Origin: an uncultured Nitrospiraceae bacterium
GTDB lineage: Bacteria > Nitrospirota > Nitrospiria > Nitrospirales > Nitrospiraceae
NCBI GenBank assembly: GCA_963730935.1
Contig: CAVSTP010000004.1
Coordinates: forward strand, 448,001 to 512,000
Length of the DNA: 64,000 nucleotides
Direction of reading: 5' to 3'
Of the stretch, positions 1-64,000 are shown piece by piece. The translations under genes and the position numbers were made by a program. A model generated the notes under the pieces. The model saw nothing but the letters and a program-made list of their open reading frames with translations. It was not told the origin of the DNA and made no database searches. Within the stretch, counting starts at the first letter, position 1. Each line of letters opens with the position of its first letter.

Positions 1-1985
1 GATATATCGAGTCCCATGCTTTCCGCGTGCGACCAGAGGTAGCTGCGCGCGGCTCGAGCCGATTCCTGCATCACTTCTCCCAATTGCCCTGTCAGACTGA
101 CTTCATGACTTCCGGGTAAGAGCGTCGTCTCGATGTAGAGCACGTCTCCACCGGTTGGGGTCCAGGCGAGACCTGTCGCGACACCGACCGGAATATTCTT
201 TCTGGCCTCCTCAGGCATGAAGCGCTCGGGGCCAAGCCATTCGGGCAGGTCGGCCTTCTCGATTCTGATCGTTTGACGTTCCTGACCGTCGGATCGTTCG
301 GCGACCTTCAGCGCCATTTTTCTCGTCAGGCGTCCCAGCATCTGTTCGAGCTGACGGACGCCCGCCTCTCGAGTGTACCGGCTGATGATGTGGTCCAAGA
401 CGTCATCCGGCAGATCCACTTGCTGATCTTCAAGGCCGGCTTCTTTGAGTCTTCGCGGCCAGAGATAGCGCCGGGCAATCTCGGCCTTTTCCCGCTCGCT
501 GTACCCCTGAACCCGGATGATTTCCATACGATCGAGCAGCGGCTGGCTGATCGTATCGAGCGTATTTGCCGTCGTAATAAAGAACACCTTCGACAGATCG
601 AAGGGCAGGTCCAGATAGTGGTCGCGGAACGTATGGTTCTGCGCCGGATCCAAGATTTCCAACAGGGCGGCGGCAGGATCACCGCGAAAGTCCCGGCCCA
701 TCTTATCGACCTCGTCCAGCATGAGAACCGGATTCTTCACGCTGGCACGGCGCATGGCTTGGATGATCCGTCCTGGCAGCGCGCCGACGTACGTCCGGCG
801 GTGCCCGCGAAGCTCAGCCTCATCGTGCACACCACCCAGGCTGAACCGCTCGAATCGGCGCCCCATGGCCCTCGCAATCGATTGACCGAGGCTGGTCTTG
901 CCTACGCCGGGCGGCCCGACGAGGCACAGAATCGGAGCCTTGGCGGAGGGATTTAATTTCAAAACGGCCAGATGCTCCACGATCCGTTCCTTCACCTCTT
1001 TGATGCCATAGTGATCCTCATCCAACACCTGGCGGACCTTGCTCAGATCCATGTGTTCCTCGGAGGCTTTGTTCCACGGCAACTCCAAGACCAGTTCTAA
1101 ATAGGTTCTCAGCACCTGATGGTCGGGCGAGGAGGGCGGCACTTTCGCCAACCGGCTGACCTCGCGCTCGACCTCTTTGCGAACATGGTCCGGAAGATCC
1201 GCCTCTTCGATCCGCTTCTTCAGGTGCGCCACTTCGCTCTCGTCCGTGTCTCCTTCGCCAAGCTCCTGCTGGATGGCCTTCAATTGCTCGCGCAGGATGT
1301 ATTCGCGCTGACTTTTCCCGAGTTTGGCTTGCGTATCGCTGGTGATCTTGTCCCGCAATTGAAGAATTTGGATTTCCTTGGAAAGAAATGCATAGAGCGA
1401 GCGCAACAACTCGATCGTCGATGAGCTTTCGAGCAGCGTCTGTTCTTCCTTCACCGTCAGGTTCAGCAGCGAGGCCACCCGATAGGCAAGAGTCGCGGGG
1501 TTCTCCTCATTGCGAAAGGCGGCGGTTGCCTCCTCGATTCCTGGGGCCTGAATCAGACGCGGAAGATCGGTGATCAACTCCTGGATAGCCCGTTGAAGAG
1601 CCTGGACCTCCCGATCCTGGTCCGCCGGAAGTTCGAGCCTGCGCGCCTGCACCATAAGATAGGGAGACGATTGTTCGACCTTCAGCAGTGCCACACGCTC
1701 CAGGCCCTGGAGCATGGCTTGGATGGTGCCATCCTCCGTGCGGCCAACCTGCTTGACGATGGCTTTCGTCCCGATCGTATAGAGATCGTCGAGGCCCGGA
1801 TTCTCTTTTCCTGGATCGCGTTGCGCCACGACCAAAATGGTTTTCTCTTCCGTCTTCAAGGCAGCGTTGACGGCGGCGACAGATCGATCGCGACCGACCG
1901 TGACCGGCATGAGGACGCCGGGGAACAGGACCGTTCGTTTGATGGGGAGAACCGGTAAAGTCACGGAAACATTTAGGCTGTTCAT
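1..1985 (-). CDS. lon: ATP-dependent Lon protease (3' end runs off the window)
   Basis: Hand translation (absent from ORF track because it has no stop in the window): N-terminal LPVLPIKRTVLFPG, DEDHYGIKEVKERI, Walker A GPPGVGKTS, HRRTYVGALPG, Walker B LMLDEVDK, protease-domain GVATGLAWTPTGG and LTGQLGEVMQESA. Confidence 0.95.
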   Translation of the reverse strand, partial: MNSLNVSVTLPVLPIKRTVLFPGVLMPVTVGRDRSVAAVNAALKTEEKTILVVAQRDPGKENPGLDDLYTIGTKAIVKQVGRTEDGTIQAMLQGLERVALLKVEQSSPYLMVQARRLELPADQDREVQALQRAIQELITDLPRLIQAPGIEEATAAFRNEENPATLAYRVASLLNLTVKEEQTLLESSSTIELLRSLYAFLSKEIQILQLRDKITSDTQAKLGKSQREYILREQLKAIQQELGEGDTDESEVAHLKKRIEEADLPDHVRKEVEREVSRLAKVPPSSPDHQVLRTYLELVLELPWNKASEEHMDLSKVRQVLDEDHYGIKEVKERIVEHLAVLKLNPSAKAPILCLVGPPGVGKTSLGQSIARAMGRRFERFSLGGVHDEAELRGHRRTYVGALPGRIIQAMRRASVKNPVLMLDEVDKMGRDFRGDPAAALLEILDPAQNHTFRDHYLDLPFDLSKVFFITTANTLDTISQPLLDRMEIIRVQGYSEREKAEIARRYLWPRRLKEAGLEDQQVDLPDDVLDHIISRYTREAGVRQLEQMLGRLTRKMALKVAERSDGQERQTIRIEKADLPEWLGPERFMPEEARKNIPVGVATGLAWTPTGGDVLYIETTLLPGSHEVSLTGQLGEVMQESARAARSYLWSHAESMGLDI

Positions 1986-2093
1986 GCGTGCTGACCTCCG
2001 ATCAGTGGTAACCCTATTTCAGGTGTAGCCGACAGATAGGTTCGGACCGGAGAGAAGTCAAGAAAGGGAACGATCAGGGGAGATTAGCGCGCT

Positions 2094-4118
2094 CTAACGA
2101 TCAACGAACAGTCCACCGTCAGGATACAGAGTGACCTTTCCATTTGACGGCCGATGAGACGCTGGAGTGGCGGCATCTTGCGGCATCGCATAGGTATCTT
2201 GCCCCTTGAGGTCGAAAAAAGCGCCGAGGCCATGCTCTGAAGATTGTCCGAATCCTTCTTTCACTTGATACTGATCGTCACCACCTTCATCGATGAACAG
2301 CCCCCATCCGGAATAATCAGCCTTTCCCAGGCCGGTCGTCGGCGTAAAGGCGTACCGGTCGCTTTCGACTCCAGCATCGATCATGAGACTCACGCTATGA
2401 TCCCATGCGACGCCGCCGTTATAAAACGGCCCGGTAGAGCCGTAGCGATCGGCGCCATGACGGTCGTTGAATAATCCGACCCCATAGTGGGCAGATGATC
2501 CATGCCCGTAGCGGGCGGCCAGATACTCATCGTTCCCGTCCAGATCGAGGAAGAGCCCAGTGCCGAAAAAATAGCCGTGTCCCTGGGAAAAATTGGCGCT
2601 TTGATACCGGTCGTTGCCTTCGATGTCGAGTAGGAGGCCCCAGCCTCCGGCCAAATTGTAGGCTTGCCAATCGGGCCGTTTGGTCAAGATGCGCTCACCT
2701 GAGCCAGTACCCAACCCAAAGCAATCGTACTGAAATAGGGCGTCGCCCGGCTTCGCCCTTGGCGCATCCTCGGCATTGTACGCGCTGGGAACCTTGTTTC
2801 CGCATTGGTATTGGTCTTCTCCCTGCAGGTCGATCACTGCTCCGACGCCCTGGGGACCGCCGAACCCGACGGAAAAGCCATGACTGGTATATCGATCGTT
2901 GCCCGATGCATCGAACAATAAACCCAAGCCGCCGATAGCTGCGCCTTGAGTCAGGCGACTGCCCATATACACATCATTGCCCCTGGCATCGAACAGAATA
3001 CCCAGACCTCCGAACCCCGCACCGCCGGATCCGGTATCCAACTGATAGACATCGTCGCCTGCTTGATCGATCAAAAGCCCTACGCCGAGCCGACCAGTGG
3101 CGAGACCCAATGGAGAGCCGGTATAGGTGTCATTGCCTCCGAGATCGATCACCACCGCATTGCCGTGATCCGCATCGCTAGAAGCGGCAATCTTGCCTCG
3201 AAATAAATCATCCCCACCCAGATCGATCACGAGTCCAAAGCGATGATCGAGTTCATAGGTGTTGGGACCTGTCCCTCCAATAACAATCATCCCATACGAT
3301 GTCTCCTCAACATGCAAGACCGTTCCGGTAATACCGGTCGGGGCCTTTGACAGCGGGGGAGCTTGACCAAACACGGCGACCAGCTGACGTGCCCACGGAT
3401 CGTTCGCCAGACGGGCCAAGACCTGTGCCGCGGCAATCAAATTAGCATAGTCGACTTGCTCCTCAATTAACTCGGCGAATCGCTGATCGGCCTGGACTCT
3501 AGCGATCTTTTTCGGCGATAAGTTCGAAATCTGGGGACTGAATTGTTCGGCAAGGGTTTGGGCATGGCTGAAGAGGAATCGCCGCTCCTCCTCTGTCAGA
3601 TGCGCCACGGCCTTTTCTCGATGGAGAGACGCCTCCTCGAGACTTTCCAGCATGAACGCGACCAAATCTTTCCTGGTGAGGTTTGCCGGAACCGAGACGG
3701 GCTTATGGAAGGCGGATGTTCGATCCATGCCAGCTTCCAACACGTCGAGGAGAACGGCCAGATTGACGGATCGACCTTCCGCCAGTTCTGCCAAGAGCAA
3801 TCCCTGACGCTCGACATGGCTCAGTCCTTCCCAAGGTTGTTTTAGCGCCGCCACGGAGAGACTGCGCTTATACTTCGCGTTGACCGTGTCGAGGGTCGAA
3901 TGTGCTTGAATCAACGAGGCTTGAGCCGTAGGCAGGAGCCGGTCAAGAACGGGGCGAACGGCGGGAGCCAGGCGCGAAAGCGTCGACTCCCTCATGGGAG
4001 CATTGGCGATGCCCGTGTCCGGAGGCCCCAGCCAGGCGAAGAAACCTTGAACGAGGCTGCACCCGGGCAGAGTCACAAGAAACAGGAAATTGAGCGTCAC
4101 CAATATATGCCGAATCAC
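2094..4118 (-). CDS. Uncharacterised lipoprotein with about 12 Gly/Asp-rich DxxGxDxY repeats
   Basis: ORF 2094..4301; probable GTG start at 4118 gives a signal peptide with lipobox LPGC; the C-terminal half repeats units such as GLLIDQAGDDVY. Confidence 0.75.
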   Translation of the reverse strand: MIRHILVTLNFLFLVTLPGCSLVQGFFAWLGPPDTGIANAPMRESTLSRLAPAVRPVLDRLLPTAQASLIQAHSTLDTVNAKYKRSLSVAALKQPWEGLSHVERQGLLLAELAEGRSVNLAVLLDVLEAGMDRTSAFHKPVSVPANLTRKDLVAFMLESLEEASLHREKAVAHLTEEERRFLFSHAQTLAEQFSPQISNLSPKKIARVQADQRFAELIEEQVDYANLIAAAQVLARLANDPWARQLVAVFGQAPPLSKAPTGITGTVLHVEETSYGMIVIGGTGPNTYELDHRFGLVIDLGGDDLFRGKIAASSDADHGNAVVIDLGGNDTYTGSPLGLATGRLGVGLLIDQAGDDVYQLDTGSGGAGFGGLGILFDARGNDVYMGSRLTQGAAIGGLGLLFDASGNDRYTSHGFSVGFGGPQGVGAVIDLQGEDQYQCGNKVPSAYNAEDAPRAKPGDALFQYDCFGLGTGSGERILTKRPDWQAYNLAGGWGLLLDIEGNDRYQSANFSQGHGYFFGTGLFLDLDGNDEYLAARYGHGSSAHYGVGLFNDRHGADRYGSTGPFYNGGVAWDHSVSLMIDAGVESDRYAFTPTTGLGKADYSGWGLFIDEGGDDQYQVKEGFGQSSEHGLGAFFDLKGQDTYAMPQDAATPASHRPSNGKVTLYPDGGLFVDR

Positions 4119-4179
4119 GCCGCCCGCGACCTCTGAAAAGATCACTGCTCGGAGGCCGTACTGTATCACAGCTTGAAAG

Positions 4180-5355
4180 TCAGCTCTCCGATTCGTGGCT
4201 GAGGTTTCGCCTAGCGCTGCCACGCACGATTTTGAACTCGTAGAGGCGACATTCCAATGCTCCGTTATAGAGAGGGATCCGTCGCGAGGGCGAAAGTCCA
4301 ATCGTTTTCGTAAGACGCGCGTCGGCGGTCAGAATGTATGCGCGCCATCCGGCAAACTTCCGCTTCAGCCAGTCGCCCAGCCGGGGATAAAAAGATTCAA
4401 GTTCATGCGCGTTACCCAACCGCACTCCATAGGGCGGATTCATCAAGAGCACTCCTTTGGGGGCGGGTGGCTCGAGCGACAATACCTCCTGCTGATGAAG
4501 ACGAACATCGATTGCGACGCCCGCTCCTTGGAACAGCCGTTGCGCCGTCTTGACTGCGGACGCATCGTGATCGGAAGCGTAGATCGCAACAGGAATTTCT
4601 TTCCGCTGCTTCAGCCTCGCGGCTTCGCGGAGCTGAGCCCACCGTTTCGCATCATGGATCTGAAATCGTTCGAAGGCGAAAGAGCGAGCGAACCCAGGGG
4701 CGATCCGCCGCGCCATCAGCGCTGCCTCAAGGGGAATGGTGCCTGTCCCGCACATCGGATCCATAAGAACTTCGTCCGGCGTCCAACCGGCGAGCCGCAG
4801 GAGGCCGGCTGCCAGATTCTCTCGTAGCGGCGCCTCCACTGGATTGAGACGATACCCTCGTTTGAACAGCGGCTCCCCGGATGTATCGAGATACAAGGTG
4901 ACGGATTCTGAGTCGATGAATGCGTCGATGCGGATATCGGGATGGTGGGTGTCCACCGTCGGCCGCTTTTTGGTTGCAGCAAGAAACTTGTCACAGATGG
5001 CGTCTTTGATCCGTAGCGTCAAAAAATCCAGACTGGGAAGCGGACACCGATGGGCCGTCACTCTGACCTTAATGGTGTTGGAAGAGGCGAACCAATCGGG
5101 CCACGCCAACTCATAGGCGGCTCGATAGACGTCATCTGCGGTCCGATAAGGCCGATGACCGGCCTCCCAGAGCACTCGGCTGGCGACGTGGCTCCAGAGA
5201 TTTACCCAGTACATCGTGGACCAGGGTGCTTGGAACCTGACGCCTCCTGCCGTTGCCGCTGTCAAAGGGATACCCAGCGCGTGGAGTTCCTCGTCGAGCA
5301 CCTGTTCCAACCCACGCGGGCAGGGTGCAAAAAAATGGTGTTTTGTGCTATCCAT
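4180..5355 (-). CDS. rlmL: THUMP-domain rRNA m2G methyltransferase (RlmL-like, single domain)
   Basis: LDTSGEPLFKRGYR, APLRENLAAG, SAM motif DPMCGTGTI, catalytic NPPYG. Confidence 0.85.
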   Translation of the reverse strand: MDSTKHHFFAPCPRGLEQVLDEELHALGIPLTAATAGGVRFQAPWSTMYWVNLWSHVASRVLWEAGHRPYRTADDVYRAAYELAWPDWFASSNTIKVRVTAHRCPLPSLDFLTLRIKDAICDKFLAATKKRPTVDTHHPDIRIDAFIDSESVTLYLDTSGEPLFKRGYRLNPVEAPLRENLAAGLLRLAGWTPDEVLMDPMCGTGTIPLEAALMARRIAPGFARSFAFERFQIHDAKRWAQLREAARLKQRKEIPVAIYASDHDASAVKTAQRLFQGAGVAIDVRLHQQEVLSLEPPAPKGVLLMNPPYGVRLGNAHELESFYPRLGDWLKRKFAGWRAYILTADARLTKTIGLSPSRRIPLYNGALECRLYEFKIVRGSARRNLSHESES

Positions 5356-5386
5356 GCGCTGAGGCTTCTCTACCGGCATGGCGGCC

Positions 5387-5926
5387 ATGAAGTTTTGCGG
5401 CGAATGCGGGAAATCCGTCTCGCAGAAAATCCCTCAGGGCGATAACCTTCCGCGATTCGTTTGCGACTCGTGCCAGGCCATTCACTACCATAACCCGAAG
5501 ATCGTGGCAGGGTGCATCCCCGAATGGAAAGGGCGAATCCTGTTGTGCCGCCGTGCCATCGAACCCAAGTCCGGTCTCTGGACCTATCCGGCCGGATTCA
5601 TGGAAATCGGCGAGGGAACCGAGGAGGCGGCCAGGCGAGAAACACTGGAAGAGGCCGGAGCGCGAGTGACCATCGTGAAGTTGCACTCGGTGCTCAGCCT
5701 TCCCCATATCGGCCAGGTGTACTTGACGTTCATCGGCCACCTGGAAGCGGAAGTCTTTGAGGCAGGCATGGAAAGTCTTGATGTACGGCTGTTCGAGCGG
5801 CAGGACATTCCCTGGGGCGACATCGCCTTTCCCGTCGTGAAGGATGCGCTGCGTCGATATGTGGATGATGTCGTGGGTGGGACGTTCCACTTGCATGTCG
5901 CCGATCTGCCCGGCCGTCTCGTCTGA
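5387..5926 (+). CDS. NUDIX hydrolase with N-terminal zinc ribbon
   Basis: CGECG...CDSC zinc ribbon; Nudix box GFMEIGEGTEEAARRETLEEAG. Confidence 0.88.
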   Translation: MKFCGECGKSVSQKIPQGDNLPRFVCDSCQAIHYHNPKIVAGCIPEWKGRILLCRRAIEPKSGLWTYPAGFMEIGEGTEEAARRETLEEAGARVTIVKLHSVLSLPHIGQVYLTFIGHLEAEVFEAGMESLDVRLFERQDIPWGDIAFPVVKDALRRYVDDVVGGTFHLHVADLPGRLV

Positions 5927-5927
5927 A

Positions 5928-6188
5928 TCATCGGTTCAAGGCGTTCTTATGGATGACGGCATGGATGTCCACCAGTCCCTCGTTCCGGTCAATCGCATAA
6001 AAGATGCGCCAATCGGCGACCGCATACTTGTGTAATCCCGGGAAATCAGACATGACATCGTGGCGAAGATTTTCAACGTTGGAAGCGATCCACTTGGTCT
6101 TCTCAAGGAGCCGTTGGGCCATCGGCAGACCGATGGGCATAAGGTCTTGAACGACGCCCGCCTGAAACGTCAGCCGATACCAGGGCAT
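5928..6188 (-). CDS. RelE/ParE-family toxin-like protein
   Basis: 86 aa with YRLTF N-terminus and VADWRIFYAID...IHAVIHK pattern; 5 nt downstream of a small acidic gene. Confidence 0.7.
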   Translation of the reverse strand: MPWYRLTFQAGVVQDLMPIGLPMAQRLLEKTKWIASNVENLRHDVMSDFPGLHKYAVADWRIFYAIDRNEGLVDIHAVIHKNALNR

Positions 6189-6193
6189 CGCGT

Positions 6194-6397
6194 TTACCAG
6201 CGCAGCCCGAGTTTTTCAGCCAGCTCCTCGCCGGACAGCCGCTCGCTATTTGCGAGAGAGGCCTTGAGTCTGGCGCGCAGCGCCTCGCCCAGTTCCAGGC
6301 CTAAGTCAGGATCGCCGATCAGTTCACGCAAGCGGTCATCCACCAGCCCACGTACTAATTGCTTCAACTGATCTGGCGTCAACGAGGAGAGATCCAT
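6194..6397 (-). CDS. Putative type II antitoxin
   Basis: 67 aa helical protein upstream of the toxin, ending LSGEELAEKLGL. Confidence 0.65.
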   Translation of the reverse strand: MDLSSLTPDQLKQLVRGLVDDRLRELIGDPDLGLELGEALRARLKASLANSERLSGEELAEKLGLRW

Positions 6398-6406
6398 TTC
6401 GGGAAG

Positions 6407-6435
6407 AGAATACGGAGGGCGGCTGGGAAATGCAA
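6407..6435 (-). promoter_or_regulatory. Sigma70-type promoter of the TA operon (probably near-leaderless)
   Basis: TTGCAT-N17-TATTCT ending 9 nt before the ATG at 6397; no Shine-Dalgarno. Confidence 0.55.
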
Positions 6436-6446
6436 ACCGGTGAGAG

Positions 6447-6773
6447 CTAACTCGGAGGGGCGGTCTTTTCCAACTGCTGGATGAATCGGCCCAATCTCAT
6501 CTGTTCAGGTTCTGCGACGATGAGGAATTCCATACCGATGCCTTGAGACCCGCACCAGCGCACAGCGGCATTCTCGATTTTTAGCGGAACGGCCTCTCCC
6601 GGCAGCTGCAAGAGCAGCGACACCTGCATTCCAGTGAAAGGCGTAATCAAGCTTTCGACACGACAGCCCTTCGCCGAGAGGTCGCGGATGGAACCTTTGT
6701 GCCGAAACTGATCGCGCTGAACCAGCACGCTCGGCATGCTGACGGGAAAACGACGGTGCTTGCGAGTGACCAC
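6447..6773 (-). CDS. Stand-alone PilZ domain protein
   Basis: RKHRR (RxxxR), DLSAKG (DxSxxG), VRW, GMEF. Confidence 0.88.
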   Translation of the reverse strand: MVTRKHRRFPVSMPSVLVQRDQFRHKGSIRDLSAKGCRVESLITPFTGMQVSLLLQLPGEAVPLKIENAAVRWCGSQGIGMEFLIVAEPEQMRLGRFIQQLEKTAPPS

Positions 6774-6799
6774 TCTGGATGTCCTTCTGTACGAGTGCC

Positions 6800-7114
6800 T
6801 TACGCGGCGGCTACAGCCAGATTATGCAGATATTGAGCCAGCCGCTCCCGCTGAAGCTCCTCCATGCCCAGAAATTCGATGCCGAATTCGTATTGCAGCA
6901 TCCAGCGCACCGTTGCCATGCGGACGGTAATGGAGAGCGCCTGCTTGGGAACATTGAGAGAAAGCGCCACCATCGCACCGATCGTCAGCGGGCGATCCGT
7001 GACGATCTTGCAACCCCCCATGCCCAGGTTGTATACGATTCCCGTGCCCTCACAATCTCCGACAAATCGCGCGGGGAATTCGACAATGTACCGTTCATAC
7101 TGGCGCTTGTTCAT
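6800..7114 (-). CDS. Stand-alone PilZ domain protein
   Basis: RQYER, NLGMGG, VRW, FGIEF. Confidence 0.85.
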   Translation of the reverse strand: MNKRQYERYIVEFPARFVGDCEGTGIVYNLGMGGCKIVTDRPLTIGAMVALSLNVPKQALSITVRMATVRWMLQYEFGIEFLGMEELQRERLAQYLHNLAVAAA

Positions 7115-7242
7115 AGACCTGCACACAGGGAAACTGACTAGGATCGGTGCTTAAGCTTACGAACTCTCTCCCAGGATGAAACTACGGGCATATTCCAAAT
7201 TTGTCAAAGAAAACCGGATGTTTCACAGAACCGAGGACTGAA

Positions 7243-7962
7243 ATGCAGCGCTTGGCTGGCAAAGTGGCAGTGGTCACCGGCAGTAGTAGCGGCATCGGCA
7301 AAGCCATAGCCCTTCGGTTTGGCGAGGAAGGGGCTAAAGTCGTCGTCGCGGCGAGAAGAAAGGCGTTGTGCGAGCAGACGGCCAAACAGATCTGCCGCAA
7401 GGGCGGGGAAGCATTTGTCATTCAAGCCGATGTCAGTCACGAAACCCAGGTCGACATGCTCTATGACAAGGCCTTGCAGCAATATGGCCGCGTGGACATT
7501 GCGGTCCACAACGCCGGCATCTTCGGAGGAAGGAGAATCGCAGAAACCACGACACCGGCCTTTGACGAAGTGATGAATGTCAATCTACGCGGCACATTTT
7601 TCTGTTGCAGAGCGGCGTTCAAGCACATGAAAGCTCATGGCGGCGGGGTCATCATCAACATATCCAGCGTGGCCGGCGTACAAGCCTGGGCGGGGACTGG
7701 CGTCTACAGCGCCTCCAAGCACGGGGTGATGGCCCTGACGAGGGCGTTGGCGGATGAAGGACGGCCGTTCAATATCAAGGTGTCCGCCATCTGTCCCGGA
7801 GGAGTGGCTGACGAATTGGTCGATTCGACACCGGAGGAAATATTGCGCAGCGAAAAAATCAGCCCGTTCGACATCGCGGAAACGGCCGTTTATCTTTGTA
7901 CGCTAGGGAAGTTCGCGGTGGTTCAGGAAGTAGTCGTCAACCGATTGGGAGCCGACTGGTAA
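7243..7962 (+). CDS. Short-chain dehydrogenase/reductase (SDR)
   Basis: TGSSSGIG, HNAG, NISS, YSASK; GAGG before ATG 7243. Confidence 0.92.
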   Translation: MQRLAGKVAVVTGSSSGIGKAIALRFGEEGAKVVVAARRKALCEQTAKQICRKGGEAFVIQADVSHETQVDMLYDKALQQYGRVDIAVHNAGIFGGRRIAETTTPAFDEVMNVNLRGTFFCCRAAFKHMKAHGGGVIINISSVAGVQAWAGTGVYSASKHGVMALTRALADEGRPFNIKVSAICPGGVADELVDSTPEEILRSEKISPFDIAETAVYLCTLGKFAVVQEVVVNRLGADW

Positions 7963-7977
7963 ATTGGCGGTAAGCGG

Positions 7978-8472
7978 CTACCAGTGTCGGCCATAGTGCC
8001 GGTAGAAGAACCGGGGTCCCCAGTACGGACGGCCATAGTAACCGTAGAAGCCTGGCACGCCCCATGGTCGCCCCAGATACAACCCAATGCCCACCGGCGG
8101 GTACGCGTAGGCATAAGGATAGACATAGGGAGGCGGCACGATCGCAGTGGCAACGGGCGGCTGCGACAGATGCTGTTGAAGCTGTGCCGTGGCCGCAGTC
8201 TGTCGGTCCACCTGACCTTTCAACTGTCCGACCAGATCCTGCTGCGCCTGCACCCGGCCTTCGAGCTGCGCGATCTGCTCCTGCTGATGCTCGATGAAGG
8301 CATTCAGACAGCGGGTCTGTGCCGCATCTGTATAGTTTGAGCATTCCCAAGGCACCTGCGGACTTGTGGCTTCAGCGGACAGGCCATGAAGAGCCATTCC
8401 CATCACCGCCACGCTGAGCAGGAATAATCGCCATGGGAAAGAACGGGAGGATGGCGCGGGCTGAGTGATCAT
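7978..8472 (-). CDS. Secreted hypothetical protein (Cys pair, coiled coil, Tyr/Gly/Pro-rich tail)
   Basis: Strong SD AAGGAGGTG; hydrophobic signal-like N-terminus; low-complexity C-terminus. Confidence 0.65.
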   Translation of the reverse strand: MITQPAPSSRSFPWRLFLLSVAVMGMALHGLSAEATSPQVPWECSNYTDAAQTRCLNAFIEHQQEQIAQLEGRVQAQQDLVGQLKGQVDRQTAATAQLQQHLSQPPVATAIVPPPYVYPYAYAYPPVGIGLYLGRPWGVPGFYGYYGRPYWGPRFFYRHYGRHW

Positions 8473-8544
8473 AGGATCACCTCCTTGAGAGACACCTTAC
8501 ACATTATCATGCGTTTTTCAGTTGCGCCAGATCGCCGCCGGCGT

Positions 8545-8573
8545 TTGCTTTTGTCCCTCTGGAATCCTACAAT
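8545..8573 (+). promoter_or_regulatory. Sigma70-type promoter of the mutY operon
   Basis: TTGCTT-N17-TACAAT. Confidence 0.5.
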
Positions 8574-8595
8574 GCCGCCGCAAGCACAAAATTCC

Positions 8596-9333
8596 ATGGC
8601 TTCCCCGACCATCTCAGGATCCAGCGCAGCCAGACCTCTGCGGCGGCCGTCCTGGCCTGCCGGTCCGCTGAAACGCCGGTTCCAACAACGGCTGTTGAAG
8701 TGGTATGCCAGCTTCGGCAGGGATTTGCCCTGGCGGAAAACCTCCGATCCCTACCATATTCTCGTCTCAGAGGTGATGCTCCAGCAGACTCAGGTGGATC
8801 GCGTGATCCCGAAATATCATCAATTCCTCGATCGTTATCCGAGTTTTGAAAGACTGGCGTCCGCCCGGGTGAAAGAGGTAAAGAAACTCTGGTATCCCTT
8901 GGGGTACAACATCAGGCCGGAGCGTCTCCATAGTATTGCGTGCGAAACGGTCGAGCGGTACGGCGGAAAATTACCCAACGATCACGGCCAGCTGTTGTCG
9001 TTCAAAGGCATTGGACGCTACACCGCTGGCGCCATCCGATCTTTTGCGTTCAATGAGGACGCCGCGATCCTGGATACCAACGTCATCCGCGTGCTGTACC
9101 GCGTGTTCATCGCCAAAGGTGATCCGCGGAAACACACGGTGAAGTTATGGCGGCTGGCGGAAACGCTGATTCCTCCCGGCAAAGGCTACGATTTCAACCA
9201 GGCCCTGATGGATTTCGGCGCGATCCGTTGTACGGCACGGACACCTTCATGCGAGTCATGCCCCATGACGCCGATCTGCAAAACATATCCGTTCGCGAGA
9301 GGAAAGAGCTCATGGCGAAAGTCGTCGAAGTAG
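8596..9333 (+). CDS. mutY: A/G-specific adenine glycosylase, short form without the C-terminal Nudix-like domain
   Basis: RDLPWR, VSEVMLQQTQV, WYPLGY, HhH FKGIGRYTAGAI, LDTNV, Fe-S motif C-x6-C-x2-C-x5-C; start may be 8572 or 8596. Confidence 0.88.
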   Translation: MASPTISGSSAARPLRRPSWPAGPLKRRFQQRLLKWYASFGRDLPWRKTSDPYHILVSEVMLQQTQVDRVIPKYHQFLDRYPSFERLASARVKEVKKLWYPLGYNIRPERLHSIACETVERYGGKLPNDHGQLLSFKGIGRYTAGAIRSFAFNEDAAILDTNVIRVLYRVFIAKGDPRKHTVKLWRLAETLIPPGKGYDFNQALMDFGAIRCTARTPSCESCPMTPICKTYPFARGKSSWRKSSK

Positions 9334-9719
9334 CCGCCGGCTTGATCTGTGATGACGGCCGTTATCTCATCGCCAAACGCCGCACGGGCGTGCATCTTGC
9401 CGGACTATGGGAGTTTCCCGGCGGGAAGCGCGAACAGGGAGAAAGCCTGGAGGAATGCTTGCAGCGGGAACTGTACGAAGAGTTGAGCATTCGTATCGAC
9501 ATTCCCGTTCCATTTCGGATCATCCGGCATGAGTATCCTGAAAAAATCGTGGAGCTGCATTTCTTTCGCTGCACCATCGGGGAGGGCCGGGCGACCCCGC
9601 TCGATTGTGCGGAAATCCGGTGGGTATATCCATCGGAGATGGGGCAGTACCAATTTCCACCGGCCGATCGTCCGATCATCGAGGCATTGCAACGAGATGC
9701 GGCGGGGCCTCGCAGATGA
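9312..9719 (+). CDS. mutT: 8-oxo-dGTP diphosphatase (MutT/NudG family)
   Basis: WEFPGGK and intact Nudix box GGKREQGESLEECLQRELYEEL, FPPAD; overlaps mutY by 22 nt. Confidence 0.85.
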   Translation: MAKVVEVAAGLICDDGRYLIAKRRTGVHLAGLWEFPGGKREQGESLEECLQRELYEELSIRIDIPVPFRIIRHEYPEKIVELHFFRCTIGEGRATPLDCAEIRWVYPSEMGQYQFPPADRPIIEALQRDAAGPRR

Positions 9720-10423
9720 AAGTGGTCCTCGACATCGAAACCATCCAGTGCACACGCGAGGACTGGGTCCGCCTGGCGGGAAAATGCCGGCCGGTTGAGG
9801 CGGAGCCTCCTGAATTCGATCTCTTTGCAGCGGGAGAAGCCGAAGCCGAACGCCAGGCAGAGGAGGAACAATACGCAAAATCGGCGTTCGACGGAACCTA
9901 CAGCTCGATCGTCTGCATCGGCCTGTTGGAGTTCTCCGATCAGATGGAGCCCCGCGGAGCGGTTGCGTGGTATGGCGGCAACGAACGGGAGCTTCTCCGT
10001 CAGTTCTGGAGCCGTCTGGCACAGGACAAGCCGTCGTTGTTCATCACACACAACGGCCTCGGGTTCGATCTACCTTTTATCAGGAAACGCTCCATCATTC
10101 AGCAGGTCAAACCCAGCATGGACATCAGCCTGACCAAGTTCAGAGTGGAACCGGTGTATGACACGATGGCCATCTGGAGTAATTGGGACACGCGTGGGTG
10201 GGTCAAGCTCGACGTATTGGCGCGGGCATTGAATGTGGAAACCAAATCGGGCAGCGGCGATCAGGTGGCCGCGATGTGGGGGCAGGGAAAGGGACTAGAC
10301 CTCGCGCAGTACTGTTTGCAAGACACGTATGTTACGTATGCCTGCTATTGCCGGATGAACTTCCGACAACCACTGTCCCGTGAAGTCGTCCTGCTACAGC
10401 CCGAACTGCTCGACGTTGGTTGA
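9716..10423 (+). CDS. Stand-alone DEDD 3'-5' exonuclease (PolB proofreading/RNase H-like)
   Basis: ExoI LDIET, ExoII HNGLGFDLPF, ExoIII YCLQD; ATGA overlap with mutT. Confidence 0.82.
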   Translation: MKVVLDIETIQCTREDWVRLAGKCRPVEAEPPEFDLFAAGEAEAERQAEEEQYAKSAFDGTYSSIVCIGLLEFSDQMEPRGAVAWYGGNERELLRQFWSRLAQDKPSLFITHNGLGFDLPFIRKRSIIQQVKPSMDISLTKFRVEPVYDTMAIWSNWDTRGWVKLDVLARALNVETKSGSGDQVAAMWGQGKGLDLAQYCLQDTYVTYACYCRMNFRQPLSREVVLLQPELLDVG

Positions 10424-10427
10424 TTCG

Positions 10428-11306
10428 CTAGGGGGTCCGATAGGCCTGCGCCTTTTTCTTCTTCGGTGGAACCTTCACGGTCGCTTTGAGCGCTTTAATC
10501 TCTTCGTCACGGTCTCGCAATTCCCGTTTCATCCAGTCGGACTCTTTGCGGAGCACCTTGATTTCCGTCTCCTTCTTGACGAGCATGTCCTTGGCTCGAT
10601 TGAGTTGCACTTGCATTTCCGCCGGCCCCTCTCCCTCGATCGTCGCCATTGCTGCGGGCACTGCCATTCTCGAACTGGTGGCTGGAGCCGTGCCTGTCTT
10701 CGCGACTGGCACCGCCGCCGGCATCGGTGCTTGCGCAAGGGCATGGTAGTCGATGACTTGAGCGATCACACCCGCCCTGCCGCCTGCGGCATAGGGGGGA
10801 GCCTGCTCTGCTCGGGCGGCCGATTCTGGCACGAACGTCGTGGCTCCCGCGCCTTTCGAAATTGTGAAATGAATGGCACTCTGCTGGACGTAAATGCTGC
10901 CCGCCGTGGGTTCAGAGCCTGACCCTGCCGATGAGGATACGCGAAACACGACTAGCTGTTCGGGTTTCGCTTTCGATAAGCCTTGTGCGAGCAGGGGAGC
11001 CAGGAACTCCGCATCCTCATCGCTGAACACTCTCATCGGCTTGCTGCCAGCGGCGGACATTCTCGATCCGTGTTGATCCTCCGCGGAATACACTCCTTTG
11101 ACGATTTTCAAAATGGTGGTCTGGTCGATGATGGCTGGATGGCTGGCTTCGAAAGACCAGTCCATGATCTCTTCGAGAGAGACGCTACCTTTTGCATTGT
11201 GCGCAATTTTTGAAGTGGAACTGCATCCGGTGACCATGAGGGACAGCCCCACGAGGGCGTACAGCGTCGCATTGATCAACCTGGTGCCGGGTGAAAGGGT
11301 CGACAT
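10428..11306 (-). CDS. Hypothetical lipoprotein with C-terminal coiled coil and Lys-rich tail
   Basis: SD AAGGAG; lipobox VTGC; tail KVPPKKKK. Confidence 0.7.
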   Translation of the reverse strand: MSTLSPGTRLINATLYALVGLSLMVTGCSSTSKIAHNAKGSVSLEEIMDWSFEASHPAIIDQTTILKIVKGVYSAEDQHGSRMSAAGSKPMRVFSDEDAEFLAPLLAQGLSKAKPEQLVVFRVSSSAGSGSEPTAGSIYVQQSAIHFTISKGAGATTFVPESAARAEQAPPYAAGGRAGVIAQVIDYHALAQAPMPAAVPVAKTGTAPATSSRMAVPAAMATIEGEGPAEMQVQLNRAKDMLVKKETEIKVLRKESDWMKRELRDRDEEIKALKATVKVPPKKKKAQAYRTP

Positions 11307-11371
11307 CGCTGTTCTCCTTTGCCGAATGGGTGAGAAGCTGCACGCCGGCGGCGGCGCGCGCGAGAGCGTGG

Positions 11372-11500
11372 TTACCAGATGCCTAAGCCCATCAGCGTCA
11401 TGCTGAGCGCCAGCCAGCCGAAGAGCCCTACCGCGATAATGGTCTCCAGGCTCGTGGTCGAATCCGATTGCTTATCAGGAGGATGTTGAAAAGACTTCAT
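11372..11500 (-). CDS. 42-aa single-pass membrane small protein (not in ORF track)
   Basis: MKSFQHPPDKQSDSTTSLETIIAVGLFGWLALSMTLMGLGIW; GGAG 7 nt upstream of ATG; same strand as the downstream lipoprotein. Confidence 0.55.
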   Translation of the reverse strand: MKSFQHPPDKQSDSTTSLETIIAVGLFGWLALSMTLMGLGIW

Positions 11501-11813
11501 GTCGTCGCTCCGTTCGGCAATGAGTAGAGGTTTCCAAGTCGTTCATTTTTCAAGCAAAGACTATGCCCTTTATTCGTCCCCTTGTAGTGGATGTAAAGAT
11601 TCTCCGAAGAGATCCGGATTCGGTTTGAGAAGCTCAAAAAACTGCCTTCAAAAGCGCTTATGCTGTTCTTGTCTAAAACATTGATTTAATAGATATTAAC
11701 GAATTGTCTGGTCGTCAAAGAGTGAGAGGCTGCTTTCCGAGGCATCACCGGGAAGAGAGTCTTTGGAGGAGGCGGTTGTAGCCGAAGAAAAAATACGTAC
11801 CGAAGGAATCCAG

Positions 11814-13217
11814 CTACGACTGAACGATATTCGTACAGGAGTGTTCGTTTTTCGCCGGGAGGTGTTCGGCCCGTGCCACCGCCCTGGCGTAGAGCGTGGA
11901 CGCCGACGCATCGGAGATCGAGCAGGCCACCAATTCACCTGGCCGGCATGCCAGGTCCGTCTTATTCCAAATTACGGTCACGTTGCCGTCACTTTTTCCC
12001 ATGCCCTGTAAGCTGGATTTCTTCGCGTCGCCTTCGACGAGGACGGGGAGTGTCTCGCCGAGATACTCGCGGTTCCGCTCCGTCGAAATGCGACGCTGCA
12101 GCTCGACTAAGGTGGTGACGCGGCGCGATTTGACCTCGTGGGGAACATCGTCGGGAAATTTTCTTGCGGCGATGGTATTCGTCCGTTCTGAGTAAAGAAA
12201 GATAAAGGCGGAATGGTACCTGACCTCTTCCAGCAGGCGATACGTGTCCGCAAACTCCTCCTCGGTCTCCGAGCAGAATCCCGCAATAATATCCGTCGTC
12301 AGGACAATGCGTGAATTCATCGAGCGGATCCGTTCGACGAGCGCCAAGTATTCGCGTCTCGTGTAGGTGCGGTTCATCATGCCCAGGATCCGATCATTCC
12401 CCGATTGCGCGGGAAGATGGATGTGCTTACAAATCTTGGGATGGCAGACCACTGCCTCCAGTAAAGGCGGAGGAAAATCCTTCGGATGCGGAGACGTGAA
12501 TCTCACACGCTCGATCCCGGGAATGTCCGCGACGGCGGTCAAAAGACGGGCAAAGTCCCAGTCGTCTGACCGGTAGGAATTGACGTTCTGGCCCAGAAGC
12601 GTGATCTGCCTGAAGCCTTCACCGGCAATACGGGCGGCTTCGTCGAGAATACCGTGCGGATCCCGAGACCGTTCACGCCCGCGCGTATAGGGAACCACAC
12701 AGAAACTGCAGAAGTTGTCGCAGCCGCGCATGACGGCGATCCAGGCGTTGACGCCTGGAATGCGCGCGGGAACGATGTCAGCGTACGTCTCATACTCGGA
12801 CAAGTCCACGGCCAGGGCTTTCAGATGCTCATCCTGTTCCTGGGCATGAACCGCATCGCGAATCAGCCTCGGCAGCTGACGATAGGAGTCGGGGCCGGCC
12901 AACAGATCGACCAGCGGCTCCTGCTTGGTGAGCTCCTCCTTGAGATTTTGTGCCATGCAGCCCAGGACACCAACGACCAAGGACCGTCTTCTTTTGAGAG
13001 CCTTGAGGTCGGACAGATGCGTATATACCTTCGTGTGGGCATTTTCCCGGATGGCACAGGTATTCATGAGAATCACATCGGCGGATTCCCGGTCGTCGGT
13101 CATGACATACCCTTCGCGCACGAGCAGGGCTCGAACGAGCTCGGAGTCATACTCGTTCATCTGACAACCGAACGTTTCGATGTGCACCTGGCGACGGTGA
13201 CCGGGCCCAACACTCAT
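11814..13217 (-). CDS. miaB: tRNA i6A37 methylthiotransferase MiaB
   Basis: TFGCQMNEYDS, NTCAIRENA, radical SAM CDNFCSFC, RFTSPHP, TRAM domain; ATGA overlap with mtaB. Confidence 0.93.
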   Translation of the reverse strand: MSVGPGHRRQVHIETFGCQMNEYDSELVRALLVREGYVMTDDRESADVILMNTCAIRENAHTKVYTHLSDLKALKRRRSLVVGVLGCMAQNLKEELTKQEPLVDLLAGPDSYRQLPRLIRDAVHAQEQDEHLKALAVDLSEYETYADIVPARIPGVNAWIAVMRGCDNFCSFCVVPYTRGRERSRDPHGILDEAARIAGEGFRQITLLGQNVNSYRSDDWDFARLLTAVADIPGIERVRFTSPHPKDFPPPLLEAVVCHPKICKHIHLPAQSGNDRILGMMNRTYTRREYLALVERIRSMNSRIVLTTDIIAGFCSETEEEFADTYRLLEEVRYHSAFIFLYSERTNTIAARKFPDDVPHEVKSRRVTTLVELQRRISTERNREYLGETLPVLVEGDAKKSSLQGMGKSDGNVTVIWNKTDLACRPGELVACSISDASASTLYARAVARAEHLPAKNEHSCTNIVQS

Positions 13218-14539
13218 GACAGTGTTCCTTCCATCTCGTTCATCATCAGTCGGCCGATCGCCCAACGATCAGAAGCGCCTGTGACCGTGACTTCGTGGGT
13301 TTGATTAACCAGCGCCGATTCACTCGCGACGCCAACCTTGAGAAAATGCGGGGTCGTCCCGAGACGCAAACCCTCGGTTTGTCCTTCTTCAAACAGCACG
13401 GAGACCGAGTTGCCAATCCAGCGTTCTGCAAATGCAAGTCGTTTCTGACGCGACAACTGGGCCAGTGTCTGCGCGCGCTCCCGTACGACCTCAGTTGAAA
13501 TGTCTTGAGGCATCTTGACCGCCGCAGTTCCAGGCCGCCTCGAGTATGTGAATACATGAAAATAGGAAAATGGAAGGCTGCTGCACACCTCAACGGTTTC
13601 CTGGAATGCCTCGTCGGATTCTCCTGGAAAGCCCACCATCAGATCGGTGCCCAACGCCAGATCCGAAACTCGTGAAAAAGCACGCTCAATAAGCGACACG
13701 AATGACCCTACGTGATAAGGGCGGTTCATGGCGCTGAGCACCGCATCGTCTCCACTCTGAAGCGGAACGTGCAGGTACGGGCACAACTTGCGCCCAGCGC
13801 CCATCCGCTCTAGCAGTGGTTCCGTCACCGTTGTCGGTTCGATCGATGACAACCGAATACGCTGGATGCCGCTAATGACTTCCAAGCGATCGATGAGGCC
13901 GCTGAGGTCCATGCCGTTTGATTGATACTTGCCGATGTTCACCCCGGTCAGGACCAGCTCTCGACGGCCGCGTGCGGCCTGCGATTCAGCCTCTGCAAGA
14001 ACGTCGTCGAGAAGTCGGCTGCGTTCATGTCCCCTTGCAAACGGGATGAGGCAGAAGCTGCACATCACGTTGCATCCATCTTGAATTTTTAACAGAGCCC
14101 TGGTGGCATCGGACTCGCCGAACTCGGGGAGGACGAACTCGTCGCGAGCGATCGTTCTCGTATGCAGCACCTCCGGCGTCGGCTGTTTCCGAAGCACCTC
14201 CGGAGGTGGCAAGAACGAGGGCAGGTCCGACTTGAATTGGTTGCCGACGATGAGATCAATCCCGGGAATACTCCGCAATTGATTCATGCCTGTCTGAGCG
14301 TAACAACCGGTAACCGCCACGAAGGCATCCGGGGAATGTTTCAACGTCTTTCGAATCACGTACCGGCAAGTGCGCTCCGCCTCGGCCGTGACAGAGCAGG
14401 TGTTGACGACGAGCAGATCGGTCGGCTCTCCCCAGGCCACGACCGTGTAACCTCGACGCCGCAACTGGGACTCGAGCACAGACGTTTCCGCTTGGTTGAG
14501 CCGGCAGCCGAGGCTGTGAAGTGACGCACGCTTTCTCAT
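13214..14539 (-). CDS. mtaB: tRNA t6A37 methylthiotransferase MtaB
   Basis: LGCRLNQAET, NTCSVT, KIQDGCNVMCSFC, RLSSIEP, HVFTYSRRPGT. Confidence 0.9.
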   Translation of the reverse strand: MRKRASLHSLGCRLNQAETSVLESQLRRRGYTVVAWGEPTDLLVVNTCSVTAEAERTCRYVIRKTLKHSPDAFVAVTGCYAQTGMNQLRSIPGIDLIVGNQFKSDLPSFLPPPEVLRKQPTPEVLHTRTIARDEFVLPEFGESDATRALLKIQDGCNVMCSFCLIPFARGHERSRLLDDVLAEAESQAARGRRELVLTGVNIGKYQSNGMDLSGLIDRLEVISGIQRIRLSSIEPTTVTEPLLERMGAGRKLCPYLHVPLQSGDDAVLSAMNRPYHVGSFVSLIERAFSRVSDLALGTDLMVGFPGESDEAFQETVEVCSSLPFSYFHVFTYSRRPGTAAVKMPQDISTEVVRERAQTLAQLSRQKRLAFAERWIGNSVSVLFEEGQTEGLRLGTTPHFLKVGVASESALVNQTHEVTVTGASDRWAIGRLMMNEMEGTLS

Positions 14540-14548
14540 GAATCGCGC

Positions 14549-14578
14549 ATTATAGAGAGCTCTTTACAGGAGGGGCAA
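14549..14578 (-). promoter_or_regulatory. Sigma70-type promoter of mtaB-miaB (near-leaderless)
   Basis: TTGCCC-N18-TATAAT ending 9 nt before the ATG. Confidence 0.6.
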
Positions 14579-14662
14579 GTCCGCCGTGAAATACACCTTG
14601 TAAGTTGAAGGGGTCCGACCGTCGTGGTAGCATGGCATTTGAAAACATCACCCGAGGATTCG

Positions 14663-15067
14663 GTGGCGATTCGGCTCCTCATCGTGTGCGGCTTTCTCTC
14701 CCTCACCCTACTTCTCGTGCGCGACGCCTGTGCCAAGGATGTACTGCCCGTCGAACCGGACGTCAGCACGCGCATTGATGAGTTATACGATCACGAAGCT
14801 CGCTTGTTTCTTATGCTGTATTCGCTAAAAGGGGACGGTCACGTGGACTACATCACGGGGCGCATGGTCCAGGAGTACGCCCGCAGCAACTTCGGAAATC
14901 CCGTGTATCAGACCGAAGTGCACCCGTTGTTCTATTGGTGGAATCATATAATGTGGAACGATCCTGAACAGGATGGCGTCAACGGCAACGAGCGCATCTA
15001 TCAGGAAAACGTGGAATTCGACGTTACCCGCTACAAACCCTGCACCTTTAACGGGCAGCCTTGCTGA
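14663..15067 (+). CDS. Secreted hypothetical protein
   Basis: Signal-like N-terminus after GAGG and GTG 14663 (ORF is open from 14624); DGHVD and DPEQDGVNGNE resemble Ca-binding loops; terminal Cys pair. Confidence 0.6.
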   Translation: MAIRLLIVCGFLSLTLLLVRDACAKDVLPVEPDVSTRIDELYDHEARLFLMLYSLKGDGHVDYITGRMVQEYARSNFGNPVYQTEVHPLFYWWNHIMWNDPEQDGVNGNERIYQENVEFDVTRYKPCTFNGQPC

Positions 15068-15182
15068 GCCGGCAGCTTCTCGCTCCGGACGTCCAACGGC
15101 TCACCGAACCAAATTGGCGATTCTCCTAAAGTCGTGACCGGTCTGGTGCTATCCTAGGCACGCACAGAAGCTATCTAATCAC

Positions 15183-16451
15183 ATGGCTGCCTCCTTCGCA
15201 CAAATCCTCGGGAATAAGCGCATTGCACTGATGCTGCCGTTGGGGTTCGCCTCCGGACTGCCTCTCGCACTCACATCGGGGACTCTGCAGGCCTGGTTGA
15301 CGGTCGCGGGAGTGGATCTGAAAACCATCGGGATATTTACACTGGTCGGCCTTCCGTACAGCCTGAAGTTTCTCTGGGCGCCCGTCATGGATCGGATCAC
15401 TCTCCCCTGGTTAGGGCGACGGCGCGGCTGGATGCTCGTCACGCAGATTGCGGTGGCCGCCGGATTGGCGTTGATGGGAGTGATCGGTACCGAGAGCGGA
15501 TCACGGTGGCTCGGCGGCATCGCGATCGCCGTCGCATTCATGTCTGCATCCCTGGACATCGTCTTTGACGCCTATCGTACGGATGTCCTGCTGTCCGCCG
15601 AGCGGGGATTCGGCGCCGCAGTTTGGGTGAATGGTTATCGTCTGGCTCTCTTGCTGTCGAGTGCCGGAGCCTTGGTGCTGGCCGACCACATCGGATGGCG
15701 GGGCACCTACCTGGCGCTGGCTACTCTGATGGCGGCAGGATCCGTGACCGTCCTCCTCAGCCCGAACCCTCCGGCAGGTGGTCTCCCGCCGAAGACGCTT
15801 AAGGAAGCGGTCGGATTGCCGCTGCGTGAACTCTTCGCCAGACCCGACATTTATGGATTGCTGAGCCTCATTGTGCTCTACAAGGTTGGAGATGCCGTCG
15901 CTGGATCATTGCAGACCGCCTTCTTCATCGGCGGTCTCGGCTTTACCGCAGGGGAGGTCGGATATGTAAAAGGTCTCGGCATCGCCGCCACGTTGATCGG
16001 CGCATTGGCAGGCGGCATGGTGATGGCCAAAACCGGATTGGCCCGTTCGCTGCTGCTCTTCGGGATTCTCCAGGCACTGTCCAATCTTTCGTTCATGCTG
16101 CTGGCTTGGATCGGAAAGAGTTACGAGGCTCTTGCGGCTTCAGTCGTCATCGAAAACATCACGGGTGGTATGGGCACGGCAGCCTTCGTCGCGCTTGTGA
16201 TGTCCCTCTGCGACCATCGGTATACGGCGACGCAATTCGCGTTGCTGTCTTCACTGGAAGCCTTCGGGCGGGTCTTTTCAGGTCGTCCCTCGGCTGAAGC
16301 CGTGAGCCTTCTGGGATGGGGCTGGTTCTTTTTTCTCTCGTTCCTTCTCGCGTTGCCTGGTTGCTGGCTTGTGTGGCACTACCGCCGGCAGCTCGCCCCT
16401 GACACAGGCGAAGCCACCGCCGCGGAATCTCCGGTCATGAAACCGGCTTAA
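15183..16451 (+). CDS. ampG: AmpG-family muropeptide MFS transporter
   Basis: LGFASGLPLAL, PYSLKFLWAP, GRRRGW, DIVFDAYR, YTATQFALLSS. Confidence 0.9.
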   Translation: MAASFAQILGNKRIALMLPLGFASGLPLALTSGTLQAWLTVAGVDLKTIGIFTLVGLPYSLKFLWAPVMDRITLPWLGRRRGWMLVTQIAVAAGLALMGVIGTESGSRWLGGIAIAVAFMSASLDIVFDAYRTDVLLSAERGFGAAVWVNGYRLALLLSSAGALVLADHIGWRGTYLALATLMAAGSVTVLLSPNPPAGGLPPKTLKEAVGLPLRELFARPDIYGLLSLIVLYKVGDAVAGSLQTAFFIGGLGFTAGEVGYVKGLGIAATLIGALAGGMVMAKTGLARSLLLFGILQALSNLSFMLLAWIGKSYEALAASVVIENITGGMGTAAFVALVMSLCDHRYTATQFALLSSLEAFGRVFSGRPSAEAVSLLGWGWFFFLSFLLALPGCWLVWHYRRQLAPDTGEATAAESPVMKPA

Positions 16452-16734
16452 GACGCCGCTGAAGAAACAGCACGAACAAGAGCAGGGTGGGCAAGGGTGC
16501 GAGCGCATAGGGCACCAACCAAATCCAGACATTCTTGGCTCTCATGCGGGTCTGATCGATCATCCAGACGAAGACCCAGACCATGAGGCCGATGTAATTG
16601 AGCGCCATCCATCTCGTCGTATGTATTTTCAAGCCACTGGCGCTGTCCGGGGTACCGTGGATGAGAAATGTACCCAAGATGATCACGAATAATCCCAAGA
16701 GTATCGCAACGAGCTTTTTACTCCATACGAACAT
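16435..16734 (-). CDS. Small membrane protein with three hydrophobic segments
   Basis: SD GGAGGAG before ATG 16734. Confidence 0.6.
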   Translation of the reverse strand: MFVWSKKLVAILLGLFVIILGTFLIHGTPDSASGLKIHTTRWMALNYIGLMVWVFVWMIDQTRMRAKNVWIWLVPYALAPLPTLLLFVLFLQRRLKPVS

Positions 16735-16836
16735 GACAAGCTCCTCCAGCAGGTTCAAAGCAATAGGACGTGTCGAACAATCGAAAACTTGCGGTAGGCT
16801 AAAGATGAGATCGAGATTTGTCAAAGGAAAGCATCT

Positions 16837-17208
16837 ATGAGCCTGCTTCAGCTCATGATCATCGTTATTGGGCTGGGCTTGGGCATCGCGCTGGTTCTGT
16901 CCAATCCGACGACGGACGACTACCTATTGTTCGTCGAAGGCCAGTTGGGAAAGGCGATGGATCGCAGCGAACAGAGCCAATCATCGCGCGAGCAAGCCAT
17001 GTTGAAATCGATCTTCCGCTCCCATAGCCACGAACTGATGGAGACCGCCGTTCGTCCCCACACGCTTCGTCGAAATTGGGGGGTGATGAGCATTTACGAA
17101 ACCTCCTTGTTCGACGTGCGCATCGTCGTGCTTGGCGTCGCTGGCTCCTTGATTCCACTTAAGGGAATCGATGAGGCCATCCTCCGTCTCGGGCGTCTCG
17201 CTTTCTAG
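16837..17208 (+). CDS. Membrane-anchored hypothetical protein (DUF4359-like)
   Basis: N-terminal TM followed by SNPTTDDY; RRNWGVMSIY...GVAGSLIP. Confidence 0.6.
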   Translation: MSLLQLMIIVIGLGLGIALVLSNPTTDDYLLFVEGQLGKAMDRSEQSQSSREQAMLKSIFRSHSHELMETAVRPHTLRRNWGVMSIYETSLFDVRIVVLGVAGSLIPLKGIDEAILRLGRLAF

Positions 17209-17226
17209 GATTAGCTGCCCCATCAG

Positions 17227-17320
17227 TTCTCCACAGCTGTGGATAACCTGTCTTTTTTTCCATCAAAGTGGCCTTGCGCAACTGTTAGCTGCTATCCACA
17301 GGCTTTCCTCAGTTTCCACA
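17227..17320. promoter_or_regulatory. Cluster of DnaA boxes upstream of nrdJ
   Basis: TTCTCCACA 17227, perfect TGTGGATAA 17238, CTATCCACA 17292, GTTTCCACA 17312. Confidence 0.7.
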
Positions 17321-17326
17321 GGAAAG

Positions 17327-17374
17327 CCACAATATTTAGTATTGACAATTCCTGGCAATAGCTATATGTAGTCA
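17327..17374 (+). promoter_or_regulatory. Tandem NrdR boxes overlapping the nrdJ promoter
   Basis: CCACAATATTTAGTAT (17327-17342) and TAGCTATATGTAGTCA (17359-17374) match acaCwAtATaTwGtg, 32 bp apart; TTGACA at 17342. Confidence 0.85.
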
Positions 17375-17496
17375 TCCCCGTGAACGGCGACATCAAATTC
17401 GGTCAAATATCCACGCCGGTGAGGTCCTTTCGGCCTACTACTTCCGTAGGGTCCGAGGGAGGCTGCAATTAGCTCGGAATTCAGGGAGGAGGCATC

Positions 17497-20400
17497 GTGA
17501 GAATAGAACGGCGATTTACACGTTCCGGACAGAGTCCGTATGAAGGGTTGAAGTTCGTGAAACGCTCATCGGAGATACGCAACCCTGATGGATCGACCGT
17601 CTTCAAGTTGGACCAAATCGACATCCCTGAATCCTGGTCACAGCTCGCCATCGACATCCTGGCTCAAAAATATTTTCGCAAAGCGGGCGTTCCGCAGAGG
17701 GATGAGGCCGGCAATCCCCTCCTGGGATCTGACGGGAAACCGGTTTTGGGAGGAGAGCGCGACGCCAGGCAGGTGTTCGAGCGTATGGCCGGCTGCTGGA
17801 CGCATTGGGGCAAAGCTTACGGCTACTTCAAGACCATCGAGGACAGCGCGGCGTTTCACGACGAATTGTGCTACATGCTCGCCCACCAGATGGCCGCGCC
17901 GAATTCTCCGCAGTGGTTCAATACCGGCCTGCACTACGCCTACGGCTTGTCCGGTCCCGCTCAAGGTCATTTCTACGTCGATCCGAAGACACGAGAAGTG
18001 GTGAAAGCGACGAATGCGTTCGAGCATCCGCAACCGCACGCCTGCTTCATTCAATCGATCGAAGACGACCTCGTCAACGAAAACGGGATCATGGATCTTT
18101 GGGTGCGGGAAGCCCGGCTCTTCAAGTACGGGTCAGGAACGGGTACAAATTTTTCGAAACTGCGCGGCGACGGTGAGGCACTCTCCGGCGGCGGACGCTC
18201 GTCCGGACTCATGTCGTTTCTCCGCATCGGGGACCGAGCGGCCGGCGCCATCAAGTCCGGTGGCACCACCAGGCGTGCCGCCAAGATGGTCTGCCTGGAC
18301 TTGGACCATCCCGATATCGAGGAATTTATCGATTGGAAGGTGATTGAAGAGCAAAAAGTCGCGGCGATGGTGACAGGCTCGAAAATTTGCGCCCAACGAC
18401 TCAACGCCGTCCTCAAGGCCTGTCATATCGTCGATGCCGATGGCACGCTCCATGTGTCCATCGACCCCAAGCAGAATTCGATCCTCCGCGAAGCACTGAC
18501 AGCGGCCCGCCGGGACAACGTACCCGACGCCTATATTCAGCGGATGTTTTCCTATGCGCAGCAGGGTTTCACGCATTTTCTCTTCCATGAGTACGACACC
18601 AACTGGGACGGCAGAGCCTATCAAACCGTTTCGGGACAAAACTCGAACAACAGCGTGCGCATCCCCAATGAGTTTTTCGCCGCATTGGAAGCGGATGGCG
18701 ATTGGCAGCTCAAACGACGGATCGACGGGAAAATTTCCAAAACTGTCAAGGCGCGTGATCTCTGGGACCGCATCGCCTGGGCCGCGTGGATTTGCGCCGA
18801 CCCTGGCACTCAGTACGACACCACCATCAACGAGTGGCATACCTGCCCCGAAGATGGACGTATCAACGCCTCGAACCCCTGTTCGGAATACATGTTTCTC
18901 GACGATACGGCTTGCAACCTGGCATCGCTGAATCTGGCGCAATTCTTTACGCCAGAAGGTCAGTTCGAACTTGAGCACTTCCGCCACGCGGTCCGGATCT
19001 GGACGGTCGTGTTGGAGATCAGCGTGCTCATGGCGTCGTTCCCGAGTCGCTCGATCGCCGAAAAGAGCTATCAGTTCCGCACCCTCGGCCTGGGGTACGC
19101 TAACCTCGGCACCGTCTTGATGCGACAGGGCATCCCTTACGATTCAGAGAAGGCTCTCGCCATTTGCGGGGCGCTCACCTCCATCATGACCGGTGAGGCC
19201 TACAGCGCGTCGGCGGAGATGGCGGCTGAACTCTGGCCGTTCCCCGGGTATGCGAAGAACCGCGACGCCATGTTGCGCGTGATTCGCAATCACCGCCGCG
19301 CCGCCTATACTGCGCCGACGGAGGAATTCGAGGGGCTCACGATCACACCGGCGGGTATTCAACCCGAACATTGTCCTCCGGATCTCTTGATCGCCGCGAG
19401 ACGGGCATGGGATCGGGCCCTGGAACTCGGAACCGCTTACGGATACCGCAATGCTCAGGTCACCGTGATCGCGCCGACCGGTACGATCGGTCTCGTCATG
19501 GATTGCGATACGACGGGTATCGAACCGGACTTCGCTCTAGTCAAGTTCAAGAAGCTGGCCGGCGGAGGCTACTTCAAGATCATCAATCAAAGTCTGCCGC
19601 CCGCGCTCGAAACTCTGGGCTATACCTCCTCACAAGTGCAGGATATCGTCAACTATTGTGTGGGCCGCCAGACCTTGCAGAGCGCGCCCTTCATCAATCA
19701 CGAGACGCTGAAACAAAAGGGGTTTGACGATGCAGCGCTGGCCCGAATGGAAAGCGGGTTGTCGCAGGCGTTCGAAATCCAGTTTGCCTTCAATAAGTAT
19801 GTGCTCGGGGAAGAGTTCTGTCGCGCCAAACTCGGGCTCACCGACGTTCAGCTGACTGAGGCCAATTTCAACATGTTGAAGGCGCTCGGCTTCACGCAAG
19901 AGGAGATTGGCGCCGCCAACGATTACTGCTGCGGCACCATGACCGTAGAAGGCGCGCCGCACCTCAAAGCCGAACATCTGCCTGTATTCGACTGTGCCAA
20001 TCGGTGCGGTCGCATCGGCCAACGCTATATTGCCGTCGATGCCCATATTCGTATGATGGCGGCCGCTCAGCCCTTCATCAGTGGAGCCATCAGTAAGACC
20101 ATCAACATGCCGGCGGACGCCACTCTGGAAGACGTCAAATCGGCCTATCTCTTCGCATGGAAGAGCATGGTGAAAGCCGTAGCACTCTACCGCGACGGCT
20201 CAAAGCTGAGTCAGCCGCTATCCGCGTCCACTGACAGTGGAAAGACCGTCGAGGCATCCACCGAAGTCTTGAACATTGCCGAGAAGATCACCGAACGGGT
20301 GCTGGTGCGCTACCTAGCCAAGCGGCGTCCGCTACCAGCCAGGCGAAACGGGTACACGCAAAAGGCGGTCATCGGAGGGCATAAACTCTATCTCAGAACC

Positions 20401-21042
20401 GGTGAGTACGATGACGGGACGGTCGGCGAGATCTTTCTGGACATGCACAAGGAAGGAGCCGCCTTCCGGAGCCTCATGAACTGCTTTGCAATCGCCATTT
20501 CGCTGGGCCTCCAGCACGGCGTCCCCCTCGAGGAGTTCGTCGAGGCCTTCGTCTTTACACGCTTCGAGCCCAATGGCCCGGTCAAATTGAACGACCGCAT
20601 TAAGATGTCCACGTCGATCATCGACTACATCTTCCGGGAGTTGGCGGTGACGTACTTGGATCGGTACGATCTGGCACAAGTCAAGGAAGAGGATTTGCGG
20701 ATGGACTCCGTCAAAAAGGACGCGCCGGATCCCGAGTGCTCCGAGGAGGAAGCGGACCCGCAGACTCTCGCCTCTTCCTCGATCAGCACGGAGCTGTTTC
20801 CCTCCAGAAGGGGCATGCAACCGAGACATGGAGGCAACGGTCACGGAAACGGCAATGGCAGCGTGACGCACAAGGTTGAGCTCAAGCGGGAAACGTTGAC
20901 GTACACAGCCGAGGCCGTGAAGTACGCGCGCCTTCAAGGCTATGAAGGGGATCCTTGCCAGGGCTGCAACGAGTTCAAGCTCGTCAGAAACGGCACCTGT
21001 TTGAAATGCATGGGCTGCGGCGCCACTAGCGGATGCTCATAG
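17497..21042 (+). CDS. nrdJ: Class II (vitamin B12-dependent) ribonucleotide reductase
   Basis: [50 protein letters not shown]-terminal Cys-rich zinc ribbon; SD GGAGG. Confidence 0.95.
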
Positions 21043-21054
21043 GGGGGTGCGGCC

Positions 21055-21462
21055 ATGAGCCCGACCCTTCGGGAACACGGCATCGAAACGGTCCACGACC
21101 AGGTCGTGAGCCTGGTCGCTCAACGCTGGGCCAAGGTGTTTGTCTGCAAGGTCACGATCAAAACCGGCCTTGATCAGAATGCTTGGGCGGATCCCAACCA
21201 GGTTTGCGACATCGTGGGGTGGTACGTGAGCTCCGGCGGCAATACGATGGAATGGATGGCGGAAGTCGAAACTAAGGACTCCCTGGGGGATCCCCTGGTG
21301 GTCGACAAATGGAAAAGGACGATCACTCGCGGTATTCCCTTCTATCTGCTCGTGCCACGTGGCCTGAAAGAAGTAGCGTTCAAGTTGATCCAGGAGCAGG
21401 CGCTCACCGTCAGCTGCGTCTATGAATTCACCTTTATCAATGGGGTATGTCACATACTTTGA
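21055..21462 (+). CDS. Hypothetical protein with probable PD-(D/E)XK nuclease-like fold
   Basis: 12 nt after nrdJ; CDIV...MAEVET...KW...FYLLVP pattern. Confidence 0.55.
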   Translation: MSPTLREHGIETVHDQVVSLVAQRWAKVFVCKVTIKTGLDQNAWADPNQVCDIVGWYVSSGGNTMEWMAEVETKDSLGDPLVVDKWKRTITRGIPFYLLVPRGLKEVAFKLIQEQALTVSCVYEFTFINGVCHIL

Positions 21463-21556
21463 GGGCAGAGAACCAGCGCGCCTGAACAGGCCCTCATGCT
21501 TGCGGTTCACCCGCGGGAAGTGATAGGAGTACGGGCGCTCGTATAGAGGCTTTCGC

Positions 21557-21967
21557 ATGCCAACCACCACGCAACTGGTCATCAGCAGTCAGAGCCGTCC
21601 CGGCGTAATGGCGCAAGTCGCTTCCGTCCTGGGAGAGGCAGGCGTCAACATCAAGGCCTTTTCCGCTCCAGAGGTCACCGGCACGGGCAAACTCAGACTT
21701 TTGGTTGCCGATCTTGAGGGGGCTCGTACCGCCTTGCGGATGGCCAAGATCAAGTTCGCCGAAGAAACCGCGCTCATTTTGAGCTTGGAAAACAAACCGG
21801 GAGCCCTGAACGAAGTCGCCGACCTGTTGACGAAGGCGCGCATCAACATCAAGTGCGGTTATTGCACTCCTTCACGGGAAGGCAAACGCGCGATTGTCGT
21901 TCTCACCGTTGCGAATATCGAAAAGGCTCTTTCTATACTTCGGGATCAATCGCTCGACGAGTTCTAG
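21557..21967 (+). CDS. Tandem ACT-domain protein
   Basis: SRPGVMAQVASVLGEAGVNI and ENKPGALNEVADLLTKARINI. Confidence 0.88.
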   Translation: MPTTTQLVISSQSRPGVMAQVASVLGEAGVNIKAFSAPEVTGTGKLRLLVADLEGARTALRMAKIKFAEETALILSLENKPGALNEVADLLTKARINIKCGYCTPSREGKRAIVVLTVANIEKALSILRDQSLDEF

Positions 21968-22045
21968 TCGAGGTGCTGATGTCTCACTGCATCCGCTAGG
22001 AGTTGACCGCTCTTCGGATATGTGCGACCCGATAGGCCTGAGCGA

Positions 22046-22723
22046 ATGAGCATGCCCGGCGGTCGTGTGCCTGCCTTGGCTTTCTTCCCCGCATTCCTTC
22101 TCATTGTCAGCTTCGTCGCAGGATGCAACAGTGCTGTCCCAAAACCCGTCTACTTTCCCGGATACCCCGTGGGCTATATCGAGCGCGGGATGGCATCCTG
22201 GTATGGACCAGGATTTCATGGCAACAAAACAGCCAACGGGGAACGGTACGATATGCACAAGCTGACGGCCGCCCATCGGACGCTCCCGCTCGGATCCATC
22301 GCGGTGGTTCGATCGGCCACCACCGGCAAAGAGGTCACCGTGCGCATCAACGACCGCGGTCCTTTCGCCAAGGGGCGTGTTCTCGACCTCTCGTATGCGG
22401 GTGCTCAGACGCTCGGCATGGTGGGGCATGGAACTGATCAGATCGAACTTCGTGTGATCGGATTTCAGGGCAGAACCGCAGAAGTGGGGTCCCTGCGGGT
22501 GCAAATTGGATCCTTCGTTGAACATCAAAATGCTGCGACACTCCTGCAGCGGGCCCAACGGATCTACACTGGAGGAAGGATTCAGGCGGTGGACCTTCCG
22601 GATGGAAGGCGATACCGCGTTCAAATAGGGGAGTTCAAGACCGAAGCTCAAGCCGAGTCGGTCGCCAGGAGGCTGGAGGAGGATTTGGCCGTACAGTCCT
22701 TTGTTTTTCGGGACGATAGCTGA
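22046..22723 (+). CDS. rlpA: Septal ring lytic transglycosylase RlpA with SPOR domain
   Basis: Lipobox VAGC; GMASWYG, TANGE, TAAHRTLP, RINDRGPF, DLS; C-terminal VQIGSF SPOR domain. Confidence 0.92.
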   Translation: MSMPGGRVPALAFFPAFLLIVSFVAGCNSAVPKPVYFPGYPVGYIERGMASWYGPGFHGNKTANGERYDMHKLTAAHRTLPLGSIAVVRSATTGKEVTVRINDRGPFAKGRVLDLSYAGAQTLGMVGHGTDQIELRVIGFQGRTAEVGSLRVQIGSFVEHQNAATLLQRAQRIYTGGRIQAVDLPDGRRYRVQIGEFKTEAQAESVARRLEEDLAVQSFVFRDDS

Positions 22724-22956
22724 GTCCTGAAATATAAGCCAATGATTTTACGGTGACTTTTGCTGAAGTGCTTGCCCCTCCTTCAGGCCTATGATACATG
22801 TACACCTCATGAAAACTGTACCCCCCCATGGCGCCTTCCGCATCGACCTTGGCCTTTCCCCCATGTGCCTCTCCTGTCCAATCGCCGGAAGTAGCCCTCT
22901 GTTGTCCTGTGTCCGGACGACCGTGCGCGTGACCCGTCCCTAAGCCCGGAACCTCT

Positions 22957-26405
<3,449 letters not shown>

Positions 26406-26494
26406 ATCCAATCCAATTGAGAGGCTTGCGAGCACTGCGGCACTCTGATCGCGGAACGTACGGGCACGCATCCGCGTGCGATGAGGAGGAAGAC

Positions 26495-27136
26495 ATGAAG
26501 GGGGAAGCGCGTGTAAGAAGATCCCTGCTGAGACCGGCCGGAAGGATCATCGTGCTGATTTGTGGAGGCCTAGTGTTCAGCGGTTGTGTACTGTCGGAAA
26601 AATATGAGGCGGAAAAGGCGCGGAGCCTTAATTTTCAACGTCTTCTCGCCCAGGAAGAAAAGCGGACGGGCGAACTGGACAATGAAGTCAAACGGACCAA
26701 GCGGGAGTTGACCGAATACGAAACACGCAACCGCGAACTCACCGCTCAGGTGCAGGCCGTGCGCGAGCAACTGGCGCGCGCGCAGGAAGAGAGTGAGGCG
26801 ATCAAAGAGGCGGCGCTCCTCGAACGCAAGGCGAAGGCGGACATGAAGCGCTCGGCGCCTCCCATCCCCAAAACTCCACCACCGGAATCCACGCCGAGCA
26901 TGAGCGAGCTATTGGGAACGACACCGGGGTCTCAGCCCGACGCATCGTCCCCTCCGGCTGATCTACAAATGGATGCCAAGGTCGGACCGAATATCCACGT
27001 GGTGAAACCGGGGGAAACCCTCTATCGCATCAGCCGGCGTTATGGCGTGAAAGTCGACACCTTGCGCAAGTGGAACAAGCTTCCAGACGATATCATCGAA
27101 GTTGGACAAAAATTAATCGTGAGTCAGGAGCCATAG
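26495..27136 (+). CDS. Coiled-coil lipoprotein with C-terminal LysM domain
   Basis: SD GAGGAGG; lipobox FSGC; HVVKPGETLYRISRRYGV...WNKL...IEVGQKL. Confidence 0.85.
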   Translation: MKGEARVRRSLLRPAGRIIVLICGGLVFSGCVLSEKYEAEKARSLNFQRLLAQEEKRTGELDNEVKRTKRELTEYETRNRELTAQVQAVREQLARAQEESEAIKEAALLERKAKADMKRSAPPIPKTPPPESTPSMSELLGTTPGSQPDASSPPADLQMDAKVGPNIHVVKPGETLYRISRRYGVKVDTLRKWNKLPDDIIEVGQKLIVSQEP

Positions 27137-27144
27137 GCGAAACC

Positions 27145-28641
27145 GTGCCTTCTCCGACCTATTCACTCAGCCTCGAGGAATTCCGCCGGTACGCCCGGGA
27201 GGGGAATCTCATCCCTCTCTACCGCGAAATTCTTGCGGACTACGACACGCCGGTGTCGGCCTTCGCGAAAATTGATCACGGCCCGACCGCGTATCTGCTG
27301 GAAAGCATCGAAGGGGGAGAGAAGTGGGCGCGTTATTCCTTCCTGGGGAGCGGCTCTCCAGTCGTCATCTATGAGGACCATGGGGACCTCGTTCAACTCC
27401 GGGGGAAACGGAAGAGGCGCATTGCGAGCCGCGGTAAGCCGCTCGACCGACTCCAGGAGATCATGGCCGCCTATCGCCCCGTCGTCGTTCCTGACCTTCC
27501 TCGATTTGTCGGAGGCGCTGTCGGCTATCTCAGCTATGATATCATCAGGACGTTCGAAGAGTTGCCTGGGCGCCAGAAGGAGCACATCAGCCTCCCGGAT
27601 TTTGCCTTTCTTCTCACCGATACCTTGGTGATCTTCGACAACGTCTCGCAGAAGATCAAAGTCGTTGCCAATGCTCACGTCACGTCTACCCGGGACCGCG
27701 ATGTGAAGCGGGCGTATCGTGCGGCGACGGACCAAATTGAACGGATGATCGCGCGCCTCAAGCGCCCGCTCCGTAGAACTCGGCCTCACCGGCGACGCCG
27801 GCCGATCACGTTCACGTCAAACATGAGCAAGGCCGACTTTGAAAAGATGGTGGTGCGCACGAAGGAATACATCCGGGCCGGCGATGTCGTCCAGACCGTG
27901 CTCTCCCAGCGATGGGAAACAAACGTTCAGGCACCGCCGTTGCAGTTGTACAGGGCGCTTCGCGTCGTGAATCCCTCTCCCTACATGTATTATCTGCGCG
28001 TGGCAGGCGTAGAACTGGTCGGCTCATCTCCCGAAACGTTGGTTCGCTGCGAGGACGGCGTGATCACGGTTCGGCCGATCGCGGGCACGCGCCGTCGTGG
28101 ACAGAGCGCCGAAGAGGACCTGCAACTGGAACGCCGCCTCCTGGCGGACGACAAGGAGCGCGCCGAGCACGTCATGTTGGTGGATCTGGGTCGCAACGAC
28201 GTTGGACGCGTCGCCCATTCCGGCTCGGTCACCGTCGACTCGTTGATGCACGTCGAACGCTACTCCCATGTGATGCACATCGTCTCGAACGTGACCGGAC
28301 GCCTCGATCCGAGCAAAACCTCCTACGACGTCTTGCGCGCCTGCTTTCCTGCCGGAACCGTTTCGGGAGCACCGAAAATCCGGGCTATGGAGATTATCGA
28401 TGAATTGGAGCCGACACGCCGGGGCCCCTACGCCGGGGCCGTCGGCTATTTCAGTTTTTCCGGTAACATGGACATGTGCATCAACATCCGCACGGTTGTA
28501 ATCAAGAAACACCAGGCGTTTATTCAGGCCGGCGCCGGCATCGTAGCGGATTCGAATCCCGAGCATGAATACGAAGAAACCTGCAATAAGGCGCGCGCCA
28601 TGATGAAAGCGCTCGAACTGGCAGAGCAGGGGTTGGAATAA
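27145..28641 (+). CDS. trpE: Anthranilate synthase component I
   Basis: [52 protein letters not shown]. Confidence 0.95.
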
Positions 28642-28655
28642 CGGCAGAAACCGCC

Positions 28656-29219
28656 ATGCTGTTGATGATCGATAATTACGATTCATTCACCTACAACCTC
28701 GTCCAGTACTTCGGGGAGCTGGGTGAAGATGTCCGTGTCTACCGGAACAACAAGATTTCTGTGCAGCAGATCGAGGTGCTGAAACCCAACCGTATCGTCG
28801 TCTCGCCGGGACCTTGCACCCCCAATGAAGCTGGTGTCTCGGTCGAGGTGATTAAGCATTTTTCCGGACGCTTGCCTGTACTCGGCGTCTGTCTCGGCCA
28901 TCAGTCCCTGGCGGTGGCGTTCGGGGGCCAAGTCGTGAGGGCCGAGCGCCTGATGCATGGCAAGACGTCCCGCATCCAGCACGACGGACGGACGATTTTC
29001 CGGGAGCTGCCGAATCCCTTCGATGCGACCAGGTATCATTCGCTGATTGTCGAGCGGGCAAGCCTCCCGTCCTGCTTCGAGGTATCCGCCGAAACAGCCG
29101 AAGGCGAAATCATGGGCATGCGCCATACCTCCCTCGGCGTGGAAGGCGTGCAATTCCATCCGGAATCGATCCTGACCTCGGCAGGGAAGGATCTCCTCCG
29201 CAATTTCCTCAAGATGTGA
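28656..29219 (+). CDS. trpG: Anthranilate synthase component II (glutamine amidotransferase)
   Basis: [28 protein letters not shown]. Confidence 0.93.
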
Positions 29220-29227
29220 CCCCTCTC

Positions 29228-30256
29228 ATGGCTACGATCAGAGACGCCATCGCCAAATTAGCCGACCGGCTCACGTTGACGGAAAAGGAAGCGGAAGAGG
29301 TCATGCGCGAAATCATGGAGGGTGCGGCGACGCCGGCCCAAATCGCCGCATATCTGATGGGACTTCGCCTCAAGGGGGAGACCGTCGAGGAACTGGCAGG
29401 GTCGGTTCGCGCGATGCGCGCTCACGCCGTTCGGATCACCGTCGGCGCGTCACTGGTCGTGGACACCTGCGGCACGGGAGGCGACGGCCGTCATACATTC
29501 AATATTTCGACGACGACCGCCTTCGTCGTGGCCGGCGCTGGATTGACCGTCGCAAAACACGGCAACCGGTCGGTCTCGTCCAAATCAGGGAGCGCCGACG
29601 TGCTGTCGGAATTAGGCGTGAACATCAACTTGCCGCCCGACCACGTTTCGGACTGCGTCAACGACGTGGGCATCGGATTTCTGTTTGCGCCCCTCTATCA
29701 CGGTGCCATGAAACACTGTGCAGGGCCACGGCAGGACATGGGTGTCCGTACGATGCTCAACCTGTTGGGGCCGCTGACGAACCCTGCGGGAGCGACTGTG
29801 CAGGTCTTGGGCGTCTACGAGCCGCGCCTGACGGAGCTGCTGGGCAAGGTGCTCATGCACCTCGGCTCACAACATTGCTTTGTCGTCCATGGCATGGACG
29901 GGCTGGACGAGATCACCCTCACAGACCGTACAATCGTCTCGGAAGCGAAGGGCGGAGTCTTGTCCAACTACGTGCTGACGCCCCAGGAATTCGGCCTCGC
30001 ACACGTCTCTCCCAAGGAGCTGGCCGGGGGGTTGCCGGCGGATAACGCCAATATCACCCGAGAAATCCTCCAAGGACGGAAAGGACCCAAACGCGACGTG
30101 GTCTGCCTCAACGCGGCGCCGGCCCTCGTCGCCGGCCGGAAGGCCAAGACCCTTCAGGAGGGCTTTCGCCTCGCCGGCCAGATCATCGACTCCGGAGCCG
30201 CGGCTGAAAAGCTGTCTCGACTGGTCGCCTATACCAACAAGGCGTCTCACGCATGA
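29228..30256 (+). CDS. trpD: Anthranilate phosphoribosyltransferase
   Basis: DTCGTGGDG, NIST, KHGNRSVSSKSGSAD, GLDE. Confidence 0.96.
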   Translation: MATIRDAIAKLADRLTLTEKEAEEVMREIMEGAATPAQIAAYLMGLRLKGETVEELAGSVRAMRAHAVRITVGASLVVDTCGTGGDGRHTFNISTTTAFVVAGAGLTVAKHGNRSVSSKSGSADVLSELGVNINLPPDHVSDCVNDVGIGFLFAPLYHGAMKHCAGPRQDMGVRTMLNLLGPLTNPAGATVQVLGVYEPRLTELLGKVLMHLGSQHCFVVHGMDGLDEITLTDRTIVSEAKGGVLSNYVLTPQEFGLAHVSPKELAGGLPADNANITREILQGRKGPKRDVVCLNAAPALVAGRKAKTLQEGFRLAGQIIDSGAAAEKLSRLVAYTNKASHA

Positions 30257-31074
30257 TCTTGTCGAGGATTCTCGAACACAAGAAGGCCGAACGACGCCAC
30301 AAGCAGAGCCGTGGCTATCTCTCCGAACTCAAGGCCCAAATCAGAGACAATTCCGGCCCTCTCGGCTTCGCCGTCGCACTCGACGCGACCAGAAGCGCCA
30401 CGAGCCCGGCGCTGATTGCCGAGGTCAAGAAAGCCTCTCCGAGCCTAGGTCTACTCCGCCCAGAATTCAACGAACGATTCGACGCGGTCGGTATGGCCAG
30501 GGCCTATCAGGAGGCGGGAGCTTCGGCAGTTTCGGTTCTAACCGACAAGGATTTTTTTCAGGGAAGTTTGGACCATCTGCGCGACATCAAGCGATCGGTT
30601 TCTCTGCCGATTCTCAACAAGGAATTCATGGTCGATGAACTGCAATTCTACGAAGCGCGCGCGTACGGCGCCGACGCCGTGCTGCTGATCGTGGCCGCGC
30701 TGGAACGGGCTCAGCTCGTCGATTTTCATGTGCTGGCCCGCGAGCTGGCACTGGACGTGCTGATTGAAACCCATCATGAACGTGAGCTGGACACGGTCCT
30801 GGAATGGATTCCCGATGCCAGGATGATTGGCATCAATAATAGGGACCTCACGACTTTCACCACCGATCTCAAGATCACCAAACGTCTGGCGCCTCGCATT
30901 CCTCCCGGCAAGCTGATCGTCAGCGAGAGCGGCATTCATACCCGCAACCACGTCGAGCAACTTTTGGACATCGGGATCCATGCCATGCTCATCGGCGAGT
31001 CGCTCATCAAGGCTGAGAATTCCCGTGCCAAGATTCAGGAACTGCGCGGGATTCCCTCAACCACCCAGGCCTAA
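30253..31074 (+). CDS. trpC: Indole-3-glycerol phosphate synthase
   Basis: IAEVKKASPS, SVLTD, GADAVLLI, GINNRDL, SESGI. Confidence 0.95.
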   Translation: MILSRILEHKKAERRHKQSRGYLSELKAQIRDNSGPLGFAVALDATRSATSPALIAEVKKASPSLGLLRPEFNERFDAVGMARAYQEAGASAVSVLTDKDFFQGSLDHLRDIKRSVSLPILNKEFMVDELQFYEARAYGADAVLLIVAALERAQLVDFHVLARELALDVLIETHHERELDTVLEWIPDARMIGINNRDLTTFTTDLKITKRLAPRIPPGKLIVSESGIHTRNHVEQLLDIGIHAMLIGESLIKAENSRAKIQELRGIPSTTQA

Positions 31075-31078
31075 CGCG

Positions 31079-31720
31079 ATGCGCCGAGACATCAAAGTGA
31101 AAGTATGCGGCATCACCAATGCCAAGGACGCGTTCGCTGCGGTCGAAGCGGGCGCGGATGCTTTGGGCTTCATTTTCTACGAGAAAAGCCCTCGCTACGT
31201 CGTGCCGGCCGTCGCCGCGAGCATCATCGCTGAACTGCCCCCCTTGGTCACACCGGTCGGCGTGTTCGTGAACGAGGGCATGGCCGCCGTCCGATCCATC
31301 ATGGATACCTGCGGTCTCGCCATGGCACAGTTACATGGAGACGAGAATGTCTCATACTGCCGTGAGTTGGCCAGGCCGGCGATGAAAGCACTCCGACTCA
31401 CGGACCGTCGCAGCCTGCTCGCTTTGGCCGAGTATCAAGGACGGGGCGGCGTCCGGGGATTCGTCCTCGACACGTTTTCGGAACTGGCCTACGGGGGAAC
31501 GGGTCAGACCAACGACTGGGGTCTGGCTGCAGACGTCGCCAAGAGCACGCCTATTCTGCTCGCTGGCGGTCTTACTCCCGGTAATGTGACCGAGGCGATC
31601 CGTACCGTCCGGCCCTACGGCGTCGACGTGAGCAGCGGAGTGGAATCGGCTCCCGGCAAAAAAGACCATGCAAAAATGCGCGCGTTTATCGACGCCGTCA
31701 GGGTTGTCTCTTCTTCGTGA
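31079..31720 (+). CDS. trpF: Phosphoribosylanthranilate isomerase
   Basis: [30 protein letters not shown]. Confidence 0.95.
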
Positions 31721-31742
31721 GGCTGTTTATACTGCCCGCACC

Positions 31743-32954
31743 ATGACGAACCGGAAGCTCACCACGATTGTGCCTGACCGCCAGGGCCGCTTCGGCGTCT
31801 ATGGAGGCCGTTATGTTCCCGAGACATTGATGCCCGCGCTGCTGGAATTGGAGCGGGAATACGCTCAGGCGAAAAAAGACCGGCGCTTTCAAGTGGAGCT
31901 CTCCTATTATCTCAAGGACTATGTCGGACGTCCGACTCCTCTGTATTTTGCCAAGCGGCTCACGAACCGTCTGGGCGGTGCCAAGATCTACCTCAAGCGG
32001 GAGGACCTCTGTCACACGGGCGCCCACAAGATCAACAACGCCATTGGACAGGGTCTCCTGGCCAGACGCATGCGCAAGCCCCGCATCATCGCCGAAACCG
32101 GCGCCGGCCAACACGGCGTCGCGACAGCCACCGTCGCCGCCATGTTCGGATTGCAATGTGAAATCTATATGGGCACCGAGGACATGCAACGCCAGGCATT
32201 GAACGTGTTTCGCATGCGGCTTCTCGGGGCCACGGTCACCGGCGTGGACGCCGGCAGCCGGACGCTCAAGGACGCGATCAGCGAGGCGATGCGCGACTGG
32301 ACTACGAACATCGGGACGACTCATTACATTCTCGGATCCGTGCTTGGTGCGCATCCATATCCCATGATGATTCGGGATTTTCAATCGATCATCGGGAAGG
32401 AATCCCGCAAACAAATCCTCGCGGCTGAGGGGCGGTTGCCGGATTGCCTCATCGCCTGTGTCGGCGGCGGCAGCAACGCCATGGGACTGTTTCATGCCTT
32501 CTTGAGCGACAAGAAGGTCAAGATGGTCGGCGTCGAGGCCGGAGGACGTGGCGTGGGCAGCGGCAAGCATGCAGCCAGGTTTTCAGGCGGGTCGCCGGGC
32601 GTATTGCAAGGGACCATGACGTATCTGCTGCAGAACGAGGACGGCCAGATCAACCTGACGCACTCGGTATCCGCCGGTCTGGACTATGCCGCCGTCGGCC
32701 CCGAACACAGCTACCTCCGCGAGATCGGGAGGACCACCTACACGTCGGCGACCGACGAAGAGGCACTGGCGGCATTCGATCTCCTCGCGAGGGAAGAAGG
32801 CATCGTGCCGGCGCTCGAAAGCGCCCACGCCATTGCCCATGTGGTCAAAATGGCGCCGACGATGAAGCGGCAGCAAGTCCTCTTGGTCAATCTCTCGGGT
32901 CGGGGAGACAAAGACGTCCAGCAGGTGGCTCGCATGAGGGGAATCAGCTTGTAA
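31743..32954 (+). CDS. trpB: Tryptophan synthase beta chain
   Basis: [44 protein letters not shown]. Confidence 0.97.
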
Positions 32955-32968
32955 GCGACGGGTGCCGG

Positions 32969-33865
32969 GTGAAGCATCGCAGGGGACAGACACAAAGCCG
33001 TGCACAGCTCTCCGTCGGCAACTCCTCACGGATCGCCGAGGATCCGTCCACAAGCCGCAGCCGGCTCGACAGGACGTTCCGCCGGCTCGGGTCCCGCAAG
33101 GAGAAAGCGCTCATTACGTATCTCATGGCGGGCGATCCAAGCTTGGCGGAAACCGAGCAACTTGTCTTGGAGTTGGAAAAGGCCGGGGCCGATATCATTG
33201 AGTTGGGCGTGCCGTTTTCCGATCCGATCGCCGACGGCCCGATCATTCAGCAGGCGGCCGAACGCGCGCTTCGAAGCGGCACGACGCTGCGCGGCATCCT
33301 TTCGATGGTTGGTCGCGTACGAACCCAGTCCGACATTCCCCTTGTCCTGATGGCCTATTACAACAGCATTCATGCCTTCGGGCCTGACCGGTTCTGCCGG
33401 GAGGCCGTGGCGGCCGGCGTGGACGGTCTGATCGTTCCCGATATGCCGCCTGACGAAGCCGGGCCGCTGAAGGGGCCCGCGGCGTCCTCCGGACTTCAGT
33501 TGATCTTCCTGCTTGCTCCCACCAGCACGGCCGAGCGTCGGGCATTCGTGGCCCGACAGTCACACGGGTTCGTCTACTACGTCTCGTTGACCGGCATCAC
33601 AGGAGCGAAGCTAGGAAGGGTCTCTGAAATCGGTCGGAACGTTGAGCAGATCCGGAAAATCTCGGAGACCCCGATCGCGGTGGGATTCGGGGTCACCACG
33701 CCAGAAGATGCGGCTGAAGTCTCGGCCCTCGCCGATGGCGTCATCGTCGGAAGCGCGATTGTCAAACAAATTGCCGCCGGTCAGCAGCAGCAAGGCATGG
33801 TCGCACGCGTGTCGGGATTCGTGCAGACCTTGAAGGGCGCCATGGCGGCGCGTCCGGGTCCATAA
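32969..33865 (+). CDS. trpA: Tryptophan synthase alpha chain (start uncertain)
   Basis: ELGVPFSDPIADGP, LMAYYN, YYVSLTGITG, VGFGV, DGVIVGSA. Confidence 0.93.
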   Translation: MKHRRGQTQSRAQLSVGNSSRIAEDPSTSRSRLDRTFRRLGSRKEKALITYLMAGDPSLAETEQLVLELEKAGADIIELGVPFSDPIADGPIIQQAAERALRSGTTLRGILSMVGRVRTQSDIPLVLMAYYNSIHAFGPDRFCREAVAAGVDGLIVPDMPPDEAGPLKGPAASSGLQLIFLLAPTSTAERRAFVARQSHGFVYYVSLTGITGAKLGRVSEIGRNVEQIRKISETPIAVGFGVTTPEDAAEVSALADGVIVGSAIVKQIAAGQQQQGMVARVSGFVQTLKGAMAARPGP

Positions 33866-33877
33866 GAGTTGGAGTCC

Positions 33878-34519
33878 CTATTTCTTCGCGAGTCCTTGTG
33901 ACACCGATGCGCGGTCCTGATATTGGGGAGGCATGTAGGCGATCATCTCTTTGGCGAGGTCGTTGGCCACATCCTTCAGATTCGGACGGTAGAACATATA
34001 GCTGCTCGACTTTTCGTGGCGCGCTTTCCAAACCGTCGTGCCAGTCGTGGCATCGACGAGCCGCAAACTGAGTCCGACCCGCCCCACGTTGTCGCCTTCC
34101 TTGCGGACATACTCCCACGAGTTGACCCGAACGACCAGGAAGGAATCCACGTTCAACGCTTTTCCCAGCTTGATGGCGGACTCCTTGTCCGATTGTCCCG
34201 TCATTTCCAGGCGGGAGAAATAGAAGACCAAGGAATCGAACGCCTCCTTGGAGGCCTGGAACATATCGGTGACGCTTTCAGGCGTTACCACGCGCTCGAT
34301 CTTCGCCGTCTTCGCGAGGGCTCCTGAGAGGACGTCTTGAATGTCTTCGCGCGCGCTGTCGTATTGGCTGGCCATCGGAGGCAACACGGCGATGGCCTGC
34401 GGCCGAAACTGCTTGGCCCCTGGTCCTTCCCAGACTTCCTGCAAGCCGCCGCAGCCTGCGACCAGAAGGGGAATGCAGAAGAGAAAGGTACGAAGCCTAT
34501 GCGCGGAATGAATGAACAT
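33878..34519 (-). CDS. Lipoprotein, CsgG/LpoB/GNA1162-like fold
   Basis: Lipobox VAGC; IAVLPP, KLGKALNVD, LRLVDATTGTTVWK. Confidence 0.7.
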   Translation of the reverse strand: MFIHSAHRLRTFLFCIPLLVAGCGGLQEVWEGPGAKQFRPQAIAVLPPMASQYDSAREDIQDVLSGALAKTAKIERVVTPESVTDMFQASKEAFDSLVFYFSRLEMTGQSDKESAIKLGKALNVDSFLVVRVNSWEYVRKEGDNVGRVGLSLRLVDATTGTTVWKARHEKSSSYMFYRPNLKDVANDLAKEMIAYMPPQYQDRASVSQGLAKK

Positions 34520-34553
34520 GAAATCAGTATACCATTAGTGGTTGACGATAGGG

Positions 34554-35690
34554 CTAGAAGGTCAACGATACTGAACCGGACGCAAGCGCCCCCTTCTCGC
34601 GGAAATCATACCCGCCGCCCAAGTCGAGACGAAAAGCGAAAATTCTGATACCGAGTCCCGCTGTGGGAGTGAACGGCGTGCCGGGATCCTGCATGTTCTT
34701 GAAGGCGCCGACACGGAACGACAGAAATTCAGTCAGAATCGTCTGTTCGGCCCCCAAGCTCAGGAGCTGGCTCTTCACCCCCGGCACCACCGTCTTGTTC
34801 GATGTCACGTCGACGTCGGCCGACAGCGTCAGTGAGGAATAGGGATTAAGCGCCATGCCTCCACGTACCTGAGGCCCGAACTTAATCTTGCTGCCATCCG
34901 GCGAGTCGAATTCCGGTTGATTGAGGTCCTTGGCGACCACGCCGAACCGCAACCATGACGAGGGCCGATAGATGGCGCCGACGTCGATGCCGTACGTGGT
35001 CGAGATCGTCGCTTTTCCCAAGCTATCGGACAACTTGATGTCCTGTCCGCCCTGGAGATTCTGGGTACCGTTGTATGCCGCGCCTTGAAGAATCTTGGCA
35101 GTGAATCCGATCGAGAATGTCTTGTCGGCAAAGGCGTAGGCGTAAGAGAACGCGGCCTGCCGCACGTCCAGCGCCGGAACCGTCATCGCGCCGGTGAGGT
35201 TAACCGTAGTGCCGTTCACCGTCACTGTTACCGGAGTGCTGACGAATCCACCGCCGGTCGGTATGTCGGAAATATTGAAGCCAAACGCATGCTCGCCGAA
35301 ATGACCCTTGATATAGAGTCCGGCCGCGCCGTTGAACGAGGTATTGGCTCCAGGCTGATTGATGCGATTCGCGATGTCCTGTGCTTTGGCAATATTGGCA
35401 GACGACGTGTCGTTGGGATTAAAATTTTCAAGGTCATTGATAGCATCGGCGATGCCCAGGCGGTCGATCGCCTGGCCTCCACCGACGAGCCGGATATCGA
35501 CGGTTTGCGTCATGGCCAGGCCGGCCGGATTCCAATAAGTCGCGAGTGCATCAGTGGTCACGGCGACGCCGGCGCCGCCCATGCCCATCGCGCGGGGACC
35601 CACGATGACGAATTCCGCCGCGAACGCGTGCTTGCCCAGTGCCAGGAACACCAGCGTGATGGCGGCTCGGGAGATCGAATTCATCCGCAT
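34554..35690 (-). CDS. Outer-membrane beta-barrel of the TraF_2/PorV/FadL-like superfamily
   Basis: Signal peptide; plug motif GPRAMGMGGAGVA...YWNPAGL; alternating beta-strand pattern; terminal Phe. Confidence 0.75.
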   Translation of the reverse strand: MRMNSISRAAITLVFLALGKHAFAAEFVIVGPRAMGMGGAGVAVTTDALATYWNPAGLAMTQTVDIRLVGGGQAIDRLGIADAINDLENFNPNDTSSANIAKAQDIANRINQPGANTSFNGAAGLYIKGHFGEHAFGFNISDIPTGGGFVSTPVTVTVNGTTVNLTGAMTVPALDVRQAAFSYAYAFADKTFSIGFTAKILQGAAYNGTQNLQGGQDIKLSDSLGKATISTTYGIDVGAIYRPSSWLRFGVVAKDLNQPEFDSPDGSKIKFGPQVRGGMALNPYSSLTLSADVDVTSNKTVVPGVKSQLLSLGAEQTILTEFLSFRVGAFKNMQDPGTPFTPTAGLGIRIFAFRLDLGGGYDFREKGALASGSVSLTF

Positions 35691-35846
35691 GACTCGGCGC
35701 CCTCCGGACGAACGCCTTGCTGAGTCTATTGGATGACCCCGCGCCCGTCAAGGATTTGAGGACTGTCGGCTTTCTGAACGGCGACTGCCCCCGTCCATGT
35801 AAGGAAAAGGGATGGCCATTGAGCAAGTCGGAGCCAGTCCCGCGGA

Positions 35847-36509
35847 TTAGATGATCTGACCGTCCTGCATGTGCACGATACGGTCAGCTTGTGAGGAGAG
35901 CTTGTCATTGTGAGTCACGATCACGAACGTGGTGCCGCGACCCTTGTTCAATTCACGCAGGAGGGAGAACAGGGCCTCGCCAGTATGAGTATCCAAGTTC
36001 CCGGTCGGCTCATCCGCAAGGACCAGATCGGGTTTTTGCAGAAGCGCCCGCGCCACCGCGACCCGCTGTTGCTCGCCTCCGGACAATTCGCCCGGCTTGT
36101 GATGCAGCCGTGCGCCGAGTCCGACATCGTTCAACAGGGCAGTGGCCTCGGCCTTCACCTCATCCGGCTGCCGCCGCTGGATCAAGGCTGGCATGCAGGC
36201 ATTCTCGAGCGCCGTAAACTCCGGAAGCAGGTGATGAAACTGAAAGACGAAACCGATGCGTTTATTCCGAAATTCGGCCTGGGAGGCCTCGGAGAGTTGA
36301 AAGAGATCCTGTCCCTCAAAGTACACGGTGCCGCTGGTCGGCCGGTCGAGCAATCCCAGGATATGCAGCATGGTGCTTTTCCCGGCTCCGGACGCGCCGA
36401 CGACGGCGATCAGCTCGCCTCGGGCAATGGTGAGATCGATGCCCTTCAGCACCGGCAGGGTGTGCTCGCCCATGGGGAATGACTTATGAAGCTTGGTGAC
36501 GGTAATCAT
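35847..36509 (-). CDS. lolD: Lipoprotein-releasing ABC transporter ATPase
   Basis: [39 protein letters not shown]. Confidence 0.92.
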
Positions 36510-36545
36510 GCGTCGGTGCGATGGGGTGGACGGCTGAGATTCCGG

Positions 36546-37823
36546 CTATTCATAGCGCAGCGCGGCCACCGGCTCGAGCCTTGCCGCCTGAAGCGAGGGG
36601 TAGACGGTCGCCGCAAAGCTGATGAGGATGGCCGACCCGGCCACCAACAGCACGTCTTCGGCCAGCACATGCACCGGAATCTTGGAAATGTAATACACCG
36701 TTGGATCGAAGGTCCAAAATGTTTCAATCAGCCACAGAAAGGCATAGCCCAGCGGGATCCCGATGGCCGTGCCCGACAAGCCAATGATCAGCCCGTTGAG
36801 CATGAAGATCCGGCGGATACTTCGTCTGGTCGCACCCATGGCCTTCAGGATGGCGATCTCCTTTTGCTTTTCGGTCACGATCATCGTAAGGGTGCTCACG
36901 ATATTGAAGGACGCGACGATCGTAATCAGCACCAGCAGCAAGAACATCATCGTTTTCTCGAGCTTCAGCGCGGAGAAGAGATTGCGGTTCATCTGCATCC
37001 AGTCCCTGGCGCCGTACGAAAACCCTAACGCCTGCTCAACGTGACGGGCAATCTCGCCGGCGCGGAACACGTCCGTGACCTTGATCTCGATGCCGGTGAC
37101 GCTGTTGCCCATGCCGAAAAACTTCTGGGCTTCGGCAAGGTCGATATAGGCAAGGGACGAATCGTATTCGTACATCCCGGACTGAAAAATGCCCGCGACC
37201 GCAAACGTCCTGATTTTCGGGACCATGCCCATGGCACTGATCGTGCCGGTCGGGGAAACGACGCTGATCGTATCGCCGGGAAACGCGCCGAGACGCAGCG
37301 CCAGCTCCTTGCCGAGAATGATGCCGGGTTTTTCGGATAACTGCAGCGGACCGGAGGGATCGTCGACCGGTGGCAGTTTGACCGGAATCGGCTTTCCCAA
37401 ATCCTCAAGATTTCCAGATGCCAAGTTCTTCGCGAGCGCCGTCACCTTGCCTTCCCGCAGAGGATCGACGCCGCGGAGCACGACCCCTTGGGCGCTGTTT
37501 GGTGTGGTCAACATCACCTGCTTCAGGATGAACGGCGTCGCCGCAACCACACTGGGGACCGTCTCGACCTGTCGGGCGGTCGCATCATAGTCGGTCATGC
37601 CGTCTTTCATGCGGTCCTGCACGATGATGTGTGCAGTGGTTCCTAAAATCTTGGCCTGTATGTCCTCCTTGAAGCCGGTCATGATGCCGACCGTGCCGAT
37701 CAAGGCCGCGACGCCCAAGGTGATACCGGTGACGGAGACGACGGTGTTCAGAGAGATCGTCCGGTTGCGACGCTTGGCGCGCAGGTACCGAAGGCCGACC
37801 ACAATTTCATACGGGAGTGCCAA
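36546..37823 (-). CDS. lolE: Lipoprotein-releasing ABC transporter permease (single LolC/E-type)
   Basis: GLRYLRAKR, MTGF, EKQKEIAILKAMGA, PVAALRYE; probable TTG start at 37823. Confidence 0.9.
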   Translation of the reverse strand: MALPYEIVVGLRYLRAKRRNRTISLNTVVSVTGITLGVAALIGTVGIMTGFKEDIQAKILGTTAHIIVQDRMKDGMTDYDATARQVETVPSVVAATPFILKQVMLTTPNSAQGVVLRGVDPLREGKVTALAKNLASGNLEDLGKPIPVKLPPVDDPSGPLQLSEKPGIILGKELALRLGAFPGDTISVVSPTGTISAMGMVPKIRTFAVAGIFQSGMYEYDSSLAYIDLAEAQKFFGMGNSVTGIEIKVTDVFRAGEIARHVEQALGFSYGARDWMQMNRNLFSALKLEKTMMFLLLVLITIVASFNIVSTLTMIVTEKQKEIAILKAMGATRRSIRRIFMLNGLIIGLSGTAIGIPLGYAFLWLIETFWTFDPTVYYISKIPVHVLAEDVLLVAGSAILISFAATVYPSLQAARLEPVAALRYE

Positions 37824-37827
37824 GCTG

Positions 37828-39309
37828 CTATTTCTCCGGACGCAATTGCGGGAAGAGGACGACATCGCGGATGGACGCCTGGTTCGTAAAGAGCATGATC
37901 AACCGGTCGATGCCGATGCCTTCTCCAGCTGTCGGCGGCATGCCGTATTCGAGGGCCCGGAGGAAGTCTTCATCGACCACGTGGGCTTCTTCGTTTCCGG
38001 CCTCGCGCTGCGCCGCCTGGCCCTCGAACCGCTCGCGCTGATCGAGCGGGTCATTCAACTCTGAAAAGGCATTAGCGATTTCCCGCCCAGCGATATAGAG
38101 CTCGAACCGATCGGTCAGCGCGGGATCGGCGTCTTTGCGCCTGGCCAGCGGCGAAATCTCAATCGGATAGTCCGTGATGAATGTCGGCTGCTCGAGTCGG
38201 GGCTCGACGGTTTCTTCGAAAATTTCATTCACGATGTTGAAGAGCGGCCACTTGGGATCGACAGGGACGTTCAGCTGTTTTGCCGCAGCGAGGGCCTGCT
38301 CCCGGTCCGTCAGGACCGTAGGCACCAGGCTGTTCACCTCCAGGATGGCCTGATGGTACGACCAGCGCCGCCACGACGGAGCAAGATTGATCGTTTTGCC
38401 CTGGTACTCAATGACGGTCGTGCCCAGCAGCTGCTGGGCCAATGAAGAAATCAGCTCTTCGGTCAGCCGGATCAGGTCCTGGTAGTCCGCGTAGGAGACA
38501 TAGAACTCGAGCATCGTGAATTCCGGATTGTGGATCGTGGAGATGCCTTCGTTCCTGAAGTTCCGGTTGATTTCGAAGACGCGGGGAAATCCGCCCACGA
38601 TCAGCCGCTTCAAATACAATTCGGGCGCGATACGGAGATACAGATCCACTCCGAGTGCGTTGTGATGCGTGACGAACGGCTTTGCGGCGGCGCCGCCCGG
38701 AATCGGGTGCATCATCGGCGTTTCAACTTCGAGGAAACCCCGCTCAATCAAGAACGCCCGGATACCGGTGATAATGCGGCTTCGCATCGCGAAAATGCCG
38801 TGCACGTCCGGATTGGCAATCAGATCCACGTACCGCTGGCGGTAGCGAGTCTCGACGTCGGTGAGCCCGTGCCATTTCTCGGGAAGGGGACGCAGGGCCT
38901 TGCTCAGGAAGGTCAACTCGTGCACCTCGATCGTGAACTCGTTGGTCTTGGTTCGAAACAAGGTGCCCGTCACACCGATCCAGTCTCCGAGATCGAGCTG
39001 TTCGGTCACGGTGTATGCCTGCGGGGAGAGCAAGTCCTTCTTCAAGTAGGTCTGCAGGCGTTCTGAGCCGTCCTGCAGCACGGCAAACGCCGCCTTGCCG
39101 AAGCGGCGGAGGGCCACAATACGGCCTGCGACCGTGCAGGAAATGCGCTCCTGCTCGAGTGTCTCCTTCGTCTTCTGGCCGTAGAGCCTGACGAGATCGC
39201 CGGCTCGATCCTTTGCATCGAACCGCGTGCCGTAGGGCGCAACGCCGGCCTCCCGGAGGAGGTCGAGTTTCTTGATCCGCTGCTGCCGCTGTTCGTTCGC
39301 TTCATCCAT
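37828..39309 (-). CDS. lysS: Lysine-tRNA ligase (class II)
   Basis: RYRQRYVDL, LRIAPELYLKRL, FRNEG, EYGMPPTAGEGIGIDR. Confidence 0.97.
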   Translation of the reverse strand: MDEANEQRQQRIKKLDLLREAGVAPYGTRFDAKDRAGDLVRLYGQKTKETLEQERISCTVAGRIVALRRFGKAAFAVLQDGSERLQTYLKKDLLSPQAYTVTEQLDLGDWIGVTGTLFRTKTNEFTIEVHELTFLSKALRPLPEKWHGLTDVETRYRQRYVDLIANPDVHGIFAMRSRIITGIRAFLIERGFLEVETPMMHPIPGGAAAKPFVTHHNALGVDLYLRIAPELYLKRLIVGGFPRVFEINRNFRNEGISTIHNPEFTMLEFYVSYADYQDLIRLTEELISSLAQQLLGTTVIEYQGKTINLAPSWRRWSYHQAILEVNSLVPTVLTDREQALAAAKQLNVPVDPKWPLFNIVNEIFEETVEPRLEQPTFITDYPIEISPLARRKDADPALTDRFELYIAGREIANAFSELNDPLDQRERFEGQAAQREAGNEEAHVVDEDFLRALEYGMPPTAGEGIGIDRLIMLFTNQASIRDVVLFPQLRPEK

Positions 39310-39337
39310 ACTGACGCGCCCTCGTCACACCAGGCAC

Positions 39338-40481
<1,144 letters not shown>

Positions 40482-40500
40482 GAACAGGGTCCTTTCGGTG

Positions 40501-42120
40501 TTAGACGGGAGTGGCCGCGACAGCGTCGGGTTCAGCCCCTTTGGTGCCAAAAATGCCGTACAGGCAGAACAGCAGGGAGATTAACATACAGCCGTAGGCA
40601 AAGACATCTCCGTGCCGGCTGTAAAAGGTCTTCGTCTGGCGAACCGGAATCTCAGCCTGCAAGGCTGTCTCTGTAAAGATGGGAGACGCCGCGATGATGC
40701 GTCCAAACGGATCGATGAAGCCTGAAATACCGGTGTTTGCGGCACGGGCGAACGCAAGGTGATTTTCCACCGAGCGGAAAACCACCATGGAAAAATGCTG
40801 GGCTGGTGCGGACGAATCTCCGAACCACGCGTCGTTGGTGATGGTGACGAGAAACTCGGCACCGCTGTGGGCAATACGCCGCACCAGATCGGGAAAGATG
40901 ACCTCATAACAGATGACGATGCCGAATTTTACCCGCCGGGCCGGAGCGGCGCCGTCGGACTGCTTCAGTTGAAACGAGAGGATGGTAGGGCCTGGGCCGG
41001 CCTGGAAATCGCCGATGCCTTCGACCATCTTGTCCAGGAAGAACAGCAGCGAAGATTTGAGCGGAATGTATTCGCCGAACGGCACGAGATGCTGCTTATC
41101 GTATCGGCCGAGCAGTTGGCCGTCCGGAGACAGGAGATACGCGCTATTGAGCAGAAACGGCTTGCGGTCGGCGTCGAACCGCACGGCCGGACTGCCGAAC
41201 AGGAGCGGGGCTGAAGCGCGATTCGCCAGTGCGACCAGCTGTAATTGATAGACCGGTTCGCGTTCATAGATGAACGGCGTGGCGGCTTCCGGCCACACGA
41301 TAAGATCGACACCGTATCCGAATGATTCCGTCAGGCGGTCGTAACGGCGGAACGTTTCTTCTCGAAAGGCCTGATCCCACTTGATCGCTTGGTCGATGTT
41401 CGGTTGCACGACGCCGACCTGCAGGGTGGCTTTGGGGCCTTCCATTCCCTCGCTGGCGATCAGCGATGTGCTGTACGCCCAGGACAGGCCCATCAGCATG
41501 GCGGCTGTCGTCACTAGTTCCCAGGGCAGGCGGGCGGGCCTGAATCCACGAAAGAGCGGCATGAGCCAGAGATACAACTCGGCCAAGGCCACGTTCGTCA
41601 GCACGATGAGAAAAGACACGCCGTACACGCCCAAGTGATCCGCGACTTGGATTACATCGAGCTGGCGGTATTGCGAATAACCGAGAAGCGACCAGGGGAG
41701 TCCGCTCAAGACGTACGTCCGGAGCAACTCCAGAGTGACCCAGAGACAAGGGGCCGCGAACAGCCCATATCGCGGCATGAGCATCCGGAACCAGACGACA
41801 CCTGCGCTATATATGCCGACATACAGCCCGAGGTACGCGGTGAGCAGCAGCATGATGCCGTAGCTGAAGACCAACGGTACTTTGCCGTAGGTATGCATGG
41901 CCGTAACGACCCACGACATGATGCCGGTCGAGCAGATGATTCCCGCCAGCCAGCCGAGCCAGAACGCTTGCCTGCGTCGGCTGAGCCCGTCGAGGGCGAT
42001 GTGAAGAGGAATCAGCGCGACCCAGGCAAGGAGACCCAGGTCATATTTGGGAAAGCAGTAGGGAAGAAGAATGCCCGTCGTTGCGGCGAGAAGGATCAGG
42101 CGGACGGGCCACTGACTCAT
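40501..42120 (-). CDS. lnt: Apolipoprotein N-acyltransferase
   Basis: [44 protein letters not shown]. Confidence 0.95.
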
Positions 42121-42126
42121 CGCGCT

Positions 42127-42155
42127 AACTTAGCGGAAGGTGAAGGTTGTTGCAA
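42127..42155 (-). promoter_or_regulatory. Sigma70-type promoter of lnt (probably leaderless)
   Basis: TTGCAA-N17-TAAGTT ending 6 nt before the ATG. Confidence 0.5.
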
Positions 42156-42170
42156 CTCAACCCGACCGCG

Positions 42171-42512
42171 TCAAGGCGTTATGAGCGAGCTCAGCTCCTG
42201 TTGTCGATGGATCTTCACATCATCCAGTTCACCGACGGTACCGCAATCGGCTTCGTTTAGTTCCACCCCGAAATGCGCTTCGTCGGCCCAGCGAACCGTC
42301 GCCTTCTTGATGATGAGCGCATGCTTGGCGGTCGGAATCAGCAGCATCATGAGCTCCATCCCAACAGTGACCAGGTGCGTGCCCCGCAAGCAGCCACCTC
42401 GATTCGTCAGATTTTCGATCATGCCGCTGGCATGAAAATCCCCGTTGGAATAATAGACGGGGCAAGAAATGGAGCTTCGGATGTCGCGTCGCTTGTTTGA
42501 ACGAGAGGCCAT
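42171..42512 (-). CDS. Stand-alone PilZ domain protein
   Basis: RRDIR, NLTNRG, ATVRW, FGVEL. Confidence 0.8.
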   Translation of the reverse strand: MASRSNKRRDIRSSISCPVYYSNGDFHASGMIENLTNRGGCLRGTHLVTVGMELMMLLIPTAKHALIIKKATVRWADEAHFGVELNEADCGTVGELDDVKIHRQQELSSLITP

Positions 42513-42525
42513 AATGTAATCGGTT

Positions 42526-42927
42526 CTACTTTCGTGAACGCAGGAATTTCGTCGCGAATGTCAATGCCCGTGGCTCAGGCGCCGCTCCGATCACCAGGGC
42601 CGCAAGCCCTATGCCTATTGCATTGAACGCGACATCATGGATATCGACGGTGCGTCCGGGAACGAATGCCTGAAGAAATTCCATCCAGACGCCGAATACC
42701 ATCGCGGCCATGACACCGAGCCACAATGCCATCTCCTTGGACCAACCTCGGTCCTGCAAGCCGCTCGCGAGCAACCACGTCAACAGTGCATAGGCCGGCG
42801 CATGTGAGTACTCCGTGACGGGCTGAGGCAAGACAGCGAGCATAGAACCACCAATCCCCACGCCGGGCGTCGCCATCGCGCCGAAGGCTAACAGCACCAT
42901 ATAAATCGATGGACCAAACAATCCCAC
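42526..42927 (-). CDS. VanZ-family membrane protein
   Basis: HAPAYALL...MEFLQAFVPGR...DVAFNAIG. Confidence 0.8.
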   Translation of the reverse strand: MGLFGPSIYMVLLAFGAMATPGVGIGGSMLAVLPQPVTEYSHAPAYALLTWLLASGLQDRGWSKEMALWLGVMAAMVFGVWMEFLQAFVPGRTVDIHDVAFNAIGIGLAALVIGAAPEPRALTFATKFLRSRK

Positions 42928-43289
42928 AACCGCCTCCGCCCCTGATGAGGTGATTCGAAAGGTACAGGAGCACTTGGCGAGAAACTACTGGGCAATGGTA
43001 GGGGAGGGATCAACCCCGTCTCATGGACCGCCAATGATTTTGACCTGCACAGACCGCAAATATTTTTCCATCGTTGGGCGGCGCTGATCGAGAGGGGATG
43101 TTCTGAATATCATAGACTTAGCTCGATCCTGATTTTTCCGTCTCCTCGCTTTCCGGAGCCAGCCGAGTGCGGAATTGGGGCCGCGCTCTCATGCCGCCTC
43201 GATTGCCACCTTTTCGAGGGGCATGCAGAAAAGACATCATGTTGGTGATTTCTCACACCTGAAGGGGTATTCTGCGGTGGAACCGGTTC

Positions 43290-43327
43290 TCGGGAGTGCA
43301 AGCCTTAATCGGGAGTGCAAACCTTAA
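43290..43327. repeat. Tandem 19-bp direct repeat (2 copies, 1 mismatch)
   Basis: TCGGGAGTGCAAGCCTTAA followed directly by TCGGGAGTGCAAACCTTAA. Confidence 0.9.
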
Positions 43328-43352
43328 GATGAAGATGATTAGGCGAGATCGG

Positions 43353-44012
43353 ATGCGAAACACGATTCAGCTCGTCGTGACGTCGCTCTTCGCAATCTTC
43401 ACCGGCGGCGGCTGTGTCATGCAAAGCACCTATGACGCCACGCTGCAGGAAGGAATGAGGATTAGAGCGGAGCTCGCACAAGCACAAGACGAAAAGAAAG
43501 TGCTCGCCCGTCAAGTGAGCGACATGGAACTGTTGAATGCGGATGTCGTGCGTGAAGCCGAGGCCGCCGCTTCAGCCCTGCTGCAGGCAAAAGACGAAGC
43601 CGAGCAAGAACGACAACAGGCCGAGCAGCGTTTCGCACGATTACAACAGAAATCGGTTCAGGCGTCCAAACAACAACGCGCACTACAGTACGAGTTGACG
43701 GTCGCCAAGGAGAATACTGCGGCGCTGCAAGAACTCGTTGATGTCTTTCAGAGAAAAATGCGTGACGGCGCTGTGGTCGCTGCATCGTCCCCCGTTCCCG
43801 AACCGGCGGTCCGCAAGCCATTCGATCCGTCAACGATTCCCGTCCCAGAGGATCTACCGGCGGCCCCAGCAGTCTCGCCACCAAAACCGCCGCCGCCGGT
43901 ACCAGCGCCAGCCACGAGTCCCGTCAAGACTCCTCAGCCTCCGGCAGACGAAGGCTGGATCTCGAGCATCAAGAACTGGCTCGTGTCTTTATGGCATTCA
44001 GTCTTTTCCTAA
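43353..44012 (+). CDS. Coiled-coil lipoprotein with Pro-rich linker and C-terminal amphipathic helix
   Basis: GGGC lipobox-like motif; long coiled coil; Pro-rich segment; GWISSIKNWLVSLWHSVFS. Confidence 0.7.
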   Translation: MRNTIQLVVTSLFAIFTGGGCVMQSTYDATLQEGMRIRAELAQAQDEKKVLARQVSDMELLNADVVREAEAAASALLQAKDEAEQERQQAEQRFARLQQKSVQASKQQRALQYELTVAKENTAALQELVDVFQRKMRDGAVVAASSPVPEPAVRKPFDPSTIPVPEDLPAAPAVSPPKPPPPVPAPATSPVKTPQPPADEGWISSIKNWLVSLWHSVFS

Positions 44013-44520
44013 GACTCTGAAATTTTGAGCATCCGCACGGATCCACACATCACACTCTTGTGCTTTTCCTAGGTCCTTTTCGACAGACCATTGAGTGACC
44101 TGATTCCAATCGCGCAATATCGGCTGAGCAGGCTTATCGAATCGATGGTGCAGACGTTAGAACGCTTGTGGCTGTGGATATTCATGCATATGTAACATTT
44201 GAACACCGCGTCTACAGCGGTGATACGCGATCCGGTTCCCAAATGTGCAGCAATTGACCTTCTAAATCTTGTCTCTACTATTACTTGGGGTCCTATCGGC
44301 TAAACCCCTATGCCCAAAAATTAGGCAGTTCGCTCCAGAGATGCCTCAAATCCTGCATCCTCAGCAGCAGGATGATCTTTGTGCACAGACTTATCCACAG
44401 AAAATGGGGATCGACAATTCGCATGCCTCGGTCAGCGATCAACGAGGCGTCTCAGCGATTTTTTTGTGGAATCAGTTGTCGAGGTTACCGCAGAAGACAA
44501 CAGGCAGCGTGACAAGAAAA
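44013..44520. promoter_or_regulatory. Non-coding DnaA-box cluster (candidate oriC or DnaA titration locus)
   Basis: Perfect TTATCCACA 44391, TTGTGCACA 44379, TGTGGATAT 44173, weaker GGATCCACA 44039 and TGTGGAATC 44465; CTACTATTACT at 44275; visibly AT-richer than flanking genes. Confidence 0.45.
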
Positions 44521-44522
44521 GA

Positions 44523-44673
44523 GTGGGAGGAGGACGCACCTACCGAGAGTGATAGGTACGGTGGAGACCTTGGGAGGACTTTAGGCTTCCCAGTACAAGC
44601 TGGGCATGCACACCATCCTCGGCGCTCGGTCCCCTGTTGGACCACATTCCCTCTGGGCGTTAACTCCTCCCAC
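44523..44673 (-). ncRNA. ssrS: 6S RNA
   Basis: Ends GTGGGAGGAG/CTCCTCCCAC pair; rod-like fold (GGGACC/GGTCTC, GAGGA/TCCTC, CCCAG/CTGGG); TGGTGTGCATGC...GAAGCCTAAA resembles the E. coli 6S internal stem as I recall it; followed by a T-rich tract. Confidence 0.78.
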
Positions 44674-44681
44674 AGGAAAAC

Positions 44682-44710
44682 ACCATAGGCCTCTCCCGCC
44701 ATAGCGTCAA
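44682..44710 (-). promoter_or_regulatory. Sigma70-type promoter of the 6S RNA
   Basis: TTGACG-N17-TATGGT ending 8 nt upstream of the closing stem. Confidence 0.7.
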
Positions 44711-44849
44711 GAAAACTAATGTATGTTGCGCAGACCGGCATGATGCGACTCGCCTGATCGCACGATACCCCTCGGCAAGCACTGTTCACCATTGCCTCGT
44801 ACCTGCTTTTGTGGTACCAAGACCCACGCTCACATCATTACGAGGTTGA

Positions 44850-46916
44850 ATGTCGAAGAAGCAGACGTCCGCTCTTGTGTCCGCCTCCCGTCCGACAGCT
44901 CCGGAACCAGCCGTCCAAAAGAAACCGCCGCAACAGCAGATCACCGCGGTGGAAATGGGTGCGCGGCAGCGGGAAATTTCCGTTTCGGAATTCTTCACCA
45001 AAAACCGGCATCTGCTCGGCTTCGACAATCCTCGCAAGGCGCTGCTCACCTGCGTCAAAGAAGCAGTTGATAATGCCCTGGATGCCTGTGAAGAGGCCGG
45101 CATCCTGCCGGATGTCAGCGTAAAGTTGGAAGTGGTCTCGAACGGGGAACCGATCGCGCCCAGCCAGGCCAGCAAATTCCGCATCACGGTCACCGATAAT
45201 GGGCCGGGCATCATCCGCCAGCACATTCCCCGCATTTTTGCCAAACTGCTCTACGGCTCAAAGTTCCACCGGATGCGGATGAGCCGCGGTCAACAGGGAA
45301 TCGGAATTTCCGCGGCGGGCATGTATGGCCAGCTGACAACGGGCAAACCGGTCAAGATCATTTCCCGGACGAGCCCGAGAGCTGCCGCGCATTTTTTCGA
45401 AGTCCAGATCGATACCAAGAAAAACGAACCACTGGTGCATGAAAACAAGCAGATCGAGTGGGAGCAGGCGCAAGGGACACAAGTCACGTTGGAGGTCGAA
45501 GGAAAATATCAGAAGGGGCGCGCGTCGGTCGACGAGTGGCTCGAACAAACGACCATTGCGAACGCCCATGTACGGCTCGTGTACCACACGCCGGAAGGCG
45601 AGACAAAGGAATACGCCCGGACGTATCACGAACTGCCACCTTCGCCGCGGGAGATCAAACCGCACCCCTACGGCATCGAATTCGGGATGCTGCTCAAGAT
45701 GCTGCAGGATACGAAAAGTCAAACAGTGTCAGGTTTCCTCGCCGGTGATTTCTGCCGGGTCTCTCCTCTACTGGCGACCGACATCTGCAAGGAAGCCAAG
45801 GTGTCCCCTCACCTCAAGCCTCGCGACCTCAAGGGAACTGCTGCGGAAACGCTGTATAGGACGATTCAGAACACCAAGATTATGGCGCCTCCGACGAATT
45901 GCCTTTCCCCCATCGGCGAAAAGGCGATTCTGTCCGGTCTCTACAAACAGATCAAAGGTGAATTCTACACAGCGGTCAGCCGGCCGCCGGCCGTCTACCG
46001 CGGCAACCCGTTCGTCATCGAAGCAGGATTGGCTTTCGGCAATCGGCCGGGTCAACAGACGAAGCCGGAGCAGCCCGCCGGGCCACGAGCGGAAGGGGAG
46101 GAAAAAGACGTCGACGCGGAACTCGCGAGGGTCATCCGGTATGCGAACCGCGTACCCCTCCTGTATCAGCAATCGGCCTGCGCAACGTTCAAAGCCGCGT
46201 TGAACACGACCTGGAAAAATTACGGCGTGCCGCAATCGCGCGGGGCCTTGCCCGCAGGACCGATGGTGATTTTTGTCCATATGGCGTCCGTCTGGGTGCC
46301 CTTCACCAGCGAATCGAAGGAAGCCATTGCCGATTACGACGAGATTCAAAAGGAAATCACCCTCGCCCTCCGCGAATGCGGCAGGCGCCTCGGATTGTTC
46401 CTCCGACGCCGGGAACGGGCGGCCAGCGAGTACCGGCGGCGCAACATTTTCGAATTGTACATCGAGGAAGTCGTCGAAGCCTGCAACCGGCTCAAGGGGG
46501 GGAAGCTCGTTAAAGAGAAGGTCAAAATGCAGCTCCAGAAGATCGCGAACTCACGCACCGGCGGCAGTAAAACCGATGACGCGCTGGGCAAGACGGGCGG
46601 TGGTCCGGAAGGGTTGCCCCATTCCATTATCGTCACCGACGAAGGCATCGAAGGCGAAGTGACAGCGCCCTCTCAGGTCGAAGCGGCAGACGAGACGGCC
46701 GGTCCAGGAGAAAGCGATCTCCTTGGCGCACCCGCAGCTCCCGCGCCCAAGTCACGGAAATCTGCCCACAAGAGGACGAGATCTCACCAGAGTCATACGA
46801 CTGGGCCACGCCGCAAGAGCGATCAGATGGCCTTGTTCGACAAGCGTGCCGACGCCACATCCAAAAGGAAGGGGGTGGACCGCTCAAAACCGAAGACGGC
46901 CCATCGCAAGAAATAG
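44850..46916 (+). CDS. top6B: DNA topoisomerase VI subunit B
   Basis: ISVSEFF, GHKL EAVDNALDACEEAGILP, DNGPGI, LLYGSKF, SRGQQGIGIS, PHPYG, RYANRVPLLY, VPFTSESKE. Confidence 0.95.
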   Translation: MSKKQTSALVSASRPTAPEPAVQKKPPQQQITAVEMGARQREISVSEFFTKNRHLLGFDNPRKALLTCVKEAVDNALDACEEAGILPDVSVKLEVVSNGEPIAPSQASKFRITVTDNGPGIIRQHIPRIFAKLLYGSKFHRMRMSRGQQGIGISAAGMYGQLTTGKPVKIISRTSPRAAAHFFEVQIDTKKNEPLVHENKQIEWEQAQGTQVTLEVEGKYQKGRASVDEWLEQTTIANAHVRLVYHTPEGETKEYARTYHELPPSPREIKPHPYGIEFGMLLKMLQDTKSQTVSGFLAGDFCRVSPLLATDICKEAKVSPHLKPRDLKGTAAETLYRTIQNTKIMAPPTNCLSPIGEKAILSGLYKQIKGEFYTAVSRPPAVYRGNPFVIEAGLAFGNRPGQQTKPEQPAGPRAEGEEKDVDAELARVIRYANRVPLLYQQSACATFKAALNTTWKNYGVPQSRGALPAGPMVIFVHMASVWVPFTSESKEAIADYDEIQKEITLALRECGRRLGLFLRRRERAASEYRRRNIFELYIEEVVEACNRLKGGKLVKEKVKMQLQKIANSRTGGSKTDDALGKTGGGPEGLPHSIIVTDEGIEGEVTAPSQVEAADETAGPGESDLLGAPAAPAPKSRKSAHKRTRSHQSHTTGPRRKSDQMALFDKRADATSKRKGVDRSKPKTAHRKK

Positions 46917-46921
46917 CCACG

Positions 46922-48025
46922 ATGCCGACTAAACAGAAAAAAACGAGCGCAGTGGAGAAGAAACTCATCGGGATTGCCGACATTGTCGTGACGGCCGCAG
47001 AACGCTCGAAGGATCCCACTATTGCCATTCCAATTCGCGCCTTGTCGAACGTCTCGTTCAATTCACGCAAGGGCATGATTGAGATGGGTCACAAGAAACA
47101 AGCCCGTTCCTTCTTCAACGTTGGAATGGCAAAGAAATTCATGCAGACCGTGCTGGTGGCGGACGCCCTGTCCGAACTGCAGCGCGCCGATCTCACGACG
47201 TCGCTTCGGGAAATCTACTACCGAACGAAACACACGATTCAGGATTCACACGAAAATACCTTCGACACCCAGGACGAATCGGACCCCGTGATCGAAGACC
47301 TCGAGGTCTCGCTCGCGGCGTTGCGCGAAGAACTGCACGTGCGCGCGGAAAACAGCGGCAGCATCGTCGGGCCGGTCGTCTTCGGCGACGACGGGGACAG
47401 GGTGGACTGTGCGCGCCTGGGCAAAGGGGGTTATTCAGTGCCCTCGATCGTGGAACCGGAGTATCTGGAGATCCGTCGTTGCACCGCCGATTTCTTGCTT
47501 TTGGTCGAAAAAGGCACGCAATGGAATCGCTTGTCGGAAGACAAGTTCTGGCGGCGGTACAACTGCGTGCTGCTGACAGGAAACGGTCAGCCGCCGAGAG
47601 GCGTGAGGCGTCTGGCCCGGCGGCTCCATGAAGAGCATAAACTGCCCGTCTACGTCCTGGTCGATAACGATCCCTGGGGCTACTATATCTATTCGGTGGT
47701 GAAGCAAGGCTCGATCAACCTCGCGTTCGAAAGCCAGCGGATGGCCATTCCGAAAGCCAAGTTCATCGGACTGTCGAGCGCCGATCCCGAGCGATACGAG
47801 CTGCCTAGAAACGTGGGCATCAAACTCAATGAGAAAGACATCGCGCGGGCAAAGGAACTCACGAACTACCAATGGTTTCAGAAGCCGGCATGGCAGGCCG
47901 AGATCAAGCGCATGCTGGCCAGTGGTCTCAAGTATGAACTTGACGCGCTCGCCAATAAGGATTTTCAATACCTCACCAAGAAGTATCTTCCCCGAAAGCT
48001 CAAGGAAAAAGACTGGTTGGATTAA
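46922..48025 (+). CDS. top6A: DNA topoisomerase VI subunit A (Spo11-like)
   Basis: Catalytic Tyr in SLREIYY, QDESDPVIEDLE, TOPRIM VEK and DNDPWG; 5 nt after top6B. Confidence 0.95.
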   Translation: MPTKQKKTSAVEKKLIGIADIVVTAAERSKDPTIAIPIRALSNVSFNSRKGMIEMGHKKQARSFFNVGMAKKFMQTVLVADALSELQRADLTTSLREIYYRTKHTIQDSHENTFDTQDESDPVIEDLEVSLAALREELHVRAENSGSIVGPVVFGDDGDRVDCARLGKGGYSVPSIVEPEYLEIRRCTADFLLLVEKGTQWNRLSEDKFWRRYNCVLLTGNGQPPRGVRRLARRLHEEHKLPVYVLVDNDPWGYYIYSVVKQGSINLAFESQRMAIPKAKFIGLSSADPERYELPRNVGIKLNEKDIARAKELTNYQWFQKPAWQAEIKRMLASGLKYELDALANKDFQYLTKKYLPRKLKEKDWLD

Positions 48026-48078
48026 CGCAGGGGATTCTCCCAGTAGGCAGATCGATCCATGTGGAGCTAGCGTGAGAC

Positions 48079-48399
48079 ATGGATCGAATCACACTACTTG
48101 TGGTGATGTTGGCCTGTCTCTTAACGTCGCCGGCGCTAGCAGCGGACATCGTTCCAGCTCCGGAATCTCCACCGCCGTCGCCGAGCCAGCCGCCCGCCGA
48201 GCAGTCTAAACCGGAGGTGACTCCTAGCCCGCGTGATCCCGGCATGGTGAAACAGCCGGAAACGGTTCCTCACCCTGATTCGGTCGTGACTCCTCCGGTG
48301 ATCGATCCTAAGATGGCCATCAATCCAGAGGCGGCACCCTCTCAACCAGTCGAACCTTCTAAACGCCCGAATCAGGAACAGGCACCCAAGAAACAATGA
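48079..48399 (+). CDS. Secreted Pro-rich hypothetical protein
   Basis: Signal peptide ending ALA; low-complexity Pro-rich body with DPGMVK and IDPKMAI. Confidence 0.65.
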   Translation: MDRITLLVVMLACLLTSPALAADIVPAPESPPPSPSQPPAEQSKPEVTPSPRDPGMVKQPETVPHPDSVVTPPVIDPKMAINPEAAPSQPVEPSKRPNQEQAPKKQ

Positions 48400-48683
48400 T
48401 CGATGAGGGAGCACCCCGTCCATCACGCGACGTCAAGGAGATGATGATCGCGGGGATGCCATGTGCGGTTGTCCTATAGACGATCTGCCGAAGCGCGCTG
48501 GACTGTGAGCGCCACCGTCAAGTGCGGGATCAAAGACAAGGCAGAGGAATAATCGGTCGTCACGCAACCCCTGGACCGCCGAGAGTCGGCAGAGGGGCAC
48601 GCCCTTCAGCGATCGCAGCCACTCGCGAGTCCGCAACTGGAGTTGATCCGCATTCCCCGCAGCATCAGTCAATTGGAGGCCGC

Positions 48684-49250
48684 ATGGCGACAATCGGACA
48701 AGTCATTCCCGAGGGAACATTTCAGGCATTCCACGAACAGGAGATCCGCCCCATCACCTTGGAGAGCTACCGTGGCCGATGGGTGGTTCTCGTGTTTTAT
48801 CCCGGGGACTTTACGTTCATTTGTCCCACAGAGCTGGAAGAGCTTGGCGCCTTGTACGCCGACTTCCGGAAGGTGGGAGCGGAAGTGATCGGCGCCAGCA
48901 CCGATTCGGTCTACGTACACAAAGCCTGGTACGACACGTCCCCGGCGATCAAGAAGCTGGCGTTTCCACTGTTGGCCGACCCAGGAGGACACTTGTCCCA
49001 GAAACTCGGCGTGTATCTCTACCGAGAAGGCGTCGCCTTGCGCGGCAGCTTCATATTCGATCCAGACGGAAAGCTCTGCGCCTACGAAGTCCACGCCAAC
49101 AACATCGGGCGCAATATGGAAGAGCTTCTGCGCAAGCTTCAAGCGGCGGCCTTCGTGCACGAAAATGGAGGAGTCGAAGTGTGCCCCGCCGGATGGAAGC
49201 CGGGCGACCGCACGCTAAGACCGAGCCTCGATTTGGTGGGCAAGCTATGA
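48684..49250 (+). CDS. ahpC: 2-Cys peroxiredoxin AhpC
   Basis: FYPGDFTFICPTE (peroxidatic Cys), EVCPAGW (resolving Cys); SD GGAGG. Confidence 0.93.
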   Translation: MATIGQVIPEGTFQAFHEQEIRPITLESYRGRWVVLVFYPGDFTFICPTELEELGALYADFRKVGAEVIGASTDSVYVHKAWYDTSPAIKKLAFPLLADPGGHLSQKLGVYLYREGVALRGSFIFDPDGKLCAYEVHANNIGRNMEELLRKLQAAAFVHENGGVEVCPAGWKPGDRTLRPSLDLVGKL

Positions 49251-49258
49251 GGTGAGAG

Positions 49259-49540
49259 GTGATCTCACGGCGACACATAGCATGGTCGGTGTTGCCTGCG
49301 TTGTGTCTCATGATTGCCTTAGGCAGCGCCTGTTCGTCTCAATCGGACACTCAGAATTCGCTTAAACAGAACACCGGCGACGCGGGAAGCACCATGCCCC
49401 AGTCGCACCCGCCGTATTATCCCAATACGTCCGGCAACATCGTTGCGCCGCCCGGCAATCCTGCCGGCAATCCGTCCGGTGCACCGCCCATCGTCGGCGG
49501 CACGGCGAACCAACAGGCGGCCTGGCCTGACGGCCGCTAG
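49259..49540 (+). CDS. Small low-complexity lipoprotein
   Basis: 8 nt after ahpC; signal peptide with GSAC lipobox. Confidence 0.55.
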   Translation: MISRRHIAWSVLPALCLMIALGSACSSQSDTQNSLKQNTGDAGSTMPQSHPPYYPNTSGNIVAPPGNPAGNPSGAPPIVGGTANQQAAWPDGR

Positions 49541-49716
49541 GCCGCTAGGTGGATCGCCCATTGTTCGTCGTCGCGCTGGCAACATCCACGCGACGTCCTA
49601 CGCGTTGTCGTGACGTCTGTCGTGATCGCCGCTCCTTGCACCGGCTTTTCCGGCGGTGTTAAGATCCACCTCGCACCGAAGCTTACGTTCTCGTCCGCCG
49701 TCCAACCGGAGATGCG

Positions 49717-49983
49717 ATGCCGAACATCACGTTGCTAATCTCCCCGAGCTGCGGCGCTTGTCCCTCGGCGAAAAGCCTCTGGAAGCAGCTGCGCGTGAAG
49801 TACAGTTTTTCGTATCGTGAAGTCGATATTACGACCCCGGACGGCCAGGAGCTTGCCAATCGCCATGCCGTTCGAGCAGTGCCGGCCACCATCATCGACG
49901 GGCGGCTGACGTTTGTCGGCGTGCCAAGCCGCGAGAGCGCAGAAAAAGCCTTGCAACTGAAAATGCGCCCGCGGGAAGGCTAG
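49717..49983 (+). CDS. Small thioredoxin/glutaredoxin-fold redox protein
   Basis: SPSCGACP CxxC, cis-Pro AVPA, FVGVP; upstream TTGCAC-N18-TAAGAT. Confidence 0.85.
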   Translation: MPNITLLISPSCGACPSAKSLWKQLRVKYSFSYREVDITTPDGQELANRHAVRAVPATIIDGRLTFVGVPSRESAEKALQLKMRPREG

Positions 49984-50005
49984 CGGCCCTTCATTGACGT
50001 GATGT

Positions 50006-50161
50006 ATGGATGAAGACGATAACGAGCTTCCGATTCTCCCGCGAATCGACAAAGGACCGCCTCCCGACTGTCCGATCTGCGGCGATCCCATGTCCTTTAT
50101 CGACGGCGACTGGGCCTGTGTCGATTGCAACGGCGAACTGCTGGGACCGGAAACGGGCTGA
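50006..50161 (+). CDS. 51-aa acidic CPxCG-type zinc-ribbon protein (not in ORF track)
   Basis: MDEDDNELPILPRIDKGPPPDCPICGDPMSFIDGDWACVDCNGELLGPETG with two CxxC knuckles. Confidence 0.7.
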   Translation: MDEDDNELPILPRIDKGPPPDCPICGDPMSFIDGDWACVDCNGELLGPETG

Positions 50162-50253
50162 AGCGAGGCCCGCGAACGATAAGAGATGTGTTCGCCCTGC
50201 ATGAACAGGTTCCACGAATTCCACACTCCGCACTCCACATTCCTCATTTCTAG

Positions 50254-53200
50254 ATGCTGAAGGTTGTCACCGGCCGGTTCCATCCTTCCCTCGAATCCGC
50301 GCTCGTCGAACAGATCCGGCGCCTGAAAGCAGCCGACCCCTGGGCAAAGGTTGCGATTCTGGCTCCTTCCAAGCCGATCCTCGACCGACTCCGGCGGGTG
50401 CTGGCCATCGACCACGGGTTGTCGCTGCTGAATCTTCACCTCTTTACCTTTCACCAACTCGCCCTGCGGGTGGCCGATGAATTACGCAGCCGCTCCGGAC
50501 ATCCTCCGCTCCGTGTCGTCGATGGATTGTTCTTCGAGCACCTGGTGCGCCACCTCGTCGAACAACGGCTCGCCGAATCGCCGGCTCTCGGGCAATTGGG
50601 ACATTCGTTCGGAACCTGGGCCGCGCTCTGGGCGACGATCCGGGATCTCAAGGACGGAGGAGTCGATGCCGCTACAGCGCTGCAGGCACTTGGGGAAGGA
50701 TGCTTTGGTGGAGAGGATCAGGAATGGCTCCGCACGCTGTTTTCCCTTCAGGCGGCCGTCGAACAAGTCAGTGCTGACCTCGCCGTGGGCACGGCCGACG
50801 ATCTAGCCGACGCGCTCGTGGCCTCTGTAGCGGCGTCACAGTTTCTCGCCTCCATGCACCAGGTCTGCTACTACGGCTTCTATGATCTGACGCAGGTGCA
50901 GCTCTCGCTGTTTCAGGCCGTGAGCGCGAGCGTTTCCACGACGCTGTTCTTTCCCTTAGACAACCATCCATCGTTCGCGTTCGCCAGGCGCTTCTTCGAC
51001 CGCCACGTTCAGCCATTTCTGGGAGCAGATCCTCCCATACACCTCAATACGGTCGGGACAGGAACCCCGCCGCCGGAACTGTCGGTGCAGAGCGTCATCG
51101 GTCCCGAGGAGGAGTTGTCTGCCACCTGTCGGACCATTCTCGATCTGGTTGAGACACACGGATACCGCTTTGACGAGATCGGCGTGGTCGCACGCACACT
51201 GGCCCCTTACTGCACCCTCGTGCAATCGGTGTTCAACCGTCATCGCATCCCGGTGACCACGACGGCACGACGGCCGCTCATCCACCACCCGCTGTGCAAG
51301 ACCGTCCTGCTGTTGGCGGCGCTGCCCGTGAATGATTTCTATCGCACCGCCGTGCTCGACCTCGTGACCTCACCCTTCTTTGCCAAACCCGTGCTTGGTC
51401 GCAGCGGCTATTCAACAGCCTATCGGCCCGAGCAGTGGAAAGCGATCGTCGAGGCCTTGAACATCACGCATGGGCTCGATGAATGGAAGCGGTTAGAGCG
51501 TGCCTCTCAGTCCGCCCTTGAACTGGACGGTGACGGCGATGAGATAGGAGCGCTCGGCCCATTGGAGGTGACGCCGGAAGTAATCGCCGTACTGTGGAGC
51601 ACCGTGTCTCGACTTCTGACCTCTTGCTCAGCGCTACCTGCCCAAGGCCCGTACGGTACGTTGCTCGAAGCCTTTCAGTTCCTGTTGCAGGAACAGCTTC
51701 GGCGGGCGGATGACGGGCGAGATGGACTCGACAACGAGCCCGGTGGTTTGTCCGCAGTGTGGGAGGCTATCGATCAGACAGTGCGCAGGCTCGGCGAACT
51801 CACCGCCATCCGCCGTGAGCTCACGTGGGCTGATTTTTCCGACTTGCTGACCCATGCATTCGAGCGCGCAAGCGTTCCGCTGGAACAGGCGTCTACCCAG
51901 AGCGTCATATTCAGCGACGCGATGGCGGCACGAGGGCTCTCGTTTAGAGCGTTGTTCGTGCTCGGTCTCAACGAGAAAGTGTTTCCCCGGTACATTCGTG
52001 AAGATCCGTTTCTTCGTGATCGGCACCGTCTCGTGCTGGAAACGACGCTCGGATACAAGGTCGACGAAAAGCTCTCGGGTTACGACGAAGAGGCCTTGCT
52101 ATTCAGATTGCTCACCCAGGCGGCTGGACGGCGGTTGTATCTCTCGTTCCAGCGTGCCGACGATGCCGGACGGATGTTGGCGCCCTCACCCTATGTCGGC
52201 GAGGCGCGGCAGTCGGATGGAATGCCTCCGCCGCCCATGGACATGGTCCCGCGCCGTCTCACGGAGCGGCTCGCCCAGCGGCCAGTGATGAGCCGGTTTC
52301 TCCCGCCGGCAGAGCTCGCGCAGTGGATGGCAGTCAACGGCAAAGATGCTGCCGGTCTTCTCGAAGCCACAGGAGGTGACGCCGTCACGTTTCGCGAAGG
52401 CACCGAGGCGCTGGCCCGCACCGAGACCGACCAACAGGCCCTGACGGCCTTCGACGGCCTGACGGGCTCTCTGGAGACCCACTGGGTATCGCTCGAGGAG
52501 CGTGGCATCGCCCCAACCCCGCTGGAGCGGTATGCCCGCTGTCCGTTCCGCTATTTCTCCGCCGACGTACTGCGACTCGAACCGGTCCGTGCCCACGGCT
52601 CGGATGAACCGGACGTGCGTGTGCTCGGCACCTTTTGTCATAGCGCCTTGCGACGGTGCTATGAATTGCTGCTGCCCACCGGATGGCCGGAAAAACCCGT
52701 GACCGACGATACGATCGATTGGTGCATTGAGAGCGCCATCGAGGAGGCGGCCGCCGATGTCGAACGGGACCATCGAACGGGCCATTATCTCCTCTGGGAA
52801 CTCGCAAAGACCTCGATTCTTGATGTGATGACAGCCGCTGTCGATGACGATACACGCGCCTATCGCGACGCCCCCTTCGCGCCGGTCGCGTTCGAGGTCC
52901 TGGCGGAGGGTGCCATCACCGATGTCCCAGGCTGCGGATCGACGCCCCTGAAAATCCGGGGACGCGTGGATCGTGTCGACCGCCATCGCGACAGCCGAGC
53001 GCTCCGCATCATCGATTACAAACTGAAGATAGGAAAATCCATCACGTCTGAAGATCGGCACCTTGTTCAATCCGCCGCACGCGGCTATCGGCTGCAACCG
53101 CCTCTGTATGCCCGGCTCCATATTCCCGATCATGGCAACGCGCAACAGGTACAACTCTTCTTTCTTGCCCCCAACTGGGCGACTCCTGTCGTGCGTTCAA

Positions 53201-53436
53201 CCTTTGAAACCGATGTCTGGTCAACGGACAACGGTACCTTGCTCCGCAATACCCTCGGCCAACTGATGAACGGCATTAAGAACGGCAGGTTTTTCATCAT
53301 GCCGGGCACCTATTGCCAGACATGCGAATATCGCGTCGCCTGCCGCCGCGAGCACATGCCGACGTCGTGGCGCGCCTCTCGAACGATGGAAGCGAGAGCG
53401 TTGGCGGCCTTACGAACCCTGCGGGTCGACCGATGA
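50254..53436 (+). CDS. addB: AddB/RexB-like subunit: inactive helicase fold plus Fe-S PD-(D/E)XK nuclease
   Basis: ARGLSFRALFVLGLNE, PTPLERYARCPFRYF, RGRVDRVD, IIDYK, CQTCEYRVAC. Confidence 0.8.
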   Translation: MLKVVTGRFHPSLESALVEQIRRLKAADPWAKVAILAPSKPILDRLRRVLAIDHGLSLLNLHLFTFHQLALRVADELRSRSGHPPLRVVDGLFFEHLVRHLVEQRLAESPALGQLGHSFGTWAALWATIRDLKDGGVDAATALQALGEGCFGGEDQEWLRTLFSLQAAVEQVSADLAVGTADDLADALVASVAASQFLASMHQVCYYGFYDLTQVQLSLFQAVSASVSTTLFFPLDNHPSFAFARRFFDRHVQPFLGADPPIHLNTVGTGTPPPELSVQSVIGPEEELSATCRTILDLVETHGYRFDEIGVVARTLAPYCTLVQSVFNRHRIPVTTTARRPLIHHPLCKTVLLLAALPVNDFYRTAVLDLVTSPFFAKPVLGRSGYSTAYRPEQWKAIVEALNITHGLDEWKRLERASQSALELDGDGDEIGALGPLEVTPEVIAVLWSTVSRLLTSCSALPAQGPYGTLLEAFQFLLQEQLRRADDGRDGLDNEPGGLSAVWEAIDQTVRRLGELTAIRRELTWADFSDLLTHAFERASVPLEQASTQSVIFSDAMAARGLSFRALFVLGLNEKVFPRYIREDPFLRDRHRLVLETTLGYKVDEKLSGYDEEALLFRLLTQAAGRRLYLSFQRADDAGRMLAPSPYVGEARQSDGMPPPPMDMVPRRLTERLAQRPVMSRFLPPAELAQWMAVNGKDAAGLLEATGGDAVTFREGTEALARTETDQQALTAFDGLTGSLETHWVSLEERGIAPTPLERYARCPFRYFSADVLRLEPVRAHGSDEPDVRVLGTFCHSALRRCYELLLPTGWPEKPVTDDTIDWCIESAIEEAAADVERDHRTGHYLLWELAKTSILDVMTAAVDDDTRAYRDAPFAPVAFEVLAEGAITDVPGCGSTPLKIRGRVDRVDRHRDSRALRIIDYKLKIGKSITSEDRHLVQSAARGYRLQPPLYARLHIPDHGNAQQVQLFFLAPNWATPVVRSTFETDVWSTDNGTLLRNTLGQLMNGIKNGRFFIMPGTYCQTCEYRVACRREHMPTSWRASRTMEARALAALRTLRVDR

Positions 53437-56400
53437 GCAGCCGTGCACCGATCTCGGATCAGGACGCCCGTCGCGCGGCGGAAACCACGTTCGATCGAAA
53501 CGTCGTCGTCGTGGCCGGTGCCGGCACAGGAAAAACCACCCTGCTCGTGAACCGCCTGATCCACCTTCTCATGAGAGAACCCCAGCCGGTGGCGATTACC
53601 CATACCGTCGCATTGACGTATACCAATAAGGCAGCCACGGAGATGAAGGTCCGGCTTCGTGAACGGCTGACCGCCCTCAAGCGCGCGTCGACGGGGGACT
53701 TTCAAGCGTCCGATGGCGGAGCCATTGCCATGGACGAGGTGCGCACGCACTACAACCTCACAGCAGAGGACATCGCGACACGCGCCGAGGCGGCGCTGCG
53801 CGATCTGGAAAAGGCGCAAATCGGGACGGTCCACAGCTTCGCCGCCCATCTGCTGCGCCTCTTTCCGCTGGAGGCCGGTGTGGACCCCGCCTTCCGAGAG
53901 GATGACGGCCTCCGGTTCGACGAATCCTTCCAGCTCGCATGGGACGTCTGGATCGATCGTGAGCTCGGTCGCGAAGGCGTCCAGCACTCCCGCTGGCGAA
54001 CACTCTTGCAATCGACGACTCTGGAGCAGCTGCGTGGACTCGCCTATGCGCTGTGCAATGATCTCATCGATCTCGACGTGCTGTTCCGTCAGGTCGGTTC
54101 AGCACCCGACCAGGCCCTCACGGACTGGATCGGCAGCCTGCGTGACCGGGCGCAGACGTTGTTGGACTCCAACGACCGACCGACGCGGCGCAAGATCGAG
54201 CACATGCTGGCAGGAGCCGTTGCTCTCCTCACGCTCCTGAAAGACAAAGGGCCTCAATCCATCGATGAACTCGATCATTCCGCACGGGAATGGCTCGAAA
54301 AGGACCCGGGCCTGGCAATCAGCGATTGGAGCGCTCACGAGTTCACCCAAGCAGTTACAGTCGTGAAAATAGCGCAGCAAATGCTGATGCTTAACGATGC
54401 ATACTTCATCAATCTGTTGACCCTGATCAGCCCCCTTGTTACCTCTATCAGGTCTACCCTCGCGCGAACCGGGTGGATTTCATTCGACGGATTATTGGCC
54501 CGTGCCAGGAGGCTTCTTTGGGACCATCCGGACGTCAGGGAACGGATCAAGCGCGAGTATCGCGCCATCCTGATCGATGAGTTTCAGGACACGGATCCTG
54601 TCCAATACGAAATCCTCCTGGCTCTCGCCGAAGCGTCGGGGCGTGCATCCATGACCTGGCAAGCCATGGTGCTCGAACCAGGAAAGCTGTTCATCGTCGG
54701 TGATCCCAAGCAGTCGATCTATGCCTTTCGCCGGGCCGACATGGAAGCCTTCGATCGCGTGGTCGACAAGGTGCTTGCGGATGGGGGAACGCTGTACAGT
54801 CTGACCACCAACTTTCGAAGCGATGCAAGCATTCTTGGACCGGTTAATGACGTGTTCGACCGGCTCCTTCTCCGGCAACCGCTGGTCCAACCGGGCAATG
54901 TGCGTCTTCAAGGCGACGCTCGGCGAACGGGAAACCTTACCGAAACCGGCGTGATGATCCAAGTCACAGCACCGGCGGCAGGTGACGATCCCTTCGATGC
55001 AGCAGGGGCGGCCAGAGCGGAAGGAGAAGTGCTGGCCCGCTGGTTGCGCGAGGAGCTGCTCACTCGGCCCGGTGTCTCCGCCGGTCAGGTGGCATTCCTG
55101 TTTCGAAAATTGACGCAGGCCGACGGGTATCTGGACGCCCTTCGACGCTACAACATTCCCTACCTTATAGAAGGGGAGAAACATTACTATCGCCGCCAGG
55201 AAGTCATCGATCTCGTCAACATCCTTCGGGTGCTCGACCATCCGCATGATCACATCGCGCTTCTGGGAGTCCTGCGTTCGCCGCTCGGCAGCCTGACGGA
55301 TCGGGACATTTACGATCTTCGTGAGGCCGGCGGCTTCGGCGATCTGAACGAGAACACTGTCCACGCATGGTCCCATGCTCGAGCAGAGACGGTTCGACGT
55401 CTGTATCGTCGCCTGGGCTCGCTGCATCGTATGGTGACGGCACTTCCGCTGGATGAAGCCATTCAAGTGGTGTTCGATCAGTTCCCGCTGCTGGAGCTGG
55501 CGGCGGCCTCTCTGCACGGGGAGCAGGCCGTCGCCAATCTGCTCAAGGTCAAACAGACGGCCGCGTCGCTCGCCGATCGACCGCAGCTCACATTGAGCCG
55601 CTTTATCGAAGTGATGATGACCAGATTGGATGAGCAGCCGGATGAAGCGGAAAGTCCGCTGGCAGAGGATTCGTCCGACGCAGTGCAGATTTTGACGATT
55701 CACAAGGCCAAGGGTCTTGAGTTTCCCATCGTCGTGCTTCCGGGTCTTCACCAAGGCAGCGGACGGGACAAAGCAACGCCGACGGTGGTCTATGACTGGT
55801 CCACCGGCACCTATGGTCTTTCCGCAGGTTCGCATCAGACCCTCGGCTACCTGAGGGTGCAGGAGAAGCAGGTCGAACGGGAGAAAGCCGAGCGGCGCCG
55901 GGTCTTCTATGTGGGCATGACACGGGCGAAGGATCTCCTACTGCTCTCCGGCGGCCTGACCTCACGATCGGTCGGCGAAACGGTGCTTGAGTGGCTGAAC
56001 GAGATCGGCGAGGGAGAGATCGGGAATCCAGAGACGAAAACGGTAAAAATCGGATCAAGCGAAGTCGTGCATCGGGTCGTCCACGCACCGGAACGAAAAT
56101 GGCCCAGACGTGTGCCGGCAACGAGCGAGGACGGCCCCGCCGTCAATCCGGCGTCGCTTGCCCGATTGTGGGACGAACGGACGGCTCGATGGCAGACAGT
56201 GCGGGCCGGCACGTGGCATGTCACGCCGAGTTCCGTCAATGAGCGTCTCACGCTCAGCGACTTCGATTCCGCTCCTGGAGCCGGGGGACGCGACGTGAGC
56301 CGGCTCGTGGGAGTCATTGCACATCACATTCTCGAAGGATGGGACTTTGCCCGGCCACCCGACGAACTGCTGATGCGGATCGATCCCTCGCTTGAGCGGT

Positions 56401-56780
56401 TTCTCCCGCAAGAACTCAACGAGGTCCGATCGAAGGTCGCCGATTCGCTCACCGAGATTTTCACGACATTCAGCGCTTCCGAATCCTACGCCAGACTCAG
56501 TTCTGGCGCGATCTTGGGACGTGAGGTGCCCTTTGTCATGCCCTGGGGCGAACGGCAGGTCATGGAAGGAGTTATCGACGTGATCTACAGCCTTGACGGG
56601 AAGATCTGGATTGCGGACTATAAGACCGACCGGACTACGACATCCGAAGCGCCGGCGAGAGCCGAGTTGTATGCCCACCAGGCGGCAATCTATCGGGAAG
56701 CGGTGACCCGATGTCTAGGCCTGTCGCAGGCGTCCTTCCAATTTTTGTTTCTCCGAGCGGGCGTCAGCGTGGACCTGTGA
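53433..56780 (+). CDS. addA: AddA-like UvrD helicase with RecB-type nuclease
   Basis: AGAGTGKT, IDEFQDT, VGDPKQSIYAFR, TIHKAKGLEF, YVGMTRA, EGVID...ADYKT; ATGA overlap with addB. Confidence 0.88.
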   Translation: MSSRAPISDQDARRAAETTFDRNVVVVAGAGTGKTTLLVNRLIHLLMREPQPVAITHTVALTYTNKAATEMKVRLRERLTALKRASTGDFQASDGGAIAMDEVRTHYNLTAEDIATRAEAALRDLEKAQIGTVHSFAAHLLRLFPLEAGVDPAFREDDGLRFDESFQLAWDVWIDRELGREGVQHSRWRTLLQSTTLEQLRGLAYALCNDLIDLDVLFRQVGSAPDQALTDWIGSLRDRAQTLLDSNDRPTRRKIEHMLAGAVALLTLLKDKGPQSIDELDHSAREWLEKDPGLAISDWSAHEFTQAVTVVKIAQQMLMLNDAYFINLLTLISPLVTSIRSTLARTGWISFDGLLARARRLLWDHPDVRERIKREYRAILIDEFQDTDPVQYEILLALAEASGRASMTWQAMVLEPGKLFIVGDPKQSIYAFRRADMEAFDRVVDKVLADGGTLYSLTTNFRSDASILGPVNDVFDRLLLRQPLVQPGNVRLQGDARRTGNLTETGVMIQVTAPAAGDDPFDAAGAARAEGEVLARWLREELLTRPGVSAGQVAFLFRKLTQADGYLDALRRYNIPYLIEGEKHYYRRQEVIDLVNILRVLDHPHDHIALLGVLRSPLGSLTDRDIYDLREAGGFGDLNENTVHAWSHARAETVRRLYRRLGSLHRMVTALPLDEAIQVVFDQFPLLELAAASLHGEQAVANLLKVKQTAASLADRPQLTLSRFIEVMMTRLDEQPDEAESPLAEDSSDAVQILTIHKAKGLEFPIVVLPGLHQGSGRDKATPTVVYDWSTGTYGLSAGSHQTLGYLRVQEKQVEREKAERRRVFYVGMTRAKDLLLLSGGLTSRSVGETVLEWLNEIGEGEIGNPETKTVKIGSSEVVHRVVHAPERKWPRRVPATSEDGPAVNPASLARLWDERTARWQTVRAGTWHVTPSSVNERLTLSDFDSAPGAGGRDVSRLVGVIAHHILEGWDFARPPDELLMRIDPSLERFLPQELNEVRSKVADSLTEIFTTFSASESYARLSSGAILGREVPFVMPWGERQVMEGVIDVIYSLDGKIWIADYKTDRTTTSEAPARAELYAHQAAIYREAVTRCLGLSQASFQFLFLRAGVSVDL

Positions 56781-56871
56781 GCGGACGTTTAACCGAATCG
56801 ATCATCCGGCGAAGGACGATCAATTACACCAACCAGCCAGTGGTGATCCGCCATCCTCAAAGGAGGTCGCG

Positions 56872-57282
56872 ATGCGCATCCTGTTGACGGTCATCTTCTG
56901 TGCCATCGCTCTGGGATGTTCCGGCAAGTCCGGCGCGCAGAGAAACGTCCTGTCGGCGCCCTTCGGCACGAAACCGGAGGCCGCCGCACAGGTGGAGAAG
57001 GGCAATACGCTGTTCGCCTCGAGTGATTTCGCAGGTGCTGAACAAGCATTCCGCCAGGCGATCGTTGCGGATGCCGGCTTGGCAGAAGCCCATTACAACC
57101 TGGCCCTGACGCTCGATCGGGCCGGCCGTAAAGACGAAGCCAAGAAACATTACATCGAGGCCGCGAATTTGGCGCCCGGCAACAAGGTCATTTGGGATTC
57201 TCCGCCCCTCCACCAAAGCGGTGGTCTGGACCACGAGATCGAAAAGAAATCGTATTTGGACCCAAGCCCCCGAGGATTCTAG
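56872..57282 (+). CDS. TPR-repeat lipoprotein
   Basis: SD AAGGAGG; ALGC lipobox; AEAHYNLALTL. Confidence 0.8.
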   Translation: MRILLTVIFCAIALGCSGKSGAQRNVLSAPFGTKPEAAAQVEKGNTLFASSDFAGAEQAFRQAIVADAGLAEAHYNLALTLDRAGRKDEAKKHYIEAANLAPGNKVIWDSPPLHQSGGLDHEIEKKSYLDPSPRGF

Positions 57283-57284
57283 CA

Positions 57285-57665
57285 ATGGGTCGAAGGCGGC
57301 GGGATTTCTCTCCGGAGGAGTTCGGCACGCTGGTCGAGCAAGCGCTTGCCGATCTACCCCCGGCGTACGCTCGACTCGCCCGAGACGTCTCGGTGGTCGT
57401 CGAAGAGGAACCTCCGCCTGAGGTGCTCGAAGACCTGGAACTGGAGTCGGCCGATGACCTGCTGGGTCTGTATCAGGGTCTCTCGCTGGCGCAAGAATCC
57501 TTTTTCCAAACCGGAGGGCAACAACCGCCGCGCATCGCGATCTATAGAGGCCCCATTCTACGGCTCTGCGAAACCGCGGATGACGTCAGACGGGAAGTCC
57601 TGGAAACGGTGGTGCATGAACTCGGACATCACGTCGGGCTCGGCGATGACGACATGCCCTATTGA
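57285..57665 (+). CDS. Zincin-like metallopeptidase (minimal MMP-like family)
   Basis: LLGLYQG, IAIYRGPI, VVHELGHHVG. Confidence 0.85.
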   Translation: MGRRRRDFSPEEFGTLVEQALADLPPAYARLARDVSVVVEEEPPPEVLEDLELESADDLLGLYQGLSLAQESFFQTGGQQPPRIAIYRGPILRLCETADDVRREVLETVVHELGHHVGLGDDDMPY

Positions 57666-58489
57666 GGCTTGAGCGAGGGGTTCCGTCGCTGGGCGAGGGC
57701 CTGGCGTTGATACCCCAGGGTGAGCATGAAGACACCGATCACGATCATGGGCAACGACAGCAATTGTCCCATGGACAAGGACCCGAAAATAAATCCGATG
57801 TGCGCATCCGGCTCTCGAAACAATTCAACCACAATCCGACAGATGCCATAACCGGTCAAAAAACTCCAAAAAATCGTCCCCGGCGGGGTTGAGCGCCTCC
57901 CGATGAGCCAAAGCACTGTAAACAGCAAGATCCCTTCCAACCCAGCCTCATAGAGCTGCGATGGATGCCGGCAGGCGGGACCGCCGCCCGGAAACACCAT
58001 GCACCACGGCGCGTCGGTGGGCCGTCCATATAACTCGCCATTAATGAAATTGCCCAGGCGTCCGAAGCCCAATCCGATCGGGGTCACTGAAGCGGCAAGA
58101 TCAGCGATCGTATATATGGGAATCCCCTGGCGCTTGCCGAACCACACGAGCGACACGATGGTACCGAGCAATCCGCCGTGGAATGACATCCCGCCCTCCC
58201 ACACGGCGAAAAACTTCAATGGATGCTGTAGGTAATAGGAAAGATTGTAAAACAGGGTGTAACCCAGGCGCCCGCCGATGAACACACCCAACGCGGCCCA
58301 GACGACCATGTCGTAGATTTGGTCCTTCGAGATCGGCAATCCCTTCTCGCGGACCTTGCGTGTAATAAGGAAATAGGCCGTGGTCAGACCGATCAGATAC
58401 ATCAGTCCGTACCAGCGGAACTGCAAGGGGCCGAGTTCGAAAAAAACCGGATTGACGTGCGGGTAGGGGATGGCCTGAAGCCAACTCAT
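57659..58489 (-). CDS. lgt: Prolipoprotein diacylglyceryl transferase
   Basis: RWYGLMY, GGRLGY, GGMSFHGG, GRLGNFINGELYGR, HPSQLYE. Confidence 0.96.
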   Translation of the reverse strand: MSWLQAIPYPHVNPVFFELGPLQFRWYGLMYLIGLTTAYFLITRKVREKGLPISKDQIYDMVVWAALGVFIGGRLGYTLFYNLSYYLQHPLKFFAVWEGGMSFHGGLLGTIVSLVWFGKRQGIPIYTIADLAASVTPIGLGFGRLGNFINGELYGRPTDAPWCMVFPGGGPACRHPSQLYEAGLEGILLFTVLWLIGRRSTPPGTIFWSFLTGYGICRIVVELFREPDAHIGFIFGSLSMGQLLSLPMIVIGVFMLTLGYQRQALAQRRNPSLKPQ

Positions 58490-58729
58490 TCTTGCCTCAT
58501 GTGGCACGCTGGCTGGATCATAAGTGACGTCTGCAGGCATTGCAAGCCTGCCCACATCCGACGATGTATTTCCAAAGCCGCTCTGAACGCTGCTTTCACC
58601 GGCTCTTCTGTTGGTTTTCTCGCACGACTGTGTTCCGGGCTGTGAGAAAAAGGTGACCGAATATTAATAGGTCTTAATCGGCGCAAGCCGCAACCGCCTG
58701 TTTTGCAGCGATGCCGGCCCTTTGGCATC

Positions 58730-58744
58730 TGGCACACTTGATGC
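58730..58744 (+). promoter_or_regulatory. Sigma54 (-24/-12) promoter
   Basis: TGGCACACTTGATGC: GG-N10-GC with TGGCAC, about 70 nt upstream of the YtxH-like gene. Confidence 0.65.
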
Positions 58745-58813
58745 TGAAGCGATGACCAGGAACTTGAGGGGTTGGAATCAATCATCCACATCCGTTGCTC
58801 GAAGGAGGTTGTC

Positions 58814-59050
58814 ATGTCGAACGAAGGAAAACAGGTGGCTCGTTGGGCTGCACTCGTTGCGGGAAGCGCGGTGGTTGGAGCAGGAATCGGTCTGCTCTTC
58901 GCGCCTCAGACCGGAACGGAAACGCGCCGTGAAATCGCCCGGTACGCCAAGAAGGCGCAGGTCCAGGCCACTCGTTGGAGCCGTGCCGTACAGTCGGGGG
59001 TCAAGGAAGCAATGGATCGTACGAAGCGGCCCATGGTCGAAGCGGTCTAA
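58814..59050 (+). CDS. YtxH-like protein
   Basis: SD AAGGAGG; GAGIGLLFAPQTGTETR. Confidence 0.82.
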   Translation: MSNEGKQVARWAALVAGSAVVGAGIGLLFAPQTGTETRREIARYAKKAQVQATRWSRAVQSGVKEAMDRTKRPMVEAV

Positions 59051-59175
59051 CGCTCTATTCCTCCGGCGTTCCGGCTGGGCCCACTCGGTGCCTGTACCCG
59101 GACGCATTCACCTTCGGCTGCCGCATTCAGTCTGTCGCCGAAACGGCTGCAGGCTGATTGCGCGCGTCGTGCGCC

Positions 59176-59204
59176 TTGACCGCCCCATACCCCGATGCTA
59201 GAGT
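59176..59204 (+). promoter_or_regulatory. Sigma70-type promoter of tRNA-Leu
   Basis: TTGACC-N17-TAGAGT with extended TG. Confidence 0.55.
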
Positions 59205-59298
59205 CCCACTGCTTTCAGGCCATGCGTGGCGTGGCCGATATCTGCATGCTCCCTCCGCAACGACGACCGAACGCAGGATGATCCCGTCAGCCGGTCAT

Positions 59299-59387
59299 GC
59301 AGGAGTGGCGAAACTGGCATACGCACAGGACTTAAAATCCTGTGGCTCGAAAGAGCCGTACGGGTTCGACCCCCGTCTCCTGCACCA
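59299..59387 (+). tRNA. tRNA-Leu (anticodon TAA)
   Basis: Acceptor GCAGGAG/CTCCTGC, anticodon arm CAGGA-CTTAAAA-TCCTG, long variable arm, GTTCGA T-loop, encoded CCA. Confidence 0.97.
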
Positions 59388-59488
59388 CGATCCCGAACAG
59401 ACATGCGCTGCCGATAGGCCGCCGATGCGTCTTCCGCCTCGCTGTGTTGGGAACAGGCCAGCCCTCCGGCATCCTACTGGAGTAATGC

Positions 59489-59863
59489 TTAGGCTCTGAT
59501 GAGCAGATGATCGAGGTAGACCGGTTTGTCGGCAGGATTTGGATGGAGAGACTCAACATACCGCTGCAACCGTGCTCGTTCGTGCCGGTTCACGTGAATA
59601 ACTTCAACGGTGATCCAATGATTCTGAATCTGCCTGACCTCAGCCAAGCCAATGTGGATGCTGGCACCACCATCATCCAACCACAAACGAACCTTGACAA
59701 AATCGCCGGGTGCCAACTGGTCCGGGGCAGCGACCTCTGAGCTGGATTCATTGATTCTCAGCACGCAACCGTCTGCCTCGAGGTGCCGATGCACCCGAGC
59801 GAGCATGCAGTCGATCGACAGATTTGGAATGGCCCAACAGGCCTGTTGCTTACCTATCGCCAT
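59489..59863 (-). CDS. Degenerate PilZ-like protein
   Basis: PGDFVKVRLWL...AEVR beta-barrel pattern and C-terminal RARLQRYV helix like the other PilZ proteins; no RxxxR motif. Confidence 0.5.
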   Translation of the reverse strand: MAIGKQQACWAIPNLSIDCMLARVHRHLEADGCVLRINESSSEVAAPDQLAPGDFVKVRLWLDDGGASIHIGLAEVRQIQNHWITVEVIHVNRHERARLQRYVESLHPNPADKPVYLDHLLIRA

Positions 59864-59975
59864 AGGGTGAACCTAGAGTAGTGCGAAGAAGCCCTTGTTG
59901 GCTATCCCTCAAGAGGAGGGGAAAGCGGGTCTCCATGAAGCGGACATACGGTAGAAAAGGAGGGGACTGGTCACT

Positions 59976-60353
59976 ATGCACAGCAGTCGATTCTTGTTTC
60001 TAGGCGCGACGTTTGCGGGTCTAGCGGTCGCCGCCGGAGCCTTCGGCGCCCATATGCTCAGGCCGATTCTGGACGCCGCCATGCTGGGAGCCTTTGAAAC
60101 CGGGGCGCGCTACCAGATGTACCATGCCTTGGCATTGTGTCTGCTCGCCGGTATGGCCGAACGGAATCCGACACTTCGCGTGACAGCGGTGGGATGGCTC
60201 TTTGTGGCCGGCATGGTGCTGTTTTCGGGAAGTCTGTACCTGCTCGCGTTGAGCGGGGTCCGATGGGTGGGTGCCTTCACGCCGCTCGGCGGAGCGACCT
60301 TGATCACGGGTTGGGCGCTGTTGGCATGGACCGTGGCGAGACGCCGGTCTTAG
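59976..60353 (+). CDS. DUF423 (YgdD/TMEM256) membrane protein
   Basis: GAFGAH, FETGARYQMYH, LFSGSLY, TPLGG. Confidence 0.9.
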   Translation: MHSSRFLFLGATFAGLAVAAGAFGAHMLRPILDAAMLGAFETGARYQMYHALALCLLAGMAERNPTLRVTAVGWLFVAGMVLFSGSLYLLALSGVRWVGAFTPLGGATLITGWALLAWTVARRRS

Positions 60354-60354
60354 C

Positions 60355-61272
60355 TCACGGCGTGCAGGACGCCGTTCGTTTCCCGCTGACCGACCCCCAG
60401 CCGCCCTGGGAATTGACGAACGTCCCTTCGAGCCGTTGCCCTTCCTTGGAAAACAAGAGACTGTCCTCTTGGACCTTCCCGTCGCGTTCCCAACGGAGAT
60501 AGACCACATCGCCGAGGACGACGATTTCTGACAGACCGGGAAGCGGTGCGCCGTCCTTGCCTGGCGGAGGAAAGATGAGCGAGAGCTTTTGTTCCTCATG
60601 ATGCCGCTGATGGTTGTGAATCACCCATTGCCAGGTCCCACATAGACGCGCTTGGCCACGCGTGCCCCGCACGCGGTCTTTCCAGGTCTTGAGACGCCAC
60701 CATTCCTCCATCGCCTGCCGACCGGCCTCCTGCGCCAAATGGCCAACAGCCACGCCGACGACCGCGCTCGTGTCTCCGACATTCCACAGCTTGATGGCGT
60801 CGTTCAAGGAAGGGAACGGGCCGTTGGCCGTCAGCCACGCGACCTGGGAGGGCGCCACTACGACCTCCGCCCGGACCGACTTGCCTTCCAGAGACTGCAT
60901 CATCCGATCGGCAAGTCGCCATGCCACCAGGGAGGACACCAGCCGATGGGCGGAGGCGCTGATTTGCGGCACCATCAGCTCTTTGGCCAGCTTAGTCGAC
61001 ATGCCTTGAACCGCCAATGTGCCTGCAACGTCAGGCAGAGCTGCCGCGCGACCAATTGCGCGCACGAACACTTCGCGCGCCTCCTGATCGGAATCCACAC
61101 GAGACAGCCACTCCTGGTGTGCATCAGCGATCTTCGCCCACTCAGGCAAAGATTCCGCTGCCGGTTCATCTCCAACCGCAAAAGACTCGAGGGGACCGTC
61201 GGAGAGGATGAGGACAAAGGCCAGCGCAACAAGGATCACGCTGTGACCGGTCGATGTCAGGTGCATGAACAT
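60355..61272 (-). CDS. Secreted hypothetical protein
   Basis: 305-aa ORF with signal-like N-terminus, helical middle and beta-rich C-terminal domain with a Cys pair. Confidence 0.6.
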   Translation of the reverse strand: MFMHLTSTGHSVILVALAFVLILSDGPLESFAVGDEPAAESLPEWAKIADAHQEWLSRVDSDQEAREVFVRAIGRAAALPDVAGTLAVQGMSTKLAKELMVPQISASAHRLVSSLVAWRLADRMMQSLEGKSVRAEVVVAPSQVAWLTANGPFPSLNDAIKLWNVGDTSAVVGVAVGHLAQEAGRQAMEEWWRLKTWKDRVRGTRGQARLCGTWQWVIHNHQRHHEEQKLSLIFPPPGKDGAPLPGLSEIVVLGDVVYLRWERDGKVQEDSLLFSKEGQRLEGTFVNSQGGWGSVSGKRTASCTP

Positions 61273-61318
61273 GGATGGCGGGAGGTGAGAAGTCGCGTGC
61301 GCGACGAGGTGGTGTTCG

Positions 61319-62116
61319 TCAGGCGCCCTGCACGTGCTGTTTCAAAAAAAGCGCAGTGGCGGCCCATGCCTCGACTGCCGCTGCTTCACGGTAACTGTCC
61401 GGTCTCGACTCATTGCTGAATGCGTGCGGCGCACCCGCATAGGTCCGGATGTCGAGAACCTTCTTATCTTCCTCAGCCAGATGACGCAACCGCTCGATGT
61501 CCTGGGCCGAGACCCAGGAATCGTTGTCGGCATAATGATAGAGCACGGGACAGAGGATGTCTTTGAACGCAGTGTCCGGCCGTATCATCCGCCCATAATA
61601 GGAAACCGCTCCCTTTAGGCGCTTACGCTGACAGGCAAACTTCATCGCCAGCGTACCGCCCATGCCGAATCCCACCACGCCGTGAATGTTGCGCTTGATG
61701 AATTCCCTCGTATTCAGGAATTCGCAACATGAATTAATGTCTTGGAGCGCGAGTGACTCATCGAGTTTCCCCATCAGGGCCTCGGCCACCTCCGCGTTTC
61801 CCGTCACCATGCCCCCGATGCGGCCGTAGAGATTCGGGATGATGACCCCGTAGCCTTCACAAGCCAGGCGTGCGCCCAAGTCCTTGATCTGCGAATTCAG
61901 CCCCCACCATTCGTGCAAGAGCACGATGCCAGGATAGGGCCCCTTTTCTTGGGGCCAAAATTCGATGCACTCGACCTGAACGGTCTTAATGGGCCGGGTT
62001 CTGATGTAAGGATCCACCGATGCATCGGTGAGCGTCGGCAATGCGACGCCGCTCGGAAAGCGGCTCGTCCCTGTGCCGATCTGCTGCAAGGTAAAGGGAG
62101 CAGTCGTTGAGACCAT
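61319..62116 (-). CDS. Dienelactone hydrolase family protein (nucleophile Cys replaced by Gly)
   Basis: LLHEWWGLN, GYGVIIPNLY, VVGFGMGG, SYYG, YAGAPHAF. Confidence 0.85.
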   Translation of the reverse strand: MVSTTAPFTLQQIGTGTSRFPSGVALPTLTDASVDPYIRTRPIKTVQVECIEFWPQEKGPYPGIVLLHEWWGLNSQIKDLGARLACEGYGVIIPNLYGRIGGMVTGNAEVAEALMGKLDESLALQDINSCCEFLNTREFIKRNIHGVVGFGMGGTLAMKFACQRKRLKGAVSYYGRMIRPDTAFKDILCPVLYHYADNDSWVSAQDIERLRHLAEEDKKVLDIRTYAGAPHAFSNESRPDSYREAAAVEAWAATALFLKQHVQGA

Positions 62117-62250
62117 AAGACGTGATGTCCTTTGGATGCGACAATCTAGGCCAATTTGGCGGACTGCTCCGTACTATAGGGACCACTCTGTCGGCTTGTC
62201 AATGTAACCTGAACGGCGGTACTCTGCTTCAGAGCTTCAGACACATCTCC

Positions 62251-63258
62251 ATGCCTGCTCAACCGATGGACAACAGGTCATCCACACCACTCGGGATCGG
62301 CCTCGTCGGCGTTGGCCGGCACGGCAGCCGGTACGTCCAGCACCTGCTTCACGACCTGCCCGGAGCAACACTGACTGCGATCTGCCGCAGAAGGGGCAGC
62401 GGATCGTATCCAGGAACACAGGTTCCAGTGTTCGATGACTACCGCGCGATGATTGCGGATCCGCGCGTCCATGCGGTTGTCGTCGTGACGCCGCCCTCCC
62501 TCTGTCATCCCATTTGTCTGACCGCCGTCGAGGCGGGAAAAGCCATCCTCATTGAAAAGCCGTTGGCGCTCAATGGCCGCGACGCGCGGGCCATGGTGGC
62601 TGCGGCGGAGCAACGCCATGTACCGCTGATGACGGCTCAGACGATGCGATTTGATCCGACCATTATGCTGCTGCGTGAGCAGCTCCGCACGATCGGACCG
62701 CTCACATCCGCGTTGCTGGTCAGTCACATCGAGACCAAGGCGAATCTCATCGCGGGCACCAACGGACCCGTCGCGGTCGGCGCCCTCCTTGAAGTCGGCA
62801 TCCATTTGCTGGATCTGATCCGCTTCCTCACCGGAGAGGAAATTCTCGATGTGCAATGCACGGTGACGCCCGCGCCTCACACAGGGCCCGAGATCCAGGT
62901 CCACGCGAAGGTAAGAACGTCCGGCGACATTCGTTGCACGCTCGACGTCGCACGTGTGGAAACCGAGCGGCAAGGAAGAGCCGAATGGAGGGGGACGATG
63001 GGAGCCATCACGGCAGACTGGGTGGGACGGACGCTGACGAGGATAGCCAACGACGGCACGTCGCGAACATGGACGATCGAGGCACGTCCCACGATCCTCG
63101 CCACGCTGGAAGCCTTTGTCCAGGCGATCCGCACGGACACAGCGCCACCGATTAGCGGTCTCGACGGTTGCCTCGCCGTAGAGGCGGCCGATGCCTGCTA
63201 TCGTTCGGCGGCTCGAGGCGGCGCGGTCGTGAAATGCGAGCCGGACGCTGGCCGCTAG
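62251..63258 (+). CDS. Gfo/Idh/MocA family oxidoreductase
   Basis: GLVGVGRHG, VVTPPSLH, IEKPLA, GIHLLDL. Confidence 0.9.
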   Translation: MPAQPMDNRSSTPLGIGLVGVGRHGSRYVQHLLHDLPGATLTAICRRRGSGSYPGTQVPVFDDYRAMIADPRVHAVVVVTPPSLCHPICLTAVEAGKAILIEKPLALNGRDARAMVAAAEQRHVPLMTAQTMRFDPTIMLLREQLRTIGPLTSALLVSHIETKANLIAGTNGPVAVGALLEVGIHLLDLIRFLTGEEILDVQCTVTPAPHTGPEIQVHAKVRTSGDIRCTLDVARVETERQGRAEWRGTMGAITADWVGRTLTRIANDGTSRTWTIEARPTILATLEAFVQAIRTDTAPPISGLDGCLAVEAADACYRSAARGGAVVKCEPDAGR

Positions 63259-63491
63259 GTGTCGGCGACGATGTGCGTATCCGTTTCTTCCACCCCTTCA
63301 ATCTGGTGAATCTTGGTGATCACCACGTCGGAGAGCGATCGTTCATCCTGCGTCGTGATGAATAAAAAGATGTCCGGCTGGCCGAAGCAGGAATGGACCT
63401 GTTCGACTCCGGCGAGTTTCTTCAACGACTGCAGGACGTCCTTCGTGCGGCCGGTCTTCACCTTGATAAGTATGTAGGCCTTCGTTGCCAT
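63255..63491 (-). CDS. Stand-alone Lrp/AsnC ligand-binding (RAM) domain protein
   Basis: MATKAYILIKV...GVEQVHSCFGQPDI...KIHQIEGVEETDTHIV; SD AAGGAG. Confidence 0.85.
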   Translation of the reverse strand: MATKAYILIKVKTGRTKDVLQSLKKLAGVEQVHSCFGQPDIFLFITTQDERSLSDVVITKIHQIEGVEETDTHIVADT

Positions 63492-64000
63492 CGGGTCTCT
63501 CCTTTCGGTCGAAACGTTTTCCGCCAGGCATGTTGCGTCTGTGGTCGGCAAAAATTCGATGAATGTTGCGGCCCTGGCGGCTGAATGCGGATCGTGCCCT
63601 GGCGTAGAGGTCGCTCAACGACTCGAAATCCTCCCGCCGCATATTGACGCGTGTAAATGATCCGGCCAGTTGCGCTCGCGCTTGGAGGGAGAGTCCCGCG
63701 TAGTGGTCGCACACCGCCTCGAGCACCTCACTGGTCCACCCTGCCTTGCGGAACTCTGCGCCGATGTCCTCCGCTCGAGCGGCATACTTGGCATGGAGCG
63801 CCTCGTCCAGAAACTGACGCACCGTCGGATCCGTGCTTTTCATGAACAGCCCTTGGAACTGAATCACGATCTGAATGACCTTGTTCGCTTCGGGAGTTCC
63901 CTCGGGAGGAAGAATGCCGGCCTCTTGGAGTGTCGCCAACAAGGCCATGGAAGCCCCGACCGGTCCGGACGACGTGCGCCACTGCGATTGCACCGGTGCC
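63343..64000 (-). CDS. Hypothetical protein (5' end probably outside the window), overlapping the Lrp/AsnC gene
   Basis: Frame is open to the window edge; helical body; last 149 nt overlap the next gene in another frame. Confidence 0.6.
   Translation of the reverse strand, partial: APVQSQWRTSSGPVGASMALLATLQEAGILPPEGTPEANKVIQIVIQFQGLFMKSTDPTVRQFLDEALHAKYAARAEDIGAEFRKAGWTSEVLEAVCDHYAGLSLQARAQLAGSFTRVNMRREDFESLSDLYARARSAFSRQGRNIHRIFADHRRNMPGGKRFDRKERPDGNEGLHTYQGEDRPHEGRPAVVEETRRSRTGPFLLRPAGHLFIHHDAG

Follow-up and report, generated by a model that had tools for sequence, protein, structure and literature searches.

A predicted beta-clamp-binding motif in the C-terminal tail of a topoisomerase VI B subunit from Nitrospiraceae

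The topoisomerase VI locus

The window analysed here, a stretch of 64,000 nucleotides from the genome of an uncultured Nitrospiraceae bacterium, contains adjacent genes for the two subunits of topoisomerase VI (Table 1). The B subunit, Top6B, matches the Pfam families HATPase_c (PF02518) and Topo-VIb_trans (PF09239, residues 347-528). The NCBIfam model TIGR01052 scores 505 bits (cut-off 380.7), and NF003218 is also above its cut-off. The ATPase motifs EAVDN, DNGPG and RGQQGIG are present, as is WKNY (WKxY). Top6A is matched above cut-off by PF04406, PF21180 and NF003333, and both a winged-helix and a Toprim part were found. The best solved relative of Top6B is the Methanosarcina mazei subunit (2q2e_B, E 4e-138, residues 33-531), and named relatives place the window's Top6B among Nitrospira-type sequences. 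Judged by these matches, the pair is an intact topoisomerase VI, a type IIB enzyme, and by analogy with the M. mazei enzyme it would carry out ATP-dependent strand passage and decatenation. A fusion of Top6B with Top6A, suggested by long open frames in four genomes (G009, G064, G104 and G146), was rejected, as Top6B there has a normal length and its own stop. Carriage of Top6B by plasmids was likewise rejected; five records matched, none of them over at least 80% of the query, and the three substantial ones are haloarchaeal.

Table 1. Features of the topoisomerase VI locus and of its surroundings in the window
Feature	Position	Strand	Basis or remark
prfB	40481-39338	-	CTT TGA C at 40415-40409
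top6B, topoisomerase VI subunit B of 688 aa, with GHKL ATPase, transducer and C-terminal tail	44850..46916	+	Pfam, NCBIfam, structure match
Conserved LPHSIIVTxEGxEG segment, LPHSIIVTDEGIEGE, residues 589-603	46614..46658	+	Alignment; short beta-hairpin predicted ahead of the tail
C-terminal tail, residues 607-688, predicted to be disordered	46668..46913	+	pLDDT <50; acidic to about residue 628, then Lys/Arg-rich
ESDLL, residues 621-625	46710..46724	+	A weaker hydrophobic spot, less conserved than QMALF; may be a degenerate clamp motif
QMALF, residues 659-663, predicted beta-clamp-binding motif	46824..46838	+	Codons CAG ATG GCC TTG TTC
top6A, topoisomerase VI subunit A, 367 aa	46922..48025	+	Starts 5 bases past the top6B stop
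PD-(D/E)XK nuclease gene	50254-53436	+	AddAB-like pair with the next gene
UvrD-helicase/nuclease gene	53313-56780	+	AddAB-like pair with the previous gene

The segment that precedes the tail is predicted to form a hairpin, with strands at residues 592-596 and 599-601 in an AlphaFold model built on a 63-sequence alignment. In the same model of Top6B, pLDDT falls below 50 for residues 607-680 and 682-688, and QMALF is left disordered and not docked in the monomer. An earlier note on this DNA had placed QMALF at residues 659-663 and described a tail that is acidic and then Lys/Arg-rich. Both points are borne out in an intact protein of 688 residues; residues 594-628 have nine Asp/Glu and no Lys/Arg, and residues 629-688 have 20 Lys/Arg, four Asp and the one Phe that the tail contains. 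The same note counted about 100 low-complexity residues, but the first 20 or so residues of its interval (to about 603) are conserved and partly ordered. It also saw a single hydrophobic island. QMALF is such an island, but the weaker spot ESDLL is conserved above chance. Spots of this type (xDLL) lie upstream of the main motif in 26 of 90 Nitrospiraceae tails (shuffle mean 2.2, maximum 7), two of the 26 being an eroded main motif, QLALL, and they read QTDLL or QADLL in a few orthologues.

Conservation of the motif within Nitrospiraceae

A Top6B match was obtained in 107 of 151 Nitrospiraceae genomes, and the 90 that ranked highest (30 loci and 60 regions) supplied the tails; the count leaves aside the remaining 17 genomes, most of which have fragments. 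The pattern Qxx[LM]F, which was picked after inspection of the tails of genus g31 and is counted over kin that are not independent, occurs in 57 of the 90 tails, compared with a mean of 0.15 and a maximum of 2 in 2000 rounds of residue shuffling. The stricter Q[LMIV]xLF is found in 39 tails (shuffle mean 0.01, maximum 1, 2000 rounds), and genus g31 uses QQxLF or QQxMF in 15 of its 16 tails. Phe is rare elsewhere, with just nine among the 6892 tail residues outside the motif. When the window's own tail is shuffled, the strict pattern arises with a frequency of 8.5e-5 and the looser one with 1.8e-3. The motif is present in nine of the 17 genera sampled; with one representative for each of the nine, identity is 86% in the protein core and 31% in the tail without the motif. 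The earlier note had proposed to look for a conserved QxxLF amid otherwise divergent tails, and this is what the orthologues have; absence from orthologous tails, which it had named as evidence against its reading, is refuted.

The codons of the motif differ synonymously among 11 orthologues with QMALF, which rules out a constraint at the DNA or RNA level. The motif is internal in Nitrospiraceae, 14-41 residues from the C-terminal end. Taken as sequence evidence, these features indicate that the QMALF motif is under selection.

Retention of the motif is patchy. Qxx[LM]F is missing from 33 of the 90 tails, including 11 of 11 from genus g18 and the few tails of g5, g11, g25, g26, g34, g35 and g39, and it is eroded in part of g9 and g4. 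On a FastTree tree of 111 cores, where the label for the motif was broader than Qxx[LM]F (67 with, 44 without), 16 changes of motif state are needed, 12 of them forced by branches with support of at least 95. On this distribution the motif is maintained, with repeated losses or regains, and it is dispensable in many lineages. No relocated tag was found on GyrA C-terminal tails, on Top6A or on the N-terminal arm of Top6B in lineages without the motif or without Top6; the 41 Nitrospiraceae GyrA proteins examined have no C-terminal tag and three internal loose matches.

Two side observations concern the gene itself. Top6B was not found in six of 17 genomes of g18, the genus in which the motif is missing from every tail, and is present in 18 of 18 genomes of g1 and g9; loss of the motif may come before loss of the gene. 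Six Top6B sequences (L039, L064, L034, L040, L136 and L157) are off their genus or phylum place on the tree, including two from g1 that group with g27/g4 and two from Rokubacteria/Methylomirabilota that group with basal Nitrospiraceae, which suggests transfer or binning errors.

Fit to the motif rules and to the host clamp

As set out in the available text of a review of clamp clients (PMC11139829), natural clamp motifs have the forms Q-phi-x-[LM]-[FL] and Q-phi-x-[LM]-x-[FL], with a tolerant position 2, a free position 3 and Leu-Phe as the anchor. Their flanks tend to be acidic, and the surround of the pocket is basic. QMALF fits the pentamer consensus if Met is allowed at the aliphatic second position, where many orthologues have Leu or Ile. 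The orthologue series obeys the same rules; the Gln is fixed, position 3 is free, and Leu or Met is followed by Phe or Leu. Both published forms, pentamer and hexamer, occur on bacterial Top6B tails, and two variants among the orthologues, QLALF and QLGLF, recur letter for letter as planctomycete MutS tags. The flanks of QMALF are Lys/Arg-rich and depart from the acidic tendency.

The genome of the window has 332 matches to the loose pattern in 4636 crude open reading frames, some of which are spurious, and the flanks of QMALF are the least hydrophobic of all 332. Tags of the same type are carried by an ImuB-like protein (QLSLF), MutS (QIDLF) and uracil-DNA glycosylase (QMDLF), and DnaE has a degenerate QTSIF. 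Three tagged proteins of this genome (G000) were noted as candidate DnaN clients: the uracil-DNA glycosylase, which ends in QMDLFG (C3:754487-755131, L291), a SprT-like protein with QLELDF near its end (C2:826844-827512, L293) and a radical SAM protein that ends in QTRLF (C4:963138-964187, L292). A perfect clamp-type pentamer also stands in QLGLFERSS, the C-terminal end of a PurF-like amidophosphoribosyltransferase (C3:587896-589326, L294). PurF is a metabolic enzyme, so a match alone is no proof of a role in DNA metabolism.

A single dnaN is present in this genome (C2:720004-721128, minus strand). The pocket residues of its product were located from motifs and spacing with reference to the E. 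coli residues given in the available text of PMC11139829, Val344 being left unmapped. R151, L154, T175, G177, H178, R179, L180, P251, V256, N329, Y332, V369, M371 and P372 are invariant in 29 of 29 DnaN sequences of the order. The equivalent of Arg246 is Gln in all 29, and that of Met364 is Ile, Met or Val. The Gln at the Arg246 position may ease the repulsion of basic flanks. The earlier note's reading of QMALF as a bacterial clamp-type motif is thus well supported by sequence, through conservation in 57 of 90 tails, synonymous variation, fit to the consensus and an intact DnaN pocket, and QMALF is probably a DnaN-binding motif.

Top6B tails outside Nitrospiraceae

Within the phylum, 55 of 301 genomes gave a Top6B match, nearly all of them Nitrospiraceae. 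QAELF occurs in one genome outside the family (G380) and in one Nitrospiraceae genome (G012); the other genome outside the family, G387, has a short tail without the motif. A wider survey took the best 120 hits for each of three queries plus 80 named loci and kept distinct tails of at least 15 residues. Its groups were named from tree position and, for a minority of hits, from source labels, and its counts are to be read with patterns that were set after the tails had been inspected and with hit lists that are clusters of kin. Among the matches listed, Myxococcota-like proteins have a broad clamp-type pattern in 81 of 117 tails (shuffle mean 0.3); most of their tags are C-terminal and read QLKLI, QLDLV or QLSLI (QLxL[IVL] or similar). 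The five Binatia-like tails listed all have a hexamer, QMSLGF in three, QLSLGL in one (L129, from genome G427, flagged unpublished) and QAVLPF in one. Phycisphaerae-like matches end in LF in 109 of the 111 tails listed and have Qxx[LM]F in 17 of them, and the corresponding counts for the other named Planctomycetota listed are 23 and 4 of 26. A conserved segment of the KPKMRLVNGKLVPV type lies just before the terminal LF in 87 of the 111 Phycisphaerae-like tails (P0401-P0519) and is a possible second binding element.

Rokubacteria/Methylomirabilota-like tails have the motif in none of the 102 listed, though they are Lys/Ala-rich, and Elusimicrobia proteins have a basic tail without the motif. 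The earlier note had supposed that the motif and the basic tail were gained jointly. This part of its proposal did not hold; the basic tail is separable and more widespread, and its persistence in Rokubacteria-like proteins argues for separate acquisition of the two. On the tree the Rokubacteria-like sequences fall within the Binatia-like group, a placement that suggests loss. The Myxococcota-like and planctomycete proteins form separate clades whose tags differ in form and position, pointing to independent gains or to turnover. The idea that the Gln-less planctomycete tags are a local clamp dialect is not supported, since MutS uses the canonical QLxLF in five of five planctomycete genomes; the Gln-less Top6B tags are therefore weaker candidates. 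A distant unnamed Top6B, P0119, ends in the PIP-box-like QNTLDSYFG, the sole C-terminal case of this kind flagged among the 128 tails listed, and from this tail some archaeal-type Top6B proteins may bind PCNA.

Type II topoisomerases of the host

The genome of the window has one PF00521 gene (GyrA/ParC family) and one PF00204 gene (GyrB/ParE family), located beside dnaN, and on this gene content gyrase is present and Topo IV is absent. With gyrase as the only other type II enzyme, Topo VI is likely the decatenase. A PF00521 match is found in 138 of the 151 Nitrospiraceae genomes, nearly always one, and a Top6B match is missing in 44 of the 151, several of which are 99-100% complete; both tallies include G006 and G076, which are flagged unpublished. 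Single PF00521 matches are also found in five of five planctomycete and four of five Rokubacteria/Binatia-like genomes. The Nitrospiraceae genomes without Top6B mostly have one gene for a type IIA A subunit, so that gyrase by itself seems to be enough there and Topo VI is not needed everywhere.

This agrees with what is known of bacterial Topo VI. According to the available text of Allen and Maxwell 2024 (PMC11302465), Topo VI occurs in Nitrospiraceae and in 16 further families, Nitrospira has gyrase without Topo IV, bacterial Top6B is without the Ig-like domain, and the role of bacterial Topo VI is stated as open. M. mazei Topo VI is described, in the portions available, as a preferential decatenase that may clear precatenanes behind the fork (PMC8837201) and as slow and distributive, and a missing accessory factor for localisation or speed has been postulated (PMC5922973, PMC8837201).

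Proposed role of the motif and alternative readings

In the proposed mechanism QMALF would dock in the DnaN pocket, with Gln and Met in subsite II and Leu-Phe in subsite I. The A2B2 enzyme would thus have two disordered arms of about 80 residues, each docking on DnaN with one tag, and the basic flanks of the motif would probably hold DNA. Clamps persist behind bacterial forks. By marking newly replicated DNA, the clamp would gather a slow and distributive decatenase at the place where precatenanes and late catenanes form. The reading as a whole, an intact Topo VI with a tagged tail that is recruited by the clamp to new DNA, is given a probability of about 0.7. Whether the recruitment serves specifically the removal of precatenanes is evenly balanced. 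The earlier note spoke of a replisome-tethered Topo VI; its clamp-motif basis is supported, but clamp-recruited is the better wording. The tag would be an accessory improvement and not a requirement, since many lineages are without the motif.

The motif may instead bind DnaN for another purpose, such as bringing the enzyme to repair sites or stalled forks, relaxing positive supercoils near the fork, or confining an enzyme that makes double-strand breaks to clamp-loaded DNA. Other tagged proteins of the genome are repair or tolerance factors (uracil-DNA glycosylase, MutS and the ImuB-like and SprT-like proteins), and the patchy retention of the motif suits a non-essential role of this type. However, the genome is without Topo IV, Topo VI prefers catenanes, and the short flanks examined show no conserved grouping with repair genes, so that a purpose of this kind is considered unlikely.

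It has also to be considered that QxxLF binds a partner other than the clamp, for example a protease adaptor, an SMC-type protein or an autoinhibitory groove on Topo VI, the tail being mainly a basic DNA-binding arm. The basic flanks are atypical of clamp motifs, the basic tail is kept without the motif in Rokubacteria-like and Elusimicrobia proteins, and the Myxococcota-like and Phycisphaerae-like tags, the latter mostly Gln-less, stand at the very C-terminal end, as degrons also do. A partner of this kind is nevertheless improbable: the variation of the motif matches the published clamp rules in both pentamer and hexamer form, the motif has an internal position in Nitrospiraceae (14-41 residues from the end), and the monomer model leaves it disordered and undocked. 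A chance match in a low-complexity tail is scarcely credible. The loose five-residue pattern is common, as its 332 matches in the crude open reading frames show, but presence in 57 of 90 tails where shuffling never exceeds 2, occurrence in nine genera with tails that are 31% identical, and synonymous variation refute chance.

Comparison with known systems

The GHKL and transducer core and the adjacent top6A are shared with archaeal Top6B (M. mazei 2Q2E and the 9O0G series; S. shibatae 2ZBK and 1MX0). The match to M. mazei Top6B stops at residue 531-544, and the Ig-like C-terminal domain of that protein is replaced in the window by the short hairpin and the disordered charged tail with its clamp-type motif. 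The gyrase-without-Topo IV pattern of the window's genome is that of the bacterial Topo VI in the available text of PMC11302465, the main text of which has no PCNA and uses the word clamp once, for the GHKL clamp. With the known beta-clamp clients Pol II, Pol III alpha, Pol IV, Pol V, Hda and MutL, as far as these are covered in the available text of PMC11139829, Top6B shares the motif, its disordered site, the pattern of tolerance and the host pocket, but its flanks are basic and not acidic. The word topoisomerase is absent from that text, and in the available part of the partner table of PMC9690074 topoisomerases appear only as partners of PCNA. Eukaryotic Topo I and Topo II alpha are among those partners and are likewise clamp-linked topoisomerases; however, they belong to other enzyme families and use another clamp and another motif, and they serve as an analogy only.

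Neither Topo VI in Nitrospira nor the clamp motif is new in itself. Their combination, a clamp motif on Top6B, was not found described in the mostly open-access literature searched. The conserved motif names a candidate for the postulated missing Topo VI factor. More tentatively, with confidence that falls a little short of even, bacteria with Topo VI in place of Topo IV may have repeatedly fitted Top6B with clade-specific clamp tags: an internal pentamer in Nitrospiraceae, a hexamer in Binatia, a C-terminal QLxL[IVL] in Myxococcota and a degenerate LF in Planctomycetota. The clamp would then be the postulated missing factor for localisation or processivity, and Topo VI would be the first bacterial topoisomerase recruited directly by DnaN, unlinking sisters behind the fork. 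If this is true, a topoisomerase is added to the list of DnaN clients, and an archaeal-type enzyme has been wired into bacterial replication through a short motif that varies across several phyla. The orthologues without the motif are natural controls.

Other features of the window

Two features outside the topoisomerase genes were noted. The AddAB-like gene pair lies 2 kb past top6A. In prfB, the classic programmed +1 frameshift site CTT TGA C follows a stretch of 23 protein letters, with a purine-rich run just upstream.
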